Positions 1 through 64,000 of a DNA stretch of 64,000 bases are shown in pieces (within the stretch, counting starts at the first letter, position 1; every line of letters starts with the position of its first letter). The position numbers were made by a program, and so were the translations under genes. The stretch spans positions 27,913 through 91,912 of the forward strand of contig CAVUYA010000030.1 in assembly GCA_963745575.1 (NCBI GenBank), read 5' to 3'. This DNA comes from an uncultured Actinomycetota bacterium (GTDB lineage Bacteria > Actinomycetota > Actinomycetes > Streptosporangiales > Streptosporangiaceae). A model generated the notes under the pieces. It made no database searches. It was not told where the DNA came from and saw only the letters and a program-made list of their open reading frames with translations.

Positions 1-594
1 CGCCAGCGAGAGCTGGTAGGCGGCCTGGCCGGCGACCGTCACGTTCTGCTGCAGCCCGACGGTGGTCGTCTTGCCGACCGCGGCCAGGATCTGCTGCGCG
101 AGCTGCTGCGGGGTAGGCAGGGCCGGCGCGGGAGTACCGGGCGCGTGGCCGGCGCCGGCGGGCAGCAGGTAGTGGGTGGCCTGGTTGGTCCGGCTGTTCC
201 AGAGCCAGACGCTGTTCCCGTCCGCGCGGAGGTCGGCCTCGCCCAGCGGCACCGGGACCGCGATCCTGACCCGGGTCGGGCCGTCGTACCAGACCTTGAG
301 CGTGTGCGTGCCGGACAGCAGCGACAGCCCGGACAGCGGGTCGTCCGCGCCGGGCAGGTCGGGCAGCCCCAGCGAGGCGGTCTCCTGGGCCACCCCGGTG
401 AAGGCGGACGGCCAGGCCGCCGGGCTGTCCACGGCGGCGATCAGCTGGGCGGTGGTGCGGGCGGGCAGCCTGGGCGTGGCCTGGGCGCCGCCGATCACGG
501 ACGCGGCGATGACGATCCCGACCGCGGCCACCGCGCCGAGAGGTACGGCCCACCTCGCCCGGCGCCGGCGCACCAGGTCCGCTGCCGATGGCAT
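1..594 (-). CDS. LolA-like / DUF2092-type secreted protein (3' end lies beyond window start)
   Basis: Own minus-strand translation: MPSAADLVRRRRARWAVPLGAVAAVGIVIAAS (anchor/signal helix), then LLSGTHTLKVWYDGPTRVRIAVP...NSVWLWNSRTNQATH, typical of actinobacterial LolA-like proteins. GGAGG lies about 11 nt upstream of ATG 594. Absent from the ORF track because it runs off the window. Confidence 0.55.
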   Translation of the reverse strand, partial: MPSAADLVRRRRARWAVPLGAVAAVGIVIAASVIGGAQATPRLPARTTAQLIAAVDSPAAWPSAFTGVAQETASLGLPDLPGADDPLSGLSLLSGTHTLKVWYDGPTRVRIAVPVPLGEADLRADGNSVWLWNSRTNQATHYLLPAGAGHAPGTPAPALPTPQQLAQQILAAVGKTTTVGLQQNVTVAGQAAYQLSLA

Positions 595-647
595 GTTCAC
601 TGGGACCTCCGGGAGTTACCGCTCCCCTCCGAGCATACGGCGCGCCG

Positions 648-1613
648 CTACCACCGGCCCCAGGGCAGCAGCGCGGTCACCGCGACCGCGGTGAACAGCA
701 AGGTCAGGTAGGCAATCGACCGGTGGAACAGCCGCATCGGCGCGGGCGCGTCGCCCGCGGCCACCCGGGCGCGCAGGGCGTGGGCCTCGACCAGGAACCA
801 GGCCCCGAGGCCGAGCGCGCAGGCCCCGTACAGCCAGCCGGCGTACGGGACCAGGGCGAGCGTGACCGCGACCATGACGTAGGAGTAGCCGAGGATCTTC
901 GCCACGACCTCGCCGACCGGCGCGACGACCGGCAGCATCGGCACGTTCGCCGCCGCGTAGTCGTCGCGGAACTTGATGGCCAGCGCCCAGAAGTGCGGCG
1001 GGGTCCAGAAGAAGATGACGCCGAACAGCACGATCGCGGGCAGGGCGACCCGCCCGGTGACCGCCGCCCAGCCGACCAGGACGGGGAAGCAGCCTGCCGC
1101 TCCGCCGATGACGATGTTGGATGCCGTGCGCCGCTTCAGCCCGAGCGTGTAGACGAACACGTAGAACAGGATCGCCGCGTCGGCCAGCGCCGCGGCCAGC
1201 CAGTTGACCAGGGTGCCCAGCAGCACGGTGGACGCGGCCCCCAGCAGGATCCCGAACACCAGGGCCTCGGCCGGCCTGATGACCGCCCGGTTTCCCTTGG
1301 CCACCAGCGGCCGGCGCGAGGTACGCCGCATGACCGCGTCGATGTCGCGGTCGATGTAACAGTTGATGGTGTTGGCGCTGCCCGCGGCCAGCGTGCCGCC
1401 GAGCAGGGTGACGGCGATCAGCTCCGCCGCGGGCAGCCCGCGCCGCGCGAGCAGCATCGTCGGCACCGTCGTGATCAGCAGCTCGACGATGATCCGCGGC
1501 TTGGTCAGGGCCAGCAGCGACTTGGCCATCACGCGCGCCGAGCGCCGGCCGCCGGGCGGCGCGTACGCCGACCCGGTCCCCTGGCCGGGCAGCGCGCCCG
1601 TGGCCTGTGTCAC
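648..1613 (-). CDS. ctaB: Protoheme IX farnesyltransferase (heme O synthase)
   Basis: 321-aa polytopic ORF with UbiA-family CtaB/CyoE signatures ([40 protein letters not shown]). GTG start overlaps the stop of the upstream ORF (GTGA at 1610-1613). Confidence 0.9.
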
Positions 1614-2002
1614 TCGCTGCCCTCCGTGCCGTCGGTCGTCCCGTAACCCGATCCGCCCGTAACCCTACCGGTCCCGCCTGCGGCGTCACCCCCGGCACCG
1701 GGCACGATGTCCCGTTCCGCCCCGGCCGGCTCGGTGGCCGATTCCGCGGACCCGCCGCCGGACGCGGTCGGCATCCCGGCCGCGGTCGCGGAGGCACGGG
1801 CCGCCCCGGCGCTCGGGGTAGCGCCGGACGCGGTGGCGTACACCACGCGCTGCGCCGGAACCCTCGGATGCGGCCTGCTGAACAGCAGGATGTAGAGCAC
1901 CGTGGCCACGATGGCGAACAGGATGACCAGGAACGCGAACGTCAGGACGGCCCCGCCCATGGAGTTGTCCGACGTCGCGTACGCGAGATTAGTTATCGCC
2001 AC
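1610..2002 (-). CDS. Small membrane protein, one TM helix plus Gly/Ala/Ser/Thr-rich tail (unknown function)
   Basis: 130-aa ORF. Strong AGGAGG 5 nt upstream of GTG 2002. TM helix [24 protein letters not shown]. Translationally coupled to ctaB. Confidence 0.55.
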
Positions 2003-2048
2003 TTGAGCCTCCTGCTGCGAATGAATTCGCTGTCATCGGGAAACACCG

Positions 2049-2936
2049 TCATCTGAACCTGGGGCGGGACGGCCAGGCCGAACCGCGCCGCGCCGGATCG
2101 GGCTGGGCCAGCAGCCGGTCGAGGCCGGTCGAGAGCGCGGCTGACTCCTCGTCGCCCAGCCACCGCAGCAGAATGGCCACCGCGGCCGGGATCACCGGGA
2201 GCAGCATGCCCATCCACAGCACCGCGCCGGACAGTTGCTGATCGTCGAGCACCGTCATCACGTGATGCGCCGCGTTGGCGTAGGCCGGGTAGATCACGCT
2301 CGCGCCGAACACCAGCACCATGCCGAGCACGGTGAACACCGCCACGGTGCCGGCCAGCAGCGCCGCCCGCCGCAGCGGCGCCGGGGCCGGGCTCCACGGC
2401 CGCGAGCCGATCAGCTGCAGCCAGAACAGGATCCCGGCGCCGAGGTACAGCAGGTACTCGGCGGCGGCCGCGGCGCGGCTGGCCGGCATCAGGTCGAACA
2501 GCGCCGTCAGGTGCCAGGCCACCCAGATCACGTTGAACGCCACCACGGTGGCCACCGGCCAGCGCAGCCACCAGGGCGGCGGCCCGGCCGCCTGGCTCCC
2601 GCCCGGGGCCGGGCGGCCCAGGCCCCGGGCCAGGGCGGCCCACGGCGCGCCGAGCACGATCAGGCCCGGCGCCACGAGGGCGAGCGTGAGGTCCTGGATC
2701 GCCCGCACCCAGATGTAGACCCCGGACCAGTAGCCGAGCGGCGACACGATGGCCGCCGCGGCGAGCAGCAGCCCGCCCTGAAAGACGGCCGCCTCCCTGA
2801 TCACCGCGCCCCGGCCGGCCGCGGGGCGGCCGGACAGCAGCCGCAGCAGCCCGGCCAGGTGCACGCCGGCCACCGCCGCGTAGATGATCAGCACCGGCCA
2901 GCTAGCCGACCAGTGCGACCACAGGAACCGGCTCAT
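2049..2936 (-). CDS. Cytochrome c oxidase assembly factor, Caa3_CtaG-like (divergent copy)
   Basis: 295-aa polytopic membrane ORF between ctaE and ctaB. Overall resemblance to the 13783-14691 CtaG paralog (APGLIVLGAPW vs APVLIVAGAPW, FWLQLIGS vs FWLQFIPS), but lacks that paralog's HMVQH motif. Confidence 0.6.
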   Translation of the reverse strand: MSRFLWSHWSASWPVLIIYAAVAGVHLAGLLRLLSGRPAAGRGAVIREAAVFQGGLLLAAAAIVSPLGYWSGVYIWVRAIQDLTLALVAPGLIVLGAPWAALARGLGRPAPGGSQAAGPPPWWLRWPVATVVAFNVIWVAWHLTALFDLMPASRAAAAAEYLLYLGAGILFWLQLIGSRPWSPAPAPLRRAALLAGTVAVFTVLGMVLVFGASVIYPAYANAAHHVMTVLDDQQLSGAVLWMGMLLPVIPAAVAILLRWLGDEESAALSTGLDRLLAQPDPARRGSAWPSRPRFR

Positions 2937-2948
2937 CAGGATCTCGGG

Positions 2949-3617
2949 TCAGTGGACCAGGTAGAACAGTACCCAGGCGATGATCGCGACCACCGCCAGG
3001 TAGTTCCAGACGACGGTGAACGCGCTCAGTGAGGCCTGGAACCGCTGCACGGCAAAGGCTTCCGCGTAGGTCGGCGGCTGCTCGACGAAGGCCATTTCCG
3101 GGATCGACCGTGCCCGCATGATCAGGGTCTCCAGCCAGACCATCGCACCGAACACGACGACCATGAACACCGGCCAGAACCCCACGAAGACGCTGGCGAA
3201 CCCGGACGAGCCCGGCCAGAAGGGCAGGTCGGTCAGCTGCCAGATCTGAATCGCGATGGCCACCAGGCCGAGCACCAGGGCCAGCAGCGCGCCGCCCTGC
3301 CAGGCGCCCTTGTGGCCGGCCTTGATCCGCTGCAGCGCCAGGGTCTGCACCGCCGCGCTCACCACGATCAGCAGCAGGACCACGATGCCCACCCAGGCCT
3401 GCGGGCCCTTGAAGCCCGCCGGATACCACAGGTCGTGCGAGTTCAGCGAGCGCAGGTAGAAGAACGCGAACACGAACGCGCCCAGCCCGAAGGTCAGGCC
3501 GCCCAGGGCCAGCCGGGCGCCGGTCCACGCGGAGTTCAGCGCGGCCTCGTGGTAGAAGCCCGCCTCCTCGACTTCCCTGGTCAGCCCGGCCGGGGGCCGA
3601 GCGGTCGTCTCGGCCAT
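2949..3617 (-). CDS. ctaE: Heme-copper oxidase subunit III
   Basis: 222-aa ORF with 5 TM helices immediately downstream of ctaD (2-nt gap). Subunit III-like layout (FYHEAALNSAW...FFYLRS...). Confidence 0.7.
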   Translation of the reverse strand: MAETTARPPAGLTREVEEAGFYHEAALNSAWTGARLALGGLTFGLGAFVFAFFYLRSLNSHDLWYPAGFKGPQAWVGIVVLLLIVVSAAVQTLALQRIKAGHKGAWQGGALLALVLGLVAIAIQIWQLTDLPFWPGSSGFASVFVGFWPVFMVVVFGAMVWLETLIMRARSIPEMAFVEQPPTYAEAFAVQRFQASLSAFTVVWNYLAVVAIIAWVLFYLVH

Positions 3618-3619
3618 GG

Positions 3620-5605
3620 CTATGCCTCCGCTCTGGCGGTCTCGGTCCCCGCGAAGGCGGCGCTGACCACCCCGGCCGGCGGGTTCAGGTCGGCGACGGG
3701 CGGGGCGCCGGGCGTGCCGTACTCATACGGCCCGGACAGCACCACCGGGACGTGGGCGAAGTTGCCCGGCGGCGGCGGCGAGGACACTTGCCATTCCAGC
3801 CCGCGGGACCGCCACGGGTTGCCCTCTTCCCGCACCCGGGCGATGACCGTGGAGTACACGAAGTTGATCACGAAGATCAGGATCGACCCGCCCAGGAAGA
3901 ACGCGGAGATCGACACCCAGTCGTTCAGGGTCTCCAGGTTCCGCGCGTACTCGAACACCCGGCGCGGCTGGCCGGCCATGCCGACCGCGAACAGCGGCAG
4001 GAACGTCGAGTTGAAGAAGATGAACATGGTCCAGAAGTGCCACTTGCCGAGCGTCTGGTTCAGCTTGATCCCCATCATCTTCGGCAGCCAGTAGTAGCAG
4101 CCGCCGAAGAACGCGAAGATCAGCCCGCCCATGATCGTGTAGTGGAAGTGCGCCATCACGAAGAACGATCCGTGCTCGGTGGTGTCGGCCGGCACATCGG
4201 ACAGGAACACCCCGGAGATGCCGCCGATCAGGAAGTTGAAGAAGAACGCGAGCGCGAACAGCATCGGCACCGTGAACCTGATCCTCGCCTTCCACAGCGT
4301 GCCCATCGCCACCAGGAAGATGAACCCGGTCGGGATCGAGATCAGCTCGGTGGTGAGCATGAACACCGGGCGCATGTCCGGGTTGATGCCGGACATGAAC
4401 AGGTGGTGCTGCCACACGAAGAAGCTCAGCAGCGTCACCCCGATCATCCCGGCCGCCGCCACCTTGTAGCCGAACAGCGGCTTGCGGCAGAACACCGGCA
4501 GGATCTCCGAGACGATCCCGAACCCCGGCAGGGCCAGGATGTACACCTCGGGGTGGCCGAAGAACCAGAACACGTTCTGGTACAGGTAGCTGCTGCCGCC
4601 GAGCGTGTCGGTGAAGAACGCGGTCTGCGCGGTCCGGTCGGCGAGCATCATGTACATGCCGGCGATCAGCACCGGCCCGGCCAGCACCATGAGGAACGAG
4701 GTCGAGATCATCGCCCACACGAATATCGGCAGCCGGCTCCAGCGCATTCCGGGAGCGCGGTAGCAGATGACGGTGACGATCAGGTTGAACCCGAGCAGGA
4801 TGATCGAGAACCCCATCAGCCCGAACGCCATCGCGTAGGAGTCCGCACCGAGCGTCGACTGGATGGACAGCGGGGCGTACCCGGTCCAGCCGAACGGGAA
4901 CCCGCCGAGCATGAGGCTGGACAGCAGGATCAGGAACGCGACCGGGGTGAGCCAGAACGACAGCGCCTCGAGCCGGGGGAAGGCCACCCGCTTGGACCCG
5001 ATCATCAGCGGCACGAGGTAGTTGCCGAACGGCCCGAGGATGACCGAGCTCATCAGCATCATCATCATCGTGCCGTGCTCGCCGACGATCTGGACGTACA
5101 CCTGGGAGCTGAACAGGTGATACGTCGGCGAGAGCAGTTCCGCGCGGATGGCCATGGCGAACAGGCCGGCCGTGCAGAAGTAGATGATCATGCCGATCAG
5201 GTACTGGATCCCGACCACCTTGTGGTCGAGGGTGAACCTGAAGTACCGGGACACGCTGGTGTCGGCCGCTTCCTCCTCGGTCTCCACCTTGACCGGCCGG
5301 CCCGCGATCTGGCGCAGCAGGTCGTTGAACACGCCGAGCCCGGCCAGCCAGCCGACCACGGCGAGCGCGTAGCCGAGCACGATCGGCCAGTCGCTAGAGT
5401 CGGACAGCGGGAGGTTCGGGTACTCGGTGGCCACGTCGCTGCTGGCCAGGAAGTTGCCGAGCAGGTGCCCGATCAGGTAGCCGATCACCGCCCCGACGAT
5501 CGCCGTGTGGATCGCCGGGCGCATCCACCAGGGGCGCCGTCTCCGCGAGGCGTGCCCGCTGTCCCCCGCACCGTGCGCCCTCTCCGGCTGTGTCTCGATG
5601 GCCAT
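3620..5605 (-). CDS. ctaD: Cytochrome c oxidase subunit I (long form, 661 aa)
   Basis: Canonical motifs: WFFGHPEVYILALPGFGIVSEI (CuB His, cross-link Tyr), WQHHLF, FFVMAHFHYTIMGG. Has N- and C-terminal extensions. Confidence 0.95.
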   Translation of the reverse strand: MAIETQPERAHGAGDSGHASRRRRPWWMRPAIHTAIVGAVIGYLIGHLLGNFLASSDVATEYPNLPLSDSSDWPIVLGYALAVVGWLAGLGVFNDLLRQIAGRPVKVETEEEAADTSVSRYFRFTLDHKVVGIQYLIGMIIYFCTAGLFAMAIRAELLSPTYHLFSSQVYVQIVGEHGTMMMMLMSSVILGPFGNYLVPLMIGSKRVAFPRLEALSFWLTPVAFLILLSSLMLGGFPFGWTGYAPLSIQSTLGADSYAMAFGLMGFSIILLGFNLIVTVICYRAPGMRWSRLPIFVWAMISTSFLMVLAGPVLIAGMYMMLADRTAQTAFFTDTLGGSSYLYQNVFWFFGHPEVYILALPGFGIVSEILPVFCRKPLFGYKVAAAGMIGVTLLSFFVWQHHLFMSGINPDMRPVFMLTTELISIPTGFIFLVAMGTLWKARIRFTVPMLFALAFFFNFLIGGISGVFLSDVPADTTEHGSFFVMAHFHYTIMGGLIFAFFGGCYYWLPKMMGIKLNQTLGKWHFWTMFIFFNSTFLPLFAVGMAGQPRRVFEYARNLETLNDWVSISAFFLGGSILIFVINFVYSTVIARVREEGNPWRSRGLEWQVSSPPPPGNFAHVPVVLSGPYEYGTPGAPPVADLNPPAGVVSAAFAGTETARAEA

Positions 5606-5683
5606 CCGGTCACCTCTTCATCGCTGTGTCGGCCCGGGGGGACGACTCCCCGGGGTCACGCGCGTGGTCATGTCGGCCGCCGC

Positions 5684-6634
5684 TCATGGCTGGTACGGAT
5701 CCTGCGGCGCGTAGAAGAAGCCCTGCGCTCCGTTGAATCCGCCCGCGACCATGGCCTTGCTCATCTGCGGGATGAACGTCGGGTCGTAGGTCAGGGAGTA
5801 AGGCGGCAGCGCCGCGGTCACATCGGCCAGCTTCGCCTGGGTGACCTTGGCCCAGGCCTGGAAGGCCGCCGGGGACAGGGCCTGGCCGTAGTCGAACATC
5901 GCGCCGTGCCAGAGCCCGCACAGCTCGGCGCAGCGCACGACGAAGGTCCCGGTGTGGTCGATCTTGGTGAAGGCCACGTTGTTCACGCCGGGGTTGGCGT
6001 CGGCCTTGACCCCGAGCTGGTAGGCCCAGAAGCTGTGGATCACGTCGATCGAGGTCACGTTGAACTGCACCCACTGGTTGGCCGGGAGCACCAGGTCGGT
6101 GGTCTCGAACCCGCCGAACTGCGGGTAACGGTAGGTGAACTTCCACTGCTGCCCGATGACCTGCACCTGCAGCACCGGGCCGCTGGGCACCTGGAGCGGG
6201 CTGGCTCCCTGGCCGCCGCCCGCGCCGTTCGACGTGTACAGGGTCACGGTGCCGAAGACGAACAGCGCCAGCACGATCACCGAGGTCAGGGTGATCCAGA
6301 TGGCCTGGATCCGGGTGTTGCCGTGCAGCGCCGGCCCGTCCTGCTCATCCTCGGGCTTGGCGCGCCAGACGACCAGCGCGTAGATGAAGTAGACCAGCAC
6401 CAGCACCATGACCGGCGCCGCCATCACCGCCATCACGCGGATGGTGAACTGCTGGGTGGACGCGGACGAGGACATCGCGCCGGGCGGCAGGTGCGGGCCC
6501 CACACGAACCAGATGATCAGGTCGGCGGCCAGGGAGAGGATCAGCCAGATGACGAAGATCCGCAGGCCGTGGTTGGGCCCGGACGGCCCCGCGGCGTGCT
6601 GCGGGGTCGATGTGGGCGGCGCCTCGGCGGCCAT
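5684..6634 (-). CDS. ctaC: Cytochrome c oxidase subunit II (CuA, no heme c domain)
   Basis: Start MAAEAPP at ATG 6634 inside the 592-aa track ORF. Two TM helices. CuA ligands DVIHSFW and CAELCGLWHGAM. No CxxCH motif. Confidence 0.9.
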   Translation of the reverse strand: MAAEAPPTSTPQHAAGPSGPNHGLRIFVIWLILSLAADLIIWFVWGPHLPPGAMSSSASTQQFTIRVMAVMAAPVMVLVLVYFIYALVVWRAKPEDEQDGPALHGNTRIQAIWITLTSVIVLALFVFGTVTLYTSNGAGGGQGASPLQVPSGPVLQVQVIGQQWKFTYRYPQFGGFETTDLVLPANQWVQFNVTSIDVIHSFWAYQLGVKADANPGVNNVAFTKIDHTGTFVVRCAELCGLWHGAMFDYGQALSPAAFQAWAKVTQAKLADVTAALPPYSLTYDPTFIPQMSKAMVAGGFNGAQGFFYAPQDPYQP

Positions 6635-7389
6635 CAGGACACCACCGTCATGTTTCCGGTCATGAACCCGATCGTCTGCATGGGACCACCAAATCCGGTG
6701 AGGAAACCGCCGCCGCAGGGCACCCGGCACTGCCAGTAGTACTCGCCGGTCGTGTGCGGCGTGATGAAGCTGAACTGCATCACCCGGTACGGGACCTGGG
6801 CCGGGGTCCCCGGCTGGCACGGCGCGGTGGGGCACAGGCCCGGCTTGTTGGCCTGGATCAGCCCCGGCGTGGCCATCGGCACGTTCAGGTTGATGGACGG
6901 GATCGAGAACGTGTGCCCGACGTTGCACCCCGACCACGAGTTGATGAAGCTGTACGCCTTGCCGTTGACGTCCACGGTGTTGCCGATGACGCCGGTGACC
7001 TTGCCCCAGTACGGATTGCGCAGCGGCGTGCAGCCGTCGAACCCGTAGATGGTCATGTCGATCCGGGAGCCCGCGGGCACCGAGAACAGCGTGGTGTGCA
7101 CCCAGGCCTTGGTCTGCGGATTCTGGATGAAGTAGGAGACCCAGTCCGGATGGGTGCTGACCGTGTTCTCCGGAGCTTCCTGCATGACGACGTGGACGGT
7201 CGCGCCGGTGTTCGCGGCCACGCCGCAGGAGTAGTCGACCATCGGCGGGCCGCCGAGGAAGTAGTGCAGCACGACGAATGCCCCGATCGCGACGACTCCG
7301 AGGAACGCCACGACCAGGAGGGAAACCCGGGCCGGCAAGGACACCAGCCACCACCTCGCTTCTGTACGCGAGCATCGCTGACCGGGCAA
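6634..7389 (-). CDS. Membrane-anchored CoxII-like cupredoxin-domain protein with degenerate CuA-type motif
   Basis: 251-aa ORF whose stop overlaps the ctaC start (ATGA 6631-6634). N-terminal TM helix. NVGHTFSIPS resembles the CoxII HSF motif. C-R-V-P-C-G...GGPM resembles CxxxCG..M, but no second His follows. The start may lie downstream of 7389. Confidence 0.6.
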   Translation of the reverse strand: MPGQRCSRTEARWWLVSLPARVSLLVVAFLGVVAIGAFVVLHYFLGGPPMVDYSCGVAANTGATVHVVMQEAPENTVSTHPDWVSYFIQNPQTKAWVHTTLFSVPAGSRIDMTIYGFDGCTPLRNPYWGKVTGVIGNTVDVNGKAYSFINSWSGCNVGHTFSIPSINLNVPMATPGLIQANKPGLCPTAPCQPGTPAQVPYRVMQFSFITPHTTGEYYWQCRVPCGGGFLTGFGGPMQTIGFMTGNMTVVS

Positions 7390-7752
7390 GCGTCTTGGCG
7401 CGTCCGGCCACGGAAGCTGTCTCTAGCTCCCGATCTTGGCGCCGGGGCGGCGAGCGCGGCAAGGACGACCGCCCTGAATGACGAAATTGTCATGATCACG
7501 CGGGCTGGCCGGGCCCGGCTTCCTCCGCCAACGCCCTCCGTCGCCGCACGCAACGCGCTACTTTGTCACGATCTGCTGGTCCGATATCGCCCAGAGTCAC
7601 CACCCTGGCGGGTGGCCGGGCCGGGATCATGCAAAGGTTTGCGGTCAGGTCATACCGCTTGACCGGGACTACCCGAATGGAGTAGATCCTGTGCTAAGCA
7701 CTAACAACGTGCCGAGGGGCGGGTCGGTCGCCACACCCGCTGATGTGGCCCA

Positions 7753-8466
7753 GTGCGGAGTGAAGTGCGCCAAATGATCACAGACCGGTTGACCCACAAT
7801 CCGGTAGTACCGCGCATATTGCTGGTCGACGATGAGCCGAAGATCCAGGGGTTCATCGCCCGCGCGCTGACGGCCGCCGGGTATGAGATCGATTGCGCCT
7901 CGGGCGGCACCGAAGCACTCCGGCGGGCCAGCCTCGGTGACTACGGCCTGGTCATCCTCGATTTGATCATGCCGGACATGGACGGGAGATCGGTGCTGAC
8001 CGCGCTGCTCCGCGAGCGTCCCGAGCAGCCGGTGCTGGTGCTCTCCTGCCTGGACGACGTGACGACCAAGGTCTGCTGCCTGGACCTGGGCGCGCACGAC
8101 TACCTGACCAAGCCGTTCTCGCTGGAGGAACTGCTGGCCCGGGTGCGGGTCCAGCTGCGCGGCGAGCCGCACCAGGCGGGCGAGGTGCTCCGGGCGGGCG
8201 ATCTCGTCCTCGATGTCGGCCGGCTCCAGGCCGACATCGGAGCGGGCCCGGTCCCCCTGACCCGGCTGGAGTTCCTGCTGCTCCGGGAGCTCATGGAGCA
8301 CGCGGGCCAGTCGGTGCGCAAGGATCAGCTGCTGGCGTCCATCTGGGGCTACGATTTCGACCCCGGTTCCAACGTCGTGGACGTCTGCGTCCGGCGGCTC
8401 CGGTCGAAGCTCGGCTTCGACCTGATCAAGACGGTGCGTGGTGCCGGATATCAGCTTGCCTCCTAG
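7753..8466 (+). CDS. OmpR/PhoB-family response regulator
   Basis: Receiver domain (ILLVDDEP...LVILDLIMPDMDG...DDYLTKPF) plus winged-helix output (LTRLEFLLLRELM...VRGAGYQL). True start possibly ATG 7774. Confidence 0.9.
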   Translation: MRSEVRQMITDRLTHNPVVPRILLVDDEPKIQGFIARALTAAGYEIDCASGGTEALRRASLGDYGLVILDLIMPDMDGRSVLTALLRERPEQPVLVLSCLDDVTTKVCCLDLGAHDYLTKPFSLEELLARVRVQLRGEPHQAGEVLRAGDLVLDVGRLQADIGAGPVPLTRLEFLLLRELMEHAGQSVRKDQLLASIWGYDFDPGSNVVDVCVRRLRSKLGFDLIKTVRGAGYQLAS

Positions 8467-9505
8467 CGAGACCGCCACCAGCCAGCCGGTGCCCGGGCCC
8501 GCCCGGGAGCTGGCCGGCCCCCCCGGCCAGGTTCTGCGGCGCCTGAGCCAGGCCGGCGGCCGGCGGCCCGACGTGCTCGACCTCACCTGGCTGCTGCTCT
8601 GGCTGATCGGGCTCGTCTGCATCGTGATCTACGCCCGGTGGGACACCGTCCCCTTCCACTACGTCTGGATCACCCTGGCGCTGCTGACGTTCGGGGTGCT
8701 GATGCGGCAGGCCCACCGCCGGCAGGCCGCGGACACCGAGCGGGTCCGCGTCAGCGAGGAGAACGCCCGGCTGCTCGCGGCCCAGCGCAGGTTCCTCCAG
8801 GACGCCTCGCATCAGCTCCGGACCCCGATCACGATCGCCCTGGGCCACGCCGAGCTGCTGGCCCGCGACCTGACCGACGCCGGAAACCGCCACGACATCA
8901 ACCTGGTGGTCGGCGAGCTGACCCGGCTCAAGAGCCTCGCCGAGCGGCTGCTGCTCATCGCCACGTCGGAGAACCCCGATTTCCTCCGCCCCGAGCCGGT
9001 CCCGCTCGACCTGTTCGTGATGGAGGTGCTGCGGCGCTGGCGGCCCGCCGCGCCGCGGCGCTGGCAGCTCGGGCGGCTCGACGCGGCGACGGTCAGCGCC
9101 GACCGCGAGCGCCTCGGGCTGGCGGTGGACGCGCTGCTGGAGAACGCCGTCCAGCACACCCTCACCGACGACGTGATCAGGCTGTCGGTCTGGGGGGACA
9201 GCGCGCTGGCCCGCGTGGTGGTGGAGGACGCCGGGTCCGGGATCCCGCGCGCCGAGCTCGCCTACATCTTCGACCGGTTCCGGACCGGATCGAGCCCCGA
9301 CGGGACCAGGGGTACCGGCCTGGGCCTGGCGCTGGCCCGCGCGATCGCGCACGGGCACGGCGGGGAGGTACTGGCGCGCAGCGTGCCCGGCGCGGGCAGT
9401 ACATTCGAGCTCGTGCTCCCCGCGACCACCCCGCCCGCCGTTCCGGCGCACTTCACCGCTCCCGCGCAGGCCGGCGACCCGTGCGGGGAGCTGAGGATGT
9501 TATGA
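8438..9505 (+). CDS. Sensor histidine kinase (HisKA + HATPase_c)
   Basis: H-box FLQDASHQLRTPIT, N-box LLENAVQHT, G-boxes DAGSGIP and GTGLGLALARAI. Overlaps the regulator's stop. Stop overlaps the next start (ATGA 9502-9505). Confidence 0.85.
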   Translation: MVPDISLPPSETATSQPVPGPARELAGPPGQVLRRLSQAGGRRPDVLDLTWLLLWLIGLVCIVIYARWDTVPFHYVWITLALLTFGVLMRQAHRRQAADTERVRVSEENARLLAAQRRFLQDASHQLRTPITIALGHAELLARDLTDAGNRHDINLVVGELTRLKSLAERLLLIATSENPDFLRPEPVPLDLFVMEVLRRWRPAAPRRWQLGRLDAATVSADRERLGLAVDALLENAVQHTLTDDVIRLSVWGDSALARVVVEDAGSGIPRAELAYIFDRFRTGSSPDGTRGTGLGLALARAIAHGHGGEVLARSVPGAGSTFELVLPATTPPAVPAHFTAPAQAGDPCGELRML

Positions 9506-10143
9506 CCAGCGCCAGCGGCTCCGAGCCGCGTGCCCCCGCCGAGCCCGACGTCGCGCCGGCCGACCCGCCACGCGCCGGGAAATCACGCGGTTTGCCGTTG
9601 CCCGGCGGAAAACGGGCCGCCACGGGCCTGATCGTTACGGTCGCCGTGATCGTGGTCCTGGTCGGGGCGGTCATCGCGATCGACTCGACCTCGCACCGGG
9701 GCGCCACGCCGGCCCCCCCGCGGCCCGCGCCGGCGTTCACGCTGCCGTCCCTGCGCGACCCGGCCCAGCAGGTCTCGCTCAGCGCCTACCGCGGCCAGCC
9801 GGTCATCGTGAACTTCTTCGCGTCGTGGTGTGTCCCGTGCAAGAAGGAGACGCCGCTGCTGGCCGGCTTCTACCGCTCGTCGCGCGGCAAGGTCGTGATC
9901 ATCGGCGTGGACGCGGACGACAGCGCGCCGAACGCCCGCAGCTTCGTGACGGCCAGCGGGGTGGCCTATCCGGTCGCCTTCGAGACCACGCCCGCGATCG
10001 CCGACGCCTACGGCGTCAGCGGGCCCGGGATTCCCGAGACCTTCTTCCTGGATGCCAGGCACCGCATCGTCAAGCGCGTCCTCGGGGGCGTGACCAGGAA
10101 GGAGCTGACCGCCGGGGTGGCCTTGATGGAGGGAACCCAGTGA
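9502..10143 (+). CDS. TlpA/ResA-like membrane-anchored thiol:disulfide oxidoreductase
   Basis: Last 214 aa of track ORF 8638-10143. TM anchor LIVTVAVIVVLVGAVIAI. Thioredoxin motif FFASWCVPCKKE. Confidence 0.85.
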   Translation: MTSASGSEPRAPAEPDVAPADPPRAGKSRGLPLPGGKRAATGLIVTVAVIVVLVGAVIAIDSTSHRGATPAPPRPAPAFTLPSLRDPAQQVSLSAYRGQPVIVNFFASWCVPCKKETPLLAGFYRSSRGKVVIIGVDADDSAPNARSFVTASGVAYPVAFETTPAIADAYGVSGPGIPETFFLDARHRIVKRVLGGVTRKELTAGVALMEGTQ

Positions 10144-10769
10144 GCCCGCCCGTGCGCACGGATCCGCCGTACGTCCCGATCCGGCATACCCGGTGGGCCA
10201 CCCGCCGCACCCCCCGCTGGGTGCTGCTGGCGATCGCCGTCGTGCTGGCGGGCACGGTCCTGGTCGCGCTGGTGCACAGGCCCTCGCCGTCGGAGCGCGC
10301 GTCCGACCTGCGGGGGTTCCTGGGTGACATGCAGTACGACATCCAGTCCTGCGCGGGCGGGGTCCGCGACTCCCTGACCGCGCTGCGGCAGATCGAGTCC
10401 GGCGCCAGCCACGACGTGGACACCGCGGTCTACATCGCCAACACCGGCGCGGCCAACTGCTCCCCCGCGAACAACGAGCTGCTCGACGACCTGGAGACCT
10501 ACCAGGTGACCGAGTCGCTGGCCAGCTTCGGCCTGGGCCGCGCGGTCACCGGCCTGGTGGACTGGGCCGCCCCCGACGCCCAGAACGTGCAGACCGACGT
10601 CGCGCGGATCCTGCAGGCGCCCAATGCCCAGGCCAAGGCCAGCGACACCGCCGCGTTGCAGCAGGCGCTGCGCACCCTGGACGCCCAGCGCGCGAAGGTC
10701 GACAAGATCATGGAATCCGCCATCGCGTCGCTGTCCGCCCACGCGACGCCGCCCAGCCTGCCGGGGTAA
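10140..10769 (+). CDS. Membrane-anchored extracytoplasmic helical protein with two Cys (unknown function)
   Basis: GTG 10140 overlaps the TlpA stop (GTGA). TM WVLLAIAVVLAGTVLVALV. In frame with track ORF 9825-10769. Confidence 0.55.
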   Translation: MSPPVRTDPPYVPIRHTRWATRRTPRWVLLAIAVVLAGTVLVALVHRPSPSERASDLRGFLGDMQYDIQSCAGGVRDSLTALRQIESGASHDVDTAVYIANTGAANCSPANNELLDDLETYQVTESLASFGLGRAVTGLVDWAAPDAQNVQTDVARILQAPNAQAKASDTAALQQALRTLDAQRAKVDKIMESAIASLSAHATPPSLPG

Positions 10770-10773
10770 TCCG

Positions 10774-12614
10774 ATGCCAGGGATGAATTCCGGACTCAAC
10801 GCCAACAACCCGGTGCTGGTCGCCGCGTTCCGGGCGGCCCTGCTGCACCAGGGCCTGATCGTGCTGCTGATCTTCGCGGTGCTGGCCGTCGCGTGGGTCA
10901 GCGCCCGGGAGTGGCTCCGGCCCGGTAGGCCCGCCGGGCCCGCCGGCCCCGAGCCGGCCTGGCGGACGCTGCTGCGGATCGGCTTCGGCGCCCTGTGGAT
11001 CATCGACGGGCTGCTGCAGGCCCAGCCGGCCATGGCCGCCGGGCTCCCCTCGCAGGTCATCGAGCCCACCGCGGCGAGCTCGCCCGGCTGGGTGCAGCAC
11101 GTCGTGAACTGGGCCGGCACGGCCTGGTCGTACCACCCGATCCAGGCGGGCGCCGCGGTGGTCTGGATCCAGATCGGGATCGGCGTGTGGCTGATCACCG
11201 CGGCGCGGGGCGCGTGGTCCAGGCTCGCCGGGCTGGCCAGCGTGGCCTGGGGCCTGGTGGTCTGGGTCTTCGGCGAGTCCTTCGGCGGGATCTTCGCCCC
11301 CGGCCTGACCTGGCTGTTCGGCGCGCCGGGCGCGGCGGCGCTCTACTGCGCCGCCGGGGTCCTGATCGCCCTGCCCGAGCGCAGCTGGACGACGGCGCGG
11401 ATCGGCCGGACGATCCTGGCCGCGGCGGGCGCGTTCTTCCTCGGCATGGCCGTGCTGCAGGCCTGGCCGGGACGGGGCTTCTGGCAGGGCACGCGGCACG
11501 GCCAGCGAGGCACCCTCGCCGACATGGTCCACTCCATGGCCGGCACCCCGCAGCCGACCCTCTTCGCCGGGTGGGTCCGCGGCTTCGGATCGTTCACCGA
11601 GGCGCACGGGTTCGCGGTGAACCTGTTCGCCGTGATCGCGCTGGCGGCTATCGGCGCGGGCCTGGTCACGGTGGCCGCGGGCCGCGGGCCGGCCTGGCTG
11701 GGCCGGGTCACGCTCATCGCCACGATCGCGTCATGCCTGGCGGACTGGGTGCTGATCGAGGACTTCGGCGTCTTCGGCGGGCTGGGCACCGACCCCAACA
11801 GCATGATCCCGATCATCCTGCTGGTGGGGGCCGGCTACCTGGCGCTGGCCCCGGTCCCGGTCCCGGCCGAGGAACCGGCCGGCCGCGGCCGGCCGAGCCA
11901 GCCGCGGCAGCCGGGACGGCGTGGCGGCCGGCCCAGCTGGCGCGGGCGTTCGGCGCGGCGAGCACCCGGGCGGTCCTGGCCGCCTGGGCGGTCGCGATGA
12001 TCATCCTCGGCGCGGCGCCGATGGCGCTCGCCCAGGCCAGCCCGAACGCCTCCCCGATCATCGCCGAGGCGATCGACGGCGACTCCGCTCCGCTGAACTT
12101 CACGGCACCCCCCTTCACCCTGACCGGCCAGGACGGCCGGCCGGTCAGCCTGGCCAGCCTGCGCGGCAAGGTGGTGCTGCTCACCTTCCTCGACCCGGTC
12201 TGCACCAGCGACTGCCCGCTGATCGCCCAGGAGTTCCGCCAGGCCGACCAGATGCTCGGCGCGAAGTCACACGGCGTCGAGCTGGTCGCGATCGTGGCCA
12301 ACCCGCTGTACCGCTCGGTCGCCTACACCCGGGCCTTTGACACCCAGGAGCGGCTGGCCACCGTGCCGAACTGGCTGTTCCTGACCGGCACCCTGCCCCA
12401 GCTCCAGCAGACCTGGAAGAACTACGCGATCGCCGCCGAGATCGCGCCGGCCGGCGGGATGATCCTGCACAACGACGTGGCCTACGTCATCGACGCGAAC
12501 GGGCGCACCAGGACCGAGCTCAACCTCGACCCGGGGCCGGGCACGGCGAGCACGAAGTCCTCGTTCGCCGTCGAGCTCTCCGCCGCCGCCGAGCACGTCA
12601 TGAGACCGTCATGA
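10774..12614 (+). pseudogene. Polytopic membrane domain fused to SCO1/SenC copper chaperone domain (one frame change as assembled)
   Basis: The frame from ATG 10774 gives about 9 TM helices. The frame ending at 12614 gives a TM helix plus a SCO1 fold with LDPVCTSDCP (CxxxC). Frames switch near 11885-11935. The SCO frame has no ATG/GTG/TTG between 11880 and ATG 11997, and ATG 11997 would cut the helix. Confidence 0.6.
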
Positions 12615-13776
12615 GCCCGGGCCGCCTGCCCGTCATCCTGGCCGCCGGAGGGCCTGCTGATCGCCGGGGCCCTGGCGGGCTGCGGTGCCGCGCCCGCGGC
12701 CAGCCCGGCGGGGCCGGCCGTCCCCGCCGCCCCGCCGCCGCTGCAGACGTCGTTCGCCGACGGCACGGGCACCGGCTGGGCGATCGTGGAGATGGGCGGC
12801 TCGGCCGCCCAGGAGGAGAACTTCTGGGAGCTGTTCGCGCGGCCGGCGGGCGCGGCGGCCTGGCGGCTGGTGACTCCCGGCGGGGTGGCCGACAACGGCG
12901 GCCTCGTGGCCGCCCCGGCCGGCGGCGCATCGCTGCTGACCGGGTTCCTGCCCAGCCAGGACCTCACGTTCTCCCCCCTCGCCGCCACCAGTGACAGCGG
13001 TGCGAGCTGGTCGACCGCGGGCCCGGTGAACCCCGGCCTGGCCCATGTCCCGGACGCGCTCGCGGCCGGGCCGGGTGGCAGCCTCATCGCGCTGACCAGC
13101 GGCGGAGCCGAGCTCGGCCAGCACGGCGGTGCCGCGTGGACCCGCTTGTCCACCGCCCGGGCGCTGGCCGCGACCCCGGCGGGCCAGGCCTGCCAGGTGA
13201 CCGGCCTGACCGCGGTGGCGTTCGGCAGCGCCAGTGCTCCGGTGCCGGGTACCGCCCCGGTGCTCGGGACCGGCTGCAGCCGCCCGGCCTTCGCGGGCAT
13301 CTTTACCGACAGCGGCGGCCGCTGGCACGCCGCGGGCCCGGCCGTGCCGAACGTCCGCGCGGACATCGAGGTGCTCCGGCTGGCCTCGGCCGGCACCGGC
13401 CTGGTGGCGCTGCTGCAGGCCGGACGCGGGCCGGACGCGAGCACCATCGCCGCCTGGTACGACGGGAGCCGGTGGACCCTCTCGGCCCCGCTGCGCACCG
13501 GGATCGTGCGGTCGACGGCGATCGGCCCGGGCGGCTCCGTCGGCATCATCCTGAACGCCGCGCGCGCCGCCACCCTGGCCGGCCCGGGGGCGTCGTGGCG
13601 CGCGCTGCCCGCGCTGCCCCGGTGGACCGCCACGCTCGCGCTTGGGACCCGGCGGGCAGGTGGACGCGATCGCGGCCCACGCCAGCACGTTCACGGACTG
13701 GCGCTTGTCCCCGGCCGCGGGATGGAGCCAGGGGCAGACGATCCGCGTCACGATCCCGTACGGGTCATCGGGCTGA
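12611..13776 (+). pseudogene. Asp-box (BNR) / Ycf48-like beta-propeller lipoprotein (two frame changes as assembled)
   Basis: MSPGRLPVILAAG (frame of 12611) continues as GLLIAGALAGCGAAP (lipobox) in the frame of 12786. Asp-boxes SDSGASW and DSGGRW. The C-terminus ...VDAIAAHASTFTDWRLSPAAGWSQGQTIRVTIPYGSSG* lies in a third frame from about 13650. ATGA overlap with the SCO1 stop. Confidence 0.55.
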
Positions 13777-13782
13777 GCCGCC

Positions 13783-14691
13783 ATGAGCTACCTGACCGAG
13801 CACTGGTCGTTCGACCCGTTCCTGATCATCGCGATCATCCTGGTCGTGTGGCACGAGATCGGCCTGGCCCGGCTGGCCCGCCGCTCCCGCCCGGAGCGCA
13901 CCCGCCAGCGCCGGCTGCGCTCGCTCTGGTTCTACGGCGGGCTGGTCGTGCTGCTGCTGGCGGTCGAATCGCCGGTCGACTACTGGGCGGACGACTACTT
14001 CTTCGTGCACATGGTCCAGCACCTGCTGCTGATGTTCGCGGCGCCGGTACTGATCGTCGCCGGGGCGCCCTGGCAGCCGCTGCTGGACGGCCTGCCGTGG
14101 CGGACCGGCCGCAGCGTCACCGCCGGGGTCATGCGCGGCGGCTGGTCACGGCCGTTGCGCGCGGCCGGCGGCTGGCTGCTGCGGCCGTGGGTGGCCGTGG
14201 TGCTGTTCAACGCCGTGATGCTGTTCTGGCACGTCCCGGGGCCGTTCGACCTGGCCGAGAACAACCAGTACGTGCACATCTGGCTGATGCACTCGACCTT
14301 CTTCATCGCGGGCGTGCTGTTCTGGCTGCAGTTCATCCCCTCCCCGCCGTTCCGGATGCGGATGCCGCCCGAGGCGCAGGCGGTGGCGCTGGTCGGGACG
14401 AACGTCATCATGTGGATCCTGGCCATGTCGATGAGCTTCCTCACCCAGGTGTCGTGGTATCCGGTCTACGGCCACATCCCCGGGGTCACCCTCGCGCCGT
14501 TCGCCGACCAGCAGATCGGAGCCGGGATCCTCTGGGTGTGCGGTGACTTCTGGGCCATCCCCATGCTGATCGTGGTGGTCCGCCGCATCATCGACGCCGA
14601 CGGCAGCCTGGGCGCGGCGCTGGACCGGATACTCGGCCGGGACAAGGCCGCCGGCACCGGCCCCCGCTGGGCCAGCCGGGCCGGCCGCTGA
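13783..14691 (+). CDS. Cytochrome c oxidase assembly factor CtaG (Caa3_CtaG family)
   Basis: 302-aa polytopic ORF with FFVHMVQHLLLMFAAPVLIVAGAPW and WLMHSTFFIAGVLFWLQFI, typical of the Bacillus-type CtaG/CopD-like family. Confidence 0.75.
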   Translation: MSYLTEHWSFDPFLIIAIILVVWHEIGLARLARRSRPERTRQRRLRSLWFYGGLVVLLLAVESPVDYWADDYFFVHMVQHLLLMFAAPVLIVAGAPWQPLLDGLPWRTGRSVTAGVMRGGWSRPLRAAGGWLLRPWVAVVLFNAVMLFWHVPGPFDLAENNQYVHIWLMHSTFFIAGVLFWLQFIPSPPFRMRMPPEAQAVALVGTNVIMWILAMSMSFLTQVSWYPVYGHIPGVTLAPFADQQIGAGILWVCGDFWAIPMLIVVVRRIIDADGSLGAALDRILGRDKAAGTGPRWASRAGR

Positions 14692-14729
14692 ACCGGCCCG
14701 GACCGGACCACCCTGTTCATCGTGGGCTG

Positions 14730-14756
14730 GCCCTGACGCGAGCCTCGGGTCAGGGC
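14730..14756. terminator. Possible bidirectional stem-loop between convergent genes
   Basis: GCCCTGAC (14730-14737) pairs with GTCAGGGC (14749-14756) across an 11-nt loop. Lies between the CtaG stop (14691) and the methyltransferase stop (14750). No U-tract. Confidence 0.3.
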
Positions 14757-15550
14757 GATTTGCGGGCCTTCCAGACTTCTTCGCACGGCCACTGCTGGGC
14801 CCACTCGAGGGTGGCGAGCGGATGCCGGGTCGTGGCCCCGGCCGGGGGGCGGATCTCGATCAGGTCCTCCACCTCGAAGCCACAGCGGCGCAGCAGCCGG
14901 ATCATGTCTCCGTGGCCGAGGTGGAACTCGACCGACTCGTCGTCCGGCCATTCGAAGCGGTGCATGCCGAAGTAGGGCCGCAGCAGCCGCTCGGTGGCGG
15001 GCAGGTCATCCTCGTCGGGGATCGAGAGCATGAGCTGAACCGCGTTGACCAGGAAGATCAGCCGCCCGCCGGGGCGCAGCAGCCGCGCCGCCTCGGGGAT
15101 CCACTGGTACGGGTCGCACCAGATGCTGGCGCCGTACTCCGAGATCGCCAGGTCGAAGGCGGCGTCGGCGAACGGGGCCTGCTCGGCGCTGGCGTGCAGG
15201 AGCGGGAACCGCAGCCCGAAGCGCTGCTGCAACTCGCGAGCGGTGGCCAGTTGCGCCGGGGAGATATCGAGGGCGACCGGGCGCGCCCCGCGCCGCGCCA
15301 GCCAGGCCGAGACGTAGCCGGTGCCGCAGCCGAGCTCGATGGCGTCGAGCCCGGCCAGGCCCGGCGGCAGGACCCCGACCTGTGCCTCGGGAACGTCCCA
15401 GATGCCCCAGGTCGGCTCGGCCGCCCAGTTACGCTGGCCCGCGTCCGCGTAATCGGGGGCCCAGCGATCCCAGGCCGATCGGTTGCGGTGTACGTGATCG
15501 GGCATCTCGGCCACAACGGCCAGGGTCCTCGCTGTCGCCGCCAGCGTCAA
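14750..15550 (-). CDS. Class I SAM-dependent methyltransferase
   Basis: Motif I LDAIELGCGTGYVSAWLARRG followed by ALDIS. 266 aa. Confidence 0.8.
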   Translation of the reverse strand: MTLAATARTLAVVAEMPDHVHRNRSAWDRWAPDYADAGQRNWAAEPTWGIWDVPEAQVGVLPPGLAGLDAIELGCGTGYVSAWLARRGARPVALDISPAQLATARELQQRFGLRFPLLHASAEQAPFADAAFDLAISEYGASIWCDPYQWIPEAARLLRPGGRLIFLVNAVQLMLSIPDEDDLPATERLLRPYFGMHRFEWPDDESVEFHLGHGDMIRLLRRCGFEVEDLIEIRPPAGATTRHPLATLEWAQQWPCEEVWKARKSP

Positions 15551-15725
15551 CGCGGCCGCTGTCCGTGACCGCCGCCGGGATCGGCAGGGAGCAGGCCGCC
15601 AGGCTGGTCCGGGACATGGCCGGACCCTTCAGGATTCCCGACGCGCTGCGCCGGGCGGATGCCCTCGCCCGCGGCCACACGCCGCCCCCGCGCCCCGGCC
15701 TCCGAGGCCGACACCTAAAGGCAGG

Positions 15726-15908
15726 TCACAGCTGCGCCGCCAAAGCCAGGACCAAGGCGAGAACCACCACAGCGAGGACCACTCTCGCGGCCACCACCGT
15801 GGTGCTGGCCTGGCGGCGGACCGGCGGCCGGTAGACCCGATAGACGCGCGGGCTCTGATCCTTCCGCCGGGGATTCACCGGCCGGGAAATCTCTCTCATC
15901 GCGTGCAC
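15726..15908 (-). CDS. Small basic protein with C-terminal TM helix (unknown function)
   Basis: 60-aa ORF (alternative ATG at 15899): MREISRPVNPRRKDQSPRVYRVYRPPVRRQ...VVLAVVVLALVLALAAQL. Starts directly at the right end of the TnpB element. Confidence 0.35.
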   Translation of the reverse strand: MHAMREISRPVNPRRKDQSPRVYRVYRPPVRRQASTTVVAARVVLAVVVLALVLALAAQL

Positions 15909-17520
15909 CTCTTCGTAAGTACGCTGGTGATCTTACGAGGTCCTCGCGGTGAGGCGAGCGACTCCCCGGCCGACGGTATCCGGCGGGGCGGGCAGGTGCC
16001 TGCCAGGGGACCCGCCGCCGGGGCCGTGATGAGGGCGTCGGCGCGGGTCACGTCGCGCCGGGGACACACCCGGAAGGTGGTTCCCGGCGCGGCGGTGCGT
16101 GACGCCGGCCGCGGAGACGGCCGGCGTGATCCCGCCGGGCGCGCGCCCGGCGATGTTGGCCGCCGCGATCAGGTCGCGGTGGCCGCCCAGCCCGCAGCGC
16201 GGGCAGCAGAACACCCGGCCGGCGGGCCTGGGAACCCGGGCCCGGCACGCCGGGCAGGTCGAAGAGGTACCCCGCTCGTCGAGCAGGGCCAGGGTGATCC
16301 CAGCCTGCGCGGCCTTGTCGCGCAGCACGCTGATCAGGTGGCCGACCCGCCAGTCGCGGGTCCGGCGGTTGTGCCGCCGGCCGGCATCGATGCCCAGGAC
16401 GCCGCGGGGGTCGCCGACGGCCAGGGTGCCGATCCGGCGGGCCACGGCCCAGCCGACCACGGCGCGGGCGGCTTCGTGCTGGGCCTGGCGGACCCGGCGG
16501 GCGTGCCGCGCCTCCACGATCCGCTGGCGGCGCCGGTGGCGCCGCCAGCGCCGGGACCCGCGCTGCCCCGGCCGCGGGGCCCGGCGGGCCACGGCCCGCT
16601 GCCGTGCCTTGGTGTCCCGCAGGTGCAGGTGGTGCTCGGCGCGGATCGCCCGCCCAGACACCAGCAGCGCCTGGCCGTCGGGCCCGGCGACCGCGTACGG
16701 GTGGATGATGCCCAGGTCCACCCCGGCCACCCGGCCGCGATCCGGCTCCGAACCCGGCGGGTAGACCGTGACCGGGACCTCGGCGGTGATATCAGCCCAC
16801 AGCCGCCCCGTGTCATACAGCAGGGTGACCGACCGGACCTGGTCCGGCGGGTACGGCAGGTCCCGGTCCAGGCGCACCCGTAACGGCGGGCAGCCCCGGG
16901 CCACCGGGATCCGCAGCCGCCGGCCCTCCAGCTCAAACTTGCCGTGATACCAGCTCGCCGGCACCATCGCCCGCCGCCGCCGCGGGAACCGCGCCGAGAC
17001 GTCCCCGTCCCGGCGGCGGGCGGCGGCGGCGAACCAGGCATCGGAGTAGCGGCGCAGCACCGACCGGGCGCCAACGGTGTCCAGTTCTCCGAAGCACCCC
17101 GGCCCCGCCGCGGCCAGCTCCCGGCACAACGCCTGATACGACACCAGCGGGGCATCATGCTGAGCGCGCCGCCAGGCATTCAGCTCCAGCACGCAGGCCC
17201 ACACATCCCCGGCCGAGACCAGCAGCCCCACCAGCCGCCGCCGCTGCCCCCGGGTCAGCCGCAGGCCCGCGCGGGCGGTGCGATACACCACTGCGGACTG
17301 CGGCGTACGGTACCTGGGCATACCGCCATCCCACCAGCAGCCACCGACAAACAACCAGGACACCCGACCCGGCCCGCACACCTCGTACCAGGGCAACGCC
17401 CGGCTGGACCAAACGAACCCTTGTCCGTTGCCCGGCACCCATGGTGAATAAACGGGCGCGATCACTAGCGCTATCACCGGACACTCGCATGCGGCGTTCA
17501 CGCCATAGCGACGCGCAAGG
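15900..17520 (-). mobile_element. Stand-alone TnpB element (IS200/IS605 family, IS1341-like; no tnpA); ends approximate
   Basis: A tnpB ORF with structured ends. Stem-loop 15911-15940 overlaps the tnpB stop. The left end abuts TTAC at about 17520-17523, inside the 3' end of the CDF-like ORF. No Y1 or serine transposase gene nearby. Confidence 0.7.
15933..17321 (-). CDS. tnpB: RNA-guided endonuclease TnpB (OrfB_IS605 + Zn ribbon)
   Basis: Start MPRYRTPQSAVVYRT at ATG 17321. RuvC-I GVDLGI, RuvC-II LLDERGTSSTCPAC, zinc ribbon CPAC...CPRC, RuvC-III HRDLIAAANIA. R/P/G-rich tail over the expected omega-RNA region. Confidence 0.9.
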   Translation of the reverse strand: MPRYRTPQSAVVYRTARAGLRLTRGQRRRLVGLLVSAGDVWACVLELNAWRRAQHDAPLVSYQALCRELAAAGPGCFGELDTVGARSVLRRYSDAWFAAAARRRDGDVSARFPRRRRAMVPASWYHGKFELEGRRLRIPVARGCPPLRVRLDRDLPYPPDQVRSVTLLYDTGRLWADITAEVPVTVYPPGSEPDRGRVAGVDLGIIHPYAVAGPDGQALLVSGRAIRAEHHLHLRDTKARQRAVARRAPRPGQRGSRRWRRHRRRQRIVEARHARRVRQAQHEAARAVVGWAVARRIGTLAVGDPRGVLGIDAGRRHNRRTRDWRVGHLISVLRDKAAQAGITLALLDERGTSSTCPACRARVPRPAGRVFCCPRCGLGGHRDLIAAANIAGRAPGGITPAVSAAGVTHRRAGNHLPGVSPARRDPRRRPHHGPGGGSPGRHLPAPPDTVGRGVARLTARTS

Positions 17521-18111
17521 TAACTGACCGAAGATCTCCCGGGCTTCGCGGAGCGCGTAGCCGACGATGACCAGGGCGGCCAGCGGGTCGGCCCACCACC
17601 ACCCGGCCACGGCGTTCAGCACCAGGCCGGCCAGTACCGCGACCGCCAGGATTCCGTCGACCAGGGTGACCCGGCTCTCGGTGATCAGCACCGGATTGCC
17701 GAGGGCTTTCCCGGTCCGTGCCTTGCCGGCCGCGAGCGCGAACATGGCCGCGGCGGTCACGGCGGTCCAGCCGATGCCCAGCGGGCTGTGCCCCGGGTGG
17801 CGGCCGGCGGCCAGGACGATGACGGACTGGATGATGAGATAGGCGGCCAGGGCCAGGAACGCGCCGCCGATCAGCCGCAGCGCCCGGCGCTGCCGGTCCT
17901 CGCCGGTGCCCGACAACTCCCAGAGCACCACCGTGCTGGCGCCGATCTCGATCAGCGAGTCCAGGCCGAACCCGGCCAGCGCGACCGACCGGGCCAGTAT
18001 GGCGGCGACGGCCAGCACGGCCAGGCCTGCCGCGTTCCAGCCCAGGGTGATCCCCTCGAGGATCCGGCCACGCCGCAGCAGCCGGGCTGGCCGTCCTGGG
18101 TCGGCGCGCAC
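17155..18111 (-). CDS. Short six-TM cation-efflux (CDF-like) protein; ORF reads through into the TnpB element
   Basis: The first about 196 aa (to ...VIVGYALREAREIFGQ, coordinate about 17525) are CDF-like (GFGLDSLIEIGAS, WWWADPLAAL). The remaining about 120 aa are translated from the IS left end and overlap tnpB, so they are probably not native. Confidence 0.6.
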   Translation of the reverse strand: MRADPGRPARLLRRGRILEGITLGWNAAGLAVLAVAAILARSVALAGFGLDSLIEIGASTVVLWELSGTGEDRQRRALRLIGGAFLALAAYLIIQSVIVLAAGRHPGHSPLGIGWTAVTAAAMFALAAGKARTGKALGNPVLITESRVTLVDGILAVAVLAGLVLNAVAGWWWADPLAALVIVGYALREAREIFGQLPCASLWRERRMRVSGDSASDRARLFTMGAGQRTRVRLVQPGVALVRGVRAGSGVLVVCRWLLVGWRYAQVPYAAVRSGVSHRPRGPAADPGAAAAAGGAAGLGRGCVGLRAGAECLAARSA

Positions 18112-18123
18112 TGACCGTTATGG

Positions 18124-19092
18124 CTATCGGTGCGTGGCCAGCGCGGCGTGATAGTCCGCGCCGTCGCGGGGCTGCGGATCGGCGTGCACGAGCGCGGCGG
18201 CCAGCCGGGGCAATGCGTGCAGGAGATCATGTTCGGCGCTGACCGCCACCTGGTGAGCCGCGATCACGCTGGCGTCGGCGTCGACGATGACCTCGCACTC
18301 GGCGCGCATCTGGTGGCCGATCCACCGCAGGCGGACCCGGCCCACGCCGAGCACGCCCGGCGTGGCCCGCAGGGTCTTCTCGGCCTGGTCCAGCACGGCT
18401 GGGTCGACGGCGTCCATGAGGCGCCGCCAGATCTGGATCCCGGCCTGGCGGAGCACCCCGAGAATCACCACGGTGATGACCAGGCCGACGACCGGGTCGG
18501 CCCAGTTCCAGCCGACCGCGGCCCCTCCCACGCCGAGCAGGACGGCCAGGGACGTGACGCCGTCGGCGCGGGCGTGCAGCCCGTCAGCGACCAGGGCCGC
18601 CGAGCCGATCTTGCGTCCCGCGCTGATCCGGTACCGGGCGACCAGCTCGTTGCCGGCGAATCCGATCAGCGCCGCGACGGCGACCGAGGGCAGCCCGGAC
18701 ACCGGTCGCGGGTGAGCGAGCCGGCTGACCGCCGCCCAGGCGGCCAGGGCCGCGGACGCGGCGATGAGCGCCACGATGACCACTCCGGCCAGGTCCTCGG
18801 CCCGCCCGTAGCCGTAGGTGTAGCGGCGCGTCGGCGGCCGCCGGCCCACGATGAACGCAACGGCCAGCGGCACCACCGACAAGGCGTCGATCGCGTTGTG
18901 CAGGGCGTCGCTCAGCAGCGCCACCGAGCCGGACGTCGCCACCACCGCGGCCTGGGCCAGCGCCGTCACCCCGAGCGCCGACGCGGAGACCCACAGCACG
19001 CGCAGAGCCGTGCCCTCGACCGCCGCGGTGCCCGCGGCATCGTGCGCATGCGGGTGCAGCGCGTGGCGGATCCGGCTCGTCATGCGGCTCAT
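18124..19092 (-). CDS. Cation diffusion facilitator family transporter (CzcD/ZitB-like)
   Basis: His-rich N-terminus (HALHPHAHD), SVALLSDALHNAIDA, TYGYGRAEDLAG, LVADGLHARADG, plus a C-terminal cytoplasmic domain. ATG 19092 preferred over track start 19143. Confidence 0.85.
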   Translation of the reverse strand: MSRMTSRIRHALHPHAHDAAGTAAVEGTALRVLWVSASALGVTALAQAAVVATSGSVALLSDALHNAIDALSVVPLAVAFIVGRRPPTRRYTYGYGRAEDLAGVVIVALIAASAALAAWAAVSRLAHPRPVSGLPSVAVAALIGFAGNELVARYRISAGRKIGSAALVADGLHARADGVTSLAVLLGVGGAAVGWNWADPVVGLVITVVILGVLRQAGIQIWRRLMDAVDPAVLDQAEKTLRATPGVLGVGRVRLRWIGHQMRAECEVIVDADASVIAAHQVAVSAEHDLLHALPRLAAALVHADPQPRDGADYHAALATHR

Positions 19093-19350
19093 GGTTTCCA
19101 GATTGCCGGAAAAGCCCGGTTGCCGCACATCGACAACAACCACCCGGGCGCGGTTGCAACCCGGTCGCGGCCTACCGGCCGGGCGTGATCACTGACTGGG
19201 GCGAGTTCGGGCCGTCTTCCGCCATCGCCTGATCCGAGATGCGGAGCACGGGCTCGGCCATGGCTGAGGTGGCCCGAGCCGGTAGGTTGAGATCATGAGC
19301 CGAGGCGCAGGGGACGTGAGGTTGCTCCAGGTGGGCGCGATGTCAGCGAC

Positions 19351-20706
19351 GTGGCTAGCGCACGGCAGGGCGGCCAGCGGCCCGACGGCCCCGGCGGAAT
19401 GAGGACCGCGGGACGAGCCGGCCTGACGCCCTGGGGGGAAGACAAGGCTCGGCGTGCGCGGCGCGGGCCAGCGGGGAGCGGGCCTTCCTCGTTGCAGCCG
19501 TTTCGGCATCGCAGCTTCACGCTGCTGTGGGTCGCGGGATTCATCTCCTGCATCGGATCCTGGATGCAGACCGTCGCCGTCGGCGCCCTGATCATCTCGA
19601 ACACCGGCAGCGCGACGTGGGCGGTCCTGGTGGCCGCGGGGGCGTTCCTGCCCATCGGGGTGCTTTCCCCGATCGGCGGCGCGCTGGCCGATCGCCTGCC
19701 GCGCCGCCCGGTGCTCGCCCTGGGGAACCTGGCCGCGGCGGGCACCGCCATCCTGCTCGCGATCCTCGTGGCGGCGGGCCACGACAGCCCCGGCGCGCTC
19801 GTGGCGCTGGTCACGGTGCAGGGCTCGGCCTCCGCCCTGATCGGCCCGTTCCAGCAGGCCATCCTGCCGGACCTGGTGCCGCGCTCGGAGTTCCTCGCGG
19901 CCACCTCCCTCAACTCGGCCCAGTTCAACCTGGGCCGCATCGCCGGGCCAGCCCTGGCCGGCGCCACGGTGGCCGCCTTCGGATACCCGGTGGCCTTCGT
20001 GGCGAACGCCGTATCGTTCCTCGCCGTCGTCGCGGCGCTGGCGTTCGTCCGCCTCGGCCCGCCCGGCGGCCAGCCGTCCGGCCTGCTCGCCGCGCTGCGG
20101 TCAGGGTTCACGGCGGCCAGGCGCGAGCCGTCCTGCCGGGCCGCCATCGGCACCATTGCGGTCGTGGCCTTCCTCGCCTCCCCGTTCATCGCGCTCGTCC
20201 CGGTGATGGCGCATCACCTGACCCCCGGCGGCGGTCCCAGGGCGGTGGCGCAGACCACGGCCCTGCTCACGACCGCCCAGGGCGCCGGCGCCGTGGCCGG
20301 CGCGCTCTGCCTCGCCCCGCTGGCGGGCCGGCTCGGCCGCGGCCGGCTGCTCGCCGGGAACCTGGTCCTGCTTCCGGTGGCGCTGATCGCCTACAGCGCC
20401 GCGCAGACACGCTGGCAGGGCGCGGTGCTGCTGTTCGCGGTCGGGCTGGTGTACATCGGAGTCTTGTCCGGGCTCTCGACCCTGGTCCAGCTTCGGGCGC
20501 CGCAGGCCTACCGGGGCCGGGTCCTCAGCTTCTTCCTGGTGGCGCTGGGGGTTGCCTACCCGATCGGCTCGCTGGCCCAAGGGCCGGTCATCGACTGGAT
20601 CGGGCTGGGCTGGACCACCGCGGGAACGGCGCTGGCGCTGTCACTGATCATGGCCGGCGTGGCGTTCGGGAGACCGGGCATCGTGCGGGAGATCACGCGC
20701 GATTGA
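19351..20706 (+). CDS. MFS transporter (EntS/MFS_3-like, about 12 TM)
   Basis: FRHRSFTLLWVAGFISCIGSWMQTVAVGALI and GGALADRLPRRP are typical of this MFS clade. The real start may be downstream of 19351. Confidence 0.8.
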   Translation: MASARQGGQRPDGPGGMRTAGRAGLTPWGEDKARRARRGPAGSGPSSLQPFRHRSFTLLWVAGFISCIGSWMQTVAVGALIISNTGSATWAVLVAAGAFLPIGVLSPIGGALADRLPRRPVLALGNLAAAGTAILLAILVAAGHDSPGALVALVTVQGSASALIGPFQQAILPDLVPRSEFLAATSLNSAQFNLGRIAGPALAGATVAAFGYPVAFVANAVSFLAVVAALAFVRLGPPGGQPSGLLAALRSGFTAARREPSCRAAIGTIAVVAFLASPFIALVPVMAHHLTPGGGPRAVAQTTALLTTAQGAGAVAGALCLAPLAGRLGRGRLLAGNLVLLPVALIAYSAAQTRWQGAVLLFAVGLVYIGVLSGLSTLVQLRAPQAYRGRVLSFFLVALGVAYPIGSLAQGPVIDWIGLGWTTAGTALALSLIMAGVAFGRPGIVREITRD

Positions 20707-22168
20707 CCATGCCGCGGGCCGCGACGCCGCTCCCGCCGGCGGCACTGCTGTCCCTGGCCGCGCGGCCGGCCCTGGCCGCGCGGGCGAGGTCGGGCAGCCG
20801 GGCCAGGATCTGCTGGGCCTCGGCCGCGTCACGCTCGGCGATGCTGGCGGTCACCCGGCGGCCCGCGACGTCGAGCCGGACCGTGGCGAGCCCCAGCCGG
20901 CGCTGGACCGGGCCCTGCACCCAGCGGATGCTCTGCACCTTCTCCAGCGGAACCCAGGTGGTCTTCCGGCACACCCGGCCGCCCGAGGCCACCACGTAGC
21001 GGTCGTCGCCGTCCCACCCCAGGAAGTGGTACGCCAGCGGCGCCTTCCAGCGGGCGTTGGCCGGTGCCCGCCGCACGGGCCCCGGCGCCGCGGTCAGCAG
21101 TTCGCCGAGCATCTGCTCGGCGTCCGCGCGCGATCCGACCGGGACGAGCGCGCGCAGGCGCTGCGCCTCCGAGCGGTTCTCCCGCCGCTGGCGGGGCCCG
21201 GCGACGTCCACCTCGAGCCGGCACCAGCCGAACGCCCGCCAGAGCAGGGGCTCGACCAGGCGCACCGCCTGAACGCGCCCCGGGCGGATGGTCTCGGCGG
21301 TGGTCTGCACCAGCCCGGACCGCAGCCGCAGCCCCTCGGGCGCGGCCGAGACGACGGTCCCGAACTCGCCGTTGAACTGGCGCCAGACCGCGAGCACCAC
21401 CCCGATGACCACCGGCAGCAACGAGGCGGTGACGCCTGGCCGCCCGGTGGCGACGATAACCACGACCAGCGCGGCGATCACGACGCCCGCGTAGGCCCCG
21501 GTCCTGCTCAGCGCGATGGCGCCGGCCAGCCGCCCGGACCGGACCCGGAACAGCGGCCGCTCGGGCGCGGCGGCCTGACCCGACGGCCCGGGCTGGCCGA
21601 CCGCGTCGCGTGTGGCCGCCGGGGCATCCGCGGTACCGGGCGCATGGGCCATCGACAGCAGCCGCTGGCGAAGCTGTTCCGCGTCGGCGAGCCGCAGGCA
21701 GGCCAGGCGGCCGCCGGAGGAGTCGGCACCCGCCATCCGCAGGCGCAGCTCGGCCAGTCCGAGCACTCGCGCCAGCCCGGTCTGCACCACGTCGATCGCC
21801 TGGACCTGGGACAGCGGGAAGCGCCGCGACTGGCGCCGCACCAGGCCGGTCTCGATGCGGAGCACCCCGTCGGCGACCTGCCAGCGGGTGACCAGCCAGC
21901 TGATCACGCCGGCGCCCAGCACCAGCGCGATGACGACCAGGTCGTAGATGAGGTCGTTGCCGGTCTGGCTCTGCCGGGCGAACAGCAGGAGAAGCAGGAC
22001 GATGCTGATCCCCACCAGGTGGCGGCCGGCGCGGACCAGGGGTGACAGCGGATGCAGCCGATGCCAGCCCGCGATGTCGTCCGCCCCGGGGGGCCCGGCG
22101 GGCCTGGGGGGCCCGGCGGGCCTGGGGGGCCCGGCGGGCACAGGAACGCCGGGCGGCGGGCTGGTCAC
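20693..22168 (-). CDS. YdbT-like membrane protein with repeated bacterial PH (bPH_2) domains
   Basis: GTG 22168 overlaps the ydbS-like stop (GTGA). Pro-rich N-terminus (PAGPPRPAGPPRPAGPPG), TM pair, then repeats such as LRIETGLVRRQSRRFPLSQVQAIDVVQTGLARVLGLAELRL. Confidence 0.8.
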   Translation of the reverse strand: MTSPPPGVPVPAGPPRPAGPPRPAGPPGADDIAGWHRLHPLSPLVRAGRHLVGISIVLLLLLFARQSQTGNDLIYDLVVIALVLGAGVISWLVTRWQVADGVLRIETGLVRRQSRRFPLSQVQAIDVVQTGLARVLGLAELRLRMAGADSSGGRLACLRLADAEQLRQRLLSMAHAPGTADAPAATRDAVGQPGPSGQAAAPERPLFRVRSGRLAGAIALSRTGAYAGVVIAALVVVIVATGRPGVTASLLPVVIGVVLAVWRQFNGEFGTVVSAAPEGLRLRSGLVQTTAETIRPGRVQAVRLVEPLLWRAFGWCRLEVDVAGPRQRRENRSEAQRLRALVPVGSRADAEQMLGELLTAAPGPVRRAPANARWKAPLAYHFLGWDGDDRYVVASGGRVCRKTTWVPLEKVQSIRWVQGPVQRRLGLATVRLDVAGRRVTASIAERDAAEAQQILARLPDLARAARAGRAARDSSAAGGSGVAARGMVNRA

Positions 22169-22668
22169 AGCCCCGCGGCCTGGGCTTCGCCGAGCGCGGC
22201 CAGCTGATCGCGCAACTTGGCGGCCTGGGCCCGGTCCAGGCCCGGGATGCGCGCGTCGCTGGCCGCGGCCGCGGTGTGCATCCGCAGCGTCGCCAGCCCC
22301 AGGCTGCGCTCCACCGGGCCGGCGGTGACGTCGATGAACTGCATCCGCCCGTACGGGATGACCGACTGGCGGCGGATCAGCACCCCGCGCCGGACCATGA
22401 GGTCGTCGCGCCGTTCGGCGTACCCCCAGGCAGCGACCCGGCGGGCGAGGAATCGCTCGCCCAGCAGCCCGGCCAGCACCAGCCCGAGCCCGACGCCCAG
22501 GCCGAGCGCAGGCGACCCGGCCGCGCCCGCGATGAGGCCGCCGGCCAGCGCGACCGGCACGGTCACCAGGCCGACCTGGATGCGCCGGGCGCGCAGCAGG
22601 AGCCGTGACGGGCGCTGCCACACGATGCCCGCGTCACCCGGTGGCGTATCGGGTTCCACTACCGACAT
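22165..22668 (-). CDS. YdbS-like PH-domain (bPH_2) membrane protein
   Basis: 167 aa. Two TM helices, then MVRRGVLIRRQSVIPYGRMQFIDVTAGPVERSLGLATLRMHTA. Confidence 0.8.
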   Translation of the reverse strand: MSVVEPDTPPGDAGIVWQRPSRLLLRARRIQVGLVTVPVALAGGLIAGAAGSPALGLGVGLGLVLAGLLGERFLARRVAAWGYAERRDDLMVRRGVLIRRQSVIPYGRMQFIDVTAGPVERSLGLATLRMHTAAAASDARIPGLDRAQAAKLRDQLAALGEAQAAGL

Positions 22669-22945
22669 GCACTCAGATTATCGATAACGGGATGTCAGCA
22701 TAGCCCCGTAATTCGAACGAATCATCTTACCGCGCATTAATCAGGATAAGCGGGGTTGCGGGCGAGCCAGCAACCCTCGGAGGCGGGCCAGCGGGCGGGG
22801 TCCGGCCAGCAGGGCGCATGGACTGGCCATTGGAGGGGGGCTGGCCAGCCAGCGGCGGGCCGGACCCTCGCCCCACGCACCCCGGATCGGGGTGCGGTTC
22901 TGGGCCCGGGCGCCGCGCCGCGGGCCCGGGCGTTCCCGGTACGGT

Positions 22946-23434
22946 TCACGCGTCGCGCCGCCTGCGGCTGCCGCCGACCGTGCCGGCCAGCCCGGTCAGC
23001 CCGTAGGCCACGGCGCCGTGCCACACCGCGGTGAGGGCTCCGCCGACCAGGCCGCTGCTGCCGATCAGCACCGACAGCACGAAGACGACGATCGCGGCGG
23101 CCGCGCCGGGCAGCAGCGCGAAACGCCACGGGTGGCTGCGGGCCCAGCGCATCGCCCGGCCCGAGTGCGAGCGCAGCAGCGTGCCGCCCCCGGCCACGGC
23201 GAACAGGGCCACGGTGCCGGCCGACAGGGCCGTGGGCACGGCCAGGTGGCCGCCCATGAGGTGCAGGACCAGGTCGCCGCCCGCGACAACGGCGCCCGCA
23301 GCGCCGGCCGTCTTCCACGGCGCGCCGGACATGGCCGCGCTGGAGACCGCTAGCTCATCTCGCCGGGTCAGTTCCGGGTCCTCGTTGCGAGTTGGTGCCG
23401 ACATCTTCACTCCCTGAGTTGCGGGCACGTGCAC
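22946..23434 (-). CDS. Hypothetical membrane protein (4 TM)
   Basis: 162-aa ORF with hydrophobic helices and no recognised motif. Alternative start ATG 23404. GC-rich stem-loop 22877-22895 lies downstream. Confidence 0.5.
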   Translation of the reverse strand: MHVPATQGVKMSAPTRNEDPELTRRDELAVSSAAMSGAPWKTAGAAGAVVAGGDLVLHLMGGHLAVPTALSAGTVALFAVAGGGTLLRSHSGRAMRWARSHPWRFALLPGAAAAIVVFVLSVLIGSSGLVGGALTAVWHGAVAYGLTGLAGTVGGSRRRRDA

Positions 23435-23686
23435 ACTTAAGATATATCGCTTCTTGGCGGTACGCTAGCCGACACCCCGCCGATCGGCGACGACGCGGCG
23501 AGTGACCCTCATCACAGTGGGGAATCCTCAGTGGGCCTTCAGGCAACATCCAGATCGATGGTGCTTACTGAAAGATGAGCCGGAACGCGTTGGTAGCCAT
23601 GTCGGCCGGTGGCCATGTCCGCTGCCCGCGATTCGGGCGGCGGGCAATTGGAAAGTACGCTGGCTTCGGGCAGAGGTGATGGAGAC

Positions 23687-25546
23687 ATGCGGGAAGACCA
23701 GAGCGGCAGCGAGAACCAGCAGCCCGAGTACGTGGGCCCCTGGTCGCCGCCGCCCGCCGACGACGCCGGATCGCCGCCCGAAGCCGGCGATGCGGGGTCG
23801 CGGCCGGCTGATGCCGGGCCCGGCCAACCGAACGACACCGCCCCGCTGATCGGGTCTCGCGACCCATCTGACCAGCCCATCCCCGCCGCGGGCCAGCCCG
23901 GCGGATACGGCGGACGCGCGCCCCAGGACTACCCCGGACACGGCCAGCCCGGCGGGTACGGCCAGCCCGGAGCCGGCCAGCCCGGCGGGTACGGCCAGCC
24001 CGGAGCGGGCCAGCCCGGCGGGTACGGCCAGCCCGAAGCGGGCCAGCCCGGCAGCTACGGCGCGCCCGGAGGCTACCCCGGCTACGGCCAGCCCGGCGGC
24101 TACGCCCAGGGCGGCCAGCCCGGCCAGCCCGGCCAGCCCGGCTACGGCGCGCCCGGAGGCTACCCCGGGTACGGCCAGCCCGGGTACGGCCAGGGCGGAT
24201 ACGGCCATCCCGCCGACTACATCGAGCAGCAGCCGCGCGGGGGCGGCAAGGCCCGTGGCTTCCTGGTCTACCTCGTCGTGGCGGCACTGGCCGCCGGGGT
24301 CGGCGCCGGGGCCGTCGCCGCCCTGGACCACTCGTCGCCGGCCTCGCAGAACTCGCCGAGTTCCGGCGCCCCGCTGAACCCGGGCAACAACCCGGGCAAC
24401 GGCTTCAACCCGAACAGCGGCGGGTTCGGCCCGGGCAACGGCTCGAACTCAGGCTCCGGGGTCAGCAACTCCCAGGAGCAGGCCATCGCCAACGCGGTCG
24501 AGCCCGGAGTGGTCGACATCCAGAGCAGCCTGCAGTACGTCGGCGGGACCGCCGAGGCGACCGGCATGGTGATCAGCAGCAACGGCCTGGTGCTGACCAA
24601 CAACCACGTCATCGTCGACACCACGGGGCTGACCGCGACGCTCGTCAGCACCGGCCAGAAGTTCACCGCCAAGTGGCTCGGCTACGACAAGACCGACGAC
24701 GTGTCGGTGATCCAGCTGCAGGGCGCGTCCGGCCTGCGCACGGTCCCCCTCGGCGATTCGTCAGCGGTGAAGCAGGGCGATCCCGTGGTCGCGATCGGCA
24801 ACGCCGAGGGCGTCGGCGGCTCGCCCACGGTGGTGACCGGCACGATCACCCAGCTGAACCAGACCATCACCGCCAGCGATGACCTGGGCGGTTCCGAGAC
24901 GCTGCACGGCATGCTGCAGACGAACGCCAACATCCAGGAGGGCGATTCCGGCGGCCCGCTGGTCAACGCGTCCGGCAAGGTCATCGGCATGGACACGGCC
25001 GCGTCCTCGGGGAGCTTCGGCAACCAGGGCGGCTCCACCGTCGGCTTCGCGATCCCGATCAACCGGGCGCTCTCGATCGCCCATCAGATCATCAACGGCC
25101 AGAGCAGCGCGACGGTCAAGATCGGCGCCTCCGGGTTCATCGGCGTGCTGGTGCCCTCCCAGAAGGCCAGCACGCTCGGCAACCCGCAGCAACAGCAACA
25201 GCAGCAGCAGAGCCAGCAGGCCGCCGGCGGCGGTGGGCTCGGGTCGCCGGGGGGCCAGCAGTGCCTGGCCACCGACCAGAACGCCAGAGTGCCGCAGACC
25301 ATCGCCCCGGTCAGCAGCGGCACGCTGATCCTCGGGTCCCTGTGCAACACCCCCGCCGCCTCGGCCGGCCTCACCGCCGGAGACGTCATCACGGCGGTGG
25401 ACGGGCACGCGGTGACCTCGCCGAACTCGCTCAGCACCATCCTGCAGGGTTACCGCCCGGGGGTGACGGTCTCCGTCACCTGGGTGGACACCTCCGGCGG
25501 GCATCACGTCAGCCCGATGGACCTGCTGCAGGATCCGCCGGCCTAG
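23687..25546 (+). CDS. HtrA/DegP-like S1C serine protease with PDZ domain and N-terminal Gly/Pro/Tyr/Gln repeats
   Basis: GAGG RBS before ATG 23687. Repeats [19 protein letters not shown] helix [19 protein letters not shown]. Catalytic triad [24 protein letters not shown] motif [13 protein letters not shown]. Poly-Gln insert. Confidence 0.85.
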
Positions 25547-26606
25547 TCAGGCGGTCAGCCAGGCCCGCATCCGCTCCTCGCAGTCCGTGACGGCGGCCAG
25601 CGCGACGTGCTCGTCCGTGCGGTGCGCGAGCTGCGGATCGCCCGGCCCGTAGTTGACGGCCGGTATCCCGAGCGAGGAGAACCTGGCCACGTCGGTCCAG
25701 CCCAGCTTGGCCCGCGGCGTGCCGCCGATCGCGGTCAGGAACGACCGCGCCACGGGCTCGGTGAGCCCGGGCCGGGCGCCGCCGATAACGTCGGTGACCG
25801 TCACCTCCCAGCCGGCGAAGACCTCCCGCACATGGTCGGCCGCCTGCGCGGCCGAGCGGTCGGGCGCGAACCGGTAGTTGACCGTGACCACGCACTCGTC
25901 GGGGATCACGTTCCCGGCGACCCCGCCCCGGATCAGGACGGCGTTCAGCCCCTCGTGATAGGCGAGCCCGTCGACGTCGGGTTCGCGCGCCCGGTAGGCC
26001 CGCAGCACGTCGAGGATCCGGCCCGCCTCGTGGATGGCGTTGACCCCCAGCCAGGACCGGCCGCTGTGGGCGCGCTTCCCCCGGGCCACGACCTCGGCCC
26101 GCAGCGTGCCCTGGCAGCCGCCCTCGACCACTCCCCCGGTCGGCTCCATCAGCACGGCCAGGTCGCCCGCGAGCAGCTCCGGGCAGTTGCGGCTGAGCCT
26201 CAGCAGGCCGTTACGCTCCGACTCGACTTCCTCGCTGTCGTAGAAGACGAAGGTCACATCCCGGCTGGGCTGGGGGATCTGCGCGGCCAGGCGAAGCTGG
26301 ACCGCCACGCCGGACTTCATGTCGCTGGCACCACAGCCGTACAGGACGTCGCGTTCCCGGACGGGACGGAAGATTGGCCGCAACGGGCACGGTGTCGATG
26401 TGCCCGGCCAGCACCACCCGCTGGTCCCGTCCGAGGCTGGTGCGCGCCACCAGCGCGTTGCCGTCGCGGTGCACGGACAGGTGCGGCAGCCGGCGGACCG
26501 CGGCCTCGATCGCGTCGGCCAGCGGCTGCTCGTGGCCGCTGACGGACTCGATGTCGACCAGCCGGGCGGTCAGGTCGGGCGCGGCGAGGGAAAGATCCAG
26601 ATCCAC
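25547..26606 (-). pseudogene. dapE: Succinyl-diaminopimelate desuccinylase (one frame change as assembled)
   Basis: N-terminal part [27 protein letters not shown]...LAGHIDTVP lies in the frame of track ORF 26211-27644 (GTG 26606). The remainder, [14 protein letters not shown]...RTDEHV, lies in ORF 25547-26383. Switch near 26370-26385. Confidence 0.8.
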
Positions 26607-26630
26607 AGCGGAACAGCCTAGTCTTGAACC

Positions 26631-27848
26631 ATGTTTCACGTTGATTCCGAGGTCGGCCGGCTGCGCCAGGTCATCCTGCACCGGCCCGACCTGGAGCTGA
26701 AGCGGCTGACCCCGGACAATGCCGCCGACCTGCTGTTCGACGACGTGCTCTGGGTGACCGAGGCGCAGGCCGAGCACGACGCGTTCGCCGCCGCGCTGCG
26801 CGATCACGGGGTTCGCGTGCACTACTACGGGGAGCTGTTCGCGCAGACGCTGGAGATCGGCGAGGCCCGGGCCTACGTCCTGGACCGCGTCTTCGACCCG
26901 CGGCTGCACGGGCCGCTGGCCGTCGAAGCGCTCCGCGGCGCGATGGACGGGCTCAGCGCGGCGGAACTGGCGCGGTTCCTGATCGGCGGGATCACCAAGC
27001 GGGAGATCCTGGAGCTCGGGCCCGAGCCGAAGAGCATCGCCTTCCACTCGCTGGACCCGGACGGCTTCGTCCTGGCCCCGCTGCCCAACCTGCTCTACCA
27101 GCGCGACACGTCCAGCTGGATCTACGGCGGGGTGTCGGTCAACGCCATGCGACGCCGCGCCCGGATGCGGGAGACGGTCAGCGACGAGGCGATGTACCGG
27201 TGGCATCCGATGTTCGCATCCGGCGGGTTCGAGATCTGGCTGCACGGGGCCGACGCCGAGCCCGCGACCATCGAGGGCGGCGACATCCTGGTGCTCGGCG
27301 GCGGCGCCGTGCTGGTCGGGATGAGCGAGCGCACCCAGCCCCAGGCCATCGAGATGCTCGCGCACCGGCTGTTCTCCGCGTCGGCGGCGGACCGGGTGGT
27401 GGCGATCGACATGCCGAAGACGCGCGCGTTCATGCACCTGGACACGGTGCTGACCATGGCCGACTACGGGGTGTTCGTGAAGTACGCGGGGCTCGGGATG
27501 CTGCCCTCCTACACCATCGAGCCCGGCAGCGGCCCGTGGGAACTCAAGGTCACCGACCACCCGCCGGAGGACATGCATACCGCGATCGCGGCCGCGCTCG
27601 GCCGCGGCAGCATCCGGGTGCTGACCGCCACCCAGGACGTGCACTCGGCGCAGCGCGAGCAGTGGGACGACGGCTGCAACGTGCTCGCCATCGCTCCCGG
27701 CGTGGTGGTGGCCTACGAGCGGAACGTCACCACCAACGCCTGGCTGCGCGAGAACGGCATCGAGGTGATCACCATCCGCGGCAGCGAGCTCGGCCGCGGG
27801 CGGGGCGGGCCGCGGTGCATGACCTGCCCGATCGAGCGGGACGCCTGA
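26631..27848 (+). CDS. arcA: Arginine deiminase
   Basis: 405 aa. [26 protein letters not shown], and C-terminal catalytic [12 protein letters not shown]. Confidence 0.9.
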
Positions 27849-27863
27849 CCGGCCGGCGTCGGG

Positions 27864-28796
27864 CTAGCGGCTGAGCCGTTCGACGGCCGCGTTGAGCGCC
27901 GCGAGGATCACGGCCACCGACGGCCTGCGCACGCTGGACGCCCGGGCGACCGCGTACACGTCGCGGGCCTGGGCCGGGCCGGCCAGCTCGCGCACCGCGA
28001 CCCGCCGGTCCCCGACGGCCAGCGTGAGCCGGGGCAGCGCGGCGATCCCGATGCCGCGCGCGACCAGGCTCAGGATCGTCGACAGGCCCTCGAACTCCCA
28101 CGGCGCCGGCGGCATCCCGCCGGTGCTGGCCAGCAGCCGGTCCACCGCCTCCCGGGACGGTTCCCCGGCGGGCGCGGCCAGCCACGGCTCGTCGCGCAGC
28201 TTGTCCAGGTCGACCGGGCGGGCCGGGTCGGCAGCCGGGTGGCCGCGCGGGAGCACGAGCACCACGGGATCACGGATCAGCCGGTAGAACCGCAGCACTC
28301 CGGTGTTTCCGCCCCCGCGACGGCGGGCGGAATCTGCACTGGTCAGCCGCCCCGACCAGTCGGCGACCAGGGCCACGTCCGCCTCGCCGGTGCGGACCAG
28401 CCGCAGGCCCTCCTCCCGTTGCGTCTCCCGCAGCAGCAGCGTCAGGCCGGGGTGCGCGCGCACCCGCCGGACCAGCGCCGGACCGAACGCCACCGCGGCC
28501 GTGGGAAAGGCGGTGACCGTCACCCGCCCGGCCGGCCCGGCGGCGGAAAGATCGGCCTCGGCCGCCTCGATCATGGCCAGGATGCGCTCGGCGTGGTCGA
28601 CCAGCCGCCGCCCGGCGTCGGTCAGCTCGGCCGCCCGGGCGGTGCGGTCCAGCAGGATCGCCCCGGCCTCCCGCTCCAGCGCGGCCAGCTGCTGTGAGAC
28701 CGCGGACGGCGTGTAGCCGAGCGCGGCCGCGGCGGCCGCGATGGTCCCGCGCTCGGCGAATTCCCTCAGCAACCGCAACCGGTGCGTATCCAGCAT
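27864..28796 (-). CDS. LysR-family transcriptional regulator
   Basis: N-terminal wHTH LRLLREFAERGTIAAAAAALGYTPSAVSQQLAALE plus a LysR substrate-binding domain. Divergent from the aminotransferase. Confidence 0.9.
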   Translation of the reverse strand: MLDTHRLRLLREFAERGTIAAAAAALGYTPSAVSQQLAALEREAGAILLDRTARAAELTDAGRRLVDHAERILAMIEAAEADLSAAGPAGRVTVTAFPTAAVAFGPALVRRVRAHPGLTLLLRETQREEGLRLVRTGEADVALVADWSGRLTSADSARRRGGGNTGVLRFYRLIRDPVVLVLPRGHPAADPARPVDLDKLRDEPWLAAPAGEPSREAVDRLLASTGGMPPAPWEFEGLSTILSLVARGIGIAALPRLTLAVGDRRVAVRELAGPAQARDVYAVARASSVRRPSVAVILAALNAAVERLSR

Positions 28797-28946
28797 AAGA
28801 GAAGCTTAACCTTTGCCACAGATATGCGATCTTTTGCTCTGATGCTGAAGGGGATACATCCTGGTAGACGGATGGTTGTAGTTGAGGATGCCAGGACCTA
28901 GGAGCCTGGCTCCGTTTCCCCCACCCCGCAGCTTGGAGTACTTCCC

Positions 28947-30313
28947 ATGCCTTTCGACGGGACCGCGACCGCGGCCTCGATCACCATGCCCCTGCCCACC
29001 ATCCCGCCCGCGGCCTTCTCCCCTGCCCGCGTCCGCGGCTCGCCCGCCCGTCCGAGCCGCACCGGCCGGTCTCGGCCACCCTCGCGGCGAACGAGGCGCT
29101 GGCCGCCCGGCGCCGCCAGGGACTGCCGGTGCTGCCGCTGGCGTTCGGGGAGGCCGGGCTGCCCGCCCATCCGGCGCTGTGCGACGCGCTGGCCGCGGCC
29201 ACCGCCAGCAACGGCTACGGTCCCGTGGCCGGACACCAGGCGCTGCGCTCGGCGGCCGCCGGGTACTGGCAGCGGCGCGGACTGGCGGCCAGCGCGGACT
29301 CGATCGTCTGCGGCCCGGGCAGCAAGCCGCTGATCTTCGGCCTGATGCTGGCGGCCGGCGCGGACGTGGCGGTGCCCCGGCCCAGCTGGGTCAGTTACGC
29401 CGCCCAGGCCAGCCTGATCGGCGCCCGCCCGCACTTCGTGCCCGCCGCGCCGGGCGAGGGCGGCATCTGCGACCCGGCCGCGCTCGGCGCCGCGGTCAGG
29501 GCGGCCCGGGCGGCCGGGCGCACGATCCGGTCGGTGGTCGTGACGCTGCCCGACAACCCGACCGGCAGGCTGCCCCGGCCGGCCACGGTCCGGGCGCTCT
29601 GCGACGTGGCCGCCGAGCATGACCTGATCATCATCTCCGACGAGATCTACCGCGACCTGGTGCACGATCCCGCGGCCCCGTTGCTCAGCCCCGCGGCCGT
29701 GGCCCCGGAGCGGACCGTCGTCACCACGGCCCTCAGCAAGAGCCTGGCCCTGGGCGGCTGGCGGATCGGCGTGGCGCGGCTGCCCGAGGGCCCGCTCGGC
29801 GGCTGGCTGCGAGACCAGCTGCTCGGCATCGGCAGCGAGATCTGGTCGGCGCCCGCCGCCCCGATCCAGCAGGCGGCGGCCCTGGCCTTCAGCGAGCCGG
29901 CCGAGCTTTCCGAGCGCGTAGCCGCCAGCCGCCGCCTGCACGCCGCGGTCTGCCGCGCCGTGGCCGGCCTCTGCGCGGCCGCCGGGCTCGACGTCCCGCC
30001 GCCGCAGGCCGCGTTCTACGTCTACCCGGACTTCGAGCCATGGCGCGGGCACCTGGCCCGCCGCCACGGCGTGACCACCAGCGCGGGCCTGGCCGGGCTG
30101 ATGCTGGAGCGCTACGGCGCCGGGACCCTGCCGGGCAGCGCGTTCGGCGAGCGGCCCGTGGCGCTGCGGCTGCGGCTGGCCACCGGGCTCCTGTACGGCG
30201 AGACCGACGAACAGCAGGAGGCCGCGCTGGCCGCGCCGGACCCGCTGGCGCTGCCGTGGATCGCGGCGGAACTGGCCCGGCTCGGGGAGATCCTCGCCGA
30301 CCTCGCTCCCTGA
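28947..30313 (+). pseudogene. Class I/II PLP-dependent aminotransferase (one frame change near the N-terminus as assembled)
   Basis: GGAG RBS plus ATG 28947 (MPFDGTATAASITMPLP...ARPSRTG), then frame 29129 upstream-extended (VSATLAANEALAARRRQGLPVLPLAFGEAGLP). PLP-lysine motif SKSLALGGWRIG. Switch near 29055-29072. Confidence 0.7.
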
Positions 30314-30457
30314 GGCTCGCCGCCCCTCGGACGCGGCACCCGGCCCCCGGGGCGGCACCCGCACCGACGCGTTCCCCTTCGGGTAGGCGTTTGCCTACCC
30401 CGCGAGTGGGTGCCATCCCATTGGCGCGCGGCCGTGACGTGAGTCACGCTTGGCGTC

Positions 30458-31959
30458 ATGAACGGGTTCTCTTGGGATCGGCTCCGCATGGCCGGCTGGG
30501 CGGCTGGCCTGCTGGCCGTGGCGCTCAGCCTGCTCATGCTCGCATCGGGCGGCAATCCAGGCCCGCCCACCTACGTGGCGGTCGTGGCTACCTGGCTGAT
30601 CATCGCCTGTGCTCCGCCGGGGGCACGCACGCTGGCGCCGCTCGCCGCGGCGGCCATCGGCCTGACCGGGATCGTGGTGGCGCTGGGCAGTCATCAGGCG
30701 GGCTCGTTCGACGGGTTGGCCGGAACTCGGTTCAGGGCGTGGTCTGTGTCGCTCCTGCTACAGTCCTGCGCGTTCCTGGCCGTGGGCCTCTGGTTGATCT
30801 GGCGCCGGCGGAACGTCGGCTCCGCCGCGCCTCGCGGCGACGTGGGCCAGCGGCCGTGGCGGCGCACGGGCCTGCTGCTAGTCCCGACCGCCGCGCTACT
30901 AGCCATCCTGATCGGCCAGCAGGGCAGCCATCCCGCGTGGACCGCGGCCCTGGGGGCCGTCGCGGTAGCGCTGATCGTGGTGGCCGGCCTGCCCGCAGCG
31001 GCACCGGATCTGGCGGCGGCCGGGCTGACCGCCCTCGGAGTCTGCGCGCTCAGCTACGTGATATCGCCGCCACCCATTCCCGTGAACGCCCTGACCGTCA
31101 GTCCCGGGGTCGCGCCCTCGGCCCCGTTTGGGCCTCCATCGACGCCCCGTTCGAGCTGGTGGCCGGGGTGCAGGCCGCGGCGATCCTGGCGCTCGGGCTC
31201 TGGCTGGTGCCGCGCACGATCGGGGTGCACGCCAGGACGCTGCTGCGACCGGACGCCGAGCTGGCCGGGCGGGTGGTGCAGCTCACCCAGACCCGGGCCG
31301 ACGCGGTGGACACCGCCGCCGCCGAGCTGCGCCGGGTGGAGCGGGACCTGCACGACGGCGCCCAGGCCCGCCTGGTCGCGCTCGGCATGAACCTGCGCGC
31401 CGCCGAGCGGCTGATCCCGACCAGCCCGCAGGCCGCGATGGCCCTGGTCGCCGAGGCCCGGGAGGCCTCGGCCAAGGCCCTGACCGAGCTGCGCGACCTG
31501 GTCCGCGGCGTCCACCCGCCGGTGCTGGCCGACCGCGGCCTGGCCGACGCGGTCCGGGCCCTGGCCCTGGACACCCCGATCAGGACCGAGACCGACATCG
31601 ACCTGCCCGGCCGGCTCGACCCGCCGGTCGAGTCCGCGTGCTACTTCGCGGTCGCCGAGGCGCTCGCCAACGCGGTCAAGCACTCCGGAGCCCGCCTGGT
31701 GCAGATCCGCATCCGGTACTCCCCCGACCCGCGCTCTCCGTGCGGACTCCGCGCTCCACCGGCGCTGCTGCGGATCGAGGTCACCGACAACGGCACCGGC
31801 GGCGCCGACCCGGCCCAGGGCAGCGGTCTGGCGGGCGTGGAGCGGCGGCTGGCTACCTTTGACGGCATCCTGGCTGTGAGCAGCCCGATCGGCGGGCCGA
31901 CCATCATCGTCATGGAGCTACCGTGCGCGTTGTCATCGGCGAGGACCTCTTCCTACTGA
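30458..31959 (+). pseudogene. NarL-partner sensor histidine kinase (HisKA_3; one frame change as assembled)
   Basis: The membrane domain lies in the ORF 30458 frame. From about 31120 the frame of ORF 30040-31959 gives RVERDLHDGAQARLVAL (H-box), VAEALANAVKHS and GSGLAGVERR. Confidence 0.75.
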
Positions 31960-32567
31960 GGGACGGGCTGGTCCGGCTGCTCGAGGCGCACGGCTTCGAG
32001 ATCGCGGCCGCCGTGGACAGCGCGCCCGCGCTGGTGCACGCCCTGCTCGAGCACCAGCCCGACGCGGCGGTCGTCGACGTCCGGCTGCCGCCGTCGTTCA
32101 CCGATGACGGCCTGCGCGCCGCGCTCGAGGCCCGGCGCCAGCTCCCCGGCCTGCCGGTGCTCGTGCTTTCCCAGTACGTCGAGCAGCTGTACGCCCGCGA
32201 GCTGCTGGCCGACCAGGCCGGCGCGGTCGGCTACCTGCTCAAGGACCGCGTCTTCAACGACGACCACTTCGTCGACGCGATCCGCACGGTCGCGCGCGGC
32301 GGCACGGTGATGGATCCCGAGGTGGTCTCCAAGCTGCTCGGGCGCCGCTCCCGCGACGAGCCGATCACCCGGCTGACGGCCCGGGAGCGCGAGGTCCTGG
32401 AGCTGATGGCCGAGGGGCGCTCCAACAGCGCGATCGCGCAGCGGCTGTTCATCTCGGAGAAGGCGGTGGGCAAGCACAGCACGAGCATCTTCGCCAAGCT
32501 GGACCTGGCCCCGTCGACCGACGACAACCGCCGGGTGCTGGCCGTGCTGGCCTTCCTGAACACCTGA
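31923..32567 (+). CDS. NarL/LuxR-family response regulator
   Basis: VRVVIGEDLFLLRDG...VVDVRLPP receiver domain. LTAREREVLELMAEGRSNSAIAQRLFISEKAVGKH HTH. GTG start overlaps the kinase 3' end. Confidence 0.9.
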   Translation: MRVVIGEDLFLLRDGLVRLLEAHGFEIAAAVDSAPALVHALLEHQPDAAVVDVRLPPSFTDDGLRAALEARRQLPGLPVLVLSQYVEQLYARELLADQAGAVGYLLKDRVFNDDHFVDAIRTVARGGTVMDPEVVSKLLGRRSRDEPITRLTAREREVLELMAEGRSNSAIAQRLFISEKAVGKHSTSIFAKLDLAPSTDDNRRVLAVLAFLNT

Positions 32568-32739
32568 TCCCGCGGACCTGGCCGGGGCCAGTGACTCCGG
32601 GGCCCGGCCGGCGTAACGTAATAGCAGGACCCGGGCGATGTCGTACAAAGAGCCGGCGGCGAGGGTGCGAGCCGGCCACCCTGGGTGGGCCGCAGGCCCA
32701 GCGTTGAGGTTCCCTCCGTGACACCCCGGGTCCGCCACG

Positions 32740-33567
32740 CTACAACGGCAGCAACTCGGGACGCTTGGGCGCCAGGCCGTCTCCGGAGGAGACGCCGCGC
32801 AGCCGCCTGCCGACCCAGGGCACGGCGTACTCCCTGGCCCAGCGTGCGTCAAGCCGGCGCGCCGCGAGCCAGGCGGCGGCCTGGGACAGGGCGGCCTGCG
32901 ACCGGACCGCTTCCGGGCTCAGCCGCGGCGGCAGCGGCTTGCGCCAGTCGCCCTCAACGGTCACGCCCATGACCTCGCAGGCCCGCAGGGCCACTCTCCG
33001 GTGACCGTCCGGGCCCAGGTGCAGCCGGTCCGCGCTCCACTCGCGCGGGTCGCCGAGCACCCGCATCGACCAGAGGTCCACCAGGCGGCAGCCGCGGCGG
33101 TCGGCGATCACGCGCAGGTGCATGTTGTAGGCGGCTACCTTGCCGCGGATCAGCCGGATCAACGGGAACGCGTGCGGGTCGAACCCGGTGAACACCAGCA
33201 CCTCGCGGCTGGCCGCCCGCAGCTGCGCGATCGCCGCGTCGAACGTCTGCGCGAGCGCATCGGGATCTGCCCGGGACCGGAGCAGATCGTTGCCGCCCGC
33301 CGCGATGCTGACCAGGTCGGGCGCCATGACCACGGCCCGGGGCACCTGCTCCGCGACGACCTGTCCGACCAGCCTGCCCCGCACCGCGAGGTTCGCGTAG
33401 CGCAGGTCCGGGCGGTCGGCGGCGAGGCGCTCGGCGAACCTGTCCGCCCAGCCGCGATAGCACAAGCCGCGGTGGCCGGTTCCGTCCGGGTACGGATCCC
33501 CGACGCCCTCGGTAAAGCTGTCGCCCAGCGCGACGAAGGACCCGATATCCAGCGGCGTGTCCCGCAT
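32740..33567 (-). CDS. SGNH/GDSL-family hydrolase
   Basis: Block I FVALGDSFTEG, block III AAGGNDLL. ATG 33567 (MRDTPLD) preferred over track start 33711, which would overlap merR. Confidence 0.8.
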   Translation of the reverse strand: MRDTPLDIGSFVALGDSFTEGVGDPYPDGTGHRGLCYRGWADRFAERLAADRPDLRYANLAVRGRLVGQVVAEQVPRAVVMAPDLVSIAAGGNDLLRSRADPDALAQTFDAAIAQLRAASREVLVFTGFDPHAFPLIRLIRGKVAAYNMHLRVIADRRGCRLVDLWSMRVLGDPREWSADRLHLGPDGHRRVALRACEVMGVTVEGDWRKPLPPRLSPEAVRSQAALSQAAAWLAARRLDARWAREYAVPWVGRRLRGVSSGDGLAPKRPELLPL

Positions 33568-33707
33568 CAACCCACCCGTTCCGCTCTCCTGCCCGTGGCG
33601 GCCGCTGCCGTGCCTGCCGCGGCGGCCGCTGCCGTGCCTGCCCGCGGCGGCCGCTATGCCTGCCTGCCTTACTGGTGACAGGCTAATCGGGGCGCGCTCG
33701 CTCCGGC

Positions 33708-34133
33708 TCACGGCGCTGCTTCGGCCACGGGGCTCAGGACCAGTTCGGGCTCCAGGCGCAGGGCCACGCAGTCGTCACCGTTGCCGTGCTCGCACACGTG
33801 GACCAGCCGTCGCAACCGGCACCGCAGCAGCGCGAGCTCCCCGAGCTGCTGGTCGACCGCCTCGAGCCTGGCCTCGGCCGCCCGCACGATGTCACCGGTG
33901 GAGCGGGCCTCGGCGGGCCCGAGCAGGTCACCGATCTCCCCGAGCGAGAACCCCAGCCGGCGGGCCCGGCGGATGAAGGCCAGCCGCCACCGGTCCGCCT
34001 CGGAGTACTCCCGGAAGCCGCCCGAGCCCCGGCGTTCGGGCAGCGCCAGCAGTCCCCGGCGCTGGTAGAAACGCACGGTCTCGACGCCGACCCCCTCCGC
34101 GGCCGCAAACTTGCCGATCGTCAGTCCAGCCAT
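33708..34133 (-). CDS. MerR-family regulator closely resembling Hg(II)-MerR in its DNA-binding half
   Basis: LTIGKFAAAEGVGVETVRFYQRRGLL...GFREYSEADRWRLAFIRRARRLGFSLGEIGDLL parallels Tn21/Tn501 MerR. The C-terminal VCEHGNGDDC pair is present, but the Cys82-equivalent is absent. Confidence 0.85.
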   Translation of the reverse strand: MAGLTIGKFAAAEGVGVETVRFYQRRGLLALPERRGSGGFREYSEADRWRLAFIRRARRLGFSLGEIGDLLGPAEARSTGDIVRAAEARLEAVDQQLGELALLRCRLRRLVHVCEHGNGDDCVALRLEPELVLSPVAEAAP

Positions 34134-34171
34134 GTCTACAAGCTAGTGGCCGTACCCGGGTACGGAGTCAA
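34134..34171 (-). promoter_or_regulatory. MerR-type promoter with mer-like operator palindrome, apparently leaderless
   Basis: Minus strand reads TTGACT-(20 nt containing the perfect 16-bp palindrome CCGTACCCGGGTACGG, 34150-34165)-TAGCTT-gtagac-ATG. Half-sites equal those of the Tn21 mer operator TCCGTAC..GTACGGA. The over-long spacer is the MerR-family hallmark. Confidence 0.55.
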
Positions 34172-34424
34172 CCGCGGAGGCGGCACAGAGGATCGGGCGG
34201 AGCTCGGTGCGGTCGAGTGTAAGAGCCTTGCTGGCCGCGGCGGCCAACTCGTGCCGGACGTGGCGCCTGAGGCTTGTTCTGAGGCGCACCGAGGGCTAAC
34301 AGATCAAAAATCTTTTCGATAAATATTTCTGGTACTGGCCAGATGTGATGGTTTTGTCGGTGCCCATCGATACCGTGGTTAGCGACAAAGTATGACGACC
34401 GGCCTGCGCCGAGGAGGTGAGTCA

Positions 34425-36690
34425 ATGCCGGATCAGGCGCCCGAACCAGGCCAGGACGGCGAGCAGCCCGCCACCTCACCAAGCGGCCAGCACTACCTCG
34501 ACTGGCAGGCGCTGCTGGACGCGCTGGCCGCAGGCGGGCTGCTGGACGGCGACCCGGACGATCAGGACGCCGCCGCGGCCGAGGACGGGCACATAAATCA
34601 GCCGCTGCCGCCCGGGCAAGCGGGGGCGCTGGCGGTCGAGCATATGGCGCCCGGCCCGGTCCAGGCCGGTTGGCTGGCCGCGGCCGCCACTGAGGCGGGG
34701 AGCCTGGATGAGTACGGGCTGGCCGGGGTGGCGATCGCCGCCCGCCAGCTCGCGTCCTGGGCGCAAGCCGCCGAACTATCCGCCGTGGCGCAGATCACCG
34801 CCCGGGCCGCCGCTGCCGACCGCAGGATCGGCCTGCACCCGGATGGGCGGCCGGCGCGGCTGTGCCGCGACGCGGTCGGTCAGGTGAGCCTGGCGCTGAT
34901 GCTGACCGACCACGCTGCGGCCGGCTGGGCTGACCTGTCCATCACCCTGGCCTGGCGGCTTCCCGAGACGGGAAGGGCGCTGGCGGCCGGGACCATCGAC
35001 CTGGCCCAGGCGAAGGTGATCGCCGAGACCACCAGCGTGCTGTCCGAGAACACCGCCCGCATGGTCGAAGATGCGGTCTTGCCCGACGCCGGACGGCAGA
35101 CCACCGCGCAGTTGCGGGTGCGGGTGCGCCGCGCGGTGATCGCCGCCGACCCGCAGGCGGCCGAGCGGCGGCGGGAAGAAGCCGAGCGGCAGGCCAAGGT
35201 GAGCCTGTACCCCGGTGACGACGGGACCGCGACGCTGGCCGGTGCCGGGTTACCCGCCGTGGAGGCGGCGGCGGCGATGGCGCGGATCACGGCGATCGCC
35301 CGGGCGATGAAGGCGGCCGGGCAGGGCGGCGGTCTGGACCTGCACCGGGCCAGGGTGATGCTGGGCCTGCTGCTGGGCACCCTGCCCTACATCCCCCCGC
35401 CCGGCGGCGCCCCCGAACCCGACCCGCCGCCCGGCGCTGATGACAGCCCGCCCGGCGATGGACCCGGCCCCGGCCCCGGTGGTCACCTCGCCGGCAGCGG
35501 CTCCGGCGGCCACGACCGGGGCGGCGGGCCTGAGGACAGTGGCCCTGGCCGCAGCTCCGGCCGCGCACCGTGGGACGACCCGCCCGCCCCGCGCGATGAG
35601 GACGCCCCAGACGACGACGCTCCGGATGAGGACGGCCGCGATCACGGCGGCGACCCCGGCGACGGCCCGGATGACAGCCGCGAGGACGGCGAGGATGACT
35701 GGCCCGGGACCGGGCCGGTACCGCCATGGCCAGGCCTGGGCGCGATCCCGCCCCCGCTGGCCCGCCCCCGTCCCGCCGGCGGGCGGCCCGCGCCAAGGCT
35801 GCTGGACCTCACCCTGCCCTGGGCCACCCTGGCCGGACACTCCGCCGCGCCCGGGCTGCTGGGCCGCATCGGCCCGATCACCGCCGTCCAGGCCCGACAG
35901 CTCGCCCACGCCGCCCAAGCCGACCCGGCCGCCCAGTGGCGCATCATCGTCACCAACCCCGCCGGGCAAGCCATCACCGTCACCCGCATTCCCCGCCGCA
36001 GCCGCGACGGCCCCGCTCCGGCCCGCGCCAGTCCTGGCCTGGCCCGCGATGGCCCTGGCCCGGCCCGTGATGGCTCTGGCCCGGCCCGTGACCGCCCCTG
36101 GCCTGCCGCGCCGGCCCGGATGCCGACCGCGGAAGCGCGCCCGGCGCCGGACTGGTCGGCCGCGTCACCCTGACCATCACCCAGGACACCCTCACCAGCC
36201 ACCAGCAGGCAGCCGACCCGAGGCCACCCGCCGGGACAGCCAGGCCCGGACCACCCGCCCGGGCAGCCAGGCCCTGACCACCCGCCCGGGCAGCCTGACC
36301 CGGACCACCCGCCCGGGCAGCCAGACCCGGACCACCCGCCGACATCACCGCCATGGCACTGCACGCCGCCGCCCGCGCCCTGCACACCGCCCTGGCCCAG
36401 GCCCGCGCCGACGCCGCCGCAGGCGGGTGCGCCCACCATGCCCGGTCCGATGCCTACCGGCCCCCGCCGCGGCTGCGCGAGCAGGTCACCGCCCGCGACC
36501 TCACCTGCCGCCACCCGGCCTGCCGCCAGCCCGCCTGGCGCGCCGACCTCGACCACACCCGCCCCTGGGAAGACGGCGGCCCCACCTGCACCTGCAACCT
36601 CGGCGGCGCCTGCCGCCGCCACCACCAGCTCAAGCAACACCCCCGCTGGAACCTCCGGCAAACCCGCCCCGGCCACTTCACCTGGACCAC
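34425..36690 (+). pseudogene. DUF222 / HNH endonuclease (REP13E12-type), 5' part; interrupted by the serine-recombinase element and internally disrupted
   Basis: GGAGGTGAG RBS plus ATG 34425. DUF222 core (LSAVAQITARAAAADRR...IDLAQAKVIAETTS...). Frame change near 36140. In-frame TGA at 36275 and 36296. HNH part DLTCRHPACRQPAWRADLDHTRPWEDGGPTCTCNLGGACRRHHQLK. Native sequence ends at ...FTWT(T) at 36690. Confidence 0.8.
36222..36340. repeat. 27-nt tandem repeat (about 4.5 units) inside the DUF222 gene
   Basis: Units GGACCACCCGCCCGGGCAGCCAGGCCC at 36222, 36248, 36275, 36302 and 36329 (the last partial). Two variant units create in-frame TGA codons. Confidence 0.8.
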
Positions 36691-36736
36691 CTTGGCTAGA
36701 ACTGTATTACTCACACTTTGCGGGTAGACTCATGGC

Positions 36737-38188
36737 ATGAGCAAGACCCCAGGTCAGCAAGGCCCCATCGACATCTACGCCCGCGTTTCCCGCAAGGGTG
36801 ACAAGCGGCAGCAGAGCACAAGCGGGCAGGTAGGCGCCTGCCGCGCGGTTCTGGCCGAGCGCGAGCTACCCGCCGGCGAGACCTTCATCGACCCCGGCCT
36901 GTCAGCGTGGAATCCCAAGGTGACGCGGCCCGACTGGGACGCGCTCATGGCGCGGCTGGAGAGCGGCGCGTCGGCCGGGGTCATCGTGTTTGACCTTGAG
37001 CGGTTCGCGCGCCGGCCCGCCGATGGCGAGCGGCTGATCGCTGCGGCTGAGCGTGGCTTGCTGGTGCTGGACTCCGACGCAGAGTTTGATCTTTGCTCCG
37101 CGAGCGGCAAGAAGGCATTCCGCGACGCGATGAACGCAGCGGCGTACTACTCCAACCGGCTGTCCGACCGCGTCAAGCGCGGGAAGGCAGCGAAGGCACG
37201 CAACGGGCAGGTTGACCGGGCCGGCTGGCAGGATCGCCCGTTCGGGTGGGAGCCGGACGGCATCACGCAGCAGCCGGCCGAGGTGAGCATCCTGCGCGAG
37301 ATCGCGCGCCGTGTCCTCGCCGGCGAGTCGCAAGACGTGATCGCGCTTGACCTGAACGGCCGGGGGGTCACCACGACGCAGGGCAAGCCATGGCAGGCCA
37401 CGCGCATCCGTGAGCTACTTCTCCGCGAGCGCAACCGGGGCAACCTTGAGCACTGCGGCGTGATCGTCGCGAAGCTGCCCGGGGAGCCGGTCATCGACTC
37501 CGCGACGTTCGACCGGCTGAGCGCGAAGTACGCCGCGCGGCGCGCGGGCCGGCCCTACACCCGCACGTACCTCGCCAGCGGCGCGGCAATATGCGCGGTC
37601 TGCCGGCTGGCGCTGACCGGGCGCCCGGTGCCGCGACGGCGGCCCTACCCTGACGGCTCGGTCGCGCGAGAGTACCGGTGCTGCAAGAAGGTCGGCACCG
37701 CTGCGTGCGGGACGGTCGCCATAGACCAGCGAGCGCTCGACGCCGCCACGCGGGAACTGGCCATCGCCATCCTGTCCGACCCGCGCCACGCCGCGCAGGT
37801 CGAGGCCGCCGCGGCCCGGCACATCGAGGAGGCAACCGCGCTCGACAGCCTGATCGCCGAAGCGGAGACGACCGCGCTACAGATCGGCGACCGGCTCGGC
37901 CGCGGCGAGATCACCCTGGCCCGTCACGACACGATCATGGGCCCGCTCGACGCGCGCCTGGCGGACCTGCGCACGAAGCGCGAAGCGCTCAACGGCGGCC
38001 CGGCCGAGCCGTTGCCCGCAGCGCAGTCGCGCGCCGAGTGGGCGGCACGGTGGGACGCCGCCGAGCCCGCCGAGCGCCGGACCCTGCTGGCGATGGCACT
38101 GCGCGGCCGGATCCTGGTCGTCGGCACGGCCGACCCCTCCGAGCCCGCGAACGTGGCGCGCAGGCTCAGCATCGGGGACCGGCCATGA
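36737..38188 (+). CDS. Large serine recombinase (integrase)
   Basis: 483 aa. Resolvase-type N-terminus IDIYARVSRKGDKRQ (catalytic Ser), recombinase domain, Cys-rich zinc ribbon (CAVCRLALTG...CCKKVGTAAC) and a C-terminal coiled coil. Confidence 0.9.
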   Translation: MSKTPGQQGPIDIYARVSRKGDKRQQSTSGQVGACRAVLAERELPAGETFIDPGLSAWNPKVTRPDWDALMARLESGASAGVIVFDLERFARRPADGERLIAAAERGLLVLDSDAEFDLCSASGKKAFRDAMNAAAYYSNRLSDRVKRGKAAKARNGQVDRAGWQDRPFGWEPDGITQQPAEVSILREIARRVLAGESQDVIALDLNGRGVTTTQGKPWQATRIRELLLRERNRGNLEHCGVIVAKLPGEPVIDSATFDRLSAKYAARRAGRPYTRTYLASGAAICAVCRLALTGRPVPRRRPYPDGSVAREYRCCKKVGTAACGTVAIDQRALDAATRELAIAILSDPRHAAQVEAAAARHIEEATALDSLIAEAETTALQIGDRLGRGEITLARHDTIMGPLDARLADLRTKREALNGGPAEPLPAAQSRAEWAARWDAAEPAERRTLLAMALRGRILVVGTADPSEPANVARRLSIGDRP

Positions 38189-38514
38189 GCGGCCCGTCCT
38201 ATGTGGAGCTGGAGATCCTGTGCGAGCGCTGCGAGCGCGCGGGAAGGCGACGCAGGCTCGCGCTGTTCGGCTCCTACACCTACCCCGGCGCCGACCGTAC
38301 CCCGTGGGAGCAGGGCCGCCGCTACGGCGGCGCGAAGGTGCGCTCGCTGTGGTGGGGACCGGACGGCAACGACAAGGTCAAGCTCTCCTGCGACGGCACC
38401 GACAGCGGGCGGGGATGCCAGAACATGCCCGACATCACCCGGGCGTGGGTGATCGAACAGCTCGCCGAGATCTGGGCGCCGGACAGCCGCGAAACCCGGA
38501 CCGTGCTGCGGTAG
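38185..38514 (+). CDS. Hypothetical protein (Cys-containing, 109 aa)
   Basis: ATG 38185 overlaps the integrase stop (ATGA). MSGPSYVELEILCERCERAG... In frame with the tail of track ORF 37678-38514. Confidence 0.5.
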   Translation: MSGPSYVELEILCERCERAGRRRRLALFGSYTYPGADRTPWEQGRRYGGAKVRSLWWGPDGNDKVKLSCDGTDSGRGCQNMPDITRAWVIEQLAEIWAPDSRETRTVLR

Positions 38515-38619
38515 GGTGATCGCAGCCACAACGGCATAGGCCGCCGCGGAGGGCCGGACCCGCGGACATGCGCACCTCGGCGGGTGACGCGAGAATCTCG
38601 TGTCCCGAGGTGCTGCCAG

Positions 38620-38883
38620 ATGGCCGCCAAGTCCAAGACCCGCCGGACTATCTCCGGCAAGATCGCCGCCATCGAGCGGCACAACGGCCCCGGTGATCCC
38701 CGCCTGGACCCGCTGAAGATCGCCGGAGCCGCGCTGGCCATCGCCGAGATCGCCGAGTGGGCCCGCTGCGCCGCCGCGGCGCTGCCCGTGTTCGACCAGG
38801 CCGAGATCGACGCCGCGGGCCGCGCAGCCGCCAAGATCGACGCCAGGCGCGCCCGCAAGGCGGCCGGCAATGCGGCCACCTGA
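38620..38883 (+). CDS. Hypothetical protein
   Basis: MAAKSKTRRTISGKIAAIERHNGPGDPRLDPLKIAG... within track ORF 38584-38883. No recognisable motif. Confidence 0.4.
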   Translation: MAAKSKTRRTISGKIAAIERHNGPGDPRLDPLKIAGAALAIAEIAEWARCAAAALPVFDQAEIDAAGRAAAKIDARRARKAAGNAAT

Positions 38884-39136
38884 CAACAAGGCGGGCCGCC
38901 CCCGGCAAGGACGGCCCGCAACGTCAGCCCCGGCGACGGCGCTCGACGCTCTCACCGTACCGCGCGAGCTGGCGGCGTGGCGCTGCTGGACGCACCGGGC
39001 CCGGCACGCATGCGGGTGCGGCCGGGCGGCCGACTGCCTGCTGAACGACCCGCTGCCCGTGCACGCGCCGCAGCCTTGCGCCGGCCAGTTCGGCGAGGAC
39101 GGCCGCTGGCGGGCGCATTGCCGGGCCGCGTCGTGA
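38870..39136 (+). CDS. Hypothetical Cys-rich small protein
   Basis: 88-aa ORF with high third-position GC by eye. Stop overlaps the next GTG start (GTGA 39133-39136). CWTHRARHACGCGRAADC...C...C. Confidence 0.35.
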   Translation: MRPPDNKAGRPRQGRPATSAPATALDALTVPRELAAWRCWTHRARHACGCGRAADCLLNDPLPVHAPQPCAGQFGEDGRWRAHCRAAS

Positions 39137-39537
39137 CCGGCTGGTGCGCCGCACCCGGGTGCGGTAACCATCTGCCCCCGCGCAGGCGCCGGTTCTGCTG
39201 CGACCTCTGCCGCATCCGCGGGCAGCGGGCCGAGAACCGCACCGAGAACGGCGATTTCGGCCGGGCCGCGATCCGCATGATCCGCGCGATGGCCAGGCGC
39301 GTCGGCGCGGCCGACATCGCGGAGTTCGGCGCCATGTGGGAGGTCATGACCGAGGCCGAGCGCGCGGTAACCGACACGATCGACGGCCTCCAGAAGAGCG
39401 GCTACTCCTGGTCCCAGATCGGCGCTGAGATCGGCTGGAGCAAGCAGCGGCTGTCCCAGTGGAGGCAGCGCCGGGGCGCGGTCCAGCGTAAACGGACCGT
39501 TGACGCCGGGCCGGCGGGAACAGGTGACCCGGCATGA
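39133..39537 (+). CDS. Zn-ribbon plus HTH DNA-binding protein
   Basis: VTGWCAAPGCGNHLPPRRRRFCCDLC (CxxC..CxxC), then KSGYSWSQIGAEIGWSKQRLSQWRQ (HTH-like). Confidence 0.5.
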   Translation: MTGWCAAPGCGNHLPPRRRRFCCDLCRIRGQRAENRTENGDFGRAAIRMIRAMARRVGAADIAEFGAMWEVMTEAERAVTDTIDGLQKSGYSWSQIGAEIGWSKQRLSQWRQRRGAVQRKRTVDAGPAGTGDPA

Positions 39538-39749
39538 CCGGGTGCGCCGACTCCCGCGGCGACGGAGAGACCATGCTGGCGCGGGCCGAGCGGACGGCCA
39601 GGGGCGCCCGGCTGTTCCGCCAGATCGCTGATGACGCCGAGGCCGAGGTCGTACGCGCGTACGACCGGTGGAAGGACGCCGAGGCCAGGGCCGACACTGC
39701 CGAGGACGAGGCGCGCCGGGCCGCTGCTGCGCTGGACGGTGCGGCATGA
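39534..39749 (+). CDS. Hypothetical small helical protein
   Basis: 71-aa ORF, ATGA-coupled at both ends (39534-39537 and 39746-39749). Confidence 0.45.
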   Translation: MTGCADSRGDGETMLARAERTARGARLFRQIADDAEAEVVRAYDRWKDAEARADTAEDEARRAAAALDGAA

Positions 39750-41329
39750 CCGGCCGCCCCGGGCACTGCCTCGCGCCAGCGGGCAAGGACTGCTGGCTCG
39801 GGGCCTGCGCCTGCCCGGTGCCGGAACCCGCGTACGACCCGGGCCCGCTGCCGCTGGCCGGGTCGGGCGGCGCGGAGCTGCTCGATGAGGTCGCCGCGTT
39901 CCTAGAGAGCTACGTCATCTTCCCGGGCCGCCACGCCGCCGCCGCGGTGGCGCTGTGGGCCGCGCATACCCACCTGGTGAGCCGGTTCGAGAGCACGCCC
40001 CGGCTGGCGCTGCTGTCACCGGAGAAGCAGTGCGGCAAGTCCCGCGTGCTCGAGCTGCTCGAGCTGCTGTGCGCCGGGGCCGAGACGCTCTCCGACGCCA
40101 GCCCCGCCTACCTGTACCGGCGGATCGGTGCCGGGTCGGTCACCATCCTGCTCGACGAGGCCGACGCGATCTGGAAGCGCGGCAAGGCCGACGAGACCGC
40201 CGAGGCGCTCCGCTCGGTCGTCAACGCCGGGCACCGCCGGTCGGCGACGGTCGGCCGGGTGGAAATGAGCGGCGTCACGGCGAACCTCGTCCGCTTCCCG
40301 GTGTACGCCCCGGCCGCCATCGCGGGCATCGGCAGCCTGCCCGACACGATCCTGGACCGGGCCGTGATCCTGCGCATGCGGCGCCGGGCACCGGGCCAGC
40401 GGATCCGCGGCTACCGGGAGCGCACCACCCGGCCGCAGGGCGAGGCGCTGCGGGACCAGCTCGCCAAGTGGGCCGCGGACGTGGCCGACCGCGTCGGCGA
40501 CCCGTGGCCCGACATGCCGTCCGGCGTGGCCGACCGCCCGGCCGACGTATGGGAGCCGCTGCTCATGGTCGCCAGCCTCGCGGGCGGCGGCTGGCCGAAA
40601 CGGGCCGCCGAGGCATGCGCCGCGTTCGTCGCCGACGCCAGCCACGACACCGAGACCGCGGGCACCCGCCTGCTCGCCGACCTGCGCGACGTGCTCGGCG
40701 GCCAGGACGAGCTGTGGACCGGCGAGATCCTGTCCGGACTCCACGCGCTGGACGAGTCGCCGTGGGGCGAACGGTACGGCCACCCGCTGACACCCCGTCA
40801 GCTGGCGAAGCTGCTCAAGCCCTACGGCGTGACCTCAGCGCAGGTCCGCAAGGGCGAGGTGAACCGCCGGGGCTACCGGCGCAGGGACCTGCGCGACGCC
40901 TGGCAGTCCTACCTGCCCCGGGCAGCCGCTACAGCCGCTACAAGCGCTACCGGCCTGGCCAGCGCAGTAGCGGACGTAGCGGCTGTAGCGGACACCCCGG
41001 CGGCGTGCACGGTGTGCGGCAATCCGCTTGACCCGGCGCTCGCCGGGCTCGGCGACACCACGCACCCGATGTGCGACCCCGAAGGAGAGACGACAGTGAA
41101 GCTTTCCAGCCAGCCGCCCGTCAACAAGCTTCTCAGGTCCCAGCCGGGCCGGGCGCGGGCCGGCCAGTGCCGGGCCTGCCTGCTGGTGACTGATGACCTG
41201 CGCAACGGGCTCTGCCGCGACCGTGCCGCATGCGAGGCGCGCCAGCCGGCCCTGGACCTCGGCGCCGAGGTGAAGCCTGGCGGCAGCTTCGGGCACCCGG
41301 ACGCTTCGGACAGCGCGGATGGCTCATGA
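39746..41329 (+). CDS. DUF3631-like ATPase (putative replication/primase-associated protein of actinobacterial prophage-like elements)
   Basis: 528 aa from MTGRPGHCL. FLESYVIFP...ALWAAHTHL, deviant Walker A EKQCGKS, Walker B TILLDEADAIW, NAGHRR. C-terminal CxxC clusters. Confidence 0.6.
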   Translation: MTGRPGHCLAPAGKDCWLGACACPVPEPAYDPGPLPLAGSGGAELLDEVAAFLESYVIFPGRHAAAAVALWAAHTHLVSRFESTPRLALLSPEKQCGKSRVLELLELLCAGAETLSDASPAYLYRRIGAGSVTILLDEADAIWKRGKADETAEALRSVVNAGHRRSATVGRVEMSGVTANLVRFPVYAPAAIAGIGSLPDTILDRAVILRMRRRAPGQRIRGYRERTTRPQGEALRDQLAKWAADVADRVGDPWPDMPSGVADRPADVWEPLLMVASLAGGGWPKRAAEACAAFVADASHDTETAGTRLLADLRDVLGGQDELWTGEILSGLHALDESPWGERYGHPLTPRQLAKLLKPYGVTSAQVRKGEVNRRGYRRRDLRDAWQSYLPRAAATAATSATGLASAVADVAAVADTPAACTVCGNPLDPALAGLGDTTHPMCDPEGETTVKLSSQPPVNKLLRSQPGRARAGQCRACLLVTDDLRNGLCRDRAACEARQPALDLGAEVKPGGSFGHPDASDSADGS

Positions 41330-41416
41330 GCGCAAGCCGCGCCAGCCAGGCGCCAGCCAGCGAGCCGCATGGAAGGCCGCACTCGCAGCAGACGGCCAGG
41401 GGCCCTGGGCCCGCGC

Positions 41417-41584
41417 TTAGCTGCCGCTAGGCGGCGCGTGGCCCATCGCGGCGATGCTAAGCGCGTCCTGGGGTTCCCGGGCCCGTGAGCAGTTCATGAG
41501 AATCGGGCCGAGCCACATGCCTACCGCTAGCGAAACACCGAACCAGGCGACAAGGCCGATCGGCACCCACCACCATGCATTCAT
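41417..41584 (-). CDS. Small one-TM protein (55 aa)
   Basis: GGGAGAAGG RBS. MNAWWWVPIGLVAWFGVSLAVGMWLGPIL...APPSGS*. Paralogous in layout to 41792-41953. Confidence 0.45.
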   Translation of the reverse strand: MNAWWWVPIGLVAWFGVSLAVGMWLGPILMNCSRAREPQDALSIAAMGHAPPSGS

Positions 41585-41791
41585 GCCCGCCTTCTCCCGC
41601 CTGGGCTGCCCATGAAATATCGCACGTTTGCCGTCCGCTTGTCGTTCACTTGCACGACGGCTCGGTCGGCCTGTCAAGGCGCAGGGCCCGCCCGTGGGCC
41701 CACGTCCCCCGCTGGCGCCGCGACCTCCACTACACCGGCCGGCACTCAGGCGACGCGGCACAGTACACAGCCAGGCGCCCTGCCGCGCGGT

Positions 41792-41953
41792 TTAGCTGTC
41801 ACTGGGCGGCTGCCCCTCCCGGGGCGGCTTTCGGCGCCTGGCGCGTTTCTCCGGGTGCCGCAAGAGCGCCCAGCCAAGCACCAGCCCGGCCGCTACCGCG
41901 GGGGCGAGCCAGGCGGCGGCCAAGCCGGTCAGCACCCACGACCACGGGCTCAT
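41792..41953 (-). CDS. Small one-TM protein (53 aa)
   Basis: MSPWSWVLTGLAAAWLAPAVAAGLVLGWALL...QPPSDS*. High GC3. Same N- and C-terminal pattern as 41417-41584. Confidence 0.4.
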   Translation of the reverse strand: MSPWSWVLTGLAAAWLAPAVAAGLVLGWALLRHPEKRARRRKPPREGQPPSDS

Positions 41954-42379
41954 CCCTAACCCCAAGCGGCACATCCGGACACTCGCCGTGCCCTCTACCG
42001 AGAACACGACCAGCCATGCCGATCCGTTACGGCCGGACGCCGCTACGGGGCCCCTTACGGCACGCGCTCGCACCGGGGCCGGTACCACACCGACCGGCAG
42101 ATGGCACACCAGACGGCGCACACGCAGAGTGACCACGGTCGGCCACCACCACCCCGGCACCCGGACCACCTCCCGGTCGGCACCCGCCTGCCACCACCCC
42201 GGGCGGACACCCCGCCGGGAAACCCGCAGGTCAACGAATCGCGCTGCGCGAAACGGGCATTTCTATGGCTGCCCGGTCAGCTAGATGTCCTGTGCCGGCC
42301 TGAAACAGAAAAACGCGGAACGATCTTGGATACGGCCGTGACTCTGGGTTACCGCTCGCCGGGGTCCTAGCCTGGGAGG

Positions 42380-42739
42380 ATGAGCGTCCCGAGGGCGCCC
42401 GCGGGCATGGGCCCGGCCGGGCGCCGGCTATGGCGTGAGGTGCTCGCGGATTTCGAGCTCGGCGGCCACGAGCAGCTGATCCTGGTCAACGCGTGCCACG
42501 TCGCCGATACCTGCGCGGCGCTGCAAGAGGTGATCGCGGCGGACGGGCCGATGCTGACGGACCGGGAGGGCGGCCCGCGGACGCATCCGGCGTGCCGGGA
42601 GCTGCGGCAGCAGCGGATCACCCTGGCGCGGCTGATCGTGTGCCTGCGCGTCCCGCTGGGCGACGAGGACGCCGGGGGAGACCGGTCGCAGTACCGGGGG
42701 ATGCGCGGAGCGTATGGGCTGCGGGGCGAGGCGTCGTGA
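42380..42739 (+). CDS. Possible P27-family phage terminase small subunit-like protein
   Basis: GGGAGG RBS. 119 aa. The pattern G..LW.EV...ELGGHEQLILVNACHVADTCAALQEVIAADG....D..GG.R.HPACRELRQQRITLARL resembles P27-type TerS. Recognised by eye only. Confidence 0.4.
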   Translation: MSVPRAPAGMGPAGRRLWREVLADFELGGHEQLILVNACHVADTCAALQEVIAADGPMLTDREGGPRTHPACRELRQQRITLARLIVCLRVPLGDEDAGGDRSQYRGMRGAYGLRGEAS

Positions 42740-42954
42740 GGCGCCGCCGGCCGCGGGAGGCGCCCCCGCCGTGGCTGGACGAGTTCGACCCGGATGCGTG
42801 GTCGGATGCGTCCGATGCCGGGTACGCGCCGGGCGTCCGGGATTACCGCGCCGGGTGCCGGTGGAACGATGCGGTCAATGAGTGGCGGCGGGTGCATGGC
42901 TGGCGGCCGGGGGAGCTGGCTGCGTTGCTGGCGTCACTGGGCGAGCCGGTGTGA
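42736..42954 (+). CDS. Hypothetical protein (VRRRRP... paralog 1)
   Basis: GTG 42736 overlaps the upstream stop (GTGA). VRRRRPREAPPPWLDEFDPDAW... Confidence 0.45.
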   Translation: MRRRRPREAPPPWLDEFDPDAWSDASDAGYAPGVRDYRAGCRWNDAVNEWRRVHGWRPGELAALLASLGEPV

Positions 42955-43256
42955 GGCGCCGCCGGCCGCCGGGGCCGCCGCCGCGGATCGAGCCGCCGTC
43001 CTGGTACAGGTCCTTCGACCCGGCGATGTGGGATGAGCCGGGCCCGCAGGAACTGGCGATGATCGAGGGCAGCTGGCGGCACTGGCCTGAATGCGCTGAC
43101 GGCAGCCCGGAGTGGCTGGAGTTTCACGAGACCCATGCCCGGCGCCGCTGGGAGCTGGCCCGGTACGCCTACCGGCGGAAGCATCCGGACTTGGCCGAGC
43201 AGGAGTTCGCCGAGATCCAGGCCCGGCGCGCGGAGAGACGCACGCAGGATTTGTGA
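42951..43256 (+). CDS. Hypothetical protein (VRRRRP... paralog 2)
   Basis: GTG 42951 overlaps the upstream stop (GTGA). VRRRRPPGPPPRIEPPSWYRSFDPAMW... The first 19 nt are identical to those of 42736. Confidence 0.45.
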   Translation: MRRRRPPGPPPRIEPPSWYRSFDPAMWDEPGPQELAMIEGSWRHWPECADGSPEWLEFHETHARRRWELARYAYRRKHPDLAEQEFAEIQARRAERRTQDL

Positions 43257-43272
43257 AACGGCCAGTACACTA

Positions 43273-43467
43273 ATGCGCATGAGCACTGCTGATGCGGCGC
43301 GGGCCGAGCAGGCCAGCCACGCGGCCCGGGCGAGGTGGGAGCGGGAGGGCAACCCGGTTCTCACCCGGTCGGTGCAGGTCGTTGTCACCCGCGCTGATGA
43401 GCTCACCGACAGCCAGCGGGCCGAGCTCGGGGCCGCGATCACCGAGGAGGCACCCGATGGGGTTTGA
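43273..43467 (+). CDS. Hypothetical small protein
   Basis: MRMSTADAARAEQASHAARARWEREGNPVL... tail of track ORF 43135-43467. Confidence 0.4.
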   Translation: MRMSTADAARAEQASHAARARWEREGNPVLTRSVQVVVTRADELTDSQRAELGAAITEEAPDGV

Positions 43468-43933
43468 AGCACTGGAGTTCTTGCGGGCAGCCGGTGGCGA
43501 CCCGGACCCGGCCGGTTCCCGCCTGGACCGGGCGGCAGCAATGGAAGCCATTGAGGACGCCGCGGAGGCCCGGCAGGCTGAGCGACGGCGGGCCGAGGCC
43601 GAGGAACGCCAGGAGGTCCGCGCGCTGATGAATCGCCAGTGGGGCGATCCGCTGGGACAGATGCGCATGGCGCAGGCCGACATGGTGAACCTGTCCGACC
43701 GGGTGAGCGACCTGCGGGACCAGCTGGCGAAAGCCGAGGACCGCCTGGACCGGGCGCGTTCCAATCTCACCTTCTGGGCGGAACGCGGCCTGCTGGCCGA
43801 GGAAGCCACGCGGCGCAGCTACCCGAACCCGGTGGAAGCCGCAGTGATGCGGGCGGCTGACGTAGCGCGGGAAATCCACGAGAACCGCGACATCCTCGAA
43901 CGGGCACGGCGGGCGGTGCGCCATGGCCATTGA
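43457..43933 (+). CDS. Hypothetical coiled-coil protein
   Basis: MGFEALEFLRAAGGDPDP... with long charged heptad-like stretches. Overlaps its neighbours by 11 nt at each end. Confidence 0.45.
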   Translation: MGFEALEFLRAAGGDPDPAGSRLDRAAAMEAIEDAAEARQAERRRAEAEERQEVRALMNRQWGDPLGQMRMAQADMVNLSDRVSDLRDQLAKAEDRLDRARSNLTFWAERGLLAEEATRRSYPNPVEAAVMRAADVAREIHENRDILERARRAVRHGH

Positions 43934-44132
43934 CCGGTACGCGCACGCCCCGATGGAGGGCGCAGCCGCGGCGGCGAAGGAGGCCGCGGCGCGGCAGGTC
44001 CAGGCCGACCTGGACAGCGACCTCCATTCGGCGGAGGTCCAGGCGGCTCACACCGGCAGGCCCACCCCGGCGCAGGCGGTAGCGCGCGGGGTCACTCCCT
44101 CAAGCGGCAGCGGCAGCGGGACCGCGGCCTGA
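43923..44132 (+). CDS. Hypothetical small protein
   Basis: 69-aa ORF MAIDRYAHAPMEGAAAAAKEAAARQ... Confidence 0.35.
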   Translation: MAIDRYAHAPMEGAAAAAKEAAARQVQADLDSDLHSAEVQAAHTGRPTPAQAVARGVTPSSGSGSGTAA

Positions 44133-44226
44133 CAGACGTCCCCGCAGCGGGTTACTGCCTCCGGCCGGGGACGAGCACGGCACCCCGTTCTTGCTGGCGG
44201 GGTGCCGTTGCTTCTCGCGCTGCGTG

Positions 44227-44542
44227 CTACTCGCCGCCGAGGTACTGACGGCGGAGCCGCTGGCATGCGGCAAGGTCGCGCTCCAGTGCCACAATCCGCT
44301 CGTCCGCGGCCTCGCGGGCGGTGATCTCACCGGAGTCCTCGCGCTCGCGGATGCTGCGCAGGAACGCGTCGAGCCGGTCGTCCTCGGCCCCGATCTCGAT
44401 GTAGTAGCGCGTGTGCTGCTGTCTCCTCCTCCTCCTCCTCCTCCTCGCTGCCGGGCGGCAGGCACGGGCCGGATATCCAGCCTCCTATGTCACGTCTGAC
44501 GTTCGGGTCGGGCTGGTCGGTGGGACGATCTTCTGTAGCCAA
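44227..44542 (-). pseudogene. Hypothetical acidic protein with (Glu)8 tract; frame change next to the trinucleotide repeat as assembled
   Basis: Frame of ATG 44542: MATEDRPTDQ...GSEEEEEEEE. The protein-like continuation QQHTRYYIEIGAEDDRLDAFLRSIREREDSGEITAREAADERIVALERDLAACQRLRRQYLGGE* is in another frame that has no start codon. (CTC)8 at 44423-44446. Confidence 0.4.
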
Positions 44543-44627
44543 GGGGTTCCTCCTTGGTCAGGGCCCGGGTAGCGGCGTTCGCGCGCCGTCCGGGCCCGCC
44601 GCTATCTGCGGCAACTCGCAGACTACG

Positions 44628-44650
44628 CCTAGCATGCTTGCCATGCTAGG
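44628..44650. promoter_or_regulatory. Candidate operator palindrome in the divergent promoter upstream of the GntR gene
   Basis: CCTAGCATG-cttgc-CATGCTAGG (9-bp perfect inverted arms). A third CCTAGCATG half-site at 44683-44691 sits directly before GTG 44697. Confidence 0.4.
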
Positions 44651-44696
44651 CATGACCTGGATAGGTAGCACTGCCTGGCACACCTAGCATGATCAT

Positions 44697-44948
44697 GTGG
44701 AGGTCGACCCTCACTCTAAGGAGCCGTCCTACGCCCAGGTAGCGCGGCAGCTTCGCGAGCAGATCATGTCTGGCGAGCTTGGCCCGCGGGATCAGCTGCC
44801 GTCGCTCAAGCGCCTCATGCAAGAGACCGGGCTGGCGCAGGGCACGGTGCAGCACGCGATCCGGGTGCTGGAGGCGGAGGGCATCGTCTACACCGTCAGC
44901 GGGCGCGGGACGTTCGTCGTGCCCGAGGACCAGCGGCCGGGGCGCTGA
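44697..44948 (+). CDS. GntR-family winged-helix regulator (DNA-binding domain only, 83 aa)
   Basis: PSYAQVARQLREQIMSGELGPRDQLPSLKRLMQETGLAQGTVQHAIRVLEAEGIVYTVSGRGTFV. Confidence 0.85.
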   Translation: MEVDPHSKEPSYAQVARQLREQIMSGELGPRDQLPSLKRLMQETGLAQGTVQHAIRVLEAEGIVYTVSGRGTFVVPEDQRPGR

Positions 44949-44999
44949 CGGTACGGACACGCGAGCACGGGGCAGCGCGCCCATCGCTCAGCCGCGCGC

Positions 45000-45308
45000 T
45001 CAGGGTCGCTCATCTTCCGCGCGATCCTGGCCGCGTTTGACGAGCGCGGCATGTAGCTCTTGCCTGGCACGTGTCATCCGGCTCAACTCTCGGCGCAGTA
45101 TGCCGTGGAGCGAGTCAAGGTCAGCGAGGACTCGGCCGGCCATGTCTGCTGCTTCGGCCACGTAGCCAGCAGTGTCGGTGTCGGTCCGTTGGGCTAGCGC
45201 GTTCAGCGAGTCTTCAAGATCCGCCGCAAGATCGGATAGCCGCTCAACTTCCGCTAGCTGCGCTTGCATCCGGACTAGCGGGACGCACGGCCCGGTACCG
45301 GTGGTCAT
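45000..45308 (-). CDS. Hypothetical coiled-coil protein
   Basis: 102-aa acidic helical ORF. No motif recognised. Confidence 0.4.
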   Translation of the reverse strand: MTTGTGPCVPLVRMQAQLAEVERLSDLAADLEDSLNALAQRTDTDTAGYVAEAADMAGRVLADLDSLHGILRRELSRMTRARQELHAALVKRGQDRAEDERP

Positions 45309-45317
45309 GCGGCCAGG

Positions 45318-45512
45318 CTATGCCGCTTCCGACCGGATACGTGCGGACCATGCGAGCGGCCCCGGTCGCTCGCGCTGGACGGCGCAGAGCAGGTGGACCC
45401 ATCGCCCGGTGCTGACCAGCCGGCCGATTCGCTGGCCTGCCGTGACCGGGCCGCCGCATGCTGAGCAGACCGAGCTACGCCGCGCTTTCATCACGCGATC
45501 ACACGTGATCAT
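45318..45512 (-). CDS. Hypothetical small Cys-containing protein
   Basis: 64-aa ORF with CSACGGPV...LLC. Last ORF before attR. Confidence 0.35.
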   Translation of the reverse strand: MITCDRVMKARRSSVCSACGGPVTAGQRIGRLVSTGRWVHLLCAVQRERPGPLAWSARIRSEAA

Positions 45513-45616
45513 GCGTCAAGGTTACTTGACAAGTGATCTTCGCCCCGAGGGTACGCGCGTACCGTCCGGGCTAAGCTGACAGTGTGGCCAGGGTGTGTGT
45601 AAATAATCCAAGTCGA

Positions 45617-45667
45617 ACTCCCGCCGGGCGTACCTACACCACCGGCCCCGACACCCACCCCGTGTAG
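45617..45667 (+). pseudogene. 3' remnant of the split DUF222/HNH gene
   Basis: ACT CCC GCC GGG CGT ACC TAC ACC ACC GGC CCC GAC ACC CAC CCC GTG TAG = TPAGRTYTTGPDTHPV*, the expected conserved C-terminus following ...FTWT at 36688. Confidence 0.75.
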
Positions 45668-45710
45668 GTTCACACGGGCTCGATATCCACCCTGCGGGGG
45701 AGGCGAGGCC

Positions 45711-45814
45711 GGTAGGACACGCCGGTAGGACACGCCCGTAGGACGCGCCCCTAAGACACGCCCCTAAGACACGCCCCTAAGACACGCCCCTAAGACACGC
45801 CCCTAAGACACGCC
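45711..45814. repeat. 13-bp tandem repeat, 8 contiguous units
   Basis: GGTAGGACACGCC x2, CGTAGGACGCGCC x1, CCTAAGACACGCC x5. Starts 44 bp after the HNH stop codon. Confidence 0.9.
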
Positions 45815-45967
45815 CGATGCTCCCAGCCACTCCCATGTATCGGTAGCGCGGTTCGGCGCTCTTATCGGTAAGGGCTCTCGCAGCCCGATGCAGCTTGACG
45901 TGGTTGACACGGCCCGGCACACGGCCCTGGGGCGGCCGACGGGCCCGGCTTTGAATGGGGGCTGGTT

Positions 45968-46216
45968 ATGCGAACCGAGGTGATGTTCCTGGACTGCCCG
46001 GCGTACATGGACCGGCATGGTGCGGTACGGTGCGGGCTCCCGGCCGAGGTGGAGCAGTGGTACGCGATCAGGTCGACCGACGGGCCGCTGGAGAGCGCGA
46101 AGATCCGGTGCCCGCGCGGCCACATGTTCAACGGGCCGGTGGAGTCGCTCACCTGGCACAAGCACCACAATGCCGCCGCGGCCCAGGCACACGGGGCACG
46201 CGGTGTGCGCGGCTGA
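45968..46216 (+). CDS. Hypothetical small protein (Cys/His-containing)
   Basis: 82-aa ORF MRTEVMFLDCPAYMDRHGAVRCGLPAEVEQWY...IRCPRGHMF. Confidence 0.5.
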   Translation: MRTEVMFLDCPAYMDRHGAVRCGLPAEVEQWYAIRSTDGPLESAKIRCPRGHMFNGPVESLTWHKHHNAAAAQAHGARGVRG

Positions 46217-46290
46217 TACCCGAGTGTGGCGTGGCCCTAGTCTTGGCCTGTGAACGGTGAAGTGGACCGGCACCCGGCCGAGGGCATCGT

Positions 46291-46707
46291 GTGAACGCGA
46301 CGGGCTATCAGGTCGTGCCGATCGGGCGGGTCGAGTCCCCGTTGAAGGACCGGGCGCAGGCACCGCGGCAGGGGGATGAGGGCGCGCCCGCCGCGTGGCT
46401 GGTGTTCGAGCCCGAGGTCGCCGAGGGCCTGCCTGACATCGCGGCCGGAACCGAGATCATCGTGCTGACCTGGCTTGACCGTGCCGCCCGGGACGTACTG
46501 GTCACCCGGCCGCGCGACGATCCGGCGCGTCCGGTCACCGGGGTGTTCAGCACCCGCTCCCCGGACCGCCCTAACCCGATCGGGCTGCACCGGGTCCAGG
46601 TCGTCGCGACCGACGGGCTGAGGATCCTGGTCCGCCCGCTGGAAGCGCTGGACCAGACGCCGATCATCGACGTGAAGCCGGTGCTCGGCCCGGCCGCCGA
46701 ACGCTGA
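46291..46707 (+). CDS. tsaA: TsaA/YaeB-family tRNA (t6A37) methyltransferase TrmO-like
   Basis: VVPIGRVESPLKDRAQAPRQG...FSTRSPDRPNPIGLHRVQVV...LEALDQTPIIDVKP. GTG start. Confidence 0.8.
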   Translation: MNATGYQVVPIGRVESPLKDRAQAPRQGDEGAPAAWLVFEPEVAEGLPDIAAGTEIIVLTWLDRAARDVLVTRPRDDPARPVTGVFSTRSPDRPNPIGLHRVQVVATDGLRILVRPLEALDQTPIIDVKPVLGPAAER

Positions 46708-46783
46708 CCCGGTCTCAGCGAACCCTTTCTCCGCCGGCCTCGGGCCTGAGTACGTGGGCAGTCGTGAAGGGGATGAAAAGGGT

Positions 46784-47311
46784 TCAGTGCAGATGGAGCA
46801 GGGCCAGGTCCTTGAGCAGGATCATTACTAGCCCCAGCGCTGCGGCCGCCGACGTGACGAAGAAGAGCTGCCTACCGCGCAACTGGGCGGCCCGGCCCGC
46901 CCGCCAGCCGTAGAAAGTCATCACCACGACCGCCACCACCAGCCCCACGTTGGCGGCCGTAAGGGGCGAGGCCCCGGCCAGCCGGGCCAGTACCAGCGCC
47001 AGCAGCGGCAGGTAGGACGCGCTGACCATCGGCCAGGTAGCGGCCAGCGCTCTCCTGACGTAGGCCCAGGTCGGCAGGGCGCCCTTTTCCGTCTGCTCGC
47101 CGAGAAGCTCGGCGTACTCCTCGGCGAGCCAGTACACCAGCAGCGTGACGACCACCGAAACCACCAGCGCGGCCGTGGGCAGCTTGCCCCCGGCGGCCGC
47201 CAGGATAGCCGCGGTGACGATGGCGCCGTAGATGCCCGCCGCCACACGCTGCCCCGCACTCCCCGCCGGTGTGCCTCGCCGGGTTCCGCGACCTTCCGCG
47301 ATGCCAGCCAT
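46784..47311 (-). CDS. Hypothetical membrane protein (about 5 TM)
   Basis: 175-aa hydrophobic ORF. No motif recognised. Confidence 0.55.
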   Translation of the reverse strand: MAGIAEGRGTRRGTPAGSAGQRVAAGIYGAIVTAAILAAAGGKLPTAALVVSVVVTLLVYWLAEEYAELLGEQTEKGALPTWAYVRRALAATWPMVSASYLPLLALVLARLAGASPLTAANVGLVVAVVVMTFYGWRAGRAAQLRGRQLFFVTSAAAALGLVMILLKDLALLHLH

Positions 47312-47380
47312 GATCGCCCCTAGATGCCGCTGCGTCTCGGGCCCGCCCTCCGCGAGACGCGGGGTTCCGGCCGGGCACTA

Positions 47381-48541
47381 ACCAGGATGAACTCGTAGAG
47401 ATCAGGCCGTGGCGTCGGGCGTGCGCTTGTCGTATGACGGAAGCATGCGGTATGCGCAGCGGGGCGGGTACACGCCCGCCGAGCAGCAGCGGCGGGAGCG
47501 GCTGCGGCTGCGGGCAGCTGAGCGGTTCGCCCGCGGAGACGGGATCAGCGAGATCGCGCGGGACCTGCGAGTCACCGAAGGGTCGGTGCGGCGGTGGCGG
47601 CGCGCCTGGCAGGACGGCGGGATGGAGGCGCTCAGGTCCAGAGGGCCGGTGTCGCGGGAGAAGCTGAGCGCGCAGCAGTGGGCGCGGCTGGAAGCCGAGC
47701 TGAACCGGGGGCCGCTGGCGCACGGGTTCGCCGGGGACCAGCGGTGGACGCTGGGCCGGATCAAGACGCTGATCGGCAAGCTGTTTCATGTCGGGTACAC
47801 CGTCGAGGGCACCTGGAAGCTGATGCGCCGGCACGGCTGGTCGGCCCAGGTCCCGGTGCGCCAGGCGCTCGAACGCGATGAGGAAGCGGTGGCGGTGTGG
47901 AAGGCCGAGGTGTGGCCGGATATAAAAGCGCCGCGCGCGACCTGGGCGCCTGGATTTGCTTCGAGGACGAGGCGGGCCAGGGGCTGAGGCCGCCGAAGGG
48001 ACGCACCTGGGCCCGGCGCGGGGCCCGGCCGGTGGTGCGGGTGCGCGGCGCGGGCGGCGGGCGGGTCAGCATCGCCGGGGTGGCGTGCTACCGGCCCGGG
48101 GACCGGCCGCACCTGTTCTACACGCTGCGCGTGTACCGCCGCCGCAAGGGCGAGGCCAAGGGCTTCACCTGGAGCGACTACCGGGACCTGATCATCGCCA
48201 CCCACCGGGGGCTGTCCGCCCCGCTGATCTGGTGCTGGGACAACCTCAACATCCACCTGGCGCCGGAACTGGCGGACTTCGCGCAGGAGAATCAGGCCTG
48301 GCTGCGCATCTACCGGCTGCCCGCGTATGCGCCCGACCTTAATCCGGCGGAGGGGATCTGGTCACTGCTCAAGCGGGCCATGGTCAACTTCGCCGCCGCC
48401 GACCTGGACGGCCTGGTCCGCATCGTCAAGCGCAAGCTGAAGAAGATCCAGTACCGGCCCCACCTGATCGCCGGCTGCCTGGCCGGTACAGGCCTGAGAA
48501 TCGAACCCTGGTAACCATATGCACTACGAGTTCAATCTGGT
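47381..48541 (+). mobile_element. IS630-family insertion sequence (1161 bp)
   Basis: Terminal inverted repeats ACCAGGATGAACTCGTAGAG (left) and ACCAGATTGAACTCGTAGTG (right, reverse complement), 17 of 20 identical. Flanking TA at 47379-47380 and 48542-48543. Intergenic insertion. Confidence 0.85.
47445..48514 (+). CDS. IS630-family transposase produced by programmed -1 frameshift (orfA 47445-47987, orfB frame to 48514)
   Basis: orfA MRYAQRGGYTPAEQQRRERLRL... has the HTH. The orfB frame gives AARDLGAWICFEDEAGQ...CWDNLNIH...PAYAPDLNPAEGIW (DDE). Slippery ATAAAAG at 47922-47928 joins ...WPDIK to KSAARDLGAW. Confidence 0.85.
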
Positions 48542-48561
48542 TAGGCCATCGTAGAAGCCGG

Positions 48562-50166
48562 CTACCGGTAGCCGGGGCTCTCTGGTCCGGACCCCCGGTC
48601 ATCGGCGCCCGCCAGGTCGGGCGAGCGGCTGGCCTCGCCGCCCGGCCCGGCCGCAACCTCCTGCTGCACCCCGGAGCGCAGGCCCACCAGGGCCACGACC
48701 GCCGCCGCCGCCATGATCCCGGCCATGATGTACAGCACGGTCTGCGTGGACTGCGCGAAGTCGAGCCGGAAGAAATGAGGAATCGACGCAACGCTCCCGG
48801 ACCCGCCGTGGGACTGGGAGAGGGTCGCCGCCTCGGCGCTCGCCCGGGCCCTGGGCAGGCCGAGGGCGACCAGCGAGTTGGTGACGTGGTTGCGCATCTC
48901 GGTGACCAGGACGGTGCCGAGGATGGCCAGGCCCATGCTGGCTGCGTAGTTGCGGACCGTCTGGGTGATGCCGGTGGCCTCGCCGTAGGTGAGCCGGCTG
49001 GCCCGGTTGACCGCGTCCGTGCTGGCCGGCCCGAGCATGAATCCCATGCCGGCCCCGGCCAGGACGATGTACCACTGCTGCGCGCCGAAGTTGAGCCCGG
49101 TGGCCTTGCTGGCCCACAGCCAGAACCCGACCGCACCCAGCGCGCAACCGAAGAAGACCGGGCGCTTGGCCCCCACGCGGTCCAGCATCCGCCCGCCGAT
49201 CTGCGCCGCGACGACGAAGCCGAGGAAGAAGAACAGCAGGATGACGCCGGCCTGGGAGGATGACTTCCCCAGTGAGATCTGGGCGTACTCGCTGGCGAAG
49301 AAGAACACCGGGATGAAAGCCAGGTTGGTGATGAACAGCACGATGTTCTCGACCAGGAACGGCCGGATGCCGAAGATGCTCACCTTCATTAGCGGCTCGG
49401 GGGTGCGCGCCTCGACGAAGTAGAACACGACCAGGAGCGCCAGCCCGACGATGATGGACAGCCAGATGAGCGGGTTGTGCCAGCCCCAGATGTTCGACTG
49501 CTGGAATCCGAATACGCTCAGCGCCACGCCGGAGGCGATCAGGGCCAGGCCCCGGTAGTCCATCCGGGCCGGCTTGTGCTCCGTGACCGGCTTGGAGATG
49601 ACGATCAGCACCAGGGCGACCAGCGCGACCGGGATATTCACCCAGAAGATGGCCCGCCAGGTCCACTGGGTGAGAAAACCGCCCAGCACCGGGCCGATCG
49701 CGGTCAGTCCGCCGGCGACGCCGAAGAAGAGCGCCAGGGCCCGCCCGCGCTGGCGCAGCGGGAAGGTCTGCACCACGATGGCCAGCGCCGCCGGGAACAT
49801 GATCGCCCCGCCGAAGCCCTGGACGGCCCGGAAGATCACGATCCACGCTTCGGCAAAGCTTCCCTTCGGCGTCAGCCCGCACAGCGCCGAGGCACCGGCG
49901 AACACGATGATGCCGAGCGTCACCATCTTCCTGTGGCCGACCGTGTCAGCCAGCCGGCCGCCGAAGGCGAAGAACGCGCTGAGCGACAGCAGATAGGCGT
50001 TGACCATCCACTGCACACCGGTGCTGGACAGGCCGAGTTCCCGCTGGATGTTGGGCACCGCTATAGACACGATCGTCTGGTCGATGAAGATCATCGCGAC
50101 AGCGAAGATCATCGCCGCCAGAACCAGGCTCTTGGACCGGCCGCCAGTGGCGCTGCTGACTGTCAT
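48562..50166 (-). CDS. MFS drug/H+ antiporter, DHA2 (EmrB/QacA) family, 14 TM
   Basis: 534 aa. IFIDQTIVSIAVPNIQRELG, GGRLADTVGHRK, and a 14-helix layout. Confidence 0.9.
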   Translation of the reverse strand: MTVSSATGGRSKSLVLAAMIFAVAMIFIDQTIVSIAVPNIQRELGLSSTGVQWMVNAYLLSLSAFFAFGGRLADTVGHRKMVTLGIIVFAGASALCGLTPKGSFAEAWIVIFRAVQGFGGAIMFPAALAIVVQTFPLRQRGRALALFFGVAGGLTAIGPVLGGFLTQWTWRAIFWVNIPVALVALVLIVISKPVTEHKPARMDYRGLALIASGVALSVFGFQQSNIWGWHNPLIWLSIIVGLALLVVFYFVEARTPEPLMKVSIFGIRPFLVENIVLFITNLAFIPVFFFASEYAQISLGKSSSQAGVILLFFFLGFVVAAQIGGRMLDRVGAKRPVFFGCALGAVGFWLWASKATGLNFGAQQWYIVLAGAGMGFMLGPASTDAVNRASRLTYGEATGITQTVRNYAASMGLAILGTVLVTEMRNHVTNSLVALGLPRARASAEAATLSQSHGGSGSVASIPHFFRLDFAQSTQTVLYIMAGIMAAAAVVALVGLRSGVQQEVAAGPGGEASRSPDLAGADDRGSGPESPGYR

Positions 50167-50280
50167 GGCCTCCCCGTATCGCCCGGGGCCGCGGCCGCGG
50201 CCTGGCCGATGGTGACGCTTCGCTACCCTACGCCAGCAGTCCGACGGCTAGGGCGACAGGGATCATCCCGGCCGGCGCCT

Positions 50281-50460
50281 AGAGAGGCCGGGACCAGCCG
50301 GCCGACGCCAAGGGAGGCCGGGACCAGCCCGCCAGCGCCAAGGGAGGCCGGGACCAGCCCGCCGACGGCCAGAAAGGCCGGGACCAGCCGGCCAGCGCCA
50401 AGGGAGGCCGGGACCAGCCCGCTGACGGCCAAGGCAGACCGGCCCAGCCGAGCGGCCTCG
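50281..50460. repeat. 30-bp tandem repeat (5 good units plus 1 degenerate)
   Basis: Units AGGGAGGCCGGGACCAGCCCGCCAGCGCCA at 50281, 50311, 50341, 50371 and 50401, with a degenerate unit at 50431. Lies in the 413-bp divergent region between the MFS exporter and the beta-propeller gene. Confidence 0.9.
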
Positions 50461-50578
50461 GGAAAGACCGGCGCCGCTGAGCCGCGGCCGGTGTCCCCCG
50501 GTTAGGTGACATGACCGGCCCGTCGGCCCGGCCTACTAATACGTGTGGAGTATTGCCGACATCAACGGGAGGGCATTC

Positions 50579-51760
50579 ATGCTCCGCATCAGATCCGCCG
50601 TGACCTTAGCGGCACTGGGCGCCGCGGCGGTGCTGGCCGTCGGCCCGGCGACCGCCGCCAGCGGCTGGAATATCATCTCCGCCCCGCCCACCGGGCAGAA
50701 CGCCAACCTGCAGGGCGTCAGCGCGGTGTCCGATTCAGACGCCTGGGCGGTGGGTTCCGCCCACGGCGCCGCCAACACGGGCATCGGCTCCAAGGTGCTC
50801 ATCGACAACTGGAACGGCACGGCCTGGTCCCAGGTCGCCACGCCGACCACCCCGGGCAACACGGCCACCCTGGTGGCGGTCAGCGCGAGCAGCGCCACCG
50901 ACGCCTGGGCGGTCGGGCACACGCAGGTGAACAAGTCGGGCTTCGCCCCGCTGGCCCTGCGCTGGAACGGGACGGCCTGGTCGGTCTCGCCCAGCGCCGC
51001 CACCGCGCTGGCCGGACAGATCGCGGACGGGGTGGCGGACATCAGCCCCACCGACGCCTACGCGATCGGCGGCGGCCTGGGCAGCGCGCACAGCGGGCTG
51101 GTCGCGCAGTGGAACGGCACGACCTGAACGAGGATAACGGTGCCGCCGCCGAACAATAACAACATGCTCAGCAACCTGAACGCGATATCCGCCGACGGCC
51201 CGAACGACGTGTGGATCGTCGGGACCTTCCTCGACGAGATCAGCCCGACCTTCTTCCCGACCGAGACCTATTCGCTGCACTGGAACGGGACCACCTGGAG
51301 TGTGGTGCCGATGCCGCTGATCAACAGCTCCAACATCAACGCGTTCTTCCACTTCAACGCGATCAAGGCGAACAGCCCCACCGATGTGTGGGCCGTGGGC
51401 GACAGCGGCGTGGTCGACGGCGGCAGCAGCACCCTCATCGAGCACTGGAACGGGACGGCGTGGAGCATCGTGCCGAGCCCGTCCCCTGGGTCCGATGACC
51501 TCCTCAGCGGCGTGACCACGAGCAACGCGGCGAACGACGGGTGGGCGGTCGGCTCCGGCGTGCCCGCGGGCGCGACCCAGGCGCAGACCCTCACGCTGAA
51601 CTGGAACGGCACCGCGTGGACCACCGTGGCCAGCCCGGACGTCGGCAGCCCCAGCGTGCTGAACTCCGTGTCCACCAACCCCGGGGCCGCGATCGTCTGG
51701 GCGGTCGGCCAGAGCGGGGCCTCCGGCTCGTTCAATCCGCTCGTGCTCCAGAACGGCTAA
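50579..51760 (+). pseudogene. Secreted six-bladed beta-propeller-like repeat protein with an in-frame TGA
   Basis: Signal peptide MLRIRSAVTLAALGAAAVLAVGPATAAS. Six WNGT[AT]W blades. Track ORFs 50543-51127 and 51140-51760 share one frame. TGA 51125-51127 sits where the repeat consensus has Trp (QWNGTT*TRI). Confidence 0.7.
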
Positions 51761-52035
51761 CGGCGGGCTGTGCGCCCCGGCCCGTGCGCGTGGCCTGTAC
51801 GGGCCGGGGCGTCCGCTCGCTGATCTGCTGAGTTCCTTGCTCAGCAAGGGACTGAGATCCACGCCCGTACTGGCGAGAAAGCTCGCGAGGAGGGCGGGCC
51901 GGTAGTGAGACACGCCCTCCATCCGGGGATGCCGAGCTGGCTGGCACCGCAGAAGGACGAGCGGATCGCGATTTCCTGGGTAGGACACCGCAGGACCGGA
52001 AGCCCGCCGGGGTGCCGCCGGACACGGAGGAGACC

Positions 52036-52143
52036 ATGAGGCTTCTCAAATGGGTAGTTATCATTGGCTTCATAGGTGTATGCGTGCTTGTGCTGGTCAG
52101 CAAGGATGACATACGCCGCATGCGGCAGATGCGGCAGATGTGA
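52036..52143 (+). CDS. Small membrane protein (35 aa), DUF6893-like
   Basis: Not in the ORF track (too short). GGAGGAG RBS at 52026-52032. MRLLKWVVIIGFIGVCVLVLVSKDDIRRMRQMRQM*. Locally lower GC. Confidence 0.5.
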   Translation: MRLLKWVVIIGFIGVCVLVLVSKDDIRRMRQMRQM

Positions 52144-52171
52144 GGGGCCGGGCGCCCGGCGCCGCCTCCTG

Positions 52172-52410
52172 CTACAGCCAGTCCTTGCGCCGGAAGACGA
52201 CGTAGAGCACGATCGCGATGACCGCCATGACCCCGAACGCGGCCGTGGCTCCCCATGGCTTGTCGAATCCCGGATAGGGGACGTTCATGCCGTAAACCCC
52301 GGTGATGAGCGTCGGCACGGCGATGATCGCCGCCCAGCTCGTGACCTTCTTGGTGATGACGTTCATGCGATTGCCCTGGATGGTGATGTTCGTTTCCAGG
52401 ATCGTGGCCG
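52172..52410 (-). pseudogene. C-terminal remnant of a CorA-family magnesium transporter
   Basis: ...ATILETNITIQGNRMNVITKKVTSWAAIIAVPTLITGVYGMNVPYP...VVFRRKDWL* has the GMN motif and two TM helices. Only about 80 codons remain. An in-frame TAG at 52430-52432 bounds it upstream. Confidence 0.7.
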
Positions 52411-52429
52411 GGTGGCCGGGAGATGGCGG

Positions 52430-53993
52430 CTAGGTGGGCCGAGGGGCGAGGCCAGGATAGAGCGCGCCGGCCCGGTCGTTCAGGTAGCCGAGAGCCTGCT
52501 CGCTGGTGGCGGTCTTCGGGTCGATGCCCGCGACGTGACCGTTGTGCAGGGCATCCAGCGCGATGGCGGCGCCAAGCAGGTGCTGTCCCAGCTGCGGGAG
52601 CGGCCGGTCCGGCGGCACCGCCGGGGCGGCCTGCTGGGGCACCGCCGGGGCGTGACCCCCGGCCAGTCTTCCTGCGGCCGGGGGGTGGCGCGGGTCAAGA
52701 CGGGCGCGATGCCGGGCGCGGTGGCGTCGCGGTCGGTCAGCGGGGGCCCGAGGTTCCACCGGGCGCGCAGCGTCGCGATCAGCGAGGTATTGCCGTAGGG
52801 GCGGGTGACGACGGTCTGCGGGTCGATGTAGGCGGACACGGCCAGGGCGGGGATACGGACCCCGGCCCGGTTGAACCCGAACCCCATCTGGCCGGGCGGG
52901 TCGGCCGCATGGGGCGGGGCGGCCCGTGGCGGCGGGACATGGTCGTAGGTCCCGCCGTGCTCGTCGAACGTCACCAGGAACAGCGTGTTGGCGAAGTTGG
53001 AGCCGCCGGCGGTCTCCGACGCGCGCACGGCCGAGTAGATGCGGGCCAGCAGGTTCTCCCCGCCCAGGATTCGGCGACGGCGGGTTGGGCGCGTCGCCGT
53101 CGAGCAGCCACGAGCTGACCGGAGGGTGGTAGTCGTTGTGGTTGCGGATCAGGGACGGCTCGATGAACGAGTACGCGGGCAGGCGGCCGTGCTCGGCGTC
53201 GTCGAAGAAGTCGTCCAGGTCGGAGAAGCGGGTGGCGAAGTGCTTCCACAGCTGGGTGGCGTGGATCAGCCCGGTGATCGACAGGCGCATGCCGGGGTCC
53301 ACGTACACCCGCCAGGGCAGGTCCGCGGCGTCGAGCCGCTCGAAGATGGTCGCGGCGTGGTTGTGCAGCGGGAAGTTCTCGTACGGGGTGTTGATCACGA
53401 ACCCCGATGAGCTGGCGGCGTGGTAGAAGGAGCGGTTGGCGAACGTCTGCGAGGGCACCTCGCAGTGCCAGTGGTCGAAGGTGGCGAACCCGCGGGCGAT
53501 CGCCGAGATGACCGGCACCTGCCCGGGGGTGTACCCGGTCATGATCTGCGCGTACTCCTCGTAGCCCGGCGGCCGCCCCTGCTCCGCGGTGAACGCGCTG
53601 ATGTAGTCGGCCACGAACCCGTCCATCGCCGGCACCGCGTCCGGGTCCGGCGGGCGCGTTGTACGGGGCGGTCATGTGCTCGCACAGCACGCCCCGGTTG
53701 CCGGGCGGGTCGATGATCCCGAACAGCTGGGTGTTGACGTGCGGGTACTCCTCCCCCGGGTCCGGGTTCGGGGTATCGGTGTTCGCCGCCACCGCGTAGG
53801 GCACGACCCCGCGGTCCGCGCCCGGCCCGGCCCAGGCCGGGATCGGGTTGCTCAGCTCCTTGCCGATCACGCCCTCGAACGAGGCGACTTCGCCGGGCTG
53901 GTACAGGCGGCCCAGGAGGTTGTCGAACGCGCGATTCTCGAACATAACGGACACGACGTGATCGAACTTCGCCCCGTCCCCGGCTCCGGCCAC
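52430..53993 (-). pseudogene. Phosphoesterase-family protein (PlcN/AcpA-like; three frame changes as assembled)
   Basis: GGAGGAGG RBS plus GTG 53993. KFDHVVSVMFENRAFDNLLG, then AMDGFVADY...FDHWHCEVPSQTFANRSF...IEPSLI, then FLVTFDEHGGTYDHVPPP, then ...ALDALHNGHVAG. The pieces lie in three frames (switches near 53640, 53058 and 52660). Confidence 0.7.
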
Positions 53994-54198
53994 GACCCCT
54001 CCTCCGCCTGCCCCTGTGGCTCGGGCCAGGGTACGCCGACGGTCTGCACTAGGGTTCGGGTTATGAGCGAGCCGGAGGGGCGCGGCGCCGCCTGGACTGA
54101 GGAGCGAGGGAGCCTGCGACCGAGCGACGAGGGAAGGCGGTGCAGTGAAGGGGGCATGGGGAGGCGGGCGGGGGCCGCAGGCGAGCGGGAAACGCCAC

Positions 54199-55023
54199 AT
54201 GACCGAACCGGCCCGCTACGCCGAGCCCCCGGCTCCCTCCTTCCTGTTCGACCTGGACGGCACGCTCATCGACAGCGTGTACCAGCACGTGCTCGCCTGG
54301 CGGGCGGCGCTGTCGCGGCTGGACATCGACCTGTCGGTGTGGCGGATCCACCGGCGGATCGGGATGAGCGGCGGGCTGTTCGTGTCCGCGCTGCTGCGGG
54401 AGACCGGGCGGACGCTGTCGGAGGACGACATCGCCCTGCTGCAGCGGGCGCACGGCGAGGAGTACCTGGCCCGGGCGGACTCGGTCCGGCCGCTGCCCGG
54501 CGCGGCGGACCTGCTGGCCGCGCTCACCGAGACGAAGGTGCCGTGGGCCATCGCGACCAGCGGGTACCGGGCCACCGCGGCCCACGCGCTGGACCTGCTG
54601 GGCCTGCCCGAGGACGCCCCGATGATCACCCGTGACATGGTCCGGCGGGCCAAGCCGGACCCGGACCTGTTCCTGGCCGCGGCCGCCCGGCTCGGGGTGG
54701 AGCCCCGGCACGCCTGGGTGGTCGGGGACAGCGTCTGGGACCTGCTGGCGGCCCGCCGGGCGGGCGCGCTCGGCATCGGCGTGCTGTCGGGCGGGTACGG
54801 CCGCGAGGAACTGGAGCGGGCCGGCGCCTACCGGGTGTACGCCGACCCCGCCGACCTGCTGGCCCGGGCCGACGAGGTCGGCGTGCGCGGGCTGGCGGCC
54901 CGGCAGGCACGAGTAGCCGCGGCAGCCGCCGCGTCCGGGCTACGGTCCAGCGCCCGTAGCCAGACGGCCGGTACCCCGTGGCCGGCGGCTCGTTCGGCAC
55001 CGGGCCTGCATGGATTCTGTTAG
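54199..55023 (+). CDS. HAD-superfamily hydrolase (phosphatase-like)
   Basis: Motif I FLFDLDGTLIDS, motif II ATSG, motif III-IV KPDPDLF...VGDSVWDLLAA. ATG 54199 preferred. The C-terminal tail looks low-complexity. Confidence 0.75.
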   Translation: MTEPARYAEPPAPSFLFDLDGTLIDSVYQHVLAWRAALSRLDIDLSVWRIHRRIGMSGGLFVSALLRETGRTLSEDDIALLQRAHGEEYLARADSVRPLPGAADLLAALTETKVPWAIATSGYRATAAHALDLLGLPEDAPMITRDMVRRAKPDPDLFLAAAARLGVEPRHAWVVGDSVWDLLAARRAGALGIGVLSGGYGREELERAGAYRVYADPADLLARADEVGVRGLAARQARVAAAAAASGLRSSARSQTAGTPWPAARSAPGLHGFC

Positions 55024-55122
55024 GGATCGTCTCCGCGCCGCATGGGTCGCGCTTGGACGCGGACCTTTGCCTTTTCCGGGCGATTCACTGGAGCGGTTAC
55101 CGCGGAAGCCTTGGAGGGCTCC

Positions 55123-55212
55123 ATGCTGGACCTGCTCTTTATCGGCCTGACGATCGTCGCCTTCGGCGTGCTGTGGCTCCTGGTCAAGGGGGTCGAGCGC
55201 TTTGAGCGTTGA
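55123..55212 (+). CDS. Small hydrophobic peptide (29 aa) preceding kdpF
   Basis: GGAGGG RBS at 55113-55118. MLDLLFIGLTIVAFGVLWLLVKGVERFER*. Overlaps the kdpF start by 11 nt. Not in the ORF track. Confidence 0.4.
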   Translation: MLDLLFIGLTIVAFGVLWLLVKGVERFER

Positions 55213-55291
55213 GAACTGGATCGGCCTGATCGGCGGCGTCCTGCTGACCGTCTACCTGTTCGTGGCCCTTGTCCTTCCTGAGAGGTTCTGA
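55202..55291 (+). CDS. kdpF: Potassium-transporting ATPase subunit F
   Basis: TTG start. (M)SVENWIGLIGGVLLTVYLFVALVLPERF*, the typical actinobacterial KdpF ending in PERF. Stop overlaps the kdpA ATG (55289-55293). Confidence 0.65.
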   Translation: MSVENWIGLIGGVLLTVYLFVALVLPERF

Positions 55292-56960
55292 TGAGTAGCA
55301 CCGCCGCGGGCTGGCTTCAGTTCGCCCTGCTGGTGGCCGCCCTGGCCGCCTGCTACGTGCCGCTCGGCAACTACATCGCGCACATCTTCACCACCGACAA
55401 GGACTGGGCGGTCGAGCGCGGGTTCTACAAGCTGATCGGCATCGACCGGACCGCGGACCAGAAGTGGTCCGTCTACGTGCGCAGCATCCTGGCGTTCTCG
55501 TTCGTCAGCGTGCTGTTCCTGTACGGGCTGCAGCGGCTGCAGCACTACCTGCCGTACAGCCAGGGCTTTCCCGGCGTCACGCCGGACACGGCCTGGAACA
55601 CCGCCGCCTCGTTCGTGACCAACACGAACTGGCAGAACTACGCCGGCGAGGCGACCATGGGCTACGTCGCGCAGATGAGCGGGCTCGTGGTGCAGCAGTT
55701 CCTGTCGGCCGCGGTCGGCCTGTCGGTGGCGATCGCGATGATCCGCGGCTTCACCCGGTCCCGGACCGACAAGCTCGGCAACTTCTGGGTGGACGTCACC
55801 CGCTGCACGGTCCGGCTGCTGATCCCGATGGCCATCGTCGGCGGGCTGATCCTCATCGCCGGCGGCGCGATCGAGAACTTCCACGCCTACCAGACGGTCA
55901 CCACCCTGGCCGGCGGCCACCAGACGATCCCCGGCGGCCCGGTGGGCTCCTCGGAGATCATCAAGAACCTGGGCAACAACGGCGGCGGCTGGTTCAACAC
56001 GAACGCTGCGCACTCGTTCGAGAACCCCAACCCGTTCACGAACTGGTTCATCATCTTCACGCTGCTGCTGATCCCGTTCGCCACGCCGCGGGCGTTCGGC
56101 AAGATGGTCAAGGACAACCGGCAGGGCTACGCGCTGCGTCGCGGTCATGGTGATCATCTGGGCGGCCGCGGTCGGCGGGATCAGCCTGTTCGAGGCGCAC
56201 ACCAGCATCGGCGGCACCGCCACGGTGCTCGCGGGCCACGCCGCGGAGGGCACGCAGGTGATGACCGGCACGCCCGGCTGCTCGTTGTTCGCGGCGTCCA
56301 CCACGGTGACCTCGACCGGCGCGGTGAACTGCTTCCATGATTCGCTGACCCCGTTCGGCGGCGGCATCGCGCTGTTCGACATCGCCCTCGGCGAGATCGC
56401 GCCCGGCGGCATCGGCGCCGGCATGTACGGCATCCTGATCCTGGCCGTCGTGACCGTGTTCGTGGCCGGGCTGATGGTCGGCCGCACGCCGGAGTACATC
56501 GGCAAGAAGATCCGCCCCACCGAGATGAAGTACGCGGCCCTGTACTTCCTGACCCTGCCGGTGGTCATCCTGACCGCGGCCGCGCTTGTCGATCGGCACG
56601 CACATCGGTCAGGACGCGATCTTCAATCCGGGGCCGCACGGCCTGACCGAGATCGTGTACGCGTTCGCCTCGATGGCCAACAACAACGGCTCCGCGTTCG
56701 CCGGCCTGGGCACGGCCGCGCCCTGGTACCAGGTCATGGGCGGGTTCGTGATGCTGTTCGGCCGGTTCGCGCCGGAGATCTTCGCGCTCGGCCTGGCCGG
56801 GTCGCTGGCCCGACAGCAGCCGGTGCCGGCCAGCGCGGGCACGCTCGATACCCGAACGCCGCTGTTCGTCGGCATGGTCGTCGGCGTGGTCCTGGTCCTG
56901 GTCGGCCTCACCTACTTCCCCGCCCTCGCGCTGGGCCCGTTCGCCGAAGGACTGCACTGA
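55291..56960 (+). pseudogene. kdpA: Potassium-transporting ATPase subunit A (two frame changes as assembled)
   Basis: Three consecutive frames carry the KdpA sequence: 55291 to about 56137 (...GKMVKDNRQGYAL), about 56138 to 56580 (VAVMVIIWAAAVGGISLFE...GRTPEYIGKKI) and about 56586 to 56960 (...[10 protein letters not shown]...FAEGLH*). Confidence 0.85.
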
Positions 56961-56961
56961 G

Positions 56962-59105
<2,144 letters not shown>

Positions 59106-59106
59106 C

Positions 59107-59748
59107 ATGAATCGTCTCCCCAGCATCGTCCGGCAGCACATCGCGGGACTGCGCCTGCTCCTGGTCTTCACCGTGCTCACCGGGATCATCTACCCGGTGT
59201 TCATGTGGGGGATCGCGCAGGCGGCGTTCAACCAGCAGGCCAACGGCTCGATGGTCAGCTACCACGGCCGCGTGGTCGGCTCCAGCCTGCTCTGCCAGGA
59301 GTTCGTCGACGCCAAGGGCAACCCGCTGCCGCAGTACTTCCAGCCGCGTCCGTCGCGACTGCGGTCCGTCGCGGCGCCGGCAAGAACGACTACGGCTGCG
59401 ACCCGCTGTACTCCTCCGCGTCGAACCTCGGCCCGAACAACTCGACGCTGGTCCAGCTGATCAAGCAGCGGCAGCAGCAGATCGCGAAGTTCGACCACGT
59501 GCCGGTCTCCGCAGATCCCGGCGGACGCGGTCACCGCCTCGGGCTCCGGCCTCGATCCCGACATCTCTCCGGCGAACGCCGCCATCCAGGTGGACCGGGT
59601 CGCGGCGGCCCGGCACGTCAGCCCGGCCGCGAGTCAGGCGCTGGTCAACCAGAACACCCAGGGCCGCGACATCGGGTTCCTCGGCGAGCCGCGGGTCAAC
59701 GTGCTCAACCTGAACATCGCCCTGGACCAGAAGTACCCGGTGCCGTAG
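59107..59748 (+). pseudogene. kdpC: Potassium-transporting ATPase subunit C (two frame changes as assembled)
   Basis: [30 protein letters not shown]..., then ...[17 protein letters not shown]..., then ...[30 protein letters not shown]...* (switches near 59350 and 59510). Confidence 0.8.
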
Positions 59749-59846
59749 GGCATCAGGCGGCCGGGTAACGGGGAAGGCGATGATCGCAGACGCGCGGGCG
59801 GACGGAGGGTCCGCCCGCACGCCCGGAGGCTGCGCTGGCCCCGCGG

Positions 59847-60524
59847 GTGCTCATCGTCGAGGACGAGCCCGCACTGCTGCGCGCGCTGCGGATCAACCTG
59901 CGCGCCCGCGGGTACGACGTGGCGACCGCGTCCACGGGGCGCGAGGCGCTCGCCGAGGCCAGGCGACACCCGCCCGACGGGGTCCTGCTTGACCTCGGTC
60001 TCCCCGACACCGACGGCGGCGAGGTGATCCGCGAGCTGCGCGGCTGGTCCAGGGCACCGGTCATCGTCCTGTCCGGGCGGGCCGGCTCCGGCGACAAGAT
60101 CGGCGCGCTGGACGCGGGCGCCGACGACTACGTCACCAAGCCGTTCGACATGGAGGAACTGCTCGCCCGGCTGCGGGCCGCCCTGCGCCGCGGCGACCAG
60201 GCCCCGCACGACACCAGGTTCCGCATCGGCCGGCACGAGATCGACATCGGCGCGCACACGATCGTGGGAGACGGGCCGGCCAGCCCGGAGCCGCTGCATC
60301 TCACGCCCACCGAGTGGCGGCTGCTGGAGATCCTGCTGGGCGCCCCCGGGCAGCTGGTCAGCTCCGATCGCCTGCTCGGCGAGGTCTGGGGACCGGGGTT
60401 CGAGCGCAGCACCCACTATCTCCGGTTCCACATGGCCGGGCTGCGCCGCAAGCTGGAGGACGATCCGCACCGCCCGCGCCACCTGCTCACCGAGCCCGGC
60501 ATGGGCTACCGCTACCAGCCCTGA
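59847..60524 (+). CDS. OmpR-family response regulator, KdpE-like paralog located upstream of kdpD
   Basis: VLIVEDEPALLRALRINLRARGYDV...DDYVTKPFDMEELLARL...LTPTEWRLLEILL...EPGMGYRY. About 55-60 percent identical by eye to the regulator at 63292. Confidence 0.85.
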   Translation: MLIVEDEPALLRALRINLRARGYDVATASTGREALAEARRHPPDGVLLDLGLPDTDGGEVIRELRGWSRAPVIVLSGRAGSGDKIGALDAGADDYVTKPFDMEELLARLRAALRRGDQAPHDTRFRIGRHEIDIGAHTIVGDGPASPEPLHLTPTEWRLLEILLGAPGQLVSSDRLLGEVWGPGFERSTHYLRFHMAGLRRKLEDDPHRPRHLLTEPGMGYRYQP

Positions 60525-60590
60525 GCCGCACCGCTTATTCTCGGCAGAGAAGCTGGCATCCCAGGTAAACAGGGACCGGACAGAAGAGCG

Positions 60591-63221
60591 ATGAGCGAAA
60601 CAGATCACGCGAGGTACCCCGACCGGCCCGGCCCCCAGGGCCGCGGTCAGCTCAGGATCTACCTCGGCTCGGCCGCCGGGGTGGGCAAGACCTACGCCAT
60701 GCTCTGCGAGGGCCACCGGCGCGCCGAGCGCGGCACGGACGTGGTCGCGGCGTTCATCGAAACCCACGGCCGGCCGCACACCGCGGCCCTGGTCGAGGGC
60801 CTGGAGACCGTACCCCGCCAGCGGCTGCCCTACCGGGGCACGTCCTTCGAGGAGATGGATCTCGACGCGCTGCTGGCCCGGCGGCCCGAGGTGGCGCTGG
60901 TGGACGAGTTCGCCCACACCAACGTGCCCGGCTCGCGCCACGAGAAGCGCTGGCAGGACGTGGAGGAGATGCTCGAGGCCGGCATCGACGTCATCTCCAA
61001 CGTCAACATCCAGCACCTGGAGTCGCTGAACGACGTGGTCGAGAAGATCACCGGCGTGCCGCAGCGGGAGACCGTCCCCGACGCGATCGTCCGCGCGGCC
61101 GACCAGGTCGAGCTCGTCGACCAGACTCCGGAGGCGCTGCGCCGCCGGATGGCCCACGGCAACATCTACCCGGCCGAGAAGATCGACGCGGCGCTGACGC
61201 ACTACTTCCGGGCCGGGAACCTGGCCGCGCTGCGCGAGCTCGCCCTGCTCTGGCTGGCCGACAAGGTCGACGAGGGCCTGCAGCGGTACCGCGCGGCGCA
61301 CGACATCCACGGCACCTGGGAGGCACGGGAGCGGGTGGTGGTCGCGCTCACCGGGGGGCCCGAGGGGGACACGCTGATCCGGCGCGCCGCCCGGATCGCC
61401 GCGCGCTCGGCGGGCGGCGACCTGCTGGCGGTGCACGTCACCAAGTCGGACGGCCTGACCGGCGCGAACCCGGCCGCCCTGGCCGCGCAGCGCCGGCTGG
61501 TCGAGTCCCTGGGCGGCAGCTACCACCAGGTCGTCGGCGACAACGTGCCCGAGGCTCTGCTCACCTTCGCCCGGGCCGAGAACGCGACTCAGCTCGTGCT
61601 CGGCGTGAGCCGCCGCAACTGGCTGTCGGCGCTGCTGACCGGGCCCGGCGTCAGCAACCGCACGATCCGGGGGTCCGGCGACATCGACGTGCACATCGTG
61701 ACGCACGGGCAGATGGGCCGCGGCCGGGGGCTGCCCCGGGCGCGCGGCGGGCTTCCGCTGCGGCGCCGACTGGCGGGCTACGCCCTGGCGGTCGTGCTCG
61801 CGCCGCTGCTCACCCTGTGCCTGGCCCCGTTCCGCAACGCATCAACCTGACCAGTGACGTCCTGTTCTTCCTGGTCGCGGTCATCGCGGTCGCGCTGGTC
61901 GGCGGGTTCGTCCCGGCCGTCCTGGAGGCGATCGCGGGCTCGCTGCTGCTCAACTACTACTTCACCCCGCCGATCCACCAGTTCACGATCGCCGAGGCCA
62001 ACAACGCGCTGGCGCTCGGCATCTTCGTGATCGTGGGGCTCGTGGTCAGCTCGGTGGTGGACGGCGCGGCGCGGCGCAGCAAACAGGCGGCCCGCGCCAG
62101 CGCCGAATCCGAGCTGCTGGTCACCGCCGCCGGCAGCGTGCTGCGCGGCCAGCAGGCGCTGACCGCCGTGCTGGACCGGGTGCGGGAGGCGTTCGGGATG
62201 GAGTCGGTGACGCTGCTGGAGCGCGCGTCCGGCCCGGCCGGCGCGCCGCGCGGTCCGGTCACCGGCTGGGTGCCGGTCGCGACCTCGGGCGGGCCGGAGC
62301 TGACCCGGCCCGAGGACGCTGACGTGGACGTACCGGTCACCGACAGCCTCACCCTCGGGCTGCGCGGCCGCGCCCTGCCCGCCAGCGACCGCCGGGTCCT
62401 CGGCGCGTTCGCCGCCTACGCCGCCGCCGCGCTGGAGCAGCAGCGGCTCGCCGCGGAAGCCGAGGCGGCCCGGCCCATCGCCGAGGCCGACCGGATGCGG
62501 ACCGCGCTGCTCGCGGCGGTCAGCCATGACCTGCGCACGCCGCTCGCGTCGGCCAAGGCCGCCGTGACCAGCCTGCGCTCGCGCGACGTCCGGTGGAACA
62601 CCGAAGACCGGGACGAACTGCTCGCCACCGCCGACGAGTCCCTGGACCGGCTCGCGCGCCTGGTGGACAACCTGCTGGACATGAGCAGGCTGCAGGCCGG
62701 CGCGCTGTCGGTGTTCCCCCGGCCGGCCGACCTGGAGGAGGTCGTCTCCCGGTCGCTGGACGACCTCGGGCCCGCGGCCCGGGAGGTCATCGTGGACATG
62801 CCCGCCACGCTGCCCGAGGTCCAGGTCGACCCGGCGATCCTGGAACGGGTCATCGCCAACGTGACCGCCAACGCGCTGCGGTACTCACCCGAAGGGTCGC
62901 CGCCGCGGCTGACGGCGAGCGCGCATGGCCGACCGGGTGGAACTGCGCATCGTGGACCGCGGGCCCGGGATTCCCGAGACCGACCGGGACCGGATCTTCG
63001 TGCCCTTCCAGCGGCTCGGCGACACCGACAACACCACGGGCGTGGGGCTGGGGCTCGCGCTGTCCCGCGGCCTGACCGAGGCGATGGGCGGCACCCTGGA
63101 CCCGGAGGACACCCCGGGGGGCGGGCTGACCATGGCGATCTCGCTGCCCGCGGCGCCCGCTCCCGAGCGCGGGCAGGCGCCGTCGGCGGTAGCGGCCGCG
63201 AGTACGCCCGAAGGCGGGTAA
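60591..63221 (+). pseudogene. kdpD: Sensor kinase KdpD (two frame changes as assembled)
   Basis: N-terminal KdpD domain (LRIYLGSAAGVGKTYAML, IDVISNVNIQHLESLND), Usp domain, TM region (INLTSDVLFFLVAVIAVALVGG), H-box AVSHDLRTPL, HATPase DRGPGIP...GVGLGLALSRG. Switches near 61835 and 62920. Confidence 0.85.
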
Positions 63222-63291
63222 CCCGCGTATTCCGGGGTATGCCCGTTCATCCCGGGTGTGCCAGGCCGGGAAACCGTGACACGGTAATCGG

Positions 63292-64000
63292 GTGAAGACC
63301 ATCCTCGTCGTCGACGACGAGCCCCAGATACTGCGCGCGCTCCAGATCAACCTGCGGGTACGCGAGTACGAGGTCTACACCGCCGCCACCGGGGCCGAGG
63401 CCCTGCAGCAGGCCTCGCGGCACCCTCCCGACCTGGTCATCCTGGATCTCGGCCTGCCCGACCTGGACGGCGTCGAGGTGATCGAGGGGCTGCGCGGGTG
63501 GACGTCCGCGCCCATCATCGTGCTGTCCGGCCGGGCCGACAGCACGGACAAGGTGCAGGCCCTCGACGCCGGCGCCGACGACTACGTGACCAAGCCGTTC
63601 GGGATGGAGGAGCTGCTGGCCCGGATGCGCGCGGTCGGGCGGCGCGCCATCGGCGACGGGGACGAGCCGCAGTACCGGATCGGGGACCTGGTCGTCGACC
63701 TCGCCGCCCGCCGGGTCATCCCGCCGGACGGCGGCCGACATCCGGCTGACCCCCACCGAGTGGCACCTGCTCGAGGTGCTGCTGCGCCATCCGGGAAAGC
63801 TGCTCGGCCGGCAGTACCTGCTCCGGGAGGTGTGGGGCCCGGGCTACGCCGACGCGGCCGGCAACCTCAGGCTCTACATGGCCCAGCTGCGCCGGAAGCT
63901 GGAGCCTGACCCGTCCCGGCCGCGCTGGCTGCTCACCGAGCCGGGCATGGGGTACCGCTTCCAGCCCGACCCGGACCTCCCGCTGCCGGACGCCGTCAGC
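63292..64000 (+). pseudogene. kdpE: Response regulator KdpE (one frame change as assembled; 3' end beyond window)
   Basis: MKTILVVDDEPQILRALQINLRVREYEV...DDYVTKPFGMEELLARM, then from about 63737 in another frame DIRLTPTEWHLLEVLLRHPGKLL...EPGMGYRFQP, running to the window end. Confidence 0.8.

Follow-up and report, generated by a model that had tools for sequence, protein, structure and literature searches.

The window analysed here, a 64,000-nt stretch of DNA from an uncultured actinomycete of the Streptosporangiaceae, harbors an integrated element with a large serine integrase, and sequence comparison confirmed that this mobile element was inserted site-specifically into the 3'-terminal portion of a DUF222 gene of the 13E12 type. 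The complete model is considered likely: an 8.9-kb element of the phiRv1/satellite kind would have entered by strand exchange on the dyad axis of its attP site, one of the two cores would have changed later, and the resident copy would now be locked in place. All features described below are located on the forward strand.

Insertion Site and Empty Orthologous Locus

The insertion becomes apparent from comparison with a syntenic metagenome contig (L026) in which the DUF222/HNH gene is uninterrupted. The length difference between the two sequences is exactly 8,928 bp. Synteny covers both flanks at 89-98% nucleotide identity and extends over several genes, including an upstream MerR gene and a shared set of downstream ORFs, and the flanks of the window meet to within 3 nt. 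Accordingly, the integrated element is assigned to positions 36692-45619, its ends being ambiguous within a 2-nt core. The empty site (attB) of L026 reads ...TGGACC AC C CC CGCCGGG, and an identical sequence is found in a second intact gene (L025). The left junction (attL) tracks this attB through position +1 (36691) and diverges thereafter, while the right junction (attR) tracks it from position +2 (45620) on; near the junction, the two orthologues differ at approximately 6% of positions. The 3' remnant of the target gene (45620-45667), whose translation yields …PAGRTYTTGPDTHPV followed by a stop, is contiguous with the remainder of the gene in L026 and L025 and hence belongs to the same gene, as had been proposed in an earlier, sequence-only reading of the window. 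The junction letters given in that reading (TGGACCACCTTGGCTAG at 36683-36699 and CAAGTCGAACTCCCGCCGGG at 45609-45630) were reproduced, as was the presence of the dinucleotide AC in both junctions (36689-36690 and 45617-45618), spaced by 8,928 bp. Splicing of the flanks results in ...HFTWTTPAGRTYTTGPDTHPV*, in agreement with intact homologues, one of which (P0002) is identical across the last 25 residues. The proposal that a serine-integrase element targets the 3' end of such a DUF222 gene is further substantiated by the empty orthologous site and by 13 additional elements inserted into the same codon, which establish this targeting as real and conserved.

It appears highly improbable that the window represents an assembly chimera, or the product of homologous recombination between two element-bearing DUF222 paralogues, so that attL and attR would stem from different events. 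DUF222 genes are multi-copy and similar to each other, and the unequal core dinucleotides described below (TT versus CC) would be readily explained by different histories of the two ends. However, both flanks are syntenic with one and the same contig over several genes, the size of the element agrees with that of four relatives, and the gene order from the integrase gene to a terminal GntR-type gene is that of the element family.

The Target Gene

The 5' part of the target gene (34392-36691) encodes a DUF222/HNH protein of the 13E12 type (Pfam DUF222, E = 1e-10) and is a pseudogene. Intact homologues comprise 680-780 aa and are 65-76% identical, and the nucleotide identity to the intact L026 orthologue is 85.9%. 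The DUF222 domain is followed by a C-terminal HNH motif (C..C…DH…N…HH), which is the arrangement that defines the family, and plasmid homologues carry the annotation “HNH endonuclease signature motif containing protein.” The corresponding Pfam HNH match is weak and below threshold (E = 0.13) and terminates some 19 residues short of the junction. The insertion is therefore located after the HNH motif and not inside the HNH domain, where it had been placed from the sequence alone. Splicing brings back the conserved C-terminus of the family, …FTWTTPAGRTYTT.PDTHPV, and 112 of 116 homologues carry proline at the core codon.

The spliced gene had also been described as uninterrupted, which holds true locally at the splice but not upstream, where one frameshift and two TGA stops were identified. 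Relative to the L026 orthologue, a 59-nt insertion near 36077 shifts the frame from 0 to 2. It falls into a 21-nt coding repeat array (36002-36103), which was delimited by a tandem-repeat scan, alignment to the L026 gene and comparison of three-frame translations with homologues. Both in-frame TGA stops (36275-36277 and 36296-36298) are found in a second, 27-nt coding repeat array (36208-36340) that is 54 nt longer than its counterpart in L026 and is read through in frame 2 by the homologues. Synonymous-looking changes within the 27-nt repeat had suggested frame 0 as the true frame; this assignment was rejected, as the intact homologues point to frame 2 and thus to two real stops. The target gene would have decayed further after integration or might have been decayed already before.

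The Integrase

The first gene of the element codes for an apparently intact large serine integrase of 483 aa (36737-38188; PHROG 95 integrase, E = 2e-64). Its resolvase-type catalytic domain (Pfam PF00239, E = 1.1e-17) spans residues 13-158 and is accompanied by a Recombinase domain (Pfam PF07508, E = 5.3e-9). In an alignment of 17 sequences of the clade, S18 and R16 as well as four cysteines (C286, C289, C315 and C324) are invariant. A predicted structure of moderate confidence (pLDDT 66.7) exhibits beta strands at residues 284-330 and, C-terminal to them, long helices (residues 349-418). Using this model as query, Foldseek returned the integrases of SPbeta (9dxh, 2e-13), Bxb1 (9iu2) and phiC31 (9rah) as top matches over the full length. 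The model thus suggests that the Recombinase domain is followed by a zinc ribbon with an embedded coiled coil. At the sequence level, the nearest integrase of a cultured phage shows 31% identity over 70% of the protein, and a search of PDB sequences yielded weak catalytic-domain matches only. A promoter and terminator scan around attL and the integrase gene returned nothing. [quoted passage not shown]

Further Genes and Satellite Character

Downstream of the integrase gene, a conserved ORF of 99 aa (38584-38883) exhibits tblastn matches in L010 (76%), L028 and L001 and no family match. It is followed by the gene for a helix-turn-helix (HTH) DNA-binding protein of 186 aa (38977-39537; PHROG 686, E = 1.3e-6; weak HTH_23 match), which is conserved in L001, L028 and L029. 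Next is the gene for a DUF3631 protein of 553 aa (39668-41329; Pfam DUF3631, E = 3.6e-56) whose homologue in L027 combines DUF3854 with DUF3631, and for which a primase/helicase-like role in replication seems probable. A small-terminase-like protein of 119 aa (42380-42739; PHROG 1496 “terminase small subunit,” E = 5.9e-16) is conserved in L029, L028 and L004, and an ORF of 213 aa (43292-43933) is characterized by high GC3 and a 38% match in L029, with no family match. The last conserved gene before attR encodes a GntR-type winged-helix regulator of 83 aa (44697-44948; Pfam GntR, E = 4.8e-17) and occupies the same position in L001, L004, L012, L028, L029 and L030. An NCBIfam search returned no specific names.

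Phage satellites are small islands that combine an integrase, a regulator, a replication module and genes for redirecting packaging, and they depend on a helper phage for mobilisation. The combination of integrase, HTH, GntR, DUF3631 and terS-like genes would fit a putative phage-satellite-like (PICI-like) island. As no capsid gene is detectable in the window copy and several stretches of the element exhibit weak coding signal, this assignment rests on few genes. Likenesses to PICIs and cfPICIs include the size of about 9 kb, the terminal integrase, the regulators, the primase-type replication gene and the small-terminase-like gene. One relative (L001) additionally encodes a capsid protein and an HNH protein. 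The window copy differs from PICIs and cfPICIs in that no capsid gene can be recognised. In addition, classical PICIs mostly carry tyrosine integrases, in contrast to the serine integrase found here.

Related Elements

Fourteen distinct elements were identified whose integrases are 66-79% identical to that of the window and which occupy the same codon in different DUF222 genes, while integrase relatives of 65% identity or less are mostly found in other target genes. The sizes of related elements range from 8,572 to 9,152 bp. The closest relative (L027) exhibits a nearly identical P' arm and a CC core. Scanning genome contigs with a single integrase query revealed only four loci, of 52-54% identity and all in other target genes, and a scan of viral contigs with the integrase alignment gave no match. 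The many landing sites available to this element family can be attributed to protein-level selection, which maintains the target motif, and to the multi-copy nature of the gene family.

Attachment Sites and the Point of Strand Exchange

The attL site (36670-36719) is composed of the host B arm up to 36691, a TT core (36692-36693) and the P' arm of the element (36694-36719), which contains the outer repeat ATTACTCACAC. Its register matches that of 13 further attL sites. The attR site (45594-45641) comprises the P arm (45594-45619) with the outer repeat TGTGTAAATAAT, a CC core (45620-45621) and the host B' arm starting at 45622, and its P arm aligns collinearly with the P arms of four relatives (L001, L004, L012 and L030). 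The deduced attP spans about 50 bp and contains two 12-nt outer inverted repeats at a distance of 26 nt as well as inner symmetry. With the centre placed at positions (+2,+3), this dyad scores 15, 15, 16, 18 and 14 out of 24 in the window, L001, L004, L012 and L030, respectively (P ≤ 0.004 in each of the five elements), while a scan of four elements gave scores of 3-12 for all other centres. For attB, no clear dyad was detected at any centre scanned, which speaks against the model. A scan of viral contigs with the attP arms identified no free attP, only a single low-G+C chance match.

Serine recombinases act as dimers whose cuts are placed symmetrically with respect to the dyad. In attP, the dyad has its centre in the proline codon, on the CC that follows AC at a distance of 3 nt to the right, and at this position all four relatives with both junctions (L001, L004, L012 and L030) exhibit CC in attL and attR. 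The overlap of attP and attB amounts to 2-3 bp, CC(G), and attL and attR have only CC(G) and scattered bases in common. Dyad-symmetric arms in an attP of this length (about 50 bp), together with an attB that shares little beyond the central dinucleotide, are the configuration expected for a serine integrase and are seen here. Strand exchange therefore most likely took place at the CC/TT dinucleotide (36692-36693 / 45620-45621), 3 nt from AC. In the proposed mechanism, the integrase would join this attP to an attB within the DUF222/HNH gene, made up of the codons that specify its conserved W-T-T-P-x-G-R-x-Y tail, and strands would be exchanged at the dinucleotide on the dyad axis, i.e., the CC of the proline codon three bases downstream of AC.

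The sequence-only reading had instead defined a “base-precise” crossover at AC (36689-36690 / 45617-45618), with ...TGGACC-AC-TCCCGCC as attB and ...CCAAGTCGA-AC-CTTGGCTAG as attP. Several observations are in line with this placement: AC is the sole dinucleotide common to attL and attR exactly where they switch between host-like and element-like sequence, a single synonymous C/T difference at +1 separates the resulting attB from its orthologue in a region where about 6% of positions differ, and the TT of attL, including that of a second element (L017), becomes ordinary attP sequence. Nevertheless, an exchange at AC appears distinctly unlikely. The empty site reads ACC-CCC and not ACT-CCC in both intact genes, thus carrying C at +1 where the AC crossover requires T; the deduced 15-mer TGGACCACTCCCGCC was found in none of 33 fetched loci, and both L026 and L025 contain TGGACCACCCCCGC instead. 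At +1 of attR, T is present in all five elements and is thus a conserved attP base, while as host sequence it would give a rare ACT codon. In the attP of the window, a dyad centred on AC scores 9/24 as compared to 15/24 at the dyad centre. Moreover, attR of all four relatives with both junctions reads GT at the AC position where attL reads AC, which makes exchange at this position impossible, and a 2-nt match is expected by chance once in 16. The short attP arms CCAAG/CTTGG noticed earlier do exist, but the conserved dyad is centred 3 nt right of AC.

Furthermore, contrary to the sequence-only reading, AC is not all that the two junctions share: GC at +5/+6 (36695-36696 / 45623-45624) is likewise common to attL and attR and also permits an in-frame splice, with an attB coding for WTTLAGRTY. 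As a crossover, this dinucleotide is hardly conceivable. It would make TTG at +2 to +4 of attL host sequence, resulting in three mismatches to the CCC of the orthologous attB, and would require leucine at the core codon, which is found in none of 116 homologues. In addition, the relatives are mismatched at +5 (G/T or A/C), and the GC is displaced from the dyad by 3 nt, to the opposite side. The empty site of L026 led to its rejection.

Unequal Cores and Predicted Loss of Excision

In the window, the dinucleotide at the dyad centre is TT in attL (36692-36693) and CC in attR (45620-45621), so that the identical, non-palindromic central dinucleotide seen as CC/CC in L001, L004, L012 and L030 is missing. 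A TT/CC pair is foreign to the canonical product of a serine integrase, and exchange on the dyad axis consequently needs two extra changes. The TT of attL would have arisen by two C-to-T changes after integration, which we consider its most likely origin. Counted for the window alone, exchange at AC needs one change and exchange at the dyad centre two.

Alternatively, an attP with a TT core could have recombined with the CC of attB at the dyad centre in a rare, mismatched integration, followed by segregation of the heteroduplex to TT/CC. Without any later mutation, this scenario predicts attL TT together with attR CC in the bottom-strand daughter, and the variants among attL cores (TT twice, TC once) could reflect polymorphism of the attP core. 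It is unlikely, however, given that L027, despite its nearly identical P' arm, has CC, and that the reciprocal pair (attL CC, attR TT) occurs in no element, all five attR cores being CC.

Under the preferred reading, i.e., core change after integration, the consequence for the window copy is straightforward. Mismatched cores are not religated by serine recombinases (PMC11722253), and the element is therefore predicted to be locked in place, as TT versus CC should block excision.

Among the attL junctions, a TT core likewise occurs in L017 (= L031), which represents a second and non-sister element, and TC is found in L010. Random mutation does not explain this recurrence. It is possible, though rather doubtful, that the recurrent unequal cores reflect either fixation of satellites by excision-abolishing core mutation or a clade that integrates across mismatched central dinucleotides. 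Mismatch-tolerant integration, if true, would contradict the rule set by phiC31, Bxb1 and SPbeta.

Comparison With phiRv1 and Other Systems

The phiRv1 element of M. tuberculosis, which uses the integrase Rv1586c and resides in a REP13E12 repeat, has a size of 9.3 kb (PMC3986857) and has been viewed as PICI-like (PMC10654092). Its integrase gene adjoins the truncated Rv1587c on the same strand (PMC1931498), and both gene order and target family are as described here (PMC1931498; PMC9317374). Indeed, the window element resembles phiRv1 in size (8.9 kb), in its large serine integrase, in its insertion into the multi-copy 13E12/DUF222 ORF family and in carrying phage-like genes without being a full phage; likewise, the 5' part of the DUF222 gene ends at 36691, and the integrase gene, encoded on the same strand, begins at 36737. 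In contrast, both ends of phiRv1 carry a 12-bp common core, GGTTGGCCGTGG (PMC3986857), whereas attP and attB have 2-3 bp in common in the present case. The 12-mer is absent from both junctions, and its single match in the window, at 14189 and with one mismatch, is unrelated. The hosts differ as well, one being mycobacterial and the other an uncultured actinomycete of about 73% G+C, and Rv1586c is not among the 120 best integrase homologues listed, all of which are at least 47% identical. The phiRv1 core may be located a few codons deeper in a differently worded mycobacterial tail (…HLDHGQPR…). A search of the plasmid collection for mycobacterial DUF222 tails gave only four matches, which are non-mycobacterial. 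The proposal that both elements follow the same strategy stands for target family and gene arrangement but does not extend to the att sites. By analogy, the window element is a further case of the known phiRv1-like strategy.

With phiC31, Bxb1, SPbeta, A118/LI and TP901-1, the system shares the domain order of the integrase (catalytic domain, Recombinase domain, zinc ribbon with embedded coiled coil, as modelled), an attP (about 50 bp) whose dyad arms surround a non-palindromic central dinucleotide, and an attB within conserved coding sequence, while sequence similarity to the window integrase is very low.

Implications

One methodological consequence is that the dinucleotide common to a single attL/attR pair is insufficient to locate the crossover of a serine integrase. 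In the window, the chance match of AC displaced the crossover by 3 nt, which was revealed only by the empty site, the attP dyad and the related elements. The mismatched core leads to a simple, testable prediction, namely that the window copy is unable to excise. Together, these findings define a clade comprising no fewer than 14 elements, for which an attP (about 50 bp) and an attB can be deduced and which could supply new orthogonal integrase/att pairs for high-G+C actinomycetes, and they extend the strategy of phiRv1, the landing of a satellite-like serine-integrase element in the conserved tail of a multi-copy DUF222/HNH family, to uncultured soil actinomycetes.

The empty site and the crossover

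The 8,928-bp element (36692-45619) in the 3' tail of a DUF222/HNH gene is bounded by an attL stretch, TGGACCACCTTGGCTAG (36683-36699), and an attR stretch, CAAGTCGAACTCCCGCCGGG (45609-45630), which share the dinucleotide AC at 36689-36690 and 45617-45618, spaced 8,928 bp apart. These junction sequences, the shared AC, and the insertion with its general interpretation had been recognized correctly in the sequence-only reading. Positions are numbered here from the C of this AC as 0, so that attL 36690 corresponds to attR 45618.

The empty site is available in a metagenome contig, L026, which encodes the intact DUF222/HNH protein P0001 and shares synteny with the window along both flanks: identity is 92-98% for the divergent MerR gene and upstream DNA, 95% for the DNA 3' of the target gene and 89% for the next gene. 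The window flanks join in L026, their alignments overlapping by 3 nt, at an attB that reads …CACTTCACCTGGACC AC C CC CGCCGGGCGCACC…, and the attB of a second intact gene (L025, protein P0002) is the same through +6. Base-by-base comparison with L026 showed that attL follows attB through +1 (C) and attR matches it from +2 on, with T at +1 of attR versus C in the empty site. Exchange at AC, as initially proposed, implies a host base at +1 of attR and an attB with ACT; the empty site shows the reverse. The 15-mer predicted on that basis, TGGACCACTCCCGCC, is absent from all 33 fetched loci, whereas both intact genes contain TGGACCACCCCCGC.

The attP deduced by joining the left part of attR to the right part of attL has a pair of outer inverted repeats of 12 nt each (consensus TGTGTAGTAAAT / ATTAACTACACA), 26 nt apart, as well as inner symmetry. 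Scored over 24 nt on each side of the centre, the dyad at (+2,+3) reaches 15 in the window and 15, 16, 18, and 14 in L001, L004, L012, and L030, respectively, four relatives with both junctions on one contig and element lengths of 8,572-9,152 bp. In the four elements for which other centres were also scored, these all reach 3-12, and P is ≤0.004 in each of the five elements, relative to random positions in the same loci. At the dyad centre, CC is common to attL and attR in all four relatives; at the position of the AC, their attL has AC and their attR GT, which makes an exchange there impossible. The T at +1 of attR recurs in five of five elements and so counts as a conserved base of attP. Serine recombinase dimers cleave symmetrically about the dyad. 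Given this symmetry and the location of the dyad centre, the crossover most likely falls, as judged from the aligned sites, on the CC of the Pro codon (36692-36693 / 45620-45621). The AC match would then be a 1-in-16 coincidence in the variable part of the P arm. A base-precise crossover at AC is thus opposed by the dyad centre, the relatives' cores, the T at +1, and the empty site. The 5-nt attP arms suggested previously (CCAAG/CTTGG) sit off the family dyad, with a centre 5 nt to its left, and show no conservation. A crossover at a shared GC (+5/+6), with the in-frame splice WTTLAGRTY, was also considered and excluded, as it would leave three bases mismatched to the empty site and bring in a Leu absent from the family.

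The target gene

The protein encoded upstream (34392-36173) carries a DUF222 domain (Pfam, 1e-10). A search with the composite protein retrieved hundreds of full-length homologues (680-780 aa), with identities of 65-76% for the best; these have the C-terminal end …RPGHFTWTTPAGRTYTT(S/G)PDTHPV. The last 25 residues of P0002 are identical to the spliced reconstruction, and Pro follows W-T-T in 112 of 116 homologues with a readable tail, Leu or Phe in none. At the protein level, these tails confirm the gene as first reconstructed. Its description as uninterrupted does not hold: judged by the homologues, the true frame goes from 0 to 2 near 36100, and two lesions separate the gene from its orthologue, namely a 59-nt insertion near 36077 that breaks the frame inside an array of 21-nt repeats, and a 27-nt repeat expanded by 54 nt, with TGA codons in frame at 36275 and 36296. 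Nor does the element lie inside the HNH domain. On the tail, Pfam gives a weak HNH match (E = 0.13) that stops about 19 residues short of the junction, which places the insertion 3' of the HNH motif, in the conserved tail.

The 21-nt and 27-nt repeats (36002-36103 and 36208-36340), in which the frameshift and stops arose, encode Pro/Gly/Ala/Arg-rich linkers and occur in different numbers of copies across orthologues and paralogues. In two related loci (L002, 7633-9966; L003, 4819-7203), the truncated DUF222 gene that precedes attL has kept a single long reading frame (777-794 aa called), which suggests that these insertions are younger than that of the window, whose DUF222 copy is decayed. Just 3' of the target gene stop, a 13-nt tandem repeat, GACACGCCCCTAA, is present in 7.7 copies (45716-45815); L026 has no such array, its matching spacer being 56 nt shorter. 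An IS630-family insertion at 47379-48545, absent from L026, comprises two overlapping ORFs (HTH_33/HTH_23, then DDE_3), with terminal inverted repeats of roughly 19 bp (AACCAGGATGAACTCGTAG…) and an apparent TA duplication.

Unequal cores

The dyad centre of the window reads TT in attL and CC in attR, the orthologous attB being CC. Mismatched cores are left unjoined by serine recombinases (PMC11722253), and attL x attR excision of the element should therefore fail in its present state, a prediction from the site sequences. Among 14 attL cores, 11 are CC, two TT (the window and L017, which equals L031), and one TC (L010). The two TT elements do not pair as sisters; between their integrases the identity is 66%, and closer relatives of each have CC. 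The favoured explanation is that two C-to-T changes would have occurred after integration, in a former CCGG context. Mismatched integration of a TT attP into a CC attB, followed by segregation on replication, would yield the same attL TT and attR CC, but contradicts known biochemistry and appears improbable. The data fit post-integration change and mismatched integration alike, and do not account for the recurrence of TT.

Integrase and element content

The integrase ORF (483 aa) starts at 36737, 47 nt past position 0, and was assigned by Pfam (Resolvase, 1e-17; Recombinase, 5e-9) and PHROG (95 "integrase," 2e-64). All its residues that are invariant in the clade, S18 and four Cys among them, are retained. 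PDB sequence searches returned catalytic domains only; its AlphaFold model (pLDDT 66.7) predicts the expected domain order, with the full-length SPbeta, Bxb1, and phiC31 integrases as best structural matches. No integrase closer than 31% identity was found in cultured phages.

Also present are a conserved 99-aa ORF and genes for an HTH protein (PHROG 686), a small-terminase-like protein (PHROG 1496, 5.9e-16), a DUF3631 protein (3.6e-56), and a GntR-type regulator that adjoins attR, a position kept across the element family. The L027 homologue of the DUF3631 protein carries DUF3854 in addition. No capsid gene is recognisable in the window copy; the relative L001 carries a capsid gene and an HNH gene. 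The annotated gene content would fit a phage satellite better than a phage. A palindrome cluster in the element's right end (45501-45580; e.g., GATCATGCGTCAAG / CTTGACAAGTGATC), which separates the GntR-type gene from attR and includes a 24-nt hairpin (45533-45580), may be an operator or origin. Cargo varies among related elements, with an extra tyrosine integrase (L002, 12056-13243), a RelA/SpoT-domain gene (L030, 5005-5790), or a DUF4258/DUF2283 pair (L004, 6745-7280).

Related elements and target choice

The window integrase has numerous relatives, and thirteen further distinct elements were recovered, with integrases 66-79% identical to that of the window. In all 13, a truncated DUF222/HNH tail directly precedes the element, and the register is identical throughout: TGGACNAC, 22 nt, ACACAT(C/T)TGCGG, integrase start.

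phiRv1 is located inside a REP13E12 repeat (PMC9317374), and in H37Rv the partial REP13E12 gene Rv1587c adjoins the integrase gene Rv1586c on the same strand (PMC1931498). phiRv1 measures 9.3 kb and is flanked by a 12-bp repeat, GGTTGGCCGTGG (PMC3986857); together with phiRv2 it has been described as PICI-like (PMC10654092). From its gene order, size, and location, phiRv1 therefore has architecture, size class, and target family in common with the window element. In contrast to phiRv1, the window element family has no 12-bp common core, and the phiRv1 repeat is absent from the window junctions. A literature search found no paper tying DUF222 to an integrase or attB. The window element belongs to a new clade inside a known kind of element, its unequal cores being one small unexplained feature.

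Most relatives with integrases of ≤65% identity are in other genes (L019 and L020, 64-65%; L006, L007, L009, L021, and L023, 52-57%). Across the integrases of 52-65% identity (L006, L007, L009, L019-L023), P' arms are similar (…TAAGCTACA…) and target genes different, with one common target for L007 and L009 and another for L006, L021, and L023. Target switching in the wider integrase clade could be mapped.

Follow-up and report, generated by a model that had tools for sequence, protein, structure and literature searches.

A possible capsid-less phage satellite with an AICE-type replication protein, integrated in a DUF222/HNH gene of an actinomycete

Introduction

In a very GC-rich actinomycete, an 8.9-kb island (36689-45618 of the 64-kb window, the whole stretch of DNA analysed here) cuts a DUF222/HNH gene at its 3′ end. 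How does an island spread when it encodes a replicative helicase and a small terminase subunit (TerS), and no virion or conjugation machinery? The initial annotation proposed a phage satellite, of a kind it held to be barely described in high-GC actinomycetes. The latter view was not borne out, since phiRv1 and phiRv2 have already been classed as PICI-like and EPIPs (experimentally isolated satellites), MulchRoom/MiniFlayer and Ando have been published from these bacteria.

Insertion site and boundaries

The dinucleotide AC is the only sequence common to the attL (36689-36690) and attR (45617-45618) junctions; crossover cores of large serine integrases are as a rule 2 bp long. When the flanks are joined, FTWTT continues in frame into PAGRTYTTGPDTHPV and a stop codon, the displaced 3′ end of the target gene (45619-45668, forward strand as are all features below unless stated) as reconstructed from the reading frame. 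Thus, the boundaries first assigned to the element are correct, and it is a real mobile island, placed by a serine integrase in an HNH-endonuclease gene. The left part of that gene (34392-36688) consists of a DUF222 N-terminal region (34392-36173), where the ORF upstream of attL matches Pfam DUF222 (1e-10), and an HNH-type Cys/His region (36353-36688), whose translation shows CRHPAC...HH..K..H motifs. By their ORF coordinates, the two parts are in different frames, with 21- and 27-nt tandem repeats between them. The target gene itself looks disrupted, an observation counted against reading the element as a satellite. An empty attB was searched for and none was found.

Gene content

I found support for about 14 forward genes and two small minus-strand membrane-protein genes. 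The chain of about 19 ORFs described earlier is therefore too long, while the translational coupling stands, with verified 4-nt overlaps (ATGA/GTGA) at six gene junctions and longer overlaps at two. Family and homologue searches gave no function for about half of the genes, and the largest of these ORFs encodes 158 residues.

The large serine integrase (36737-38188, 483 aa) begins 46 nt from attL. Its identification is confirmed by matches to Resolvase (1e-17), Recombinase (5e-9), Zn_ribbon_recom (0.016), and phrog_95 (2e-64), and it is about 31% identical to mycobacteriophage serine integrases. Its stop codon shares an ATGA overlap with g2 (38185-38514, 109 aa, coding score 51.9), which matches no family. 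Compared with L009, the only close relative of the element, g2 has 12 synonymous and 4 non-synonymous codon changes. It can be conjectured that g2 is a recombination directionality factor; the PICMI gene iolg also overlaps its integrase, an analogy that offers a lead. The next gene, g3 (38620-38883, 87-99 aa, coding score 52.3), is 95% identical in L009 and has no family match, while g4 (38870-39136, 88 aa) is a small partner kept just upstream of RepAM genes elsewhere: in both L002 and L003, a g4-like ORF with 54-60% identity lies directly 5′ of the DUF3631 gene. The zinc-ribbon/HTH protein noted previously is g5 (39133-39537, 134 aa), with CxxC...CxxC cysteine pairs seen in the translation and a C-terminal HTH; it matches phrog_686 "HTH DNA binding protein" (1.3e-6) and Pfam HTH_23 (0.003). 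It is followed by g6 (39534-39749, 71 aa, coding score 25.7), an alanine/glutamate-rich helical protein with ATGA overlaps on both sides, no family match, and an identical copy in L009.

On the minus strand, tmA (41417-41584, 55 aa, translation MNAWWWVPIGLVAWFGVSLAVGMWLGPILMN..., a weak gene call) and tmB (41792-41953, 53 aa, translation MSPWSWVLTGLAAAWLAPAVAAGLVLGWALL...) are candidate single-pass membrane proteins. Their paralogy is seen as the direct repeats D1/D2 at a spacing of 369-375 nt, and L009 has a called gene at the position matching tmB. Farther downstream, g11 (43457-43933, 158 aa, coding score 51) is an ORFan with a predicted coiled coil; the source genome annotation calls the same 158-aa protein (P0213), and apart from weak coiled-coil-type matches its sole homologue is the L009 copy. 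The g12 gene (43923-44132, 69 aa, coding score 17.9) is identical in L009 and has no family match. The short GntR winged-HTH protein noted at the outset (44697-44948, 83 aa, Pfam GntR 4.8e-17) has no effector domain and is a candidate repressor. Short GntR homologues adjoin the integrases of L002 (76 aa, 51%) and L004 (71 aa, 45%).

The coding signal is poor across the last 1.5 kb (44133-45616), and this right arm looks non-coding or decaying. From 44949 to 45616 the GC content is lower (0.66-0.70), coding scores are negative, and there is no convincing gene. In comparison with L009, the mismatch and gap density of the arm is the highest of the element and, in its minus-strand ORFs, non-synonymous changes far outnumber synonymous ones. 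It is probably a regulatory or attP arm.

Replication protein

The initial annotation reported a DUF3631-like ATPase and, at the same time, no Rep. The first call is correct, with a Pfam DUF3631 match of 3e-56 and the ILLDEAD motif in a protein of 527 rather than 528 aa (39746-41329). The second is not, because the DUF3631 family corresponds to RepAM, which serves replication in actinomycete integrative conjugative elements (AICEs) such as pMEA300 (PMC3218068). The family has more than 3300 homologues, some of them fused to Toprim/DUF3854. An AF2 model (pLDDT 77) has a P-loop/AAA+ helicase-like core and a winged-helix region; the tail behind them is Cys-rich and modelled with low confidence. 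Foldseek matched it to MCM, PriRep1, poxvirus D5/E5, and ASFV PrimPol (E about 1e-5, probability 1.0), so the model predicts a replicative helicase of the MCM/D5/PriRep1 type. A canonical Walker A motif was found in none of the six frames of the element; RepAM holds the variant PEKQCGKS.

TerS and its neighbourhood

Following the RepAM and tmA/tmB region is a homologue of small terminase subunits of the P27/HK97 type (42380-42739, 119 aa, possibly starting at Met10). The earlier P27-type call agrees with phrog_1496 (5.9e-16), with a tblastn match (3e-10) to Bernal13 gp2, which lies directly 5′ of the TerL, portal, and protease genes, and with the predicted fold. The protein is also 35% identical to the terminase of the EPIP WillG. 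For its AF2 model (pLDDT 82), the best PDB folds were the HK97 TerS entries 8pop and 6z6e, with E of only about 0.5, while nearly all of the top 35 or so fold matches in BFVD were TerS (lowest E 2e-5). Under curated cut-offs the protein scores below threshold (Pfam Terminase_4 0.09, TIGR01558 0.0016), which was counted against the satellite reading; Terminase_4 is matched by only 2 of 26 members of this TerS family.

TerS is joined by a GTGA overlap to g9 (42736-42954, 72 aa, coding score 16.7, no family match), and g10 (42951-43256, 101 aa) comes next, with the conserved motif RIEPPxWYRxFDPAxWDEPD...HxxHARRRW. No match to g10 was found in Pfam, PHROG, NCBIfam, PADLOC, or PDB, and it has 14 homologues among 1.84 billion representatives. 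In L003, L032, and L033, and probably L002, a g10 homologue stands immediately 3′ of a member of the TerS family. In four or five contexts, the gene next after TerS encodes such a protein of about 100 aa.

Upstream of TerS is a conserved cis region (42255-42306) with GGGCATTTCTATG at 42255-42267 and CCTGAAAC at 42299-42306, the latter occurring once in the 64-kb window. The 13-mer is also present in WillG, upstream of its terminase gene. A conserved ACCTGAAAC motif was found 26-101 nt 5′ of TerS in at least 10 loci. In L004, L007, L008, L009, L011/12, L013, L014, L016, and L020, CTGAAAC lies at this distance on the same strand as TerS, usually as the sole copy or one of two per 6-20 kb. The cis region may be a pac/cos site or a site controlling the late operon.

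Related islands

The TerS clade (41-97% identity) is found almost exclusively in small integrase-bearing islands without TerL; TerL adjoins TerS in L021 only. The clade includes three kinds of islands. L014, L005, and L016 have a protease and/or a major capsid protein with TerS, which is the phiRv1 layout, while L013 (a 10.6-kb molecule, circular or terminally redundant), L017, L018, L020, and L004 have a tape-measure-like gene and are EPIP-like. Minimal islands include L010 (about 6 kb with Int-S, an HTH_36 initiator, and TerS), L011/12 (Int-Y, Xis, AAA_25 helicase, and TerS), L002 and L003 (Int-Y/RepAM and a TerS-like gene), and L015 (Int-S, TerS, and a primase fused to RepAM). L009 shares both the insertion and its locus, and that it is the only close relative was also counted against the satellite reading.

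Which reading fits the element?

On balance, the element is probably an integrated phage satellite without capsid genes that follows the PICI "type B" design and rests on a maintenance backbone of the AICE type. Its order of integrase, regulators, replicase, TerS, and accessory genes is that of PICIs, and its layout is that of the SatelliteFinder PICI core set except for capsid morphogenesis. This order and the TerS clade in TerL-less islands make the satellite proposal the best supported, while the AICE alternative proved closer than first thought. Relatives add experimental or physical support: EPIPs, isolated as satellites, have a terminase 35% identical to this TerS, and the L013 molecule is circular or terminally redundant. 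The backbone is AICE-like because RepAM and the GntR HTH are present; AICEs rather than known satellites have these two as hallmarks, which was counted against the satellite reading. Also counted against it were the unassigned half of the genes, the ORFan g11, the right arm with its poor coding signal, and the searches that found neither an attP junction nor an empty attB. The element could instead be a non-conjugative AICE derivative (an integrative mobilizable element) that retained the AICE modules for integration, replication (RepAM), and control (GntR, Kor-like), lost the Tra/Spd module, and moves, if at all, with TraB supplied by an AICE or plasmid in the same cell, its TerS-like protein having another DNA-binding role. 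A Streptomyces AICE plasmid (L023; int, HTH, RepAM, PrimPol, TraB, TraA, GntR regulator) has a RepAM 49% identical to that of the element and a 253-aa GntR regulator whose N-terminus is 41.5% identical to its GntR HTH, RepAM being the protein of pMEA300-type AICEs, and, of the AICE modules, the element lacks only Tra/Spd. However, that plasmid lacks any TerS homologue, the place of Tra/Spd in AICEs is taken here by a genuine phage TerS fold, and the TerS clade accompanies capsid, protease, or tape-measure genes and other replicases, not Tra. Moreover, as the initial annotation stated, an FtsK/TraB-type translocase is absent: there is no FtsK/SpoIIIE-type protein, the only Walker A is the RepAM variant, and no ORF is long enough for TraB. 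I regard this derivation as quite unlikely.

Decay of a phiRv1-type capsid-encoding satellite, which lost its protease and capsid and became an immobile remnant fixed at the locus, is unlikely too, if less so. In M. tuberculosis, phiRv1 likewise targets a gene of the DUF222/13E12 type, with the same integrase class and a matching gene order (integrase, excisionase, primase, terminase, protease, capsid), except that the protease and capsid are missing here; L014, L005, and L016 keep one or both after TerS. The poorly coding right arm, which diverges fastest, and L009 at the same site fit decay, as does the failure to detect the excised form (the attP junction) in the viral or metagenome collections searched. 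This alternative, already raised in the initial annotation, is nevertheless weakened. The capsid, protease, and tape-measure genes of the relatives left no tblastn trace in the element, and the 4-nt overlaps joining TerS, g9, and g10 leave no gap for head genes. The core genes are all intact, with int, in which third-position substitutions are in excess, g2, and RepAM under purifying selection relative to L009. In addition, L002, L003, L010, L015, and L019 have the capsid-less layout although their integrases and replicases are unrelated.

The reported absence of capsid, portal, large terminase, tail, and holin/endolysin genes holds within the reach of Pfam, PHROG, NCBIfam, and tblastn, and virion, lysis, conjugation, and defence proteins had no match in Pfam, PHROG, NCBIfam, or PADLOC; no TraB gene was found either. 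Virion genes of an ordinary small prophage might have diverged beyond recognition, as homologues could not be detected for about half of the ORFs. This is highly improbable in an element of 8.9 kb in total, where the longest ORF after Int and RepAM encodes 158 aa (at most 213 aa), too short for TerL, portal, HK97-fold capsid, or tape-measure proteins.

Proposed life cycle

Since the element has a helicase and TerS, yet no capsid, tail, lysis, or conjugation genes, its sequence suggests that it most likely spreads by hijacking the packaging machine of a helper phage. The short GntR protein and/or the zinc-ribbon-HTH protein would silence the integrated element until a helper phage, infecting or induced, lifts repression. 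Int and a small directionality factor, possibly g2, would then excise it as a circle, which RepAM would amplify. TerS may bind the element's own DNA at a site that might be the ACCTGAAAC region and recruit the helper TerL, so that satellite DNA would enter helper-made capsids. It might be packaged as multimers (about 45 kb for five copies), or the capsid might be remodelled by a small protein that escaped recognition. The g10 protein may assist or bias packaging, for example by acting on the helper TerS or TerL.

In the literature, phiRv1, EPIPs, and Streptomyces satellites precede the present element, and elements of this kind are already described in mycobacteria. The ACCTGAAAC motif upstream of TerS and the g10 gene that follows TerS are new observations.

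Insertion site and junctions

It was found that an 8.93-kb segment lies inside the 3′ end of a DUF222/HNH gene (36689-45618), the interrupted upstream ORF of which matches Pfam DUF222 (1e-10). The left flank ends with ...TGGACC-AC (36689-36690) and the right flank restarts with AC-TCCCGCC (45617-45618). AC is the sole sequence common to both junctions, and there are no long att repeats. When the flanks are joined, the reading frame continues to ...GHFTWTTPAGRTYTTGPDTHPV* and the HNH C-terminus is restored; the AC junctions and the restored frame confirm the element boundaries proposed in the initial annotation. Large serine integrases use a 2-bp core, and the integrase gene of this element starts 46 nt inside attL. 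No tRNA gene was found in the 64-kb window. The target gene (34392-36727) is itself split, with the DUF222 N-terminal part in frame 0 (stop at 36173), the HNH part in frame 2 (from 36353), and proline/glycine-rich 21-/27-nt tandem repeats between them (36020-36342). Either the gene is a pseudogene or the repeats were misassembled. Just outside attR, directly 3′ of the DUF222 stop codon, there is an array of about nine tandem 13-nt units that drift from GCCGGTAGGACAC to GCCCCTAAGACAC (45695-45824).

The sole close copy of the element is on contig L009 (93.9% identity), where it occupies the same locus (MerR, DUF222, element); given the identical locus, it was rejected as an independent insertion. 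The L009 contig ends within the 13-nt array and differs from the element by many indels, which are typical of sequencing error. The copy is a mosaic: the region 41350-44100, which holds the TerS (small terminase subunit) module, is almost identical (0-6 mismatches per 250 nt), while the gene for the replication protein RepAM is 12-20% divergent (RepAM and the integrase gene together, 10-20%). This pattern points either to recombination that recently involved the packaging module or to a chimera in the metagenome assembly. The 20-mer of the attP junction expected from the excised form is absent from IMG/VR and the JGI metagenomes, and the seven matches of the predicted attB 20-mer (the empty site) are all chance matches outside DUF222 genes.

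Gene content of the element

Since the GC content of the window is about 73%, genes were called with a codon model trained on the window's own long ORFs. About 19 chained ORFs had been counted in the initial annotation; the chaining holds, with 4-nt ATGA/GTGA overlaps at six gene junctions, and the count falls to about 14-16, two of them on the minus strand. On the plus strand, the integrase gene (36737-38188, 483 aa) encodes a large serine integrase (Resolvase 1e-17, Recombinase 5e-9, phrog_95 2e-64). It is followed by g2 (38185-38514, 109 aa) and g3 (38620-38883, 87-99 aa), both with no assigned function, g4 for a conserved RepAM partner (38870-39136, 88 aa), g5 for a protein with a Zn-ribbon and an HTH (39133-39537, 134 aa; phrog_686 1e-6, two Cys pairs), g6 with no assigned function (39534-39749, 71 aa), and the RepAM/DUF3631 gene for the replication protein (39746-41329, 527 aa). 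The second plus-strand series starts with the TerS gene (42380-42739, 119 aa) and continues with g9 (42736-42954, 72 aa), the TerS-associated g10 (42951-43256, 101 aa), a weak ORF (43273-43467, 64 aa), g11 for a coiled-coil ORFan (43457-43933, 158 aa), and g12 (43923-44132, 69 aa); g9, g10, and g12 have no assigned function. The last gene (44697-44948, plus strand, 83 aa) encodes a candidate repressor consisting of the GntR HTH domain alone (PF00392, 5e-17). The earlier integrase, Zn-ribbon/HTH, and short GntR calls thus agree with the profile matches. The two HTH proteins, g5 and the short GntR, are possible regulators, and searches of the element with Pfam and PHROG gave no homologue of AlpA or Stl. 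Because g11 has no homologues (the L009 copy aside), there was no useful alignment for its structure prediction.

The interval between RepAM and TerS has no forward-strand coding signal. Two paralogous ORFs running against the rest of the element were recognized there by translation, tmA and tmB (41417-41584 and 41792-41953, minus strand), of about 55 aa and with one hydrophobic helix each. These membrane-protein candidates might act in exclusion, as toxins, or in the manner of holins. The last 1.5 kb of the element has a lower GC content and negative coding scores, and in the comparison with the related copy it shows the highest density of mismatches and indels, with substitutions that are not coding-like. 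A search for sigma-70 promoters and terminators gave nothing above chance. Four paralogous matches (~135 aa) in other parts of the window turned out to be ordinary response-regulator receiver domains.

No capsid, protease, portal, TerL (large terminase subunit), connector, tail, or lysis protein was matched in the element by Pfam, PHROG, or NCBIfam; holin, portal, tail, and head-tail connector genes were likewise without a match, PADLOC matched no defence cargo, and, with regard to capsid morphogenesis, no library gave a match for g9-g12. There is neither a match to an FtsK/SpoIIIE-type Tra translocase nor a canonical Walker A in the six frames of the element, and the unassigned ORFs do not exceed 213 aa. 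The reported lack of capsid, portal, TerL, tail, lysis, and FtsK/TraB genes therefore stands in the profile libraries, and tblastn gave no remnants of head or tail genes.

TerS and its relatives

I take the TerS assignment to be sound. The protein matches PHROG 1496 (terminase small subunit) at 5.9e-16, and a tblastn search of 50,697 phage records found gp2 of Bernal13 and its relatives (3e-10, 91% of the protein); Bernal13 gp2 directly precedes TerL, portal, and protease genes. The AlphaFold model made with 26 homologues (pLDDT 82) has the HK97 small terminases 8pop and 6z6e as its best PDB matches (TM ~0.5, E ~0.5), and its ~35 top matches in BFVD are nearly all TerS/P27/COG3747 proteins, with E values down to 2e-5. 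Thus, the TerS-like call of the initial annotation was correct, with scores below the curated cut-offs of Pfam Terminase_4 (0.09) and TIGR01558 (0.0016); Terminase_4 is matched by 2 of 26 members of this TerS family.

I found 92 TerS homologues at E<1e-5, and about 25 related loci were recovered for reading of the gene context. A TerS profile search of genome contigs yielded five loci, the source genome not among them. With few exceptions, the TerS loci are small islands or contigs (up to about 10 kb) that have an integrase gene and lack TerL. A phiRv1-type group consists of L014, L005, and L016, and L014 has a serine integrase, TerS, a 207-aa protein, a head protease, and a 486-aa major head protein in this order. 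A tape-measure group consists of L013, L017/L006, L018, and L020, plus L004 with an SLT domain. A minimal group contains the element, L010 (serine integrase, HTH_36 initiator, TerS, and small ORFs in ~6 kb), L015 (serine integrase, primase-RepAM fusion, TerS), L002 and L003 (tyrosine integrase/RepAM with a TerS-like gene), L019, and L011/12 (tyrosine integrase, Xis, AAA_25 helicase, TerS). Apart from g10, the small proteins encoded after TerS show almost no homology across the loci.

The tape-measure group recalls the EPIP satellites, judging by analogy, and the EPIP preprint points to the same odd pairing of TerS and tape measure. Among the records of the phage database, the TerS of the element also hits a gene labelled "terminase" in eight EPIPs (~10.9 kb) of Mycolicibacterium aichiense. 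The tape-measure-like/SLT-transglycosylase genes (L004:1622-2428; L013:5916-8258; L017:9573-11768; L018:779-3742; L020:3798-8741) lie within a few genes 3′ of TerS in several islands and 5′ of TerS in L020. No capsid gene was found near these pairs among the larger neighbouring ORFs scanned. L013 has a 111-bp terminal direct repeat and is therefore a complete circular or terminally redundant molecule of 10.6 kb. TerL follows TerS, the true phage arrangement, in the distant L021 only. L021 (IMGVR_UViG_3300044878_000250, 9844 bp; ~9.7 kb, with a terminal repeat of 127 bp) encodes both a TerS homologue and TerL (phrog_9, 4e-73), along with a serine integrase homologue and an ORF of 504 aa. From its sequence, it is apparently a very small complete element with both terminase subunits.

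A conserved motif upstream of TerS and the TerS-linked protein g10

The octamer CCTGAAAC has a single copy in the 64-kb window (42299-42306), located 74 nt upstream of TerS. It was revealed that, at ten or more loci, CTGAAAC (usually within (G/C)ACCTGAAAC(G/A)) precedes TerS by 26-101 nt on the same strand: besides the window, L004 (at 1238), L007 (994), L008 (8090), L009, L011/12 (L011:9961), L013 (5162), L014 (6315), L016 (5145), and L020 (9975). It is typically the sole copy or one of two in 6-20 kb of these loci, and one-mismatch variants occur in L010, L005, and L015. Neither the true phages Bernal13 and L021 nor the EPIP satellite WillG have the motif upstream of TerS. The chance of one random copy in such a window is roughly 0.005 per locus; therefore, the motif is a genuine cis element that goes with the TerS clade of the satellites. 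From its position, it is a candidate for either a packaging (pac/cos) site or a late-operon control site. A separate 13-mer upstream of TerS, GGGCATTTCTATG, is common to the window and WillG.

The g10 protein has 14 homologues among 1.84 billion representatives, forming a family of ~100 aa with the motif RIEPPxWYRxFDPAxWDEPD...HARRRW. No library gave a match, and the g10 profile found none in the PDB. In every readable context, the g10 homologue is encoded directly downstream of a TerS-family gene: in the window (42951-43256), L003 (6741-6980), L032 (424-798), L033 (873-1181), and probably L002. By this gene context, TerS and g10 look like a conserved two-gene module.

RepAM and the AICE-like backbone

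The DUF3631 call was right (3e-56, with ILLDEAD present), and the protein has a variant P-loop, PEKQCGKS. PF12307/DUF3631 is the marker of RepAM in the AICE survey of Ghinet et al., and RepAM was shown to support the autonomous replication of the AICE pMEA300 (PMC3218068). Thus, the element does have a replication protein, and the claim that it has no Rep must be withdrawn. There are more than 3300 RepAM/DUF3631 homologues, many of them fusions with Toprim/DUF3854 domains; a primase domain is lacking in the element. The AlphaFold model of RepAM (pLDDT 77) matches the helicase modules of MCM, PriRep1, poxvirus D5/E5, and ASFV PrimPol (E ~1e-5, probability 1.0). As modelled, RepAM is a functional analogue of Pri-Rep, not a homologue, and fills the replicase slot of a PICI. 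In the low-confidence C-terminal part of RepAM, there is a 42-nt inverted repeat in perfect register with 76% complementarity (40917-41000), possibly a structured site (for example, an origin). The Rfam miRNA-like matches to this repeat were dismissed as chance.

A circular 14-kb Streptomyces plasmid (NZ_CP108973) has the gene order int, HTH, DUF3631, hyp, Prim-Pol, hyp, TraB, TraA, ..., GntR and is evidently an excised AICE. Its RepAM and GntR HTH share 49% and 41.5% identity with those of the element, and it has no TerS. In other elements, too, a small g4-type partner gene directly precedes RepAM. Therefore, judging from these sequences, the maintenance backbone of the element is AICE-like, with the Tra/Spd transfer module absent.

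Comparison with known satellites and interpretation

The initial annotation considered satellites barely described in high-GC actinomycetes, but phiRv1 and phiRv2, the EPIPs, MulchRoom/MiniFlayer, and Ando have already been published. Like phiRv1 and phiRv2 of M. tuberculosis, which are already classed as PICI-like satellites, the element is about 9-10 kb in size, with a large serine integrase and a REP13E12/DUF222-type target. phiRv1 likewise has an integrase first, then small genes, a large replication protein, and a P27-type terminase small subunit. This likeness was drawn from the published layout, target (integrase Rv1586c in REP13E12), and gene content of phiRv1, and the relative L014 has the exact phiRv1 order of TerS, protease, and capsid. 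Unlike phiRv1, the element has no prohead protease or HK97-type capsid gene after the terminase, and it resides in a 73% GC actinomycete, with its close homologues coming from Streptosporangiaceae MAGs. The EPIPs are experimentally isolated satellites of the prophage HerbertWM (2025 preprint). WillG (OR387121) resembles the element in its ~11-kb genome, serine integrase, and terminase (35% identity, E 4e-11), but its head-to-tail adaptor, stopper, major capsid, and tape-measure genes, as annotated, have no counterpart in the element. In addition, EPIPs lack RepAM and were isolated as particles, while the element is known from integrated sequence alone. The PICMIs of Vibrionaceae share a very small gene set, the lack of capsid-remodelling genes, and a gene overlapping int via ATGA; in contrast, they lack terS, sid, and ppi homologues and rely on a primase, whereas the element encodes a TerS itself along with a Rep of the helicase type, and the sequences are unrelated.

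The layout also matches that of the SaPI-type PICIs (SatelliteFinder type B), which have an integrase, regulators, a replicase/helicase, their own TerS, and accessory genes without structural or lysis genes, and the size is near the PICI median of 9.5 kb. By the SatelliteFinder scheme, the element has an end integrase, a replicase module, and a small terminase, with no tail, holin, portal, or connector. The capsid morphogenesis gene is absent, as it is in type B (SaPIs) too. The layout is thus the PICI core set minus capsid morphogenesis, which is the SaPI type-B pattern. The differences are that the integrase is of the serine type while most PICIs have a tyrosine integrase, that Stl/AlpA, Ppi, and Cpm homologues are lacking, that the replicase is the AICE-type RepAM instead of Pri-Rep, and that TerS is of the P27/HK97 type. 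From the PICI-type layout and the phiRv1 parallels, the element would therefore be a TerS-only member of the actinobacterial satellite continuum with an AICE-type RepAM/GntR backbone. I consider it somewhat probable that it is a capsid-less PICI-like satellite. By analogy with the SaPI pac-type mechanism, its TerS would redirect the TerL of a helper, and the 8.9-kb genome may be packaged as concatemers in full-size capsids, as the PICMI precedent suggests.

The parallels with phiRv1 may also be read as those of a decayed phiRv1-type remnant, which I regard as unlikely: tblastn with the genes of the relatives and all WillG proteins detected no remnant of a capsid, protease, or tape-measure gene and matched solely TerS, the integrase, and RepAM, and int, g2, and RepAM are under purifying selection relative to the L009 copy. 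Less likely again is a Tra-less AICE or an integrative mobilizable element. The element shares the integrase, RepAM with its small upstream partner, and a GntR-family regulator with the AICEs (pMEA300 type; NZ_CP108973), and AICEs with a serine recombinase inserted in endonuclease genes are known. It differs from them in the lack of the TraB/FtsK translocase, TraA, Spd, and Prim-Pol, in the phage TerS module standing at the place of Tra/Spd, and in the GntR protein, which is the HTH domain alone. A cryptic prophage is very improbable, and an ordinary prophage was rejected because the element has too little coding capacity and matches no virion or lysis gene.

Apart from the favoured reading as a capsid-less PICI-like satellite, I propose tentatively, as a rather doubtful extension, that such elements form a separate class of capsid-less satellites that recurs in actinobacteria and derives from AICE backbones. 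The backbone in this proposal would be the integrase, RepAM with its g4 partner, and the Kor-like GntR, and Tra/Spd would have been replaced by a phage-hijacking module of the ACCTGAAAC site, the P27-type TerS, and g10. If true, this class would be a direct evolutionary bridge from conjugative elements to phage satellites and would define a new two-protein mechanism of packaging redirection.

Four points are new: a minimal capsid-less form that occurs outside mycobacteria, the joining of an AICE-type replicon to a phage TerS, the conserved ACCTGAAAC site, and the TerS-g10 pair. The site and g10 provide handles on packaging specificity and markers for finding similar elements, which are probably missed by current satellite finders, and serine integrases targeting DUF222/HNH genes may serve as tools. 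If the element is functional, TerS-based hijacking of the PICI type reaches non-mycobacterial, very GC-rich actinomycetes, and the phiRv1 family grades from capsid-forming via tape-measure-bearing to minimal TerS-only members. The RepAM/GntR backbone ties these satellites to AICEs, which suggests that mobile elements can exchange a conjugation module for a transduction module.
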